From positions 1 to 61,175 of the forward strand of contig JAAILG010001829.1 in assembly GCA_012026655.1 (NCBI GenBank): a stretch of 61,175 bases of DNA. The letters run 5' to 3'. Origin of the DNA: Hydrolagus affinis. Lineage: Eukaryota. The position numbers and the translations under genes were made by a program. How positions within the stretch are numbered: the stretch's first letter is position 1; every line of letters starts with the position of its first letter. Of the stretch, positions 1 to 61,175 are shown in pieces. The notes under the pieces were generated by a model, which was given only the letters and a program-made list of their open reading frames with translations, was not told where the DNA came from and searched no databases.

Positions 1-639
1 CACCCCCCACGCTGCCGAAACACTCGTGCACGCATACATCACCTCACGGCTGGTCTACGGAAACTCTCTCCTCGCTGGCCTCCCCAGCTCCTCCATTCAC
101 AGGCTGCGGGTCATCCAAAACTCTGCAGCCCGTGTACTATCCCGCACCCGCGACCACATAACCCCCACCCTCGCCCGTCTCCACTGGCTCCCCATCCTCC
201 AGAGGATCAAGTTCAAGATCCTCGTCCTCACCTTCAAGGCCTTACACGGCCTTGCCCCGCCCTATTTAACCGACTTACTCTCGCCCTATAAGCCCACCCG
301 GATCCTCCGTTCAGCAAGTCTTGGCCTGCTCCAAGCCCCCCGCCCGAACCGCCCCACCATTGGAGGCCGGGCCTTCAGTTTTTCCGCTCCCGCCCTGTGG
401 AATTCCATCCCCCAATCCCTCCGCCTTGTTTCTTCCCTTTCCTCTTTCAAGGCCGGTTTGAAGACTTTCCTCTTCGACCGTGACTTTTGTTCCCCCCCGA
501 ATTTTTCGACCTCCCCTACGTGTTTCACCCCTTCCCGAACACTCCCCTCCCAGCTCGGGTCACACGCCTCCTGTGCAGCGCCTAGGGACGTCCTCCCGAC
601 GTGAAAGGCGCTTTATAAGTTTAAGTTGTTGTTGTTGTT
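1..639 (+). mobile_element. L2-clade LINE 3' end (ORF2 C-terminus, tail stem-loop, (GTT)n tail), relatively young
   Basis: ORF 26..604 has L2 motifs [43 protein letters not shown]; CpG-rich; ends gacgtgaaaggcgctttataagtttaag(ttg)n. Confidence 0.92.
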
Positions 640-645
640 ACTCAC

Positions 646-800
646 TGGAGAGCCGGGTGTACCAATAGAGCCTAATTGACCTGCATCTCCAGGCTGACCC
701 TTTCTCCCTGATATTCCAGGAAAACCTGGGACTCCAACAGGTCCCGGGGGGCCTGCAGAAGAAGCCTCTTCAGTACTGCAAGCACAGACACCCTGTTCAC
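646..800 (-). CDS. Collagen IV exon, 155 nt: (G)[51 protein letters not shown]
   Basis: Acceptor tccattgcag, donor gtgagt, phase 1-0; Cys-X-Cys interruption typical of alpha2-class chains. Confidence 0.96.
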
Positions 801-3800
801 CTGCAATGGAAGAGCAGAATTAGTGAACCATAATTTTGAACGAAAATATCTGAGGGAGAAAAACTCAAAATGTCTTTTCCAAACATTAAGAAAACACAAT
901 GCTGTGAAAGCAATATGTGAGAACAATTTTTGAGGGGTGGGGTTATATTATACCTGGGTTACATTTATTCTACTTGCATAGTATTTTAGCATAATTTAGC
1001 AAATTATTGAATTCAGCCTTTGAAGCAAGTTTTCTTTACTTAAAAACGATTTGGAAATTAGGACTATTCAAAAATCGGACAAATTCTGAATGCTTTGAAC
1101 TACTGAGAAAAGAGTATATCTGAGAGTATATCGACTCACAGGTGACATTTCTCCCCCTCCGGGGAATTGTCACACTAACAAGCCGATGTTGACACTTTAA
1201 TGCGATTCCATACAAATATTTGTGATAGTTCACGGCTGTAAAATCCACCCAGAAACTACCCTACTTCTATGCCATGCCACGCCCCAGCCACTCCCTTTGT
1301 TCAGCAAACATCAGCCCGCTTCAACTCCTCTGCCACATCCTCCCCCATCAGTGGATGAGCTTTTTGCTATTCTACCCCACTCTCCAGAACACCAACCCAG
1401 AATCACTTTCCCTCCCATTACAAAAGCCTGCCTGAAGACCTATCTATTCAACCTCACTTTGAATCATTTGCCCTACTCCCATAGTTGCCCTCCCCAGTCT
1501 GGGAGCCAATAAGCCAATAACCCTAAGGATGGAGCCAGTAAATCATTTTTTGAAGGGTCCTCTCATTGTGCAATATATCTACAACCTATAACTCTCATCG
1601 AAGTATGAGTCTTGCTTCTTTTATTTCTCCTCTTACCTTTGACACCTTTTCCACCTGCTCGACCTGGGTAACCTCTGTAACCTCTTTGTCCGGGATTTCC
1701 AATAACCTCTAATCAAATTGAATCAAAGGAAAGGTTAGGTTTCATAACAGAGCAAAACATATCTTACATAATTAAAGATAAATAGAGACTTTAGAGATCA
1801 AAGTTCTTTCTGACCTCCTGAAGCTGGTAGTCCTGGTTGCCCAGGTGGTCCTGGTTTACCGGGTATTCCTGGAGATCCAGGGAGCCCAGGCCGGATCGCT
1901 GAAAACCCAGGTTCACCTTGATACCCTTTGGGTCCTGTAATGCCAGGTGAACCCTGGGGACCTCGATAACCTGAAAAATCAAACCATTGAAACAATATTA
2001 AAACTTGCTGTTTTTTATTCTAGCATCCAGCCTTTGCACTTCAAATTCCAACAAGATGTCACATATGAAGCAGACAAACAAGTTGCTTTGGGGAGAAATT
2101 CAGTTGAGCTATTCCCCTCACCTGGATAGTTGGCTTGTTGTCCAGGTGGACCAGGGGGGCCATATGGGCCTCGTGGACCTACTTCTCCAGGGAGACCTCT
2201 ATCACCCTCCGGACCTCTGTCACCTCGAAGACCTAGCAGCAAGAAAATACATGTTTGAAGAAACTCAACATACAAGGAACACAGCTTTTATTTAAACATT
2301 AAGTAATCACATAAAAATGACTTTGCCCTAGCTGGGTAAGGATGCCAATGAACCTTAACCAGGAAGGTTTTGTTCTTGAAGGATTGGGGGAATATGAATG
2401 AATATGAATAATGTTCTCTTCCAAAGTCTCTCCCTGGACTGTGATACACAATATCCATAGCACAACAGTTCTAGACAAGCTGCGACAGCTACCAGAGCCA
2501 TTCTTTAATCTTCAACCAGTGCTGGAGAGACTAGAAATGTCTCTTTCTCCTTTCATACTGGTTTTGTTCAGTGTTTCTCATCATGAATTAACCAAAAGTA
2601 ATAGCTCCATGGATGTTGAGGGGTAGGGGGTGGGGGAGAATCATGGATGTGAACCCCAAGTGCTCATGATCTCACATATGCTGCATGTGTGAAAGCATCA
2701 CTTTATGATATTATATTTCACTATAGGCAGAACAAGGAGAGGGGACTCTAGTCTTTTGAGCCTGTGTAACTGGCACACACAACATTGAACCATGATGTTG
2801 TTTTTTGGGCATGCTTTCCTGCAGTATAGACCAGACATTAGAGAGATATATTGCCCCTCACAACCAGATGCTTTTATCTATTTATTTAAAAAAAGTTAAA
2901 GAAAGAAACATTACCACTGGGAATAACTCCAGAAAAACTTGTGGTTTCTCCTTGAACACCTTGATCACCACGTTCACCCTGGAGACAAATGCCATAAGGA
3001 TAGTTAGAGGACACTATATCAGGAAAATGATCCAACTAGCTCCAAAATGTGTCCCTGGTCCAATCATAAGATCACAAGGGGGTAAATGGCATCCAGGATA
3101 TCTATATTTCCTGTTCCTAAATCCCAGGGCACCTCAGTTCTGTACAGAGCTTGTAAACTGGTTAGATCTAAGGATAGAGCAAGCCTGGAAATGGGGGTTG
3201 GGTGCAAAATTGTGGGCAAGGTAGTCAAGCCTTGGCTTTAACACCAGAATCTATTGAGAAAACAAGGCCAAACATGACAGGACAGGAAGTCAACAGAAAG
3301 GACAGATAGGCTAGGGAGTCATCAGAGAGAACAACAATAGACATGATGGAGAGAGGGATAGAATGAACAAGGTCATGTAGGACAAAGAGAGGGAAGGAGA
3401 GAATAAGATAAGGGATAACAGGACAGACATTCTACAGGAAGAACAAAGGCTAGCAGGTGAGGGAGAAGAAGAGAAAAAATGAGGTCAGGCAGGAGAGAGA
3501 GAGAGAGAGAGAGAGCAATGGCTGGCAGGATAAAGAAAGGAGAGAACAGTGATAGGCAGAGGGCTAGAAAGAACAAGAATAACTAGGACAAGGTGAATGG
3601 GACAAGGAGAATGACCTGGAGAACAAGATAATCGGTAGAAAGAGACAACATAGGTGGAGACCAACAATTTATCTGAAGAAAGAAACACAAAAATAGAATT
3701 GAAAAACTAAAATGAGAGAATGGAGAAGGAGGTATGTTTTTATAGTGGAATTCCAATTTTATTTTACGTACTGTTATTTAAATGTAAATTGCTCGTTCCA

Positions 3801-6800
3801 ATAGTGATATATAAGTATTTCCCACATCCGTTCCCTCTCTATCAACTGTTTAGCAGTCAAAAACTAACTAGCCTGGTCGTTCTACCAGGTAGGATGTAAA
3901 ATTTGGCCTTCGTGATTATACATATTGCATAATGCTGAAATAAATAATTCTAATTTGAGGTTATGTTGCTCTAATCTGATGAAAGTAACAATCAAAACGA
4001 AGAAAATAAAGTACCTTTGTTCCACTACGACCACTTGCACCGTGAAAACCATGGACACCTGGGTGACCCTGGACACCATAACAACAACATAAATTACACA
4101 AAGATACACATAAGACATATAGTAACTGGGGAAAAAAAGGTAGTAAAATAAAAGATTGTGTTACAAAAGCTCATCTACCTTCATAAACTGAACAAAGACA
4201 AACTTCAATCAATGCTTCACACTGAACATCAAGCCTTATTACCACATTTTCAAGAGGAACGCTTGATCAGCAGTATAACATACAGACTGCAAAATCTATG
4301 GCTATAACACAGTAAGCTGGATGCTCTCTTGTAGGAAGAAACCCATTATCCAGCACTGAGAAAATTAGAGATACTGTTATGTAATATTCTGGGGGCCAGA
4401 GTTGGTGAGAATTACAGTGATTCAGTCTTTTTCTGTACGCAGGTATATCGTTGGTGCTATTAGTAGATTGAGGAAGCCTGCATTAAACTTTATATTTCAC
4501 TCACACTAAACTGTAATAACTAAACAAAAGCAAGCTGGCTCAATCCACAGACGCTCTTCATTTGAAAAAGGATTTCACGCACGGCTGTAATGCTGACCAA
4601 AATAGGGAACAATGCATAAAATTCATTCTTCTTGGTTTACATATGAGCCAATAGGTTTATAAAATACGATGACTTGGGTTGATAGATTTACCAATGATTG
4701 GAAAACTATCCCCTGTACTTATAAAAACCTAAAATTGAGAACATGGCTGGTTGTGAGCACAAATTCTGTAACTCAATGTGAAGCAAGTCCAAGCATGACC
4801 AATATACAAAAAGAAAGCTTTATTTATTCATAAAACAAAAACCTAAATCGCTGGGAACACTCAGAAGGTCAGGCAGCATCTATGGAGAAAAGAAAAGCAG
4901 GTCAACGTTTTGGGTCCATGACCCTTTGTCAGAACTGAACGGTTCTGACGTAGGGTCGTGGATCTAAAACGTTGACTTGCTTTTCCTTTCTCCATAGATG
5001 CTGCTTGAACTGCTGAGTGTTCTCAGCGATTTCTGTTTTTGTTTCATATTCCCAACATCTGCAGTATTTTCCGTGTTTGGTTTATTTATTCAGTTGCAAA
5101 CATAGGAATTGCTGACACAGATTAAATTGGAATGTGTCTTGACAGCAATGAAAAGGATTTTATGATTATTTTTAATAATATTCCTTACATTTGTTATGGC
5201 ACCTTTCACACCATTAGGGCAACTCAAGGTGTTTCACTGAATATAAATTACTATAAAGTGATTATAGTTTACTCTGTTTTGTGGGTGAATGCAACAGCCA
5301 AGTTGTGCACAACAATGTTCTACAAATAGCCATGAAAAGAATGACCAATTTTTTTAATTTGCCTTTTTTTTGACCAGGTAGAAATTCCCTTCTTTTTTTG
5401 AATGGCCCATTGGATTTTTAACGCCCAACTGAACAGGCAGATGGGACCTTGGTTTAACAACACATTAGAAGGATGGCGCCTCCAAAAATTGAACAACTAC
5501 TGCACTGAAGTGTCAGCCTGGACTACATGAATTCTAAGTCTCGAGGTGGAGCTTAACCCTACAAACGTCTGATATAGAGGTTAGAGTGCTAGAATTCAGC
5601 TCTATGAAGGAAAGGACTATGAAACAAAGCCACAAAAATCTATTCAATGCATCACAGAACACCAAACTCATCTTATTTGACAACTCACTCTGTCTCCTTG
5701 TGGTCCTGGGAAACCATCCAAACCACTGAAACCCTGCGTCAAAAAAGATAGCATTAGTGATGTTTACTTTAAAAGAAACAAGAAAGTGGTTCATTAACTA
5801 TTCTTTTATAATGTATGTCTTACCCTTAATCCCGGGAGTCCCATTATTCCACGTTCTCCCTTTTCTCCTGGAAGACTTGCAATTCCCTAAAACAAAACAT
5901 TGATGAAACAGAGCATGGCTCACGTTTTGGCAATCTAAGTCATAACCTGACTGATGCTTTTCCCCTCTCCAGCCCAAAGATGCTCCAGATATTGCCAAAA
6001 AATGAAGTGTTCTAACTGAAAACAGACCAGTAGCCATACCTGAAGACAGACCAGTAGCCATACCTGTGATATTCCGCATGCGGAATATCACAGGTATGGC
6101 TACTGGTCTGTTTTCAGGTATGGCTACTGGTCTGTTTTCCTTTCTTCATAGATGTTGCCTGACCTTCTGAGTGTTCCCAGCGATTATAGGTTTTCGTTTT
6201 ATGAATAAATAAGGCTATCCTGGTCTGTCTGGATCATTGCTACCTGAGTGGAATTTTTGTACATCATTTATTACTTAGCTACACAGAAGAAAAGCCTATT
6301 AAAGCTAGTTTGATACGCAATTCTTTCGATTATTCTTCTCCTTAGATAGAGTTGAGATTTTGAAAGGAACACTCAAGGATGAGACCATGCAAGGCTTTAA
6401 CAATCAATATTCTTTCATAGATCACTCCCAACATCCAGTGCTTTTAATTGACCATTTCAGTCATTGAAACAGCTAGAAAAGCACAGCTTTTAAATATTTT
6501 TATCTTCCTTTAGTGGGTTGTAGATGTAAATTTCTGACCAACATGGTGAATCCCTCGATAATTTGGTATTTTGTAAAATCGTATCTCATAGTAAAGCAGT
6601 TAACAAGACCTGAAGAAATGTTCAAATCTAGTAAACGGAAGTATACTTTAAACCAGTTGTACTAGTTTGGTTTCAAAATGTAGCAATTTCTGACAAGGCA
6701 GAAGCAGATCACACACATCATGGGAAGTCAGGGGTTGCTGTTTGAGACTGAGAGAACTTCTCTTAAATTGGTGTGTCACAATTATGGATTCCTTGGTTAA

Positions 6801-9800
6801 GTAATCAGATTTGAAATTGTCTCACTTAGCATCCAGCTTATGGTTACACAACGCGGCAACTTACTGAAAGTCCAGGAAGTCCTATTTCCCCCTCAAATCC
6901 TCTGGAACCTCTTTCGCCCTTAACATAAAAAAATTCAGCAATAAATATATCTATATATATATGATCAAATGAATAATTTACTATCTCGTCATAGTATAAA
7001 GTACACTTTCAAAAGGTAAAACATGTCATGTGTGATTATCATAGAAAACACTGGTGTAATTAATGGACTCAACCAATGGACGTTTACATTTACAGGTCAT
7101 TTTACAGGTCGTTTCATGGCAGGAGGACAACTCAAAGTGTTTTACACTGGTGACATGGAGCTTGAGTTTGGGGTATTTCCCCCCAAAGTGATCACGATGT
7201 TCATCAGCTCATCAGTTTCATCACACTTGGTGTCCCATGGGTTTAACCCTTGACTCCCTCCACCTCCATACAAGCTCCCATGATTTAGGGTTGCAGAGGG
7301 CAATTTCATGACAAAAAACAGGAAGTTTTTCATCATTCTGGGTAATTTACAGTAAATTAACAAGTGAAATAGTTTCCCAGAAAAGGTGCTTGAGGCCAGG
7401 ACCCTGGAATCGTTTTTTAAAAAAATTGATCCTGTGATGGGGGGATGCTCAATTAAGCTTCTGGAGGGGTGAGATCAGATAGGCTGATAAACTTCTTCTT
7501 TTGAACTAATTTTGTGATTTTATGCTGAATATCTTTATAATATATACCAGTTTCCACTGACTCATTTACTGTGATTCATAGAAAAAAAGGGTTAAAGTAA
7601 ATCCTGCTGAAGCTCTTGAGTTTGTAATGTTGGCAATGTGACCATTTGCACCACTATAGTATAAGGCCACTTATGCAAATGTTGTCTCTTTCAAGAACTA
7701 TCTCAAAATCCTCCTCTTCGACGGTGCCTTTGGTCACTCTCCTACCCCTATCCTTCCTGCACCCTACCCCTCCTGAACCCAACCACCAGCTTGGTACGAA
7801 TCCATATAGCATATCTTATCTCAGCTCTTTGAACAATAGCAAATACAGAATGTTTTTTTTAAAAGAGGAGGGCACATTGCAGAGAAAGTATCCACTTTCC
7901 CTTTTCTTTCATTGCTGTTATATGACTGGAATTAATGTTACCTTCTCTCCTGCTTCTCCTTTTGCATAGATGGTCACAGAGGGGCCAGTTCCTGCACGTG
8001 GACCAGTGGGTCCTGGCAAGCCTACTTCACCCTGCGAAACAGCAATAAACCATTAGTGAGGGAGCAACAAAATAAAGCAACACCATCCTATTTATCCTAC
8101 TTCCACATCAAGTTCATGCCCTGCCCTACCTCAACAACAACAAATTACATTTGTATAGTGCGTTTCATGTCAGGAAGAAATCCCAAATGGGCTGGACAGT
8201 CAGGGTTTCACACCAAGCTGGTGGTGGGGATCAGGAGGGGTAGGATGCAGGGTGGGTAGGGGTAGGAGAGTGATCAAAGGCACCATTGAAGAGGAGGGTC
8301 TTGAGACAGCTCATGAAAGAGACAAGAGGGGATTAGGTGGAGGGAATGTGGGATGGAGTTCCAGCAAGTTGAGCAGAGAGATTGAAGGCCCGCCCACCAA
8401 TTGACATGAAGCAGGCTGGAGAATGCTGAGCAGAGGGAGCGGACAGATTGGTGGTGGGGTTTCGAGGTGACAGAGGTAAGGATGAAGAAGGCTGTGGATG
8501 GCTTTGAAGGTGAAGACCAGGATCTTGAACTGCATCCTCTATGCGATAGGGTCTTGGAGCCTGGTGCAGGAGAGAACAAGGGCTGCAGAGTTCTGGATGA
8601 TGTGCAGCCTGTGCAGGGAGTAGTTGGGGCGACCGACAAGCAGGGAGTTTGCATAGTTGAGTCTGGATGTGATGAACACGTTGATGAGTGTGGCAGAGCC
8701 GGGAAATGTTGTGGAGTTGGGTGAGGTACTGCTGGCCATAGCATAGATGTGAGGGATGAAGAACGGATGAAGGTCAAACAGGACGCCAAAGTTCTGTTTG
8801 GTTCCGTGGGGTGTAGAGTGGATGTACAAGGGTGATGCTGTCAGCGCTCGAGGGATAGAGGTGCTGACAGGAGCCAAGCAGGAGGGCCTTGTTCTTGTTG
8901 ACATTCAACTGATGGATGTTTGCTTTCATCCAATACTTGAATTTTGGTCAGCAGGTAATTTTGTGCGGACAGCAGTAGTCCTGGGGTCGAGGGTGGAGGC
9001 GGAAAGGTAGAGGTTGGTGTCACCTCATGTCTATGGATAATGTCACCAAGACAGAGCATGTAAATGTTGGAAAGGAGGGCACCAAGGACAGAGCCCTGAG
9101 AGATGCCACACATGATGATGTGGGGGCTGGAGGAGAAGTTGGTAGTGGAGAAAATGTGGAGACACGGGGAGAGGATTTGAAAGACTGGTCCGCAAAGGTT
9201 GAACTGAGAAGAGGATAGAATCTAAATACCGTATCACTGTGACTCGATGAGGTCAGGGTTTTTGATGGTGGAAATCTCTGTGATCAGGTTCCATTGCTTT
9301 TAAGTGGTTAGATCTTTAAGTCATTAGATCTCCCGATGTGAAAGGCGCTCAAAAAATGTAATTTTGTTTGTTGTTGTTGTAATTCATTTGATCGTTCTTA
9401 AACATTTCCAAGTGGAAGGATCAGCAAAAATTTCTAGAAATAAGAAGCACTTACTTTATCTCCCTTCTCACCCTGGAAACTAATTCCGTCACTACCCTGT
9501 AATTGAAACAGTAATACAATGTTAAATGCCACAACCAACCAAACATTGTTTAGAAAGTGAGATCTAAGTTGCAGTATAAATGTTGAAAGGGTGGGCAGCA
9601 TTCATTGTGATTTCCGAAAGCTGTTAAATTGCAAACAACAGAACAACAGAAAGAAAAATCCCCAACTCTGTCCATTTTGCTCTCCAGGGACAACATGCAA
9701 GCACTTCAGCAGCTTTAGGAATTCACTGACCTCAAAATGACCATAAAGGCTGAATGAAGAGGGTTTAGACCAATACTTTCTTCCCAACCTTTTATTGATG

Positions 9801-12800
9801 TATTTATCTTTTGGTTGCAAAGTGTGGTGTGTATGTGTACATATATTACGTATAGTCTGTACACAAAAGATAAATGTGTTCATCCACAAATATACAATCA
9901 ATTCACTTTGCACCATAGTATGTAAAGCACTTTTTGATGTCTCAAAGATGTGATAAGGTGAAGTATAAAATGCAAGTATTGTTTATTGTTATTATATCAC
10001 AAATTAAACTCACTGATACGTAGCACATCTAAATAAAGGACATTGTACAGAGTTGTCATTTTCTTCTAGGCCAAAAGCATGTAGAGTACTACATTTTCTA
10101 GGGATTTTAACAATAGATTCTATGAATCAGAACTTTACTTTTACACATAAACCAATTTAGAGTACAGATCCCCAGAGGCAATCTCAATTTAAAAAATCAA
10201 CAACAACTTGCACTCATATAGTGCTCATCACACAGGATACCATCCCAGTGTTGACGTTGGCCGCCAAGCAAGGGAGGAATGGGAAGGAACTGTAGGTGTG
10301 TTCAAACCGATAGGTTGTAAGGTGGGCAATAAAGGCAGATAGAAAGGGGGTGAAGTGGAGGAATAGAAACAGACAATTCCAAAGTTTTGGAATATTGGCA
10401 CTGATAATGAAGAGACATCTGCAATTAAATGCCGAGTATTTAAATTGAGCTAAAGGAATAAGCAATGGTTCAAGCAATGGATGATATTATTCTGACCTGT
10501 GGTCCAGCAGATCCTGGAAGGCCTGGAAACCCCTGTAACATAAAAACAATATCAATTGTGTTAACAACAGGCACCTTGGCATCTCATTAACCGAAAAACA
10601 TTTTTTAGAACCATAAAAAAACTGTAAAAATGCAAATTAAAACTAGATTGCGAAAAAAATATTTAGAATGCCATATTGAAACTATAATAACATTCAGAGT
10701 ATTCATACATACTGTCTGTCCTTTCTGTCCCATACGACCCCTTGGACCAATTAGACCGGGGGAACCTGCTTGACCCTGTAGAAATAGAATCGGTTAATTA
10801 TTATGAAATAATATTGATCATCACTATCGTTTAGTGCAGAATTCCTTTTGATAAACATGTTTATTTCCTGATCCTTCAAGAACAACAACAGGGATATAAG
10901 TGAGCCAAAAGAATGTACCACTTCCTCATAAATGTAATAGAAGACCTTGAAAAAGTTAGCATTTTTAAAGTGCCTTATCAAATAAAAGCATCTCACTGAA
11001 ATTTTAGAATTCATTTTAAGCATCAAAATATTTTAATTCTGTCACTTAATTTGATACAAATTTAAAATTAAAATACAGTACTCACTGGAAAGCCATCCAA
11101 ACCTGGATAACCAGGTTCACCCTGTAAATCCAAAAGATGGAGGCACATGGTTAGATTTTCGTTTCATTTTCTTCCCCTGCCCCATGTTGCAAGTAGATTC
11201 TTGCACTTCTAATATTTCCTAGAAGGATCCTGTGCAGACAACTGCAAGTTTGCAGGTCTTTCTTTATCTCTTGTGCTCTTGAACCAGTTTCAGAGTGGAT
11301 TGGGTGATGCTGATTTAAGAGCCATTAATATTTCCTGGGAGAATTATCTCTGATACATTTGATTTAGGGGCAACTTGCAAGTACCCATATGGAAGCTTCT
11401 GCAGACGGCACAACTGAAATTAGGAAATATTCAATTTCCTACCATTTCAGAGAGGTTAACACATCTGGAACTATGACAGACTGGACAAGTTCCAAGTCTG
11501 TGCACCCTGTCCATGGTTTGACACTTTTGAGAAAATGCCATTTATAATGAATAATAGATACTTAACTGTATTGAAACTCATGTACATCTCATCTGTTGAC
11601 TTATGGGACGTCAGCTCAAACACATGGTAGCCTTAGAGCTAAGGTCTCCCAAAGTCGTTGTAATGACTACTGTATTTCCTGGAGGAAAGGCTATTAATGT
11701 TGCAAAGTACCTTTACACCCCATGCCAGCCAGATATTACTAATATTACCACTTTAATCAGAAGTACACTTTCATCTCTATTGAGACTAATGCAAAGTAGG
11801 TCTGATGTAAACTCAAGACTGTTTGAATTACAGAAAGACGGTTCTCTTGCAAACACCATTGGTGAATGGAAGTCATTGCTTGGTCGATAAAACTAAAATG
11901 ACAAGGGGGACAGGGGTAAGTGGTCCCTCATAGTTGAAGTGCTTTTTTTTTTAGTTAACTGCATCTCAGATACGTGTAGATTCCAGCACCATGCCACCAT
12001 GCTTTAAACTCTTCAACCTAATCTATTGAGAGTTCTACATAGGTATGTAGAACTATGCCTGTTACAGAGTGTACATTCTCTCTCCAGAGGAATGCCTAAT
12101 CTTCAGGGGTTTAGGAGCTTGATGGCAAGAGTCCCAACAGTTGCATAAGAGATGCAGCTAGAGTTTAAGCAGATAAAACTGCACAGCTTGGTACTGCAAA
12201 TACTGGCAAATGTCTTGACTTAACATCTTGTTGATATAAACTGTGCACATAGCATTGACTGACAAATCTAGAAGTGGCCCCTGAATTTGCACCAGCTCAA
12301 AACTGCCTCTGGGGTTACCTGACTTGAGGTGGTCTCACTGTGAGGTGCAGTCTGCAAAGACTAGTCTTCCCTGATGTGGAGCACTTGGTCTAACATCACA
12401 GATCTGAATATACACACAATGGTTGTATCCCAGCAGGGGAGGAGAAAATTGGGGGAGAACACACAACACTAATAGTTATCCTTTTGAGCACTCCTTGCAT
12501 TTTATCTGACCAAATCTAAATGAAATCTACAAAGAAAGCTACTGAATTAACAGCAGAACTCTGTCCCTGTTCCACTCATACCCTTTCCACATTTTTAAAC
12601 GTGCTGTTAGCAAAATTCCTTGAAACTTACCCTTAGGCCAACTGTAACCAAAAAAGGTTCACCTTTCTGACCCTTTGGTCCATAGCCACCCTATGTTATG
12701 GGATAGCAAATAAAGAGGTTAGCACATTTACACTTGTGAAGAACGTCATGAAATTCTGCTGCTTTAGCATTCAGTGTAAAAAAAACTGTGGGTGCATTGT

Positions 12801-15800
12801 TTCTCATAATCCTTTATAGGTACCTTAAACCGGTTGTTGCAAATCTTTTCTGCCCAGTTTAGATCCCTTTAACTCCCTAAAGCACGTTGAATTTTGTTCA
12901 GTTATATTTAATTTTTATATATCAGTAGGAAGTTTGAGGAAATGAATTTGGCATAAAATCAATTCTTAAACTATGTTATACTCAAACAACAACAAAATTA
13001 CAATTACATGTCAGGAGAATGTCCCAAGCTGATGGACAATCAATGTTTCAGTCTTGAGCTGGGGATTGGGATCAAGCGAGGGTGGAGGCCAGAGGGAGAA
13101 TGAAGGTGATCAAAGAAATGGTTGACAAGGAGGGTTTTGAGATGGGTCTTGAATGGGTTAAGGGAGAGGGCAAGGTGAAGGGACTGTGGGATTGATTTCC
13201 AGAGGATGGGTGGAGAGTGGTTGAAAACCCACCCCCTAATAGTGGAGCAGGTGAGGTGGGAATATGAAGCAAGCCAAAACCCGCTGAGTGGAGGGACAGG
13301 GCAGGTTGGTAGGGGGTTAGGTGGTCGCAGAGATAGGGAGAAACAAGACCATGGAGGGCTTTGAAGATGAGGACCAGGATCCCTGTTGATGGGAACCCAG
13401 TGGAGTCAGGCAAGGATGGGGGCAATAGGGTCATGGAGCCTGGAGCAGGAGAGGATAGTGGTAGGCAGAGCAGTTCATGACATGGATGTGCGGTAGAAAG
13501 GATAGTTGAGCGTCAACAACAACAAAATTACATTTATAGAGCACCTTTCACGTTGGGAGGATGTCCCAAGGGTCAAATAAGAAACAAATAGGGTAAATTT
13601 ATAAGATTTCAAAATAGGTTGGTACGGTGGAAATGGGATGTTTCCCTCCACGAGAGACACTTAATGTTCCAAAGCACCTTGGATCATTTGTGTCGTCATT
13701 TGCACTGAGGTACAGTATTGCACTTTCAACCCCACTGTGTTTTGTTTTGCTAATTGTTCTTAATTGCTCAATCGTTCTGAATTTCAACTATCAAAAAAAA
13801 AGTGTTCCATAATTGTTGTAATAACCACAACAATCAGTTTGCCTCACAATATATTAAATCTTTTAAGTGAAATGTACTTACATTAAAACCGGCTAGACCA
13901 GGAAATCCAGGTGTTGCCATCAGACCACGATCTCCTTTTGTTCCGTTACATCCGTCATGTCCAGGTGGACCCCTTGGGCCACGTTGCCCCGGATGACCCT
14001 GGGGAAAAGCAACAATTTTTGGTTACATTTCATCACTTCTCTCAGATCACGCATTCAGTCAAATCATGACAATAATGCCACAATAATAATTTTAAAAAGG
14101 ACAGCTTTACATTCACACCGACTCATACAATATTACTACAGTACCTGGAAACAGAACATTTTTCTATTTAGCCACAAGAGGACTGAAATTCCACACAGCT
14201 TATAAAATAATTTTGTCCTCTGAGGTAGAGTGGGGTGACACCATGGAGGGTTTGAATGTGAGGACAAGGATCTTGAATTGAATCCTCTGGGTGATGGGGA
14301 GCCAATGGAGTCGGGCAAAGATAGGGGAGATGAGGTCACGAAGCTTGGAATGGTAGAGGACATGGGCCACAGAGTTCTCGATTATCTGCAGCCTGTGGAG
14401 GAATTCGGAAGGCTGACAAGCAGGGTGATTGCTTAGTCAAACCTGGATGCGGTGAAGGCATGAATAAGGGTTTCAGCGATCTGTGGGGTGAGGTGGTGGG
14501 TGAGTCGGACAATATAGTGGAGGTGAGGGAAGGCAGAGCAGGTCATGGCTTGGATATAGGAGAGGAAAGACGGTTGAGGATCAAATAAGACACCTAAGTT
14601 CCTAACTGGCTTGGTGAGGTGGAGCGTGCAACCTTGGAGGTTGATGCTGTCAGTACGTGATGTGTGAAGGAGCTGATGCGAGCCAATCAGGAGAACCTCG
14701 GTCTTGTTGATGTTCAACTCTAGGAAGTTAGTCACATTGCAATGGCTGGCCTATAGTTCCAGATATTTATTGTAGCTACAAGATTGCATTTTGTGCACAA
14801 CCTGCAATTTATATCAAATCTTCTTACCTCCGCAACTATCATTAAAATAAAATTGTCTGTCAACCAAGACATGTTTGACAAAAGTTTGGTAGCTGATATT
14901 TATCTGGTGTTGCATCTAAAATTATAATCTTCTCTGTGTACAATGAGGAGTTCTTCAACTGACAGAAACGTAAAACTATTATTAAATTTGACTTGTGTGA
15001 AAATAGATCTGTTCATACTACTAGAGATGATTCTCCTGGGAGTCATTCTGCTGTCCTCTGATTTCCACAAACACTTTGAATGAAATGGATACATTGCATG
15101 AGTGTCTGCTCGATGCCCCCAACTAACTATGTGAAAAGAATGTTCAGGGTTAACCATGCAGATATACTTACGGGTATGCCGTCATTGCCTGAGAATCCAG
15201 GAACACCTATTGGTCCCTGTATAGAACAAACAGGGATACATTGGGTACAGATGTTTGTGAGCAACACAACCTTTCCACTTTTCAACTTTACACACTAGGC
15301 TCAAAGCTCAATTGCAACTTTTTTTCGTCTTTCTCCATTTGTCAATGCTACTATAGACATTGTTGCTCTGAGCCTTTCTTTCTTGTTTCTCCCCACCTCA
15401 AAATACTGTATATTGTGTATACTTACTCTTCTCACTCCTTTGCATCTTCAGTTCGTTGAACTCATAGCACACACTCCTTCCAACTCCTCCTATCAGTTTT
15501 ACTCTCTTCCTACAATATGAATGGTTCTTAAAGCCAAACTTGGTGATAATTCTACTACTTGATTAACCTGATCTTTAATTACGTCTCAGTTAAATCTAAC
15601 ATTAACATGATTCATTCCATGATCCTATTGTTGATGTGTTTCTTGATTGAAAGTGATATTTACTCAGAATCTTGACGAATTTATACCTGCAGCATTGAGA
15701 GAAATTCGTAATCTAACCTGATTTTATAATTCATGGGAGCAGCCTGGGATTAGGTAAGTATTTTTTTTTGCCCGTTCTTGAGATCAAAGTGAATGTAGGT

Positions 15801-18800
15801 GTTGCTGCTGCTGCAACCCTCAGTGTCACAGGGAAGAGGGAATCAGAAGATATGATTAAACAATGTTACTACACAATGCCAAATGTTAAAGTGCCAAAGC
15901 CTAAAAAAGCATAAACTACTGAGCTTGTTACCTATTTTTAAATAATGAAGGGTTTTTTAAACACTAAAGGGATTTGATAGTGGGGATACAGATAAACTAT
16001 TTTCCTTGGTAGGGAACTCCAAACAAGGGAGCATAGTCTTAAAATTAGAGCCAGGTCATTTAGGAGTGAAATTAAGAGGCTGTTTTTCAACCAATGGGTA
16101 GCGGAAATCTTGAACTCTCTCTCCCTCAAAAGGCTGTGGATGCTAGATCCATTCACATATTCAAGACTGAGGAGGATAAATATTCACTAGTTCAGGGTAT
16201 TAAGGATACTGGGCAACAGGAGGTAATTGGACTTGAGGGACATATCAGCCATGATCTTATAGAATGGTAGAACAGACTTGAGGGGCTGAATGACCTTCTC
16301 CTGTGTTTAGATTTCATTATGCCTTAATATGAGTTGCAAGGGAAATTGTGTTGGTGGTGCTATGTTGGAAGTATATTACTCTCGGAAATGTATATTCTGG
16401 ATTTCAAACCAATTTCAGTTTGAAAATAATCAGATCACCTATTTTTCCCTTTCCTTGAAATGATAAAATAGGCAACGCTGAACACTTTCTGAAACAAAAG
16501 CAGAAGTTGCTGGGGAAACTCAGCAGGTCAGGCAGCATCCATGGAGAAAGGAAAAAGAGTCAACGTTTCGGGTCTACAACCCTTCGTCAGAACTGGGGCT
16601 TGTTTGGAGGGAGAGATTTCTTAAGGACGTTAAAGGGAGAGAGGCAGGACATGGAAAACAAAGGAGACAAAGAAGACAAAGGGAAAGGAAAAAAAGGTGT
16701 TAACTGATGGATTGAATATGTGTTAATGACTTCAGGGGGAGAAACAGAAGGAGGTGGGTTTAAACGAAACTGGGGAGAAGAAGTGTTTAGTGGTGATAGA
16801 ATAAACAAGCACCAGAGAGGCAGGGGGTGTCTGGAGTTATGATTGTGATAGGGGGAGGGGGGAAACCTCCTATGGCCTGAAATGGCTGAAATCAATGTTG
16901 AGACACTTTCTAACAGTTTGATGGCATCATCATTCATGGAGTGCTTTTCAGATTAATACATTTTGTTGCTGTTAAAGAGATTATAACCACCGAGGAAAGA
17001 ACAAGGACTATGGTTGAGAACTGATGATCTGATTTTCTGTTTGTGTATCATTGTGCTGTTGGTAATGCAGGAAAGGAGCTATGCAATAAGATACGGGCTA
17101 ATTTATAGTTCAGAACATGAAACGGCAATGGGCAAATATTTAAACTAGATTCTGGGTGCAAAATGAATTTAGGATATTGAAGATTGTAAGTAAACAACTG
17201 TTAATTGTTAGCTTGGAGAAGGAACAGAGGAACAAATAGTGTTATCTGGGTAAAGAGAGGAGTGATAACTTTTTAAAAGGTTCAAATGAGATGAAAGAAG
17301 ATAACTGTTTATTCTGATATAAGATATGGAATAAAAGTGCTGGATTCAAATGTCATCTGGCAGCTCCCACTTCGATCGTCATTAAGTCAGACTGCAGTGT
17401 GTGTATGTACAGCATCCTAAAAGTTGCCCTCCCTCCCCCCACCATAAAATAGGTAAATTTATGCTAAATAGTTTTTAAATAGTTTAAAAGAGTTGAATAG
17501 TTTTTAATTTGTGCTAAATAGTTGCTGAAAATAGTTTTTGCTAGTCAACTTTCACCAAAAAATCTAGGTTATTATGATGAAAAATCTGTAAACAGAGTAT
17601 AACAACCAATACCCTAGAGTGTTATAGGAACTGGGAAAAGCAGGATATAACCGTTTCCCTATGGTGAAAATGGTAATTGTGGGCAAGATCGTGCAAGCAA
17701 TTTAAATTTAAATCACCAATAATAATAACAAGGACAATGATGAGGATAATGATTAACCAAATAATGCTTGACACTTGTTGCTAATCTTCAGCTCAAAGTA
17801 AACAGGTAGATGATGAGGAATACGTGCAAGATTCCAGGGAAATGTGCAATGGTCATTTAGAACAGTGTGCAGTGGAGGCAACTTAATACAGGCAGTAGAG
17901 ACTGAGTTCATCTAAACTGTTTCTCTAGGCACTAATGTGGGTCCTTATTTAGTATTTGGTAGTTTCTCAGTAATATTTAGTTATCTGATATGGGGGATTT
18001 TATGTGTCCTAGTGATTGTTATGTAATTAGACATTAAGCTAAAAACTCAATTTAGATCCAATTAAAAGCTTTTGGGAATTACCTTATTGGCATAATAGTC
18101 TGTTTGTGTGTGCATGTAAATGTTACTCGTGTTTTGTAGTGGAAAAATATCCAGTTACATAAACTTTCTTTTGTAAGGAAGCCATAAAAGCACATTGACT
18201 GACTTGGTTTGAGATCTTCAAGTCTCAAATAACACAGTGGCTTGAGCGTTCTTTCAATTTCATTGTGTGGAGGCTTTATGGATTAAAGCTCTTTTGAGCA
18301 TTATACAGATTTCACCATTGGCAATGTTGGTCACACATGGGAAGAATAATAATCCTTGCATTTGATATAGTGCCTTATCAATTCTTTGAGATATCTCTAA
18401 AGTGCTTTGCAGGAATACACTGTAAATTGAGTTGAACGGTATACTTTGTGGGTGAAACATGGCAGCCAATTGCACACAGCAGTGTACCACAAACAATAAT
18501 GGTATGAGTGACCAAATATATGTATTTTTGAATGGATCATTACCCCCGGTAAAGTGATCCACCAATCGACTAACAACCAAGTTCCTACTGACTGCTAGGT
18601 AAACAGAGTCGTGTGAAGTAAGGAAACTTCCCAATGTTTTGCCCTGCCCAGGAATTGAATCCAAGTCATCCGACTTGGGAGCTGAGTGCTCTAACCATTA
18701 AGCTACAGGACTCCACATTCCCGTCATGAACACCCGAATGGAATTTTTATCCCTTATAGAGGTTTTGTGAAAAATCAACCGGAAACAGATGGTCCATCGC

Positions 18801-20080
18801 ATAGGTAATATATTTGATATTAAACTTTATCCATGTTGCAATATGTCAAAACGTTTCATACAACAAGGTAAATAGCGAGGTATGGGTTATTATCACCATG
18901 TGAAACACTGCTCCTGTAGCTATCCACTTGATAACTGCTGTAGAGATTTGGATAATTGAAATCTAATTCACAGATGCAGAAAACCTTCAATAATGCAAAG
19001 TGTGATTTGATTGAGGTATTTAAAATAATGAAAGGTTTTGACAGATTAGGTTTTGGATAACCTAACCCCTGGGTTGAAGTGCCCCTTAAGGGCATGAGGG
19101 AGAAAGGGATTTGGGATTAAAAGATTTGCCCATTTAAAAGAAAATGTGGAGCAGACAAATTAGGTGGAAAATCTTCCACTGTTTCTGTTTTTCTATGTTA
19201 CAAATAGGGAGGACACCCAGCTTCTCTGTACAGTATATTCATTCTTTGTTAAATTGGTTGGTTTCACCTAAAGGGCACTATAGGCACTAAACAATAGGTG
19301 GCAAATTTTAATCTTCTGATGCACAAATCCCAGGAGGTCAAGAATAACATGCAGATAGTAAGGCAAGAATAAAGTAACGCGAGTAGTAGAAAGAGCCCAT
19401 CATCAAATAGTGACCTGAGCTCACAATAATGGTGTAATTTTCACTTAGAAGTGGAACGAGTCAATTATCAAACATTGTAGTACAGTACATTTGCTTTTCT
19501 GATTTAGTTCCTACATACACACATCTCTGATCACAGCATAACAAATAGTCTGCAGTCATGAAATCATCCAAGTTCATTTGTTTATTTTGCAAATGGCTTG
19601 TGGTAGTCACATCATGCCTATGTGAGTCATAGTTCTTTGCTTCATTTATTTTGCCACACAGATTCTTGGCATTGATTCTGGCACTGATCCTGTGACCACA
19701 GTACCCTATGAGACCTGCTGTAGAGGCAGCTGAATTGAACTCTTGGCTACCAATGCCACAGAAAGGATGTGGAAGCTATTTCACAACACAAATACCACAG
19801 ATAAATGGGAATGAGTGAAAACATATTCTGGTGTTGTTGATGTAGTGTCACTATCATTGTTCATAGAAGCAGTTCGGTCAGGCTAGATGCTGGATTTCTC
19901 CTGTTTGAACAGATCATGAATTCCAAATGAATATGTGGTACATACCCTGTCTCCTTTGTGTCCATGATTTCCACTTAGGCCTCTTTCACCTTTTTCGCCC
20001 ATCGGCCCAGTCACGCCATGACGTCCAGGTGGCCCATCAGCACCCTGAGTACCCTGAGTCCCTGGTATTCCTGGTTGACC
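646..20080 (-). CDS. COL4A2: Type IV collagen alpha2-class chain (COL4A2 best guess; COL4A6/COL4A4 not excluded), partial: 18 internal coding exons, 466 codons, 7S domain and start of the triple helix
   Basis: 18 GT-AG exons (135,45,117,60,36,63,36,42,90,54,63,45,54,64,111,156,72,155 nt) splice phase-compatibly into a Gly-X-Y frame. The 7S motif [22 protein letters not shown] and the 135-45-117 series mark collagen IV alpha2-class genes. [30 protein letters not shown] and [11 protein letters not shown] resemble COL4A2 as recalled; [11 protein letters not shown] and [11 protein letters not shown] resemble COL4A6. Class is confident, paralog about 0.55. Confidence 0.9.
1637..1708 (-). CDS. Collagen IV exon, 72 nt: (E)[23 protein letters not shown](G)
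   Basis: Acceptor atttgattag, donor gtaaga, phase 1-1. Confidence 0.92.
1815..1970 (-). CDS. Collagen IV exon, 156 nt: (G)[51 protein letters not shown](E)
   Basis: Acceptor gatttttcag, donor gtcaga, phase 1-1; lies within ORF 1798..1995. Confidence 0.94.
2122..2232 (-). CDS. Collagen IV exon, 111 nt: (G)[36 protein letters not shown](G)
   Basis: Acceptor ttgctgctag, donor gtgagg, phase 1-1; lies within ORF 2015..2275. Confidence 0.96.
2915..2978 (-). CDS. Collagen IV exon, 64 nt: [21 protein letters not shown](G)
   Basis: Acceptor ttgtctccag, donor gtaatg; phase changes from 0 to 1 (split Gly codon). Confidence 0.92.
3493..3515 (+). repeat. (GA)n microsatellite within a purine-rich tract (about 3270-3730)
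   Basis: About 11 GA units seen directly. Confidence 0.9.
4015..4068 (-). CDS. Collagen IV exon, 54 nt: [18 protein letters not shown]
   Basis: Acceptor ggtgtccag, donor AAG|gtactt. Confidence 0.92.
4832..5085. mobile_element. Penelope-like element terminal fragments in inverted (hairpin) arrangement
   Basis: Arms 4832-4935 and 4942-5046 are mutually reverse-complementary and homologous to 16491-16594. Confidence 0.8.
5173..5595 (-). mobile_element. Old Deu-domain SINE (SacSINE1/AmnSINE1-like)
   Basis: Reverse complement reads ...gctgacacttcagtgcag...ccatccttc...ttaaaccaaggtcccatctgcctgttcag...tttgtagaacattgttgtgcacaacttggctgttgc, then an L2-like tail. Confidence 0.75.
5689..5733 (-). CDS. 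Collagen IV exon, 45 nt: [15 protein letters not shown]
   Basis: Acceptor tttgacgcag, donor gtgagt; 90-nt upstream intron. Confidence 0.95.
5824..5886 (-). CDS. Collagen IV exon, 63 nt: [21 protein letters not shown]
   Basis: Acceptor ttgttttag, donor gtaaga. Confidence 0.94.
6018..6139. repeat. 122-bp spacerless palindrome; each arm holds two 24-bp tandem units
   Basis: Centre ccgca|tgcgg at 6078/6079; 60 of 61 pairs complementary. Confidence 0.95.
6135..6216 (+). repeat. Inverted local copy of 4816-4896 (Penelope arm plus unique flank)
   Basis: Shares gaccttctgagtgttcccagcgatt and the flank atgaataaata with the reverse complement of 4816-4896. Confidence 0.88.
6865..6918 (-). CDS. Collagen IV exon, 54 nt: [18 protein letters not shown]
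   Basis: Acceptor ttatgttaag (AAG type), donor gtaagt. Confidence 0.93.
7280..7500 (+). mobile_element. Degraded CR1 LINE 3' end (similar copies at about 28580-28800 and 49420-49650)
   Basis: Shared gggcaatttca...aggaag...gaatag...gaggc...tcattta...gctgtgatggg pattern across the three copies. Confidence 0.6.
7942..8031 (-). CDS. Collagen IV exon, 90 nt: [30 protein letters not shown]
   Basis: Acceptor tgtttcgcag, donor gtaaca; helix interruption in the middle. Confidence 0.94.
8132..9215 (-). mobile_element. L2 LINE fragment (RT to 3' tail), frameshifted
   Basis: Minus ORF pieces [41 protein letters not shown]; (caa)n tail at the left end. Confidence 0.88.
9455..9496 (-). CDS. Collagen IV exon, 42 nt: [14 protein letters not shown]
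   Basis: Acceptor tcaattacag, donor gtaagt. Confidence 0.95.
10497..10532 (-). CDS. Collagen IV exon, 36 nt: [12 protein letters not shown]
   Basis: Acceptor tatgttacag, donor gtcaga. Confidence 0.94.
10713..10775 (-). CDS. Collagen IV exon, 63 nt: [21 protein letters not shown]
   Basis: Acceptor atttctacag, donor gtatgt. Confidence 0.95.
11086..11121 (-). CDS. Collagen IV exon, 36 nt: [12 protein letters not shown]
   Basis: Acceptor gatttacag, donor gtgagt. Confidence 0.95.
12631..12690 (-). CDS. Collagen IV exon, 60 nt: [20 protein letters not shown]
   Basis: Acceptor ataacatag, donor gtaagt; includes a helix interruption after GEP. Confidence 0.94.
12987..13470 (-). mobile_element. L2 LINE 3' fragment
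   Basis: [19 protein letters not shown] motif; caacaacaaaattaca tail. Confidence 0.85.
13882..13998 (-). CDS. Collagen IV 7S exon, 117 nt: [39 protein letters not shown]
   Basis: Acceptor ttttccccag, donor gtaagt; conserved GCNGT cysteine and N-glycosylation motif. Confidence 0.97.
14222..14735 (-). mobile_element. L2 LINE ORF2 fragment
   Basis: [36 protein letters not shown] motifs. Confidence 0.88.
15172..15216 (-). CDS. Collagen IV exon, 45 nt: [15 protein letters not shown]
   Basis: Acceptor ttctatacag, donor gtaagt, phase 0-0. Confidence 0.96.
15936..16305 (+). mobile_element. CR1-clade LINE 3' end
   Basis: aagggatttgatag...aacaagggagcatagtcttaaaattagagccagg...atcagccatgatc...gagggggctgaatgacc-like 3' end; homologous to 37840-38300. 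Confidence 0.85.
16491..16904 (-). mobile_element. Penelope-like retroelement 3' end (ORF terminus, pyrimidine-rich UTR, hammerhead-bearing terminal repeat)
   Basis: Minus strand 16902-16870 encodes [10 protein letters not shown]-stop, like the GLN-type GIY-YIG C-terminus of Penelope ORFs; followed by CTGACGA..GAAAC and gatgctgcctgacctgctgagtttccccagc. Confidence 0.8.
16558..16594 (-). ncRNA. Minimal type I hammerhead ribozyme motif (Penelope-associated)
   Basis: AGUU-CUGACGA-A-GGGUU-GUA-GACCC-GAAA-CGUU/GACU: core boxes intact, 4-bp stem I, 5-bp stem II, palindromic ACGU stem III. Confidence 0.7.
18345..18714 (-). mobile_element. tRNA-derived SINE with Deu-like body and L2 tail; variant with an extra central block
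   Basis: Head ggagtcctgtagcttaatggttagagc...ttcaattcc; (att)n tail. Confidence 0.85.
19946..20080 (-). CDS. Collagen IV exon, 135 nt: [45 protein letters not shown]
   Basis: Acceptor ttgttaacag, donor gtatgt, phase 0-0, pure Gly-X-Y. Confidence 0.96.
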
Positions 20081-20350
20081 CTGTTAACAATAACACGGAT
20101 GTATCAGTTCAACAGTGACTAACATTTTTGACATGGTAATGAAGAAAGGTCTTTGCTGTCCACATTTGCGTTTGAGATCCAATTTTCCTGCTATAGCGGA
20201 AGGGAATAATTTTGGGACGTCCTCCTGACATGAAAGGTGCTATACAAACGTAATTTGTTATTGCTGTATTTGAACAAAGGCAGATCTGATCTCACAAATT
20301 GGGCACACTTAATCCCAACCTACCCAATGGTCTGCACAAATTTAATCATA

Positions 20351-20550
20351 CAACAACTTAGGTTTATATAGCGCCCTCCACGCCGGACAGTGTCTCAGAG
20401 TGGTTCGCAATAACGGATCCCAGGCCCGAGTCAGGGGGAGGGGGAAAAAGGTGACCGAAGGCATGGTCGAAAAGAAAGGTGTTCAGTTGAGACCTGAAAC
20501 TAGGAAGAGAGGGGGCGAGGTGAAGGGAGTGAGGAAGGGAGTTCCAGAGC
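20351..20550 (-). mobile_element. L2 3' end, second subfamily (gtggagggcgc tail)
   Basis: Reverse complement matches 45080-45278 closely. Confidence 0.8.
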
Positions 20551-20877
20551 TAAACACAATGCATTGCTCAATTGATTCAGATACTATATTAACTGCACCA
20601 CAGGTAGAATACCTACTCCATGTCTTTAGTTTTAGCTGAGGGGTAATAATGATCATCTTTTCTCGTTTGATTTATTTAAATAAAACCTCTTTGCTGAATT
20701 TAGCTTTCCAGAGAATTTAGCTCTGGAAATTAACCTTTTCCTTTTCCAAGGGATCAGTCAGTGTCAAGATCTGCCAAAGGACATCACAAGTTCAATATAC
20801 TGTAGTATAAAGCTCCCTCTTCCTCAACAATGTGCATCAGTACCAAACTTGGGTAGTACAGTATTATTATTAGCAAT

Positions 20878-21182
20878 GGAGTCCTGTAGCTCAGTGGTTA
20901 GAGTACTCACTTTACAAGCAAGAGACCTTGGTTTGATTCCCAGCAGGGCAAAACCTTGAGTAATCTTCCTTACTTAACAAGCCTAATAATAATCCCTCAA
21001 AAATATAATAACTTGGTCATTCAATCCACGACTGTTTGTGGGACACTGTTGTGCGCAATTGGCTGCTGCGTTTCATCCACAAATATACAATAAATTAATT
21101 TTACAGTATATTCTGTGAAGCGCTTTGAGACATCGAAGATGTGAAAAGCGCTATATTACATGGAAGGATTGTTATTATTATA
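20878..21182 (+). mobile_element. Full-length tRNA-derived SINE
   Basis: A box tagctcagtgg, B-box-like ggtttgattcc, body tttgtgggacactgttgtgcgcaattggctgc, tail gtgaaaagcgctat...(tta)n. Confidence 0.9.
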
Positions 21183-21589
21183 AGCAGCCGCCACTCGGTG
21201 GCGCCAATATCTCTGAAAGTTATGGAGATGAATTTCTCTGAAATTCAGTTTCTCTAAAAGTCTTGGATCAAAAACAGGTGGTAATGAGGACACCTTGTGG
21301 TGACTTTTCAGATATTCCTTTTAATGAAAAATCCACAGACAAATTGAATAATTTTCTTCTGATATAAATATCTAACATCACACTCGACATAATAATTTAA
21401 GATGTTTTTGTATAAACAATAAATAACAAAAAACTTATGGAAACATATTTGACAAGTACTATTTTGCAAGCTGGAAGTCACGAAAGTGGTCACAGTTTTG
21501 CTTTTAGACCATTTATTGGCAAATAAAAAGCATAAATTGCTAAATAAACTCAATGGAGATCCAGAGAGTGAGGGCAGATAATAATAATA

Positions 21590-21871
21590 TTAATAATCTT
21601 TGCATTTGTTATAGCACTTTTCACATCTTCTAGACGCCTCAAAGAGCTTCACAGAATATACTGTAAAGTGAATTGACTGTATATTTGTGAGCAAACACGG
21701 AAGCCAATTGCACACCGCAGTGTCCCACAAACAGTCATGGATTGAAACGACCATTTTTTTATTTTTTATGATGGATTATTTTTAGGCGTGTGGAGTAAGA
21801 AAACTTTTGCCCTGCCTGGAATTGAACCCAGGTTTCTCGCGAGTGTTCTAACCACTGAGCTACAGGACTCC
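21590..21871 (-). mobile_element. Full-length tRNA-derived SINE
   Basis: Reverse complement of the 20878-21182 family. Confidence 0.9.
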
Positions 21872-21894
21872 TTAAATGGTTAGACCTATAACTG

Positions 21895-22307
21895 TCTCTT
21901 TCTTGCCCCACATCCTTCCTATACCTCTACGACATTGCCTGCCTCAGACTGTACTTTACGCCAGAAGCAACCGAAACACTCGTCCACACATTTGTCACCT
22001 TTTAACTTGCCTTTTCAAATGCCTCTTTGCTGGTCACCCCAGCTCCACTGTGGACAGGATCCAGCTGAACCAACAGTCCGCCATGGCATACTCACTCGTA
22101 CTGAATTCACTACCTTCATCACCAGTTCTAGCTGGGCTCCACTGGTTCACTATTGTCGAACGAATCGATTTCAAATCCCTTCAGGCCCTGGCACCTCCCT
22201 AAAGTCACCATACCATACCCCCTGGCTTGGCCTCTGGCTCTGCCACTGTGAAGCGCTCTGAGACACTCCCTGGGGCGGAGGGCGCAATATAAATGCAACC
22301 TGTTGTT
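21895..22307 (+). mobile_element. Degraded, internally deleted L2 3' fragment
   Basis: LAGLHWFTIVERIDFK motif; tail gtgaagcgctctgagac...gagggcgcaatataaatgcaa. Confidence 0.75.
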
Positions 22308-22354
22308 AATTGTTGTTCATTTTCCTTTTATCATTCCGGGATTGGGGAGTGAGA

Positions 22355-23335
22355 ACATCAACAATTTGCACTTACATAGCGCCCTCCTTGCCAGGTAGCA
22401 TCTCAGATCGCTTAACAGTGACACAGCCTGAGTATGAGCTGGAAATTTGGGGGCATGGGGAGGGTGGTGGGGTGGGGGAGAGATGGCCGTAAGCATGGTT
22501 GAAGAGGAAGGTTTTCAGGTGGGACTTGGAAAGGGGGAAAGAGGGGACAAGGTGGAAGGATTGAGGGAGAGTGTTCCAGAGTTTTGGGGCATAGTGGCTA
22601 AATGAGCAACCTCTGATGGTGGGTTGTGGCAGAGGGTGTAAAGGGCAAGTAGGAGGCCAGTACCAGTCGAGTGGAGGCACCGGGTGGTGGATTGGGGAGT
22701 GACGAGGTAGGAGAAGTAGACAAGGAGTGCCAGGGAGTGAGTGGATTTGAACACGAGTGTGAGGAGTGTGAAGTCTATCCTGTTCAGTGATGGGAAGCTA
22801 GTGGAGCCTAGACAGAACTGGTGAGATGTGGGTACGGAGTTTGGTCTTGGTTAGTATTTTGGCCACAGAGTTCTGAATGAACTGGATCTTTTGAATGGTG
22901 GAGCTGTGGAGACTATTGAGGAGTGCGTTGGAGTAATCCAAATGGGAAGTGATAGATGCATGCACAAGGGTTTTGGCTGTATTTGGGGTAAGGTACGGTC
23001 AAAGGCGGGCAATGTGGCAGAGGTGGAAGAGGAGGTCCTGGTCATTGACCAGATGTGGGGGAGGAAGAACAACTGGGGGTTGAACCGTACATCTAGATTG
23101 CACACTAGTTCGGTGAGTCTGAGGGAGAGCCTGGGGAGTTTGTGGAGTTTGAAACCACATTAGTGAAGATGTTGATGGGAGCCAAGGAGCATGGCTTCCG
23201 TCTTGTTTGTATTCAGCTGCAGGAAGTTCACACTCATCCAGGCCTTGATGTCTGCCAGACAAGCTGATAGAACATTGACGTATGTGGAATTGCTATTGGA
23301 GGACCCAATGTAGATTTGTGTGTCACCTGCATTCA
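22355..23335 (-). mobile_element. L2 LINE fragment
   Basis: APKLWNTLP, LKTFLF and NLDVRFNPQL motifs; homologous to 44247-45280. Confidence 0.85.
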
Positions 23336-25112
23336 TGTGGAAGTTTACCCTGTATTTTCTGGGTAAAGAGTAAAGTTCCCTCTACCTCAACCCCACGATA
23401 TGGATTTATTCATAATTCCAAAAAGAGCCTTCTACTACATATGTTGCGAGATTTAGTACAATCTATCTCTTCAGATAAATTATTTGATGCCAATTAACAA
23501 TTGCCTGGCAATTCATGGCAGTTTTGTGCTTTACATTTATGCTCAATAAAACCTGGGTTAAAAATTGGCCCAAATTTACTTAACTTTCTATCCTCACATT
23601 CAAAAGAGGGTTGAAACAATTTAGGAGGTGCTAATATTTTTTCGGAGTAAAATATTGGCAATAGCTTGCTGTTACACAGATTTTTTTTCTATAAAAACAA
23701 GAAATACAAGTATGGTAGCCCCACCCTTTTTATTGCGAGGATAAATAATGTGCTCCCTGTGAGTTCTCAGAAGATGGTAATACAAAACATCTGTGGTTTC
23801 CATAAAAGAAACTCAAGGCCATTGTGCTATAAACTACATTTAAGGAAAGAAATATCAATGCCAAGAATGAGCAGATATTACATTGTGCAAAAACTGTAAT
23901 TACGACTGGTGTTTACCCTACCATGGAAATTAATGGAAACCACGTGAGCACCTGCTGCTACCACAATAATTGTGGTAATTCATATGTAATTCATTTTCTG
24001 TAGTACTTTTGGTAACACCAAAATAATAGTTTGTGAAAATGTCCTTTGAGGCTGTTTCTTGACATTTATACTCGCCAACAAAATATCCAAATAAGTAATT
24101 GTGAAGCAATTGCACAATGTGGGGTTCCTCACACGGTTTCTTACTGTGGTCAAAAAATGCTTCTGGGGAAAGAGGTTTGTAATAATGGTGCTTTACTGCT
24201 GGAAAAAGCCACTTTGCTTCATAAACTGTGTTTTCTGCAGGAAATCCCATGTACTGTATATCAATGATGCAGACGTGTGAGAGTTCAGCTCCAACTCCAA
24301 GATCTCCTAGGTTTTGAGAGTTAGTGTGACGCACACAGGAATCCTGGCCAAATACACAGTTTGAGCTGCAAAATTTCACTGAAGAGAACTCTTGTACTGT
24401 ACACACCCAGGCTGGTTAAGTGGGGCATGAGCAGAGGGAGAGAATTGGATGAGATACGCACAGAGAAAAAGAACCGGGAAACTAAAACACACTTAAAAAA
24501 AAATTTAAAAGCTAAAATAATGCCCTGATTTTTCTCGGTCCTTTCCTGACGACTCCAACCATAACCATTTCATAAAACTATGTGTTTAAAATACCTTTGC
24601 TGTAAAGATGCATTTCCTAAACCGACATGCACGTTTTGTTTCACATTCAACCACCAACAATAACATGTTTCGGGTATCTGGAAGAGATTTCCTTTATAAA
24701 GTTTTACATGCCTCTGGTTGAAGGCCAACTAAGTTCCTATTTCAATTAGCTTTATTGTTTACAGCTGTAAGAAATAAAAGAGTAAATAAAGACCAGCAGT
24801 AAACATACTCAACAATACACCAACTACGTTGTTCAACTGAATAAATAAACAGCCAGCACTCTTCTAAATCACCATGCCCCCTTCCTCCAAAGTATGACTG
24901 GAGACAATTTTCTCTACTTTAATAAAGCATGTGCAAAATTTTTGCATCTACATGAAAAAATAATCGTTTTATTCTTGATCTTTTTACGACCATACTGAAA
25001 TTTGTTGACACCGAGCATTTTGCAAGTTTTCAATGTTTCTCCTACTTCCCTTCCTTATGGCTCTACTTCTACTGTAAACACAAAAATTTAAACTCACATA
25101 ATTCATGTTGGG

Positions 25113-25350
25113 GGTTCAGCCTGGCTTGGCGGGTGTCACTCTTAACTCTGAGGCAGATGGTTTTAGGCTCAAGTCTCTGGTTAGGATTTTGTAATCTGGA
25201 CTGACACACTAATATTCTGCTGGGGGTTCCCTGCAATGCCAAGAGATGTCCATCCTTTGGATGAGACATTAAACTAAAGCACCATTTGCCTGTTCAGGTG
25301 AATGTTGAAGGTCCCATGGCACTATTCAAAAACAGAAGCAAGTTTCTCTC
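25113..25350 (+). mobile_element. Old Deu-domain SINE, 5' part
   Basis: cagcctggcttgg...ctctgaggcagatgg...gctgacac-like...cctttggatgagacattaaac...gttcaggtgaatgttgaaggtcccatggcactatt. Confidence 0.7.
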
Positions 25351-26517
25351 TAGACAATGATCACAAGATTGGTCTGGATGAAGATCTCATCCAATATTAT
25401 TCCTCTAACACCCATCCTTCCATCACAGTATTTTTCATCATTGTCCTTGCCTCCACCACCTTTCTTGGCAACCTGTTCCAGTTATTGATCAGCCCTTGAG
25501 TAAAGAAAAACTTTATGGTATCTGTCCTGAAATTTCCCGTTACAACTCTAAACCTATATCATCTTGCTCATCTCAACTATTATTATTATTACCTATCATA
25601 AATGGTCATTCTTCTTGTATCTGAAGGTTTTATAATTGTGAAGGACACCACGAACACACCCGATGATGTGCTCGCCCAGTATCTGCGCACTTGTGGTTTC
25701 CAACAGAGCATGACTAAATAGCGACCCGGAGCAAACTTTATCCTTCTATGGCAATGAAGCCAAATCAAATCAAAACTTACATTTATATAGCGCCTTTCAC
25801 GTCGAGAGGACATCCCAAGGTGCTGTAGTTAGGTACAATTGTAATTGAGATCAGCAAGCAATCCTACCTCCAATCTCTATTGGTTGTTAGTTTGTCTCAA
25901 TTCCACACCATGTATTTATGGAACTAATCCATGAGAGGGAGCCCTAACACATTGCTTTAACCATTTAAAAATGACTTGGGAGTAGTTCTCATGAAGAATG
26001 GACAGGCAATGTAGCTCTCTTTAGCATTCAAGATGATTTCTCTGATGATTTGAAAAGCAGTGATATGATATAATCCAATCATGAAATTCCACAAGGATTC
26101 TTAAAATCAATCTTAGGATGTATCTAATTTCTTTTAAAGAAACTGGCCTCCAAATTGATTCTGAATTATGAATTTTCCACAATTCTGTGTCATCTTAAAT
26201 TCTGAGACAAAATGGTCTTAAAGGATTATTGGATGGAATTTCAGGCCTTTAATGGGATATTGTTTATTCATTACTGGTATGAGCAAATGCAAGAATCCTG
26301 CACATTGGTTTGCTTCCTAGACTCTGTACATGAGAGTGTTCAAGAAGGAAAAAAAATATTATTTCAGCATTTGTTGCTCTGGGAAGCACATACAAACAGT
26401 TACTGCTTCTACAGCAATTTAAGATTTGCCTAGAATGCAGTATTTCAACAAGGTGAACAAGCTCCCAACTAAAATTTGAATGTTCCAGTGATTTTACCTT
26501 GAGAGTCACTAAAATAA

Positions 26518-26762
26518 GGCAAAACCTTGGGCGAGTTTCCTTACTCCACACTCCTAATAATAATCCCTGAAAGAAAACCAATAATAATTTGGTCACTCAA
26601 TATCACAACTATTTGTAGAACACTGCTATGCACAAATGGCTGTCACGTTTCACCCACAAATATACAGTCAATTCACTTTGAATATTCTGTGAAGCGCTTT
26701 GAGATGTCTAGAAGACATAAAAAGCACTATATCAAATGCAAGGATTATTATTATTACTATTA
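26518..26762 (+). mobile_element. 5'-truncated tRNA-derived SINE
   Basis: ggcaaaaccttgggcgagtttccttac through aaatgcaaggattatt. Confidence 0.88.
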
Positions 26763-26962
26763 TTTTCCTCTGCCACAAAGAGGCTACATTGGTTTCAGAA
26801 CTTATTATTTCAGAACAAATATTTGCACATGCTCAATTTGCAGTGTACATATATGTAAATGAAAGGCTCAATGGGATGCAATACAACCCCATTCACATAC
26901 CATTAATTCAAACCATGATCTTACATAACAGCTCAGATTGGTCCTTGTTCTTTTCAAAAGTA

Positions 26963-27132
26963 TTAATAATAATCTTGTATTTTATATTGTGCTTATCGCA
27001 TCTTCAAAATGTTCCAAAGCTCTTTGCAGAATATACTGTAAAGTGAATCGACTGTATGGTTTGTGGGTGGAACTTGGCAGCCAATGGTGCACAGCAGTGT
27101 CCCTCAAACAGTCATGGATTGAGTGACCAAAT
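26963..27132 (-). mobile_element. SINE 3' half
   Basis: Reverse complement of the family body and tail. Confidence 0.82.
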
Positions 27133-27477
27133 TACATACTGCTAGTAACAGAGGTGTGTGGAGTAAAGAGTAATCTGATTGAAGCTCTTACATAGGAAAT
27201 CTTTCTCCTGAATAAGGATTAGTAAGGATTTGTTGTATATGACCACACCTGGTCCTATCTGTTGTCTCAGCCTCAAACACATTACTAGACTCAATAAGAA
27301 ATCAATTACTGATGTACTGTATCTTCTAAATCACATGAATATTTTTAAATTGATCATTTTTGGATGCTCAATGAGGTTCCAGTTAACGGGCCAATGCTCA
27401 GGGCAGATGGAAGCAGCCACAACACTGATTAATCTGCCTTCCTCACTCCCTTCACCTTGCTCCCTCTCTTCTTATTT

Positions 27478-28066
27478 TCAGGGGGAAAAAGGTGACCAAA
27501 AGTGCGGTCGAAAAGAAAGGTCTTTAGCCATGACCTGAAAAGAGGAAAAGAGGGGGCGAGGCGAAGGGAGTGAGGAAGGGAGTTCCAAAGCCTCGGGGTG
27601 TAGTGGCTGAAGGCATGGCCACCAATGGTGGAATGGAGGATTCAGGGGACAAGAATGAGGCCAGACCCAGTAGAGCGAAAAAACGGGTACCATTATGAGG
27701 AGAAAGGAAGTCAGAGAGGTAGGGGGGGTGGAGAGGAGTGGAAGTATTTGAAAACAAGAGTGAGGATCTTGAAATCGATCTGCTGCGAGACAGGGAGCCA
27801 GTGAAGTCTGGCAAGGACTGGGGTAACTGGGGAGCGAAGTTTGGTGTGGGTAAGAATGCAGGTGGTGGAATTTTGGATAAATTTGGTGGAGAGGAGACCA
27901 GCGAGGAGGGCATTGGAATAGTCCAGCCAAGAGGTGACAAAGGCATGGACCAGTGTTTGGGCAGCTTTGGGGATGAGATATTGGCAGAGACGGGCGATGT
28001 GTCAGACTTGGAAGAAAGCAGTGCTGGTGAGGGACTGGATGTGGGGGAGGAAGGATAATTGGGGGG
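27478..28066 (-). mobile_element. L2 LINE fragment (second subfamily)
   Basis: Near-copy in reverse of 44600-45180; same off-frame peptide MPLSPLGWTIPMPS. Confidence 0.88.
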
Positions 28067-30579
28067 TTAGCTGATTAGCACAGACTCATCATCAAACCTA
28101 GGCTTGTCATATAATGCTTCTCTCACTTTACATAGTGCCTTCGCTAACTCTGTCATCGGGGATATCTTGGAATTTTAATAAAGATTACTGCTAGTTATAC
28201 TTCTACAAGAAATTATCAAGAGGTCACTTCCCTACTGGAATCAGAGACTGTGGCAGTCCAGAGCTCCACTGTCACACTTCCCATTAGAGACAGCTACTTC
28301 ACTGCGGTTTATAATATTTCACCTTCCTATTGTTGAACCTTTATTCCACATTTGAAATGAAACACATGACAAGGAGCCAGATTTTTTGTGTATTTATACT
28401 TAAATTCCTAAAAAGCACAGACATGACATTTAGGAACAGACTCAACATGAGAACAGACTTATTTATAAGTGATCCAGCTGATCTGCCAAGAGTGAACACA
28501 CCTGTCATGATATTTTCCAGTATAATGTTAAAATAGAAAGATTCAATCTGTGTCATGCTGGATATTGTCTGTGCTAAGAGGATGCAGGTTTGTAGGGCAA
28601 TTTCACAAGCGATACCAGGCCGTATTTCATTACTCGGAGATCGAGCAATGTCTTGAATGGGATACCAAAGCGGTTGAGGGAAGGATGCTGGACTCATTTA
28701 TGAAACAGCTGGATGCTATAATGGGAGAACAACAGATGGGTATTCTGGAAGGATGAGATCAGTGGTCTGGGGGACTTCTTTCATTAAAACCAATTGTGTT
28801 ATCTTACTTGTGGTAGCTGTTGCATTGCAACAATTGGTCTCGGTGCCTCTGGGCTGTGAAGGGAGATAAAAATCAGGAAGGCTTGGTATTCCTAATCGCT
28901 AGCTAGTTCTTTAAAACGCACACACACAATGATGCTGATTGAAATTGGACCAGTCTCAATGCCTCTATGATTTAATTGCCAATAAGCACATACTAGTGTT
29001 TGCACACAGTAACTACCAGATCAAGAACATCTGTGATGTTGAATGGTATTTTCTGCAGAGAATTCTCCATTGACATTCCAATTCATAAGACTTTAGTTCT
29101 AACTCAAGATCTCATCAGATCTGAAGTCTTCGAAATGATGGGCAGACACTTCCATGCAAAATACAGTTTACATTGTGAACCCTGTTCACACTTTGGGGAA
29201 TGCCCTCTTGGGTGAGGAAGCTGAGGGCATTTGTTATCCTGTGGAACTGCATTTCAACAGGAGCATTAAGTGAATGGGGATTGGGGAGGTGGAACCTGAA
29301 GTGGTATTGTTTCTGAAAAAGTTCAGAACAGAGATTCATCAATGAATGGATCTGCCGTTTCTGTCCAGGATAACGGCCCTTCAGAAAATTGTTCATTTAC
29401 CTCCTGTTTTTTTGTGGCACTATGTTTTGTATTAGATTGACAGTTGCATTTGCCTACAAATACACAGCTATATTTTGTCATTGTAATGAATAATAATAAT
29501 CCTTCCTACATTTGATATATCATCTTATCATGTTATTGAAATATCTTAAATTGTTTCTCAGAATTGACTGAGAAGTGTAGTAACTGTGTATTTAGGCACT
29601 CGATCAAACACAATCACTGTTATACTTTTCATGCCAGCATGATTTACTGTTGAACGCAGTAGGAACCAATTACCCCAAATACAAAAGGGGTTCTGAAATG
29701 CATAGAAAAACATTTAGAATACTCGCTTCCCACCTTGCGATCACCTGCTTCTCCCTCTGGACTATCAACATTGCAAGTGATATCAATAGTACATATTGCT
29801 TCCAGCAACTGACCTCCGAAAGGCTAAGCTAGTAAAAAAAAACAACTAGGTGGCAACATTCCCTAGGTTCACACAAATCCAACCGCAGCTTGATATCCAT
29901 CCAAATAAATTATTCAATACTAAATAAAAGAACCCAAGTTTCAAAGTGTAAATCTGACAAATAGCAATATTTAGAAGCCACAACCACTCATTTTGGTTTC
30001 TAAATAATACCTATTTTATGTTCCTCACACTCTCATATCTTTAAATGGATTTCTAATGCATGCCACTATTGCTGATCATAAATGTCACTGTTAGCACTTG
30101 TAAGCAGCTCTGGCAGTGACTAGCCACCATTACTTCATGGAAAGCAAAGCTCTGGCACAGATATTTTGCTGTTGTGTTTTTGCTCAGTTATAAAACAGAT
30201 ATGCTCCTTTTGAGAATATATAGATTTACAGATTGTACAACACGGAAATAGCCTATTCAGCTAATCCATTAATACTCCACATGAGTCTTCACCCACTCCT
30301 CACTCCCTCCTTATCCTTCTATTTCCCTCTCCCTCAAGTGTGTATCTAGCCTTCCTCTTAAATACATCTTTACTCTGGTTTAACCATCACTTCAGGCAGC
30401 GAGTTCCATATTCTCAATCCACTGTCTGTATAGAAGTTTCTCCTAAATTTTTTTTAGATCATCAAGTGACTATCGAATACTTGTGTCGCTTTGTTAAGTA
30501 TGCTCCAACAATGAAAACAGCCTATTTATGCTCATGTTATCAAACTGTTTGATCATTTTAAGCACCTCTATAAGATCTA

Positions 30580-31440
30580 CATAAGAACATAAGAAGTAGG
30601 AGCAGGAGTAAGCCCTAGTTTTAGATTCTCTAACCAGGGGAAATAGTCTGACAACATTTACCCTGTCAAGGCCCTTAAGAATCTTATAGGTTTCTATAAG
30701 ATCACCTCTAATTCTTCTATATCTAGAGAATATAGGCTTAGTTTACGGTACTCAACCTCTCCTCGTAGGTCAACCCCCTCATTCCAGGAACCAACCTAGT
30801 GAATCTACGATGCACCCCTCCAAGGTGAGTACTGTATATCCTTTCTTTGATAAGGAAACCAAAACTGCACACAATATTCTAGTTGTGGTCTCAACAAAGC
30901 ATGACTTCCCTACTCTAACCCCTTTGTAATGAATGCTAATATGCTGTTAGCCTTTCTAATTACACCCCATCTGTCACCTTCTTGCCCACTCACTTAATTT
31001 GTCTATATCCCTTTGCTTTCTCCTTGTGTCACCCTCACATCTTACTTTCCCACCTAGATACATTATGCTCTATTTCCTCATCTAAGTCATTGATATAGAC
31101 TGCAAATGTTTGAGACCCAATTACTGATCCTTGCAGCACTCCACTAGTCACATTCTGCCAATCTGAGAAGGACCTATTTATCCCTATTTTCTGTTTTCTG
31201 CCTGTTAACCACTCTTCAATCCACGCTAATATATTACCCTTAATTCTAGAAGTCCTAATGTTATGTGGCACCTTGTCGCATGCATTCTGAAAATTCAAAT
31301 ACACTACATCCACTGTTTGCCCCCTATTTAATTTGCTAGGAACCTGCTGGTTATCTCAAAAATCTCTAAAAGATTTGTTAGACACAATTTCCCTTTGGTA
31401 AGCCATGTTGACTCTGCCTAATCATATTACGACATTCTAT
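30580..31440 (-). mobile_element. CR1 LINE fragment with internal deletions (older CR1 3' end adjacent at about 30225-30575)
   Basis: DVVYLNFQNACDKVPH, SGVLQGSVIG and YINDL RT motifs; cataagaacataagaa tail. Confidence 0.88.
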
Positions 31441-33292
31441 ATCCCACGACGATGTCTCTAATTTATATACCATAGAATTTTCACTACCATCTATGTCTCT
31501 CCTTAAAGAACTTACAACCACACATTGAAGACATCATTGTCACCTTTAGCAAGTTGGGTATAATTGACAATGGAATTAAAATCAAGTACAATTTGTTTAA
31601 ACTACTGAAGAACCTTCTTCTTCCAAAGCAATCTTTTGATCATACAAAGTAGTAGACTCTATTTAAGTCCTATGTGCTGAGAATGGGAATAGGCTCTGTC
31701 ATGAATGGGGGAAGGGAAGAAAATAAGTAAACTTGTTAAATGATTCCAAAAAGACGATGAGAAAGAAAATGAATCTTTATCCAGAAATTGGCAATGTGCA
31801 AATTCCTCTGGATTTATTTCATTTCAGCTGTTGAAAATAATTTTAAAGAAATTAGTGATCACCCCTACTGTTGTTTTGTTATCTTTATGAATATTTTAAT
31901 TCTATCTGGATTAAATTGCATAATAAACTATATTTTGCCCCCACATGTGTAGTAACTTTAAAATGTATTAACGCAGTTACACATCAGTTCAGTGATTCTA
32001 GCTCAACTGGACAAACTGCAGAGCATCAGAGAGCAGAACTGGCGCAATCCCAGGGCCACTCAGAATAAGATAAAACAAATATGTCTTTAATACAACAAGT
32101 TGTACTGTACAGATAGGCCAGCAGTTTCTCTCAACTATTTATATGTCACTTGCAGTTGTGCATTTTACTCTCCTAAAGGATACATCCTCTGCGACATACA
32201 ATGGTGGGGGATTAGTAAAATCTGAAATGGTACACTTTGTAAAATAGCACACATTACTACTGAACTCAGATTGTTGGGCAATAACTCTCCAGATTGATCA
32301 TTCACTTGTGGCTCTTTATGGGGATTTATTGACGCAAATAGCTGCTGAGTTTGGTACAATTGTTACTGCATGTGGCAGTAATTACCTGTGAAGCACTATG
32401 GTAGAGAGTTGAGGTGCTATAAAAAGGCAAACCATTTCTTTTTAAATACTTTAGATTAAAGATCGTGCTTGGGTGATACGCTGATCATTCTATATTTGTA
32501 AATTTTTGCTTTGTCACTGCACTATGGTAAGTAATAAGCCAAAATTGGCAATGCTAAAGAAGGCCATTCCATTGCAAAACTGGCCACTCAAGTGCATTCA
32601 AATCTGCTTGCTTATTCGTGCATATTTTTAAATTACACTGGTTAAAGTCACGAGAATACAATTATGGAATACTTCAAAATTCAGACAGAATTTAAGACAG
32701 TTTTGAAAAATCAAACTGTTTTGCTTACGGTAACTGAATTGTGGATAGTTTTTCTATTCTGTCTTAACTTGGAAACTGCCTCCTATGTTTATTGAAAGAA
32801 AATAGGTTCTGAATGAAGATCGACTTCAAGAATTTTCCACAATTCTGCACCTTCGTAAGATGAAACAGTCTTTCAGGCTGAATTTATAGGCAGAATATCT
32901 GTTCAGCAAACAGAGATGATATTTTCTTCACTATTCCCAATAGCTAATTTTAGCCTAATATTTGACTGATATCAACTAATGACGAGGCCATCAACTTCTA
33001 TCAACTTCTATCAACCTCCTGACCAGTAATCAAGGTTGGGACTTTCGGGATCTTTTTGGCTCAATTTTATACTACTGTAGTTAGCAATTTTTAAAAAATG
33101 AACCGAGCAAGATTTCAGGTTTTATTTAATATGAAGTTGCAATTTTAAGTATATGGCAATGACAAACTTTTTGAATGGAGGAAGATTACTATCAAGTGGG
33201 TCCATAAAGTTACCTCAAAATAGTCAAACAGATAATTTCTTTCTTCCAAAGGGAGAATGATTTTCCAGCTTCTACACCACAGTCTGTTGTAG

Positions 33293-33671
33293 AGAATCCA
33301 ATTCAAGATCCTGGTCCTCACATTCAAAGCCCTTCATGGCCTCGCCCCACCCTACATTTGTGACCTCCTAACCCCCTACCAACCAGCCTGCCCCCTCCTC
33401 TCAGCAGGCTCCAGCTTGCTCCATGTCCCCGACCCACCTGCCCCACATTGGCGGACAACCCTTCAGCCATTCTACCCCCAACCTCTGCAACTCCATCCTG
33501 CAGTCCCTTCCTGGACTCTTTCAAGTCCCGCCTCAAGATTCTCCTCTTCGACGACCCCATTGGCCACTCCAAATCCCTCCCTTTCCCTCCACCCTCCCTG
33601 TCCCTAGCTCCAGTCTGAAACAATGACAATGAAAGGAATTATACAAGTGTAATTTTGTGTTGTTGTTGTTA
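33293..33671 (+). mobile_element. L2 3' fragment
   Basis: ttcaagatcctggtcctcacattcaaagcccttcatggcct; (gtt)n tail. Confidence 0.85.
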
Positions 33672-34649
33672 TTTTACAGAATAAAACATACAACTGCAAA
33701 TACTTGGGAGAAAGGGCTGGCCTGACTGTACAGTACTACTTGCTGCAAAGCTTAAAACGTAAATCGTTGAAGATAACATTTCGTAATGGTCTCAATGTAA
33801 TAATAATCATCCCACTTCAAATCTGTCACAGAATGTCACAAATTAACCCTCATTGATCCACATTAATGGCCATTTAGTTATTTGGTGAAGTTGATCAAAA
33901 TAAATGTACATTCTATTCCACCTACTCCATTCCAGACAGACTTCTATGAAATGCACTGCACGAAGAACATTTATCACTAGTGTGATTATTCCAGATACTC
34001 CCCACCATTCATAAGTTTCCTAGTTTCCAACTAAGTGCCTGCTAGCTCCTAAGTTCTTTTGGCTTCTATCTCCTGCCACTGATATTCGTAACTGTTAACT
34101 TTTTTCAAACACCCACACTCAAAGGAAAAAATATTTTATAGCAGCAAACCCCCAGACAGTGATGTTATGTAGAACATCATGTTCATCTGAGGGAAAATAC
34201 AAGTGGGTGGAAGTTGTAATCGCGATTTTACAGTGAATGTCCTCATGATTGTCCTTGGCAACAGAGCTGCATTTTTCTCCCACAGTCCTCCCCCTTTTTG
34301 GTGTCCTATATCAGGGAAGTTTCACAGCCACAGCCAACTAAATAAACCCTGCTGTACATTATTTACCACCAACCTCATTGCTTAAAGTACACATTAAGTC
34401 ATCTGGGAAAATGTCTAATGTGTCCAGTCTCTGGACAAATATTCTTTTTTGCCAAAACATATCAGTGCCACACAAATTCACATAGTGTATATCAAAGAAG
34501 AGCTCTCCTGCTGCATGATTCTTGTGCTTCAATAAGAGGGTCACATAGACGTTGCTTCTGGGCTACGTGTTTCATTTAAAACCAGAGCAGCACCCAAATG
34601 TACGGGTGCAAGAAAAGTGAATGTGCACATATGGTATCTAGCTGACTGC

Positions 34650-34941
34650 ATAATAATAATCATCGCATTTGATATATGGTTTTTCACACCTTTTAGACAT
34701 CTCAAAGCGCTTCACAGAATATGATGTAAAGTGAATTGACTGTAAAATTGTGGGCGAAATGCGACAGCCAATTTCGCACAGCAATGTCCCACAAACAGTC
34801 TTGGATTGAAATGAACAATTTCTTTTTTTTTTAGGTATTATTATCAGGCGTGTAGTGTAAGGAAACTTGCCCAAGGTTTCGCCCTGCCTGGAATTGAACC
34901 CAGGTCTCTCGCTTGCAAGGCAAGCGCTCTAACCACTGAGC
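34650..34941 (-). mobile_element. tRNA-derived SINE, nearly full length
   Basis: Reverse complement gctcagtggttagagcgcttgccttgcaagcgagagacctgggttcaattccaggcagggc. Confidence 0.9.
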
Positions 34942-35371
34942 AAGTTGTTGCTGTTGGACACCCTCCGGTTGAAGATGTATAAATGCAAGTTGTTGTTACA
35001 TCGTATGGGGGGGGAAATTGATTATTTTAGGCTTGTCAGGTCACTGTTGACAACGCTACTCCTTGTGTGTTGTGTGTTATGTGCAGGTAGCACAGCCGAT
35101 ATCACTTTCTGTGCATTATGCATAAGAAATGCCGCTGACTTCACTTCTTTCACAAAATAATATCAGCATCACTTCCTGTGCAGGCAATAACAATTCCAGT
35201 TCTTTGGAGTAAAGGCGGAATCTGCAAACTTCTTACAGTTTGATTTTAAAATTTTCCCCTGAGCAAGAGTTTCAGATCAATCTAAATCTGAAAATCACCA
35301 TTGATTCTTTCAATTCTTAAAGATTGACAAGTTAGATTATAAGCCTCCAGTGAACGTGTTAATATTTGTCA

Positions 35372-35693
35372 GAGTCCTGTAGTTCAGCGGTTAGAGAACT
35401 CGCCTTACAAGCGTGAGACCTGTGTTTCGAATCCATGCAGGTCAGGGTGAATCCTTGGGCAAGTTTCCTTACTCCACATGCCTAATAATAATCCGTCCAA
35501 AAAAGAACCTATAATAAATTGGTCATTTCAATCCACAAATGTTTTTGTGGGGACACTGCTGTATGCAAATGGCTGCCGTGTTTCGCCCACAAATATACAG
35601 TTCTTTTTACAATATATTCTGTGAAGTGCTTTGAGACGTCTAGAAGACGTGAAAAGCGCTATATCAAATGCAAGGATTATTATTATTATTATA
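35372..35693 (+). mobile_element. Full-length tRNA-derived SINE with probable target-site duplication
   Basis: Family head, body and tail; flanked by attataagcctccagtgaac and attataagcctcccactgaac. Confidence 0.9.
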
Positions 35694-35737
35694 AGCCTCC
35701 CACTGAACCTGAACTCATTCTTTTCCAGCTACAGGTG

Positions 35738-36268
35738 TGAGTCAGCCTGGCTCAGTTGGTAGCACTCTTGGCACTGAGCTAGAAGATTTTGGGTGCAACC
35801 CCACATCTTGACTTTGAGCTGATTGTCTAGACCAAAGCTGAGGGAATGCTGTATTGTCAGACGTGTTGTCTTTTGGGTGAGTTGTTAAACTGAGGTCCTA
35901 TTTGCTGTTCAGTGGACATTATAGATCTCAAGGCACTACTCAGAAGGAGATTGCATGTTCTACTGGAGTCCTGGCTATCAAACCTCCAGATAAATATTGG
36001 TTATATTGTACAGAGTCCTAAGGACCCTGACTGTTCAGTACCTTGGATGAAAGGTACTTTACAAATGTAATTTTGTATTGTATTATTTACTTCATAGTAG
36101 TTTGCGACATATCGCTATGTGCAAATTAACTGCCGTGTTTGCCTACTCACACAGAGTCACTACAAAACAGCAACAAATTACATTTTTACAGAAATAACTT
36201 CTGTGAAACTCTTTGAGATGTCTTGGCAATGTGATAAGACACTACACCAAATGTAATGATGATTATTG
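35738..36268 (+). mobile_element. Old Deu-domain SINE
   Basis: gtcagcctggctcagttggtagcactc head; gctgagggaatgctgtattgtcaga...gttaaactgaggtc; gtgcaaattaactgccgtgtttgcctac. Confidence 0.75.
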
Positions 36269-37839
36269 CAACAGCTTCCTTGCACAATTTCCTGTTCCCG
36301 CTTACAATATTCTGGCTTAGTTTGTAGAAAAAATACACACCTTCATATCACATTACAGTATGTCCAGTGAGAGGCATGAGATGTCAAAGTATATCAAGTA
36401 TTAGCAAATGCAATACTTATTTAGCAATTAAAATTAAAACTTGGCTTGTAAATTGTTAAATCAATCTGACCAATGAATATTGACCATATCAATCCTCAGC
36501 AAATATCATCCATATATTTGGGTCAGATCGATCCTCAATCTCAATATTTTGTTTCAATTTGATCCCTCTGACCCCTTCCCCACTGTCTTTAAATCCCACA
36601 TGGGAAACTACCTCTTTAACTGTGCTTACAGTCACCTACGCCTCCCTTGCTCAATTTCCAACCCTAACACTGTATAATGCTCCAAGACATTATTCTACAT
36701 GAAGGGCGCTATATAAATGGAAGTTATTGTTGTGTACAAATCCTATCAATTTGTACATAAAACATATTGTTCCTGTTTATGAGTAGCAGCTGCAGACTCA
36801 CAAGTCAATCCATATGGATTGGATTGACATTTCCAAACAACTCCTTTTTATGCATTTTGGAACATCTTCTCACAACTGTTGTCTCAAAAAAACATTTTCC
36901 TTATGGTTTCATTCAACCACAATTACTTTCTAACAAGTGGTATTAAAATATTATTAAGTATTGCAAAAGGATGAGTATTGGGATTAAAAAATCTGCCAAG
37001 ATCTAATAAACTGATGGAACATGTTTAATGGTTTGAGAGGCCTCGTCCTGTTCTCCTGTGTTCCTAAGTGATCAAATTGGATTCAGCTCAGATAATAGAA
37101 AAAGATGAATCCCAAGTGTCTTGCCTTCCAACTCAAATCCCTGGGAACAGACAAGTTAACTTCTTATTTAAAAAAAATCTGTGGATTATAAACAATCTGT
37201 TGAAGATGTTTGTTCATGTACACTTTGTCCAAAGCAAAGGATCAACAGGAACTTCAGCTGGAAGGCTTGGGTTTCTTGTCGAAGCCATTAGAAATATGCA
37301 AACTATCAGTCATCTGAACAACATTGCAAACCAGAAACTTTTTCTCATTCAACAATAACAGCATGGATTTATAAAACCTACCTCTTCGGTTTTCAAGCAG
37401 CATCAATGACTCAAAGCGTAGTAATGATATGGAGCAATGAGAAGGAACAGTTATGTATGGTTCACCAAAAGCATTATTGAGAAGAGACATTGGAGGTAGG
37501 GAGAGGGAAAGCAAAACATTTTTGGAAGAATTCTGGAAGGCAGGGGCTTATTGGTGAAAGGTTTGGTCAGCAATGGTGAGATGGTGGGCGTAAAGAGCAA
37601 GCAATAATCCAGAATCTGATTAGCTAGGGTACTGGTTGGAAAGTATAGTTAGAGGAGATGCCATAGATAGGATGGGGTGAGAGTTATGATGGAATTTAAA
37701 CTTCATTGACTGGGTACTGGGAGCCAGTAAGGCCCGGTGAGATTGGGAGGAGTGGGTTTGAGGAGTCTAGTCTACTTATTTTCTGGTATAGGTCTTTAGG
37801 TGAGTCATGTTCTTCTTGGGCAAATTTTTTCAATTTCAG

Positions 37840-39090
37840 ATAGCCATTTAATTAGATCATGGCTAATCTGTATCTCTACTGATACTTTTATTTCCAATTT
37901 ACCTCTTTTTTCCCATATCCTTTAATTCAAAAATGTATCAACCTCATTCTTGAAGGTGCGGATGGATCCAGCATTCAGAATCTTTTGAGGTAGAGAATTC
38001 CATATTTCTACCACCCTTTAAGTGCAAAAATGCTTCCTTATTTCACTCTTAAATGGCCTGGTTCTAATTTTAAGACTATGTTCCCTTGTTTTACATTCCC
38101 CCACCAGAGGAAATAACTTATTTGTATGTACCCTATCAAATCCCTTTATCATCCTAAAAACCTCTATCAAATCACCCCTCAATCTTCTAAACTCGAGGGA
38201 ATACAATCCAACTTTATGCAGCCTTTCCTCGGAACTTAACCCTTTTAGGCCTGGCAACATTCTGGTGAACCTGCCTGCACCCCCTCCAAGGCCATTATAT
38301 CTTTCCTGAAGTGTGGTTCCCAAAACTGAACCCAGTACTCCAAATGGGGTCTGACTAACGCTCTATACATCTGAAGCATAATTTCTTCCCCTTTGTATTC
38401 TAGGCCTCGTGAGATAAAGGCCAACATTATATTTACCTTTTGGATTATGTTTTGTACCTGGGAACTAGTTTTTACGGATCTGTAGACACCCAAATCTTTT
38501 TGCTCCTCCACATTTCTTATTTTCTCCCCATTAACAAAATATTCTGCCCTATCTTTTTTCGATCCATAGTGGATGGTTTTGTACTTCCTTACATTGAACT
38601 CCATCTGCCACAGCTTTGCCCACTCACTTAATCTGTCTAAATTCCTTTGTAGCTTCTTACTCCCATCTAGACTACTTACTGAGCCTCCGATCTTCGTGTC
38701 ATCTGAAAACTTTGATATAAAACTTTCTATTCCTTCTTCCAAGTCATTTATATACTGTATATGGCAAATAGCTGAGGTCCCAGTACAGACCCCTGGGGGA
38801 CACCACTTGTCACGTCCCACCAATATAGGTCATTCCCTTTATCCCTACTCTGTTTCCTGTCTCCCAATCAATTGCCAAGCCACAAGGTTACCTCCGATTC
38901 CGCCCACTTCTATTTTCATTAATGGAACCTTATCAAATGTCTTCTGGAAGCCCATGTAAACGACATCCACAGACACTCGCTTATCGACCATTTTAGTGGC
39001 TTCCTCAAAAAATTCAACTAGATTAAACAAACACGACGATGCTTCACAAGCCTATGATGACACTCTTCCACAAGCTCATACCTGTCCAAG
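37840..39090 (-). mobile_element. CR1 LINE, RT domain to 3' end, frameshifted
   Basis: ORFs 38845..39030, 38245..38823 (YINDL, KFSDDTK, LVRPHLEY) and 38018..38323 (RRLRGDLIEVF). Confidence 0.93.
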
Positions 39091-41805
39091 TCAGTCACTC
39101 CAGTCACTTTGTCGCTGATGATGCAATTAGCGCAAGTATATTTATTACCTCAAACATTTTACAGAATTCAATTATTGCTGAACTATTACACTGGCAATGA
39201 ACCATTAATTTGGGTGCATATTAAACATCCAAACTCTTTCCATTTTATACGAGCACCTTGAAATGTCCTCCCGATGTGAAAGGCGCAACACAAATGTAAA
39301 TTTGTTGTTGTATATACCCGTCTTTAAAGGATTTCTCTTAACTAAGATTCCGACAACTAAATATTTAGATGCTTTCGGTGATGATTCACGTGTATTGATC
39401 ATTCAAACAATAGCATGAGGCTAAACCAATAATTTCTGCTCTGAACCTTTCAAAACTCATGGACAAAGCACATTATCACTTTTTTTACATTACTCATTCC
39501 ATTTATTTGTTAGCCAGTAGGCAGATACATGCCAAAACGACTCATGCTCAAAGAGCCCAGTTCAAGCTGCTGAAAACTCACAGAAGCATTTTTTTCTAAA
39601 AAAGGTCACAACATCACAATCCACAAGAAACATTACCCTAATGTGAACAGAGGATCATGCATATCTTATATTAGCGTTTCTCATATAGGGAAAAAATATC
39701 TCTTTAACTTAAAATAGTTTGGTGAGGCTTCAGGTAAGCCTCATTCTGATTTTCTGCAGATTGTTGGAATTGGTTATGAGATTAAACATCTTGTAAGCCA
39801 AAAGTCAGGCTTCAGTAGAACTTTGTAAAACATTCTGGTTGAACCCAGAATGCTTATTTTCTCATTAGTCTAAGCAGCAGTTTCCACAGTTGAAAGGCTA
39901 TTTCCTGCGTTGTTTGCCCCCGAGGCAGATCAGAAGCAATGACCATAGCCTTCCAAGTATTCCTCCTCTTCCCTCACAGCCCCCCACTCATTTTCTCACG
40001 CAGATAGTTTTACACAGCTGAGGAAACGTTCACGTGGCTTTTGTCTATTCTGTGTCCTTCAACGAGTCTGTTTGGTAACTTGTCATTTGGTAAATATATG
40101 CAATTATGTGCTTTAAACCAAACAAATTTGAAGGTACCACAATTCATTTCTGCAACCCTGCAACAAAGGTTGGTGAGGGCTGCAGGAGGTTCTTTGTTCT
40201 TCTTTAAACGCTTCGTACAATATCTAATATGCTGTTTCAACAACCAATGAATGAAATGGAATGAAATTGGCATTGAAAAAACTCCGGGCATTGCCAATTA
40301 TTTAAGATACCATAAAGCAAGAGCCATTTTGGCTACACATAATGTACTTGTTCTCCGCTCGCCCCCATCAATGGGAAATGATTTTGTCCAGAATCTGTAG
40401 AAATGGATGTTCAAAAGTTAAGTGTCTCACATTGGGTTAGTTTTATGAGTGTGAATATTCACTTGTGCCATAACTTGTATTTGTTTTCTTTACTAGATTA
40501 GTAAGCATCACCCATGTTGTAATGCAAATCGAATTGTATACTCAGTTCCACATTTTCCAAGGTATTAATGGATGAAGTCTGACACTGATGGACTCCAGAA
40601 CTCTCTATCTATCTATGTGTATTATCTCCAGATGAAGGTTATTGGAAAATAAACATAAATTTGAAAGACATGGTGCAATGACTTAAAACATTCCAGATGC
40701 TTGGGAATATCACCATTTTTAGTAAAGTCTGGTCATAGTGAACATGGAGGCAACAGCCCACGAGCCGAATGATGTACATTGAAACTGGCTCAAATTATTG
40801 GTCAGTCACCAGTCACATTGTATATGACTGGCTCATTTCCTTAAATACATCAGATCTATTATAAAATGTTCCATTTTACATCCCATAGGTTTTTAATTTC
40901 ATTCCCAGACAAAATATGGAAATGTGTCTGTTCTCCATTGGATAACTTGTTCGGCTGCAATGACCCATGATGCTACATAATACCTGCCAAATACTGTACT
41001 ATGTTTTAAACCGCGTATTCTTGGATGATGCTTTATAAATCATGTTAACCCTCCCATATGTGTTTGAAGAATAAGAAAGTTATCTTTAATGGTTTCAGCA
41101 CAAGCTGGTTTGTATATTTCCATAATAATCTGCCTTTAGAACAATTTATTTTTACCCTTTTCGGTAGATAATCGTGGCACCAAATTAAATTCCAGTTTGC
41201 CTAAACAAGATACAGTACAAGTTTTAGCTTTACTTTGGGAAGTAATCAGATTTTTTTCTTTATCCTCTCAGCTCCAAAAAATGGAGTTGTCACAAATCTT
41301 GAAGAAATACTGTATAGTGTCACTCACCATGAGAAAATTTGTGACCCAATAACCTGGAACTCAACACAAGCTTAACAAACTATTTCCAGGATCTAAGTCC
41401 AGACAAAGCTAGTCTCGTTTTGCTTCTTTTTTTAGAAGGGGCTGTGTGCATTTTGTAACCTTTTGTGCCCAAAGTAGGATGATATTTTTAGCCCTTTAAA
41501 TACTGTATAATATTTAGTTATCTATATATTGGGATATGTGACGGGAGTCAGCATTTTACTGTTGAACTGGCACATGTGCAATATTAAGTACTTATATGAA
41601 TGTTGCTGTTCCTGAGTAGTCTGACCTTATCTGCTACCCCATGTAATTGGCATTGCATGCTTACTTTAGTGTTTATACAGTTTAATAATGATAATCCCTT
41701 TATTTGATATACAACAACAAACAACAACTTGCACTTATATAATGCCCTCCATGTAGGATTGGTCTTAGAGCATTTTGCATAAAGTGTCTTATCACATAAT
41801 TCAGA

Positions 41806-42400
41806 CAACAACAACAAAATTACATTTATAGAACCCCTTTCACGATGGGAGGACGTCCCAAGGCAGGGTAGGGGGGAGGGGCGGGAGAGAGTTAGGAGGA
41901 GAGGGAGAGAGTTGGTAGGGCAGCAGAAGGCACGGTCGAAGAGGAGGGTCTTGAGACTGGTCTTGAAGGAGGCGAGGAAGGGAGTGAGGTGAAGGGACTG
42001 CAGGATGGAGTTACAGAGTGTGGGGCCAGAGAGGCTGAAATACCATCCGCTGATGGTAGGGTGGGTTGGGTGAGGAACATGGAGCAGGCTGGAGCCCGCT
42101 GAACGGAGTGGATGGGGAGGTTCATAGTGGGACAGCACGTCGAAGAAATGGGGGATGGGGGGGTGGGGAGGGTGGGTCAAGGCCGTGAATGGCCTTGAAG
42201 GTGAGGACAAGGATCTTGAATTTGATCCTCTGAGGGATGGGAGCCACCGGAGCCGGGCGGGGGGTGGGAGTGATGTGGTCGCGGAGCTTGGTGCAGGTGA
42301 GGACACGAGCTGCAGAGTTCTGGATGATCTGTGGGTTGAGAAGGGAAGAACCAGGAAGGCCAATGAGGAGGGAGTTTCCTTAGTCGAGCCTTGATGGGAT
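41806..42400 (-). mobile_element. L2 3' fragment (same subfamily as 1-639)
   Basis: Tail reverse complement gggacgtcctcccatcgtgaaagg; FKTSLKTLLFDRAF. Confidence 0.88.
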
Positions 42401-44246
42401 GAATGCATGGGCATGGACGTCTCAAAGCACATCACAGGATATACTGTACTGTAAAGTGATTTGATTATATTTTGTGGGCAAAATGCAACATCCGGTTTGT
42501 ACACAGCAATGTCCCACCTGCTGCCATGGAGTATATGCAACCAATTATGGCACCTCCAATAATGCAATACACACCCAGTACTGCATCCTGCTTGAACCTA
42601 TAACCTTCTGACTCAGAAGAGGTGACAGTGTTACCGCTAAGCCAGGCTTACATGTTTAAAATGTTGATTTATTCTGTATATAATGGGATTTCTATTTGAA
42701 AAGGAGTTTGCCTATCATAAACAAGCAATAAATGTGTCCTCTTTTTAGTGACCAATGGGCGCTAAACACCATTTACTTATGAAAATGATGATTTGGACAA
42801 GGTTCTAGGTGAGCATTTTTCACGCACATCATCCCATCAAGTAACAGTAACAGCAGGACAGCAAAAGGAATAATTAGCTGAAATAATTCTTCCCTTTTGA
42901 TGCCATAATGTAAGCAGGAATGATGTTCTGTCCTTCTAGCCTTCTCTACGGCTGTCAACATTGCTGATTCAATTGAGGTGTGATGGTGAGAATTGTCTGT
43001 AAAAGGTAGTTCTTCCTTAAGCTTTCGCGCGCCCCTCTCCCCCCCTCCCACCCCCCCCCTCCCCTCCATCATAAAGAAACTTTGCTGCAATCCAGCAAAC
43101 TTGGCACTGGGGTATGTCAAAGATCAAATGTCACTTAAGCCTGGAATTTGAAACTGTTTTCCAACCTCCAAGTCTTCCCACTCTACCACTAGCGAAACCA
43201 AATCTAGAGCAGCTTTTTAACACATTATGTGTGCTTTTCATGTTTAATTATGCTATCTATTATAAATGGATGACCCCTGCTTTTCCCACGGAAAACTATT
43301 CCATGTATTGCATCTGGTGCAGGCCAGATGTGCTGCTGAGGCACTGATGTAAAGCTTGGTGTGACCTCCAGAGAATTTGCCCAAATTACAATAATCACTT
43401 TAATCCAAACAGGTGTTTTTTATGGCTTCCAGTACCACTGAAGAAAATCATTGCGTTTGTTGTAAATCGGCACCAAACCTTTTGTTAGTAACACTGATTT
43501 GAAATGCATTAGTGAAGTTTTACAATATTTATTTCACAGTTAATTCAAAACAAACCAAAAGATATTCTGATCCGCTTACAATTGTTTGGAATGGGTTTTC
43601 TTTACTTTGAATAACAACTGCAAGGCTTTTATAACAAATACACACTTTGCTGCACACTTTTTTAAAGAAACATTTCCAACACAATATCTTATTATGTATT
43701 ATATTAATACAGTTGGTAATGCAGTTTGTAAGACTTCAGAGTAACAGACTGAAAAGTAATGATTTAACATATTAATTATACCTCACCTCCAGGTGCAATA
43801 TCAATGGAATTTTAGAGAAACATGAGCAGGGAGACAAAGTTAATATTGCCCATTTACAGTGGAGTGGACTGAAGGAGGCAGAGTTCTGTGCATGGACATT
43901 AAATCCTTATGCTGAATAGATGACCTTTGAATTCCAAGGAGTTGACTGGATTGCCTGAATAGGTAGAGAACATGGAGCACTAACTGACGCCAATGCCAGT
44001 GATAAACTGATCAATCAGTGGATAGAAGGAAATCAGTAAGCTGTCCCACATCTTTATTCTTTGTGCACAAACAGAACCAAGTAAAGAACTCCTTGTTTAA
44101 TATCTTAAGCCTATATTTAATGGAAATGCATATTGGCTGCTGCTAGTTTTATTCTTTACATATGCTAATATGTCAAATCCTACCTCACAAACCGCCAGCA
44201 GTACATCTCAATAAACAGCTTTTCCTCCCATTCTCACCCAATTACC

Positions 44247-45280
44247 TGCGAGGTACCCCAAGGATTTATCCTTGGCCCCTTCCTCTTCCTCATCTATATG
44301 CTCCCTCTTGGGGATGTCATCCGCAGACATGGGGTACACCTCCACATGTATGAGGATGACACCCAACTCTAATTTTCCACCTCACTTTGCGAGCCCCTGT
44401 CCCCTGATGTTCTGTCAGCCTGCCTGTCAGACATCAGGAGCTGGATGAGCGCGAACTTCCTGCAGCTGAATATTGACAAGACGGAAGCCATACTCTTTGG
44501 CTCTCATCAACATCTTCAATCGCATGGCTCTCACCTCCTCCACCTTCCCGGTCTGCCCCTAAAACTCTCAGAACCTGTGCGTAACCTAGGCGTCAGGTTC
44601 GACCCCCAACTGTTCTTCCTCCCCCACATCCGGTCCGTCACCAGCGGCGCTTTTTTCCACCTCTGACGGACTGCCCATCTCCAACAATATTTCACCTCAA
44701 AAGCCGCTGAAACCCTGGTCCATGCCTTTGTCACCTCTTGGCTGGACTATTCCAATGCCCTCTTTGCTGGTCTCCCCTCCACCACAATCCATAAAATCTG
44801 CTACTCACATTCTCACCCGCACCAAACTTTGCTCCCCCATTACCTCAGTCCTTGCCAAACTTCACTGGCTCCCTGTCTCGGAGTGGATCGATTTCAAGAT
44901 CCTCACTCTTGTTTTCAAATCCCTCCACTCCTCTGCACCCCCCTACCTCTCTGACCTCCTCTCTCCTCAAACCAGCACCCATTTCCTTCGATCCACTGGG
45001 TCTGGCCTCCTCATTGTCCCCTGAATCCTCCGCTCCATCATCAGCGGCCGTGCCTTCAGCCACTACGCCCTGAGGCTCTGGAACTCCCCTCCTCACTCCC
45101 TTCACCTCGCACCCTCTCTTCCCAGTTTCAGGTCTCAGCTAAAGACCTTTCTCTTCGATCATGCCTTTGGTCACCTTTCTACCCCTGCCCCTGGCTCAGT
45201 CCCGGGATCCGTTATTGTGAAGCGCTCTGAGACACCGTCCGGCGTGGAGGGCGCCATATAAATCAAAATTGTTATTGTAT
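44247..45280 (+). mobile_element. L2 LINE fragment, RT to 3' tail (second subfamily)
   Basis: ggtaccccaagga, atgtatgaggatgacacccaa (YxDD), NFLQLNIDKTE, LHWLPVSEWIDFK. Confidence 0.92.
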
Positions 45281-46149
45281 GCTAATGTGTTTTCTACCTA
45301 GTCTGTTACTACACAATATAGAGCCTTTCTAAGTGAGAAAAGCTGTTGTGTAAATGTTCCAAAGGCATCAAAAAGAACTGTTGAAAAACAGCTTTCAATT
45401 TGGGCTGAATTGAAACATTTCCCCAAAATTCTGCATGATCTGAAATTTTTTAAACCTTAAGATAAAATCATGAGAATCATTTGGAGTTGACCGAGGTTGG
45501 GAAGGGGCTACATAGGGAATCCTTGGGAGCTGAACTAATTCCAGGAGGACATTCTTGGCAAGAGAATCAAATCAACCCTCTGTGGTGGTCTCATTAGTCT
45601 TGTTTAGAAGAAAAGAGAGTCCCTCAGGGCTACATTTTACCCCTGGTGAATATTCTCAGTTTTAAGAAATGAAGTGAATATTATCTAATTACTGTAAGTG
45701 CAATGGTGCTTTAAAGCCATCCTACCCAAATCCATTGCTGCCCAGCTGCTTCTTTTCAAATCATCTGATTGGAGTTTGATTTAAGGCACCTAAGTTTCAT
45801 TTCCAAGACACTGAAGGCATCTGAGCCAAGTAACACTCGTCATTGCCTTTCCCCCAGACCAAAGGTCACTTGAATTCTTTGGAGATGATAGTAGACAAGT
45901 TAAATATACAGCACTTTAGTAACTAGGTCTGATTTGAATTATCGAGTACAAGTTATCAAGCAACATCTCATGAGAAGTCCCCAAGGCTCTATTAAACTTT
46001 ATGAAACATACATGAACAAGACTCTCACTAAATTCCACTTAGTTCTACACAGAACTCTGTGTGAACTTGTGGCCTGACCTTCATATTGCTTTATAGCTCA
46101 TTCAAGTGTATAGATATTAAATTTTTTGTGCAAATGCATCAAAAAGTCT

Positions 46150-46331
46150 ATATTTGGTCACTTAATCCATGCCGGTTGATTGGACACTGCTTTTGTGTAC
46201 AATTGTGCACAATTGGCTGTGGAGTTTCGTCCACAAAACATATAGTCACTTCACAGTATTTTCTGTGAAGCACTTTAAGGCATCTAGAAGATGTAATAAG
46301 GCACTATATCAAATGCAAGGATTATTATGAT
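46150..46331 (+). mobile_element. SINE 3' half
   Basis: Family body and aaatgcaaggattatt tail. Confidence 0.75.
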
Positions 46332-46734
46332 TTGCTTGGTGTATCAACGTCTTTCATGTCAGGAAGACGTCTCAGCGTATTTCACAAAGATGGTGGGGGG
46401 GAATAAGATGATGTCAAGTCTAATACCAGCAAGATAAAAGTTTGTCTACAGAACCCATTTTACTTGCACACTCCAGATACCAGCTACAGCAATTATGGAA
46501 AGAAAAGATTTAGTGATCAAAGATTAGTTGTTTAATCTTGATGATATATAGTCATGAAAGGCACCAAGTCATATTCCTTGATTCGCATTGACTCCTGCGT
46601 GTACAATAAATATATTTTATGTATGTTCTGTTAGCCACTTAACTTGCCTGTCTACCACGGCACAGAGAGTCACAGAGAGTGGAATGATTGTGTTGAGGAC
46701 CTCATACTTGGTTGACTGGTAATTCAGATGGGTA

Positions 46735-46955
46735 CACAGAGGATTGTGAAGATGTGAAATGCTCTGCTCAGGAAATCTGCAGAGGCAAAATCAATAGGGA
46801 TGTTTAAAAGAGAGATAGAAAGATAAAAGTATAAAGGGGTCTGGCAAAGGAGCAGAATATTTAGATTAAAATATTTACCAAGATAAAATGCTGGAATAAT
46901 AAGATAGTGGAACAGGTTCAATGGCCTCCTCTTGTTCATGTTTTCCTATGATCCT
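46735..46955 (+). mobile_element. Degraded CR1 3' end
   Basis: acacagaggattgtgaagatgtgaaatgctctg...tttaaaagagagataga...atggcctcctcttgttc. Confidence 0.65.
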
Positions 46956-47990
46956 AAGTGTCATCTATCTTCTGTGCGATGCAGCAGCGTTCTGTATAAA
47001 CAGATATCTGCAACCAGTTATTTCAAACACATGTGCTTCTGAGGTTAGTTCTGTAGAGCTCTGTTATACAACTCCTATGACGTCCAATCACTCTATATTG
47101 ACTGGCAGAATCACAGCTGGACTATGTCGACTTGCAGCTGCTGAGCCCTTTGGCTGCCATTTCGAGACCTCTTAATTGGAGATTTAAGTACAATAATTTG
47201 TGTTACTAAAGCCTGGAATGCTGCATAGTTTAATAAACTGATTTTGGAATCGAAAAAAAAGTGGAGCTCCAGCTGAGGACTGCTTGGAAAATTGAGCAAA
47301 GAATTATTGAAAACCAGTCTCACATTTTCCTCAGACGTACAGATGTTGCAAATGGTAGAATTCAAAGAAATACTAATATCCATAGAAATCTATTCAATCT
47401 TAGTGGTACAAAACCACATGTGCACAATGGGTAACAATTGTGGAAGTGTCACTAGGCATCTGGCCTCTTTTGTGTTGAATGCAGTGCCCTTTACGATTAT
47501 TGTCACTCACTTGAATCAGCATTAATTGTGGTTATAGAGTGAGGAACATTGGATGGAAAGTCTCTGTAATGTTAGGTTAAGCATGGCCTCTCAGTATGCT
47601 CTTTTGCAGGTAGCTATAGAGAGAAGGGAGGACTTACCTCAAATGGGGCAAACTTAATGTCAAGGCAACCATCTCTAAGGGTCTGCAATGGCATCTTAAT
47701 AATTAGGCAGTATTGTTAATGGTGGGGATCACACTGAATAGTGGCTTCTGAATTCTACACTGAGATGCAGAATGTAAATATTGATCCCAGATCACACAAA
47801 ATGTAGAGTTGGCTTCCCACTGACTGGCTGTATATTTTTCAAATGTTCTCCTTCCACAGAGCTCAATGATTTCAGTAACCTTGTATTTTACAGTAGAACA
47901 TGTGGCTAACTATGAAACTTGCAATTTATTTTGCTGGAGGAAGAGAAGGCAAAACTATTTTCCTTAAAGCTCTCAATTAGTTGACTGGAT

Positions 47991-48225
47991 GGAGTCCTGT
48001 AGCTCAGTGATTAGAGCACTCGCCTTACAAATGAGAGCCCTGGGTTTGATTTCAGACAGGGCAAAACCTTGGGCAAGTTTCAACCCATGACTGTTTGTGG
48101 GACACTGCTATGCACAATTGGCTGCTGCGTTGCACTCATATGGTGAATTCACTTCATAGTGTATTCTGTGAAGAACTTTGAGACATTTAGAAGACATGAT
48201 ATCAAATGCAAGGATTATTATTATT
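47991..48225 (+). mobile_element. tRNA-derived SINE with internal deletion
   Basis: ggagtcctgtagctcagtgattagagc head; family tail. Confidence 0.88.
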
Positions 48226-51200
48226 TTGCTCAGACTCTCTGAAGAGAAATTAAAGCTGATGAAGTGATTCAGAATTAAAACCTGCTTCCATTTGCTTATA
48301 CTAAACACATGATATATAAATGAATAATTCCAATTTTATTTTAAATTAGCTGATATGATAAATAGAATTCTCATTGAATAACGGTAGATACTATTTTTAT
48401 CCTACTTGTGAGAAATGTGATATTACACAGATGAAACATATGGTCAGCTTCACTCTTGGGATAAATATTTAGTATCCGTAACTGAATTTCCTTAAAGTCG
48501 TTGTGATATTTTCCATGCTTCTTCTATTAAACACAGAGGAAAAGGCTAGGGTGGAGGATGCACAACATCTGATTTCAATGTTCTATACATCCTAAATTTA
48601 AATGGTCCTTAGGGATTACTGTGTCTCTAATTGAGTGGGGCTTCCAAGGAGCTCAGCTAAAGGTTACTCTAAAGAATGTGGGAATACAGTGGGAGTACAG
48701 TTTTATCATATAGTGAGAAAGAGGCTCACATAGAGTTCACTTGGACATAGGGCATTTGATAGGAATGTGACTTTTAGAAATACCTAATATAATGTAGCTT
48801 TGCATCTGTGGACTTTGCAGCTTTGTAGATTCTGCTCTGTTTCTCTTAATGAAATACATTAGTTTACAATACAATACACATTTCACATTGGAAGGTCAAC
48901 TTAAAGCACATGACAAGGCTGGTTTACAAATCACAAATCCCAACTTGATGCCTTCTAAAGCCTTCAATAAACATTAGGGGATCTCCACTCCATACAATCT
49001 CAAAAATATCAGTGAGAGTAAATTGCATGGTCTGTGACTGAGGTATTTAAGATAATGTTTCGCTGAATGTTTTATTCTGACGTATACACAATGATCTGAT
49101 TACAATAGATCGGGTTGTAATGTTTGAATAACTAAGAAAACATCAAGGACACTGCTCAGAAGCACAGCCAAGTTATCACCGCAACGCAGTACAAGTGAGT
49201 CAATGGTCTGTGGGGGAGTCGTGGATGTCTGTTATTTGGGCCAACAGCTGCTTTGATCTCATTGTACAGTAAAAGGTCATTTGCTAATGGAATGCTGTGA
49301 AATGAATTTATATTTATAAAACAATGAAGTCAGTATCCGTTAAATTTTCCTCCATGGTATTCCATTTTAAGATTTGCTTTCAGAACTGAAAGGTTTCTGT
49401 GAAAGTCCTTGTATGAAAGGTTTGGAGTTGCAAAGGGCAATTTCAGGACAGGTATCAGGAAGCTTTTCTTTACCCAGAGGTAATTAACGATTGGAATAGG
49501 TTGCCAGGAGTGCGGTTAAGGACAGGACACTGAACTCATTTAAAAATATGCATCATGCTGTGATGGGAGGACAGGGGATTGAGTATTCTGGACACATGAG
49601 GTCACATGGGCTGAAGAACAGACCTTCTTCATCCAAACTGATCTTTTGATGTGTGAACCATGATCACATTCACTGAGAAATCACTCATTATTCACAATGC
49701 AGTCTGAGCATCATGTTGTATAAGAGCCCGCCCTGAAACCTGATCAAAGGGCAAAAAACTTCTCGAAGTCCAGAATACCTTGCATTTTTACGTGAGTAGA
49801 TTTGTTGGTAAAAGTTCCCTTCTATTCAATGCGCTGCACTAAAATGCGCAACTAAATTTGAATGTGAGAATTAAATTTGCTCCCTTGCTGGTTAATATTT
49901 CAAACTGTAATTCTGTTTATTAGTTAATTACAGTATATCAGTAAGGAAACCTATAATTCTTTCTGTACCCATGTGTTTACACAAGTAACATAATATACAT
50001 GCGTTTACACAACTCACATTATAGACCCCAATGGATTATTTTCAAGCACATTGATGGTTATTATCTAATCAACCATGGCAACAATCTGTGTCAGCACCAA
50101 TGCATAAACAGCAATGAGATGAATGTATATAAATTGTAAGGATTATTTATTGTAACCAAGAGAACTGCATCAACATTCCAACAAAAAACATAGCTCCTAT
50201 ATAAGGACTGCTTGTGTAACTCTGATTCAAGCATACAATTCCAATGTAGCAAATCATCCCATTATTTAGAATTACTGACCCTGGCATAACCTATAAATGC
50301 ATAAATCCCGGTTTAAGACGGCAATTGTTTGTGTTATCTTGTTCAACATATGGATTATAGTCTCCAACAACAGTCATTTCTTGCACAGTAAAAAGAAGCT
50401 AGATTTTATTTAATACTGTAAATAGCATGAGAGATTAAAGGCACTATCATAAATATTGGTTTTTATTTGTCTCCTGATTCCAAGGACAACAAACCTTAAC
50501 ATTTGGCAAAATTTTATTGCAACAAATTAAGGGGAGTATTTCCTGAAAATGTGCTTCACGAACATACATTGTTTTGTTTACAACACTTAATAGATAAGTG
50601 AAATTGAATCACATTGAAGTGCATCAACCGTGCAAGATGCTTTGGAAATTCCTCGCCCTATCCTTCCACCTTGCCTTCTCCTTCTCCTCTCCTGGACCAT
50701 GACTGAAGACAGTGTTTTCGGTCACCGGCTCCCTCCCCTAGCTCAGTGTCACCCATGGACACTGTGTAGCGCTCTGTGGCACCATATAAATGTAAGTTGT
50801 TGTTGTGTGTGGTCAGTGGGTTAAAATTAACACTGGATTTGTCCCTCCCTCAAAAATAAAACTGCCAATCATTTTTTTTCGGGTAGATAGCACCACTTTA
50901 AACTGTGCAATTATGCCTTATATTCACTTGTAGTCGATTTCCAGTGGTACTGAGGTTAATAGGCTGAACAGACAGCAAGTGGGTGGAGGCTAAGATTGTA
51001 TGAATCTGCATCACCTGCCATGTGTTCAGAACAATAGCCAACTCGCAATTATACTGTCTGCCATTAAAGCGGGGAAAAAAACTGCTCGACTGAAAACCAC
51101 AGAAAACCAAACAGAATAACTGTGTGTAAGCTGAAAAGCCCAGCAAATGAAGGTAAGAAAACCAATGAAGTGAACCAAGAAAAAACCACAATTACCTCAA

Positions 51201-51477
51201 ATCAGCTGAGAATGAAATAATATGAATAGCAAAGCCACAGGAAAATAAAGTCAAACAAGGTTTATTCATCACAATATGAGGGCATTGACCTGAATGGAAG
51301 ATGAAAACAGTTGGCCAATTTGTTCTACACAGTAGCCAGTTGAATGCAAATCACTATGTTTTATTGATGGCATCATATGTTATTTGTGGACCAATGCTGA
51401 GTACAAATTGGCTGCCACACTTGCCTACAAAACACCCAGCCACTGCTCTTCACGGTATATCATGGAGTCTTTATGGT

Positions 51478-51778
51478 GAGTCCTATAGCTCAGTGGTTAG
51501 AGCATTTGCCTTGCAAACGAGACACTTGAGTTCGATTCCAGGCAGGGCTAAACCTTGGGCAAGTTTCCTGACTACACACACCTGATAATACCTCAAAAAA
51601 TCCAATAATAAATTGGTCGTTTCAATCTATGGCTGTTTGTGGGATACTGCTGTGCTTAATTGGTTACCGCATTTTGTCGACAAATATGGTCAATTCACTT
51701 TACAGTATATTCTGTGAAATATTTTGAGGCGTTTAGAAGATGTGAAAAAGCACTATATCAAATGCAAGGATTATTATC
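51478..51778 (+). mobile_element. Full-length tRNA-derived SINE
   Basis: A box tagctcagtgg, B box gttcgattcc, family body and tail. Confidence 0.9.
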
Positions 51779-52043
51779 AATATCTGATTTCTGGTGGTCT
51801 ATTGCCAAGTACACAATTGTATTCCTTTATGGTTGGGTTGAGAGAGGCCAACCTCAGAAGGTTTAATGGGGTGTTGCTAAAATTGCTGAACTTGTTGAAG
51901 GGAGGTCAATTTGATTGCTGATATTGCAGTTCTAAATAATCAGCTCCCTTTTTCTCTTGTGATAATATGGGAGGAGGGGTAGAGGAAAAAGTGCATGTTC
52001 TCAATGAATTTCACTCTATTGTATCTGTGTAGATCCCCTACAC

Positions 52044-52276
52044 CAGTGGTTCCCAACCTTGGGTCCTGACCCAAATCAGGTTCGCGGGGGTCCTCAGAAG
52101 GGTCATCAGCAAATTTTTTTTAGCGACAATGCTGACCAATTTGTATGAAAGACCATACTAGCAAGTTGCACTGAGTCCACAAAAGAGAAGGAGATATCGT
52201 CTTGGCTGAGCTTCAGTCGGGAGGACCTGTTGGTGGCCAATTTAGGGTCGCAGCAAAAAAAGGTTGGGAACCACTG
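52044..52276. mobile_element. Non-autonomous hAT (Charlie-like) MITE, 233 bp
   Basis: 17-bp perfect TIRs cagtggttcccaacctt / aaggttgggaaccactg; 8-bp flanks ccctacac / cactgcac (6 of 8 match). Confidence 0.88.
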
Positions 52277-55200
52277 CACTGCACTTCTTTTACTCCTTTC
52301 CCACTCATGATAGTCTACTAGACTTGTTACTATCTCCACAATCCTTAATTTAAAGTATCAACGTCCTTTTTGATGAAGTGCCAAAAGAGACAACTTTGCA
52401 AACTGCTGTTACTGTGTTTCAAGAGTAAGATGTAGACTTGGATCAGTAATTGACCGAAGTAATAGTTTTAAGCAGTATCCAAGTCTAAAGTACCTGAGGT
52501 ATGAGTCATAGGGAACATTTAATGATCACTACATTTTATAGCATATAAGGAAGCTATTCAGCCCATTATGCCTTGCTAGATGTTCTCCATTTAATCCCTG
52601 CCCTTTTGCAAATGTTATATATACTGTATATATATATATACAGTTTATGAAAATATTTGTCTCATTCCCTTTAAAATTTATTGTGAATAATGATATGGAC
52701 TCCACTTCAACGAGTCTTAATGACCCTGTTTTTTTTTAAAAAAATTCTCGCCTCTTTACATTTTTACCAATGATCTTAAATTTATTATTTCCAGTTACTG
52801 ACTGGCCAACTGATGAAAATAATTTCTGCCTATTTACCTTAGCAAAACCTTTCATATACTTCATAACTTCTATCAGATCTTCTCACACTTTTAGTGAAAT
52901 GTAGTCAAGTTAGTAGATGATACATAGATACTAGAACAAGGGGACTATGGAACCTGATGAAGGAGCCAAGATCTCACAGATGTAGCTCAACAGGGTCATG
53001 CTCAAATGGTACAGTGCCCTTGGTCATGTTGCACCTGAAGTACTGCGTTCATTTTAGGTTGTTATAATATATGGGGAGCATCCATGCCCTGGAAGCAGTG
53101 AAGAGGACAGCAACAGCTGGAACAAGTTATCAGAAAATACGGTTAAAGTAAGGACTGGATTCATTTAAGAAACAGTAATGGGTCGGTATTCTTGAAGGAT
53201 GAAATTAAATAGGCCAAAGGAACTTCATCATCTAATTCTCTCTAGTTATTCAGTGAAAATTGTACCAAATGCTCTATCCTCTGTTCGTGTTTAAATTACA
53301 GTACTTTCAACTCTTAAATCTTATGCCTGCATTAAAATTCATTCTCCAGTATCATCAGAGCTGAACACAAGCAATTTCTTGTGTTAGGGAAACTCATGAT
53401 GTTCATATCAGGATAATATTGACAAAAAATGCTTTTATCCATAAATAGCCCACAGTACTTTGTGAACAAATACAGCACACATATTTCATAACAAAATTTC
53501 CATGAAATGTTTTGGCCAAATCGAACTTACACATTTTTATTTTATCCTTTTCCCCCCATTTAGTCTCCACAGTGGAGAAATTTTATTTGGGTCTAGATTT
53601 GAATAACAATAATACTTGCATTTGATATAGTGCCTTATCATATCGAAATAGAGCCTCGGTGCGCTTCACAAGATATATTGTAAAGTGGATTGACTGTGCA
53701 TTTTGGGGACAAAACCCACATTTACTCTATTATGAGCTACCTTTTAACCCCTAGTTTGGGCTACCTGTCAGTTGTGTGAAACATGTTGAAATGTCCACCT
53801 GAAAGGTACTATGCAAATATAAATTGTTCTTTAAAGTCTTACCCACAGTTTCAGAGCAAAGAAATTCTTAAATACAGCCCTAACTTTGAAGCAGGTTTTC
53901 TGTTTCCAGAATGCTGACTTCAAAGTGAAGACTAGATTCAACAAATTCTGGCCAATCTAAAATGCCACACGAATAGAATAAATGTAGGTGGAATCTTACT
54001 CTACTAATATTGTATCTTAGTAAGGAGTTTGTAGGTTTTGCAGGATCTTCCCACAGTGGCTGTTAGCAAGACTAGACTCAGATGAATCACTCTCTTATTT
54101 TCAACAAACATTCTTTGTTTTGATGGCAAGGCTGAGATTGGGAGTGGTGGGAGTGATATTTCTTCCTAGTAATCCCGCACCAATGCACCGCATCAATATG
54201 CTATTTAAAATTGTGCTAAAATAGCTGAGAAAAGCAGCCATTAGTTCAAATTTCTGTAATAAATCCATTCACTTTAAGCTTTCTTTCATGATGCCAAGCT
54301 CGATCCTATCCTCACCCGACAAACATTTTCCAATTGAGATCACTGGACAGTGATCAAGAGCAGGCAGCATCAACCTCATGCACTTAAATAGCTAAATAAA
54401 AGTTTACTTTTGTTTAGAAAAAGTTTTCATCTCCAAAAACAAAACTGCTCACACTTGCTCAGACTATCTGGAACTTCGTCCAGGGGTCTATCGTCTTATC
54501 CTCAGTCCCAGCTTTAAAATCCAACTCATCCCTTCAATCTTGGTGCCAAAGTGTCAGCATAATAGGATAAATTGTGAATGTTGCACCAGTGCCAGAATCA
54601 ATAAGTTACATTGTTGCTGCTGTTTGCAGAAATAGAAATGAATTGCAACTTCAAACTGTATTTTGGCTGCTATATATTGAGAGACTTGGATAAAAGGGAA
54701 ATGTGCTAATTCCATTCATTTTCAGAAATGGCTAAACTTTAAAACGATGTACATATTTAGGAACCACCAGTACATTCCACAAAGGACACAGAATTTTGCA
54801 CTCTTGATTTATAAAGCTGAAAGATTTATAATATTAATGGCTCAAATTGATCCATACTTACTTCCATTTGAGTACTTTAAACAAATGTTTGCTCAAATTA
54901 ACCTTGTTTATTATTTTACTGCTTTCTCCCAGCACTCGCTGCAGCTGCTTTCCTCTGTTAAACTGCTCTGTGTAGTTTAGACGTCAGTGTTCAGCTCATT
55001 AAAATACCTGTCTAGTACCAGTTAAGATTAGAGTTTGTGTTTTTTTTGAGTTCGGCAGAGGGATAATTCTTGTGGATATGGGTGAGATGGGGGGATAATC
55101 AGTAAACCCAGGAATTTTCACATTTTCATGATCTTAACCAAAAGACAACAGACTTATGATTTTTTTATTATTTGGGAAAATTATTAAATTTATTTTTAAG

Positions 55201-56458
55201 TTCAAAATAAGTTGCCTCAGTTAGGTGGAAAACTGACATTCCGACGTCAAAATGTTTCCAAAATTCTGCACTTTAAAACAATAAGTAATTCAGGCCTTAG
55301 ATCTTCACATCATTTGTATCTGTGAGATAGCACTAATTTCAGATTCCATGTGCAAGGGAAAAAAGTATCCAGTGGCAGGATGTAGTTATATTACATTATT
55401 ATTCCACTGGGAACATTGAAACCTTGTATGGGTTGAAATGTGATTCACTGTCCAACGATGAGGGAGAAAGCCATCCATGGTTGAAGCTGAGCAAGCCAAG
55501 CTAAATACAACGTGAAAATAAAGACATTCCCACATCTGCCGTAACTTCAAGTGGCTGGAGACATGTTTTGATTTGAGAACTAGTTATTTTCAATCCAATT
55601 TTCTCCTCTCAACTCCTGAAGGTGGTCACTAAATCCACCAATTGGTTTCCTGAGTGTCAACTGTTTTCTGGTATCTAGTGAGAGTATCTATCTAATCCTC
55701 AATTGCAAGCCTAGGCGGTGAGTGTTGCTAATCCCATCCCCAAATCCATTACTCATCTTGGTCATTATTCTGTGAATGCTTTGCAGCTCAATCAATGTTG
55801 TTTATCAGTGGCACACTAAGGATTGATGATCTATCCATGGTACGTTCAGTGCAGTTTGACTCTGCAGGCAGTCAAATGACTTTGAGATATATCCTCGTAT
55901 TTGATTAGCTTTGTTGATGACAGCTTCACATTGACTGGAAACCTTCAGCGACTGATCATATCTCCCTGGTCACAGAATTATATTAAAAAATCAACAGAAA
56001 AAGAGGCCATTCAGATCATTGAGATAGCTCTTCAATTTGGGGTAAATACTCTTAAATTCTGCTCTCTCTCCCATTTTATATTGTATTAATCTTCAAAAGG
56101 TTGTTCAATCTCAGCCTTAGGAGCCACTGTGTCAATACTTTTCATATTCTAATAATTTCTGGCTTGCAAACCTTTCTTCTAATGCCCCTTTTCTTTCAAC
56201 GGCAATTTATCTTGAAACCATCTGTGTGAACTTTCTTAATCATTCCATTATATGCCACCATATCAAATGCGTATTAAAATGTAGCCATTACAAATCAATT
56301 AGAGTATCTCCATTACCCTATCCATGCATGGATTCCATCGAAAAAACTTATGTTTAATTTGTTTGTGACTGCTGGTTCAATCCTTTCCTTTCTTTGATAT
56401 TGTGTTTCTTCACAAGTCTGCACCATTATTAATTGCATCCTGTCTGCTCTGCATACTT

Positions 56459-56640
56459 TATAATAAAAATAATAATCCTTGAATTTGATATAGCACCATA
56501 TCCCCTCTTTGAGACGTCTCAAAGCGCTTCACAGGATACACTGTAAAGTGAATTGACTCTACATTTTGTGGGTGAAACGAGGTAATCAATTGTACATGGC
56601 AGTGTCCCACAAACAGTTGTAGATTAAGTGGACAATTTTT
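56459..56640 (-). mobile_element. SINE 3' half
   Basis: Reverse complement of the family body and tail; smaller fragment at 53605-53720. Confidence 0.8.
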
Positions 56641-59500
56641 AAAAATATGGTACAAAACAAGAGTGGCAGATATGTTGTATGGACATATGTACCTCACCAC
56701 AGGACAAAACCTCATAAGTTCAGAGTTGTAAACGATAATTAAGAATACCAGAAAATTTATTTAAATAGAGCCTAATCAACACAGGTAATGAGGAACAGTA
56801 GTTGAGGCCAGGTCACTGGATTCAGTGATCTGAGACTCTATCCTGTGTGAAGAGTGCTTTATTGACCCATTTGAGGTACAGCTTGAAACTGTTATGAGAA
56901 GACAGTAGGATTGGTATTCTGGAAGGAAGAGTAGGTCAAATGTCTTTTGTAAGCCGCATTAGGTTAACAAGGTCACATCTGCAGTGTTTCTTTCAGAAAG
57001 ATAAACTGCCCCAGTCCAATTGATATTCTTCTACAGCTGGTTCTGGTGAAATGTCCTATTAATGTTCAGTAGAATGAAATACAGTATTAACAAAAATGGC
57101 ACAAGTTCAGGAGCTAGTTCATTGTCCACATAATCTTTAGTGGTTCTGAACTGATAATCATGTATTAAAAAGAACAGCCTAGGCATTAACTTCATTTATA
57201 TTGGCTGACTTACAAGTAGTTGAGTTCATTTAGTCAAGCTTGGAGACCTGAGAACAAAAGGGCCTGTGCAGATCTCCACACACAGGAATGAGCCAAAATG
57301 TATTGCAAATTTTATTGTTATGATTTCGAAGACTTCCTTTCAGCGTATGCTAAGCACATACAGATCATGGTTGACCTGGCTGACCACAGCCATGACCATT
57401 TCTGGATCCAGTTGTGACTTGCAGGTAGAGTGAACACTTTCTACGCATTAGCTAACAATTCCAAAATAACCTTTGGTGATTGTACTACAATACTTGCTGT
57501 TTGCAAACCCTAAATAACCATCAATAATATTTCTTTAGTATCGTAGGTTCTAGGGAGCAATACCATTGTTGGAATTTTCAGAAACAAACGTTATGTGTGG
57601 CAGCCTGGAAGCAGCTGTACAAACTTGCACATGGCAGGTGTAACTGTGTCACCATCAGTTTGGGCTCACAGTCTGCATCTATGTAAAGCAACCCTCTCCT
57701 CACAACTCAGTTGGTAAGCTTCTCAGTTGCAGAATAGTTTCAGAAGGAACAAGCTGCTCTTACTCTAATGGCAAAGCTACATTTTCGATGTTCTCACCGG
57801 TTAGTCTTGTGCGATTCTCTACTCCGCAATGTCATCAACAATTTCAAAAGATTAAAAATGAACAAAGATCTTTGTTTTCTTGGAGAAATTTATATGTGTA
57901 AATTTCTGATATTCAGTTTCTTCAGTCAATTAACAACATGAATTATTCTACCATGGCCATCTGGATTAAGTGAGAAAGCTCGGTTCAACCTGCCCACTAT
58001 TATCTGCTTTCCTCCTTCCAAGCATTTCAAACCCCAAACATCCCTGCAACTGCAAGCTTTTTTGGTTATATGAATTATCCACTGCATTACAGTAACATGT
58101 CAAAAAAGAATCAGTTAGCAGGAATTCACAGTGAAACATTAGGGAGCAATTTCTTGAATGGGTAAAGATACACACAATCCCATTTCAAAACATAAAGAGA
58201 CAAACTTGATGCATCACCATTGGAATCAACCCATTTTAACAATTTTAATCTTCAAAACATCATGAAACACCATGACCTATTCCCACATATCCTCTCCAAG
58301 TCTGTGGACAGTCTCATTCTCAGCATTCCCCTGAGAAGCAATTGAGTCCCTAAAGGAAGTTCTACCCTCAGCAGCAAAATATTGAGTAAACTTAGATGAA
58401 TCTGAGGAACATTGTTTTATTTACAAAGTCTTGAACTTTGTGCAAAGATGTTGAATCATTCTTCAATCACAGAACTGGAGCTGAACTGATCACAGCTTGG
58501 TAGATCTATCACTGTCTTGTTGTTCGATCCCCAATTCCCTTTTGTTACAGTGCGAAAACAAACAAGATGAGAATGCATAACACTTTGTATATTTAGCACG
58601 AACAAATACTGAGTAAAGTGGAAAACTGATATGAAAAGAGCACACTGAATGCAGCAAAAGAATAAATCTTCATCTGAGATATTATCTGAATGTACCATAT
58701 TTCCAAGTATAGTAATGAACCCAATACAAAACGAGTTGTTTAGGGAGGTATATTCTGATCCATGCAATCTTCGAACTGTGAACTCACTGCTATGGATGAA
58801 TGATCTGCTGCTTTATTTTGATATCCCTGTGCACTCATAAATAACTATACTGATATTTTGAATTATAAATAATGTGACATTATAAATATTTTTCAGCGCC
58901 TTGGGACATCCTCCTGACGTGAAAGGAGCTATATAAGTGTAATTTTGTTGTTGTTGTATAAAACTAGACATGTAAATTGTAACGCCACAATTTCCTGAAT
59001 GAAACAGAATGGCGCTTAACCCACATCAGTGAGTACCTTGCATTGGAGCACAAGATAGAGTACTCATTTGATTATCTTTTGTGAGGAAAGGATCCCTAAA
59101 TAATTGACTGACTTTAGGACTGTTCTGTGTGGCAATATAAATGACTGATTTGTCCCATTGAGCACAACTTAGTGACCTTGTGCCAAGGCTTAGCACTTAC
59201 ACAAGATAGTAATAAAATAAACTGCCATGTTGCCACATTTAGTAGTATTCTCAAATCTGAATGGTAAATAATACTACAGTAATAATAACCTTTGCATTTG
59301 ATATAATGCCTTACACATTGAGAGGATGTCTTAAAGTGATTAATTGAAATATGTAGTGACTATGCATTTGGTAAGCAAAGAATATTATGTATTTAAGACC
59401 CACATAAAGTATTGAGCTTGTATTGTAAGATGACAACGAATGACAGGTCTATTGTAAGCAGAAAGAGTATGAGTGTCACCAGATATTGGCTAAAAAATAT

Positions 59501-59698
59501 AGTCCTGCAGCTCAGTGGTTACCGCACTTGCCTTCCAAGCGAGAGATCTGGGTTCAATTCCAGGCAGGGTGAAATCTTAGGCAAGTTTCCTTCCTCCACA
59601 TGCCTAATAATAATCCCTCAAAAAAATAATAAATTGGTCATTTCAATCCACGACTGTTTGTGAGACACGGCTGTGCGCAACTAGCTGCTGCGTTTCGC

Positions 59699-59732
<34 letters not shown>

Positions 59733-59821
59733 AATTCGCTTTACAGTATATTCTGTGAAGCACTTTGAGACATCTAGAAGATGTGAAAAGCGCTAATCCT
59801 GCAAGGATTATTATTATTATT
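59501..59821 (+). mobile_element. Full-length tRNA-derived SINE containing an (AT)14 microsatellite at 59701-59729
   Basis: Family head, body and tail with internal AT expansion. Confidence 0.9.
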
Positions 59822-59900
59822 AAAGATGTTGTAAAACAAATGAATAAAGGAAGCTTTTAGAATTTCTATCACGTAGAAGGTAATAAGTGTGGAATGATTA

Positions 59901-59940
59901 AATGGTGACCAAAGCAATGGTGACCAAAGCAATGGTGACC
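59901..59940 (+). repeat. 15-bp tandem repeat, 2.7 copies (aatggtgaccaaagc)
   Basis: Seen directly. Confidence 0.9.
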
Positions 59941-61175
59941 TGACATAATGTACAATAAAACAAATCTAAATAAATACAGGGAAAAGGCAGGGAATGGAAC
60001 TAAGCAGATAGCTTTTACAGAGAGGCACAGGCATGATGGCCCAAACGGCCTCCTCCTCCTATGCTGAAAAAATTCTAATTGTATACTATTTTACCGATCA
60101 CTGCTCCTCGAAAGACATGGTACATAGAGGAATGTCATCAGTTTTACTTACATTACCTTTTACTAAGCTGTACAGTTAGAATATTGGTCTGAGAATCAGC
60201 CCACATTCCGTGATCCAGCACCTTATATTACAAGCACTCAGCTTGTTTTTACAATATACTGGATACTTATTATGTAAACACTTTTCAAATCCAGAAGTAA
60301 AAAGTGATAAAATTATTAATAGTGGAAAATTAGTTTGAAGGCTATTTGTAGCTCAAAGTTATAAAGAATAAGATGCAAGTAAAATGAAATGCACAATAGG
60401 TCAATCATCTTCTGAAAGAGCAAGACAGGACAACACACCATTAACACATTCTTTGTTGCAACTGATGAACTTAATGAAAAATTATTTCAGCTTTTTTTAA
60501 TGTTGAGGTGGTTGTGTCAATATTGACTGAATGCCATATTCACAGTTCCCAGCACATTACTGGTGAGGGCAAGCAGCATCTTTCTTGCCTGGTAAACCGA
60601 AAGCTTGATTAAGGTTGAACAACTCTGCAAGAGTCTTATCTTACAATGAGCCCAACACATATGGTTGCCACTTGCTATGTTTTTTTTAAACAAACCTTGT
60701 GTTTGAAAGGAAGAAGTCACTGTGCAGTCTGGTTGAAAACTGAGGAGATATTTTAAACTTACTGAGTTAATAATAAGTTAATAATATACTTCTTACGGTT
60801 AGAAGGACTTTAGCAAAATTTCAAAGAAAAGGTTAATAAGGAAAGAAAGAGGGAAACATCTATAAACCATCAAAAATGAGCCCAAAATGATGAAGAAAAA
60901 TATATAGCCAAAAGAAAGGCATTGAAGAGAGAGCTTTAAAGATTAATTTGGCATAACAGGAATATTAAACATAAATAGATATAGCAAAAAAATGAAAGAG
61001 GGAAAACACACACAAGACTAGAACATAAAGTACTGCAAAATCAACAATGGAGGGGTTTCTGCTCCCCTTCCCCCTCTCAACAGTTGGAAGTCAAAGTTCA
61101 CATAGCCGAGTCATTCTACAAACAGTTCAAAGTGATCCCATATAGATCAAAACTTCTCTGATAACATTATATAGT

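Follow-up and report, generated by a model that had tools for sequence, protein, structure and literature searches.

Does an intact-core hammerhead motif on the sense strand of a collagen intron cut the pre-mRNA that carries it, or is it what a mobile element has left behind? We addressed this question in a stretch of 61,175 nucleotides from Hydrolagus affinis, which we refer to as the window. Our analysis favours the second answer, to which we assign a probability of roughly 85%: the motif, hereafter copy A, would be the inert remnant of a Penelope-like retroelement inserted by chance in the sense direction, with no cutting of pre-mRNA that matters.

The hammerhead motif and its host intron

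Read on the minus strand from 16594 to 16558, copy A consists of the segments AGTT, CTGACGA, A, GGGTT, GTA, GACCC, GAAA, C, GTT and GACT. Both the letters and the intact core boxes reported in a preliminary description of this DNA were confirmed letter by letter. On hammerhead numbering, C3 falls at 16590, G8 at 16585, A9 at 16584, the extra A at 16583, G10.1 at 16582, C11.1 at 16570, G12 at 16569, A15.1 at 16566, U16.1 at 16563 and H17 at 16562, which places the predicted cut at the position named before, between 16562 and 16561. The motif thus comprises a stem I of 4 bp, the CUGACGA box, the extra A, a stem II of 5 bp, GAAA and a GUU triplet, with the palindrome ACGU at 16566-16563 and no loop 3. 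Three features had initially been listed as caveats. The extra A is real but represents a trait of the Penelope family and not a flaw, whereas the shortness of stem I and the presence of GUU are as described and recur in all three hammerhead-bearing copies of the window. According to the excerpted text of PMC9217987, GUU is a working but not optimal hammerhead triplet.

To judge how readily such a motif arises, we used a minimal-hammerhead descriptor (both boxes, a stem II of 4 bp, palindromic 15.2-16.2, UH and a stem I of 3 bp). Applied to both strands of the window, it gave a single match, copy A; applied to 1000 dinucleotide-shuffled windows, it likewise gave one. An origin of copy A as a chance motif was rejected at this rate of 1 match per 1000 shuffled windows, and copy A is a real motif. 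Its sequence identifies it as a minimal type I hammerhead like those of Penelope-like elements. The proposed check with hammerhead covariance models did not single it out, as a Rfam search of the whole window returned 14 matches at E<=1 and no hammerhead family among them.

The host gene was delineated from Gly-X-Y exons with AG/GT ends, which run along the minus strand from 20080 down to 646, and the Pfam Collagen family PF01391 scored above its cut-off in all three exons tested. One sample provided two stranded RNA runs (X14 and X15), in which reads over the bins of the two flanking exons showed a single direction, with depths by direction of 3.71/0 and 10.4/0 in X14 and of 1.48/0 and 3.91/0 in X15, corresponding to minus-strand RNA under the usual stranded convention. 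Because the flanking exons lie on the minus strand and their RNA is one-directional, copy A is intronic and in sense orientation; its earlier assignment to the sense strand of a collagen intron therefore holds, with exons on either side, Pfam matches in 3/3 exons and the RNA direction in agreement. The downstream exon of 45 bp begins 1345 nt beyond the predicted cut (Table 1), and the 3' end of the gene falls outside the window. In the remaining 41 kb (20200-61175), scans gave no further collagen exon, as would be expected if a single very long intron lay upstream. The collagen gene is likely of type IV: the exon sizes of 135, 45 and 117 bp and a C-N-G-T motif fit what we take to be an alpha2-like type IV chain. 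As to the name of the chain, single-exon searches (two for homologs, one in the PDB) pointed to MARCO, collagen VI and other collagens, with no type IV chain named among the results.

Table 1. Positions of the hammerhead copies, their insertions, the neighbouring exons and the tRNA-like repeat heads in the window.
Feature	Position	Strand	Remarks
Collagen exon, 135 bp	19946..20080	-	Upstream of copy A's intron; AG/GT ends, RNA depth
Collagen exon, 45 bp	15172..15216	-	Downstream of copy A's intron; AG/GT ends, RNA depth
Minimal type I hammerhead, copy A	16558..16594	-	Predicted cut 16562/16561
412-bp insertion with copy A	16491..16902	-	Bounded by 9-bp duplication; repeat depth
Target-site duplication, 9 bp, 5' side of insertion A	16903..16911		
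Target-site duplication, 9 bp, 3' side of insertion A	16482..16490		
Copy B, hammerhead 4936-4900 and 3' repeat body	4831..4936	- (sense to gene)	G8A, G12A
Copy C, inverted twin of B	4941..5080	+ (antisense to gene)	A9T, G12A
Target-site duplication, 12 bp, AT-rich, left of B/C insertion	4819..4830		
Target-site duplication, 12 bp, right of B/C insertion	5081..5092		
tRNA-like SINE heads	20880-20951, 21807-21869, 34888-34941, 35373-35445, 47993-48064, 51479-51550, 59501-59572		

Insertion anatomy and abundance of the repeat family

Copy A is part of a 412-bp insertion in which some 308 bp of repeat sequence precede the hammerhead, and 71 nt follow the predicted cut. The insertion is bounded by a 9-bp target-site duplication, a length reached by 17/5000 random pairs from the window. 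We consider it likely that this insertion is the 5'-truncated 3' end (pseudo-LTR) of a Penelope-like element, and its Penelope identity, likewise rated as likely, is based on the hammerhead and the insertion anatomy. At the insertion, no reverse transcriptase or GIY-YIG frame attached to copy A was found, and the longest frame over it had no Pfam match; a short frame stopping just inside its 5' edge resembles what we presume to be the end of a Penelope protein. The 3' end of the insertion (16531-16489, minus strand) looks like a splice acceptor in the sense of the gene: CTGAC at 16531 resembles a branch site and is followed by a stretch of pyrimidines and a TTTCAG ending at 16489, the AG of which is contributed by the target-site duplication. 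No reads attesting to its use were seen. The intron of the hammerhead also holds a fragment (15965-16184) related to a reverse-transcriptase relic at 38245-38829, which has a weak match to Pfam RVT_1 (E 0.008); we assume both to be CR1-like.

Two further hammerhead-bearing copies lie in the window. The second, mutated sense copy noted previously at 4936-4900 is present (copy B), and copy C is a third, in addition to A and B. Both B and C are copies of the last ~105 bp of the repeat, each 83% identical to copy A, and they are arranged head to head within one insertion that carries a single 12-bp duplication, a length that none of 5000 random window pairs reached. Copy C extends 34 nt further than B at the 3' end, forming a tail. 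G12A occurs in both arms, so the core may have been broken in the template from which this insertion was copied. In the collagen pre-mRNA, B and C are predicted to form a hairpin of ~110 bp (-144 kcal/mol), which is a possible substrate for A-to-I editing. A fourth stretch, copy D (6135-6219, plus strand), shares 92% identity with the 3' end of B, including letters of B's flanking duplication, and by its sequence seems to be an inverted duplicate of B's end made locally rather than a new insertion. It adjoins a palindrome with short tandem repeats at 6020-6228, on which a weak Rfam match to mir-4866 sits, and a 9-bp repeat near copy D was rejected as a target-site duplication, as it belongs to the local tandem repeat.

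These features correspond to the anatomy outlined for Penelope-like insertions in the available part of PMC8557442, namely strong truncation at the 5' end, a neighbouring copy in inverted orientation and a tail of 30-40 bp at one end. In the window, we observed the inverted B/C pair, the 34-nt extension and a drop in read depth upstream of the hammerhead, together with target-site duplications (9 bp for A, 12 bp for B/C). Penelope elements have been recorded for the whale shark genome (PMC8455134, in the portion consulted).

The size of the family was gauged from two DNA runs, X7 and X2, mapped to the window at 85% likeness. Over the bin containing the motif (16468-16638), the summed depth amounted to 2.8 million in X7 and 1.6 million in X2. 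The median of 18 mostly unique bins, taken as single-copy depth, is thereby exceeded 35,251-fold and 31,410-fold, respectively. The ratio is no true copy number, and the organisms of X7 and X2 may differ from the window's species. Bins upstream of the hammerhead reached 384-1,773 times the single-copy median, 20-90 fold below the motif bin. We read this profile as a repeat family on the order of 10^4 copies, mostly reduced to the hammerhead end. The three hammerhead-bearing copies in the window and the 31,000-35,000x depth agree in describing a large dispersed family, with an abundance close to that of the tRNA-derived repeat at 18349-18519. Seven tRNA-like heads in the window that scored above the Rfam tRNA cut-off belong, in our reading, to a ~300-bp dispersed tRNA-derived SINE and not to tRNA genes (Table 1), and a long inverted repeat at 27425-27594, at the edge of a LINE-like relic, gave sub-threshold matches to plant microRNAs. 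Searches with two patterns of the hammerhead family gave 0 matches in viral contigs; the 19 matches in metagenome contigs were discarded as chance, since all 19 align over only ~19-31 bases at the pattern. In the literature searched, including PMC4209133 and a part of its supplement, the family was not found under a name.

One single-copy contig of run X2 ends at 16875, 28 nt into insertion A. Given that assemblies break at repeats, this suggests that the insertion is also present in the organism of X2, although none of the single-copy contigs listed for X2 and X7 spans the copy A motif.

Capacity to cut, core decay and RNA reads

We next asked whether copy A can be expected to cut. Folding predictions for the 37-nt motif alone pair G5-G8 with C15.2-U17 at a probability of 0.88-0.99, with an energy of -9.2 kcal/mol as compared to -6.6 kcal/mol for the open core. 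Within natural flanks of 30-300 nt, the predicted probability of stem I was at most 0.02. Copy A has no helix III of its own, and the predicted monomer pairs its core onto the cleavage triplet. In a double hammerhead, the geometry implies that A15.1-C15.2 of one copy would pair with G16.2-U16.1 of the other, and that each core would cut the partner strand. For two copies of A, such a double hammerhead is predicted at -11.3 kcal/mol, compared to -24.7 kcal/mol for the best dimer fold and -9.2 kcal/mol for each monomer; these nearest-neighbour energies ignore magnesium and tertiary contacts.

The preliminary description had proposed copy B as a partner in cis, the two copies forming a double hammerhead on one pre-mRNA that cuts at 16562/16561. 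The two belong to the same family, are transcribed in sense within a single RNA and retain the ACGU palindrome, and the 5' arm of B can pair 4 bp of stem I with the 3' arm of A. Because each core cuts the partner strand, cleavage at 16562 would depend on the core of B, which is broken by G8A and G12A. In the reverse arrangement, the core of A acting on the B strand gets a stem I of only 3 bp. Moreover, folding predictions tie up nearly all of B in pairing with C, whose transcription immediately precedes that of B, and B follows A at a distance of 11,658 nt, with at least nine candidate exons in between. With a broken core, a hairpin and this distance standing against it, we regard the proposed partnership, and the cut through it, as having a close to negligible probability.

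A different possibility is slow cleavage in trans, of or by copy A, through ACGU pairing with another intact family copy, perhaps helped by a Penelope protein and serving no selected role. The partner would be carried by a neighbouring nascent transcript of the collagen gene or by an RNA of the element. We judge this unlikely. What speaks for cutting in trans is the intact core of copy A and the number of potential partners. The hammerhead core holds three CpG sites, and both changes in copy B, G8A and G12A, are at CpG. In B and C together, 6 of 10 CpG positions were kept, and change elsewhere amounted to 7%. A neutral decay model, set up from three copies of which two derive from one insertion and assuming an intact source, yielded 5-20% intact cores across the settings tried, or about 2,000-8,000 in a family of 40,000 copies. 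Also in favour are family RNA on both strands, the sense bias of its upstream part, the protein-assisted cleavage described for Anolis in the sections seen of PMC11167929 and the weak dimer cleavage of another family member (PMC4209133, as excerpted). On the opposite side stand the predicted energy of the A:A double hammerhead, which falls far short of the best dimer fold, the RNA reads considered below, and the time available. To affect splicing, a cut must outpace transcription to the next exon, and at mammalian rates a polymerase covers the 1345 nt in ~0.35 min; splicing was unaffected by slow intronic ribozymes, according to the part of PMC10919898 that cites Fong 2009.

The reads of runs X14 and X15 showed no pile-up of begins or ends at the motif. 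The test, with a threshold of a fifth of the local depth and about 27-30% of each run read, is a weak one, as the intron has nearly no unique coverage, and a poly(A) library may lose natural cleavage ends. Over the motif bin, the family-wide RNA depth in hammerhead-sense and antisense direction was 945/890 and 896/763 (ratios of 1.06 and 1.18), and hammerhead-sense family RNA is accordingly not depleted. Unlike this hammerhead end, the upstream part of the repeat (16639-16980) yielded 2.7-13 fold more RNA in the sense of the element. Such a bias speaks against full inertness of the family: it would be consistent with transcription of longer Penelope-like elements in the organism sampled, and the element protein could then be present.

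We also considered whether the host retains copy A as a regulator of collagen pre-mRNA processing, in the manner of the amniote intronic hammerheads or of CPEB3. Domesticated intronic hammerheads do exist (PMC6155905, in the part at hand), and copy A is intronic, in sense direction and intact in its core, with its insertion apparently shared by the organism of run X2. The core of copy A is intact and that of the other two window copies is broken, a pattern that neutral decay readily permits, as the model gives a probability of 14-49% for at least one intact core among three. Copy A carries 10 private changes at 104 aligned positions, none of them in the 15 core positions (P=0.19), which amounts to no excess conservation of the core. 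One private change turns a C-G pair of stem II into the weaker U-G at 16578. Over the three copies, 97% of the cells in the stems are paired, yet 0/11 pairs changed on both sides, as C-to-T decay would give. In the comparison of the three window copies, copy A shows no sign of selection. The relatives observed are only a few percent diverged from the window, and a shared insertion therefore indicates age and not selection. Considering in addition that copy A is one of ~10^4 copies and has neither a stem III of its own nor a loop contact, retention by the host appears highly improbable.

Taken together, we favour the view that copy A is an inert element relic, for which the following course of events may be envisaged. 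The 5'-truncated end of a Penelope-like retroelement would have landed by chance, in sense direction, in the collagen intron. The element was presumably reverse-transcribed from RNA that was uncut at the hammerhead, because copy A runs 71 nt past the site. Since its insertion, copy A would have decayed, with its changes sparing the core to an extent that chance allows. As it has no stem III of its own, copy A should need an intact-core partner or the element protein to cut. If the ribozyme has any role, it would lie in the life cycle of the element and not in the host gene.

As such, copy A is one of a known and very numerous kind and matters little singly. The family, by contrast, could serve as a test bed for what Penelope hammerheads do, as ~10^4 copies allow intact and broken cores to be counted by intron strand. 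A deficit of intact sense copies in introns would show cutting of host RNA in vivo, whereas the lack of a deficit would mark them as inert. It is even conceivable, if a long shot, that a family with thousands of intact-core copies in host introns sustains a cutting network, in which nascent RNAs would meet by way of their common ACGU palindrome or with the aid of Penelope protein and cleave host pre-mRNAs, the collagen one among them, in trans. If true, this would constitute genome-wide, element-driven RNA cutting that selection must tolerate or use.

Comparison with known systems

The closest counterparts of copy A are the minimal hammerheads of Penelope pseudo-LTRs (Cervera and De la Pena 2014, PMC4209133). 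In the text of that paper available to us, these have a helix I of 4-5 bp, a G10.1-C11.1 pair, palindromic 15.2-16.2 positions and a conserved nucleotide between 9 and 10.1. They occur mostly as single copies, with some close opposite-strand pairs, and number ~2,000 in Schistosoma, 4,000 in coelacanth and 9,000 in Xenopus. Copy A and its family resemble them in being of type I with CUGANGA and GAAA boxes, in the G10.1-C11.1 pair and the extra nucleotide, in the palindromic 15.2-16.2 positions and the 4-bp helix I, and in the occurrence of single copies and opposite-strand pairs at thousands per genome. The original identification of a Penelope-like minimal type I hammerhead with a palindromic ACGU stem III is thus borne out by its traits. 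A difference lies in helix II, which has 5 bp in copy A as compared to 7-8 bp in the Schistosoma families. For the hammerhead assayed in the excerpts of that work, no cleavage was reported for the monomer and weak cleavage for dimers and trimers, and a review agrees on dimer cleavage (PMC6765202, in the passages seen).

A second counterpart is the Poseidon element of Anolis carolinensis (Frangieh 2024, PMC11167929). As far as the sections at hand report, its hammerhead cuts only with the element protein, core mutants still insert, insertion proceeds mainly from uncut RNA as template, and RNA-seq reads neither start nor stop at the hammerhead site. Similar to Poseidon, the family described here has its hammerhead near the 3' end, insertions that extend past the cut site, an optional tail of 30-40 bp (34 nt in B/C) and an AT-rich target (B/C). 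Unlike Poseidon, copy A has no attached open reading frame.

Hammerhead retrozymes have been reported in one chondrichthyan, and 42-44% of them are intronic in Xenopus, according to part of a preprint (bioRxiv 10.64898/2026.07.22.740005). Copy A shares with these non-LTR retrozymes the type I hammerhead and the relation to Penelope. However, retrozymes consist of tandem units with a hammerhead in each, and copy A stands alone in its insertion, which is flanked by a target-site duplication. A retrozyme reading of the locus was rejected, as at least two tandem units are required by the definition in that preprint, and here A is single and B/C form an inverted pair.

Finally, two groups of intronic ribozymes offer a comparison on the side of the host. 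The hammerheads of RECK, CTCL and DTNB are conserved at their loci across species (PMC6155905), and the HDV-like ribozyme of CPEB3 has a half-life of 2-3 min and a conserved locus (PMC10919898), each as given in the portions of these papers that were accessible. Copy A resembles both groups in being intronic and on the sense strand. In contrast to them, it is one of ~10^4 repeats, is without a stem III of its own and, where this is testable, gives no signal of conservation.
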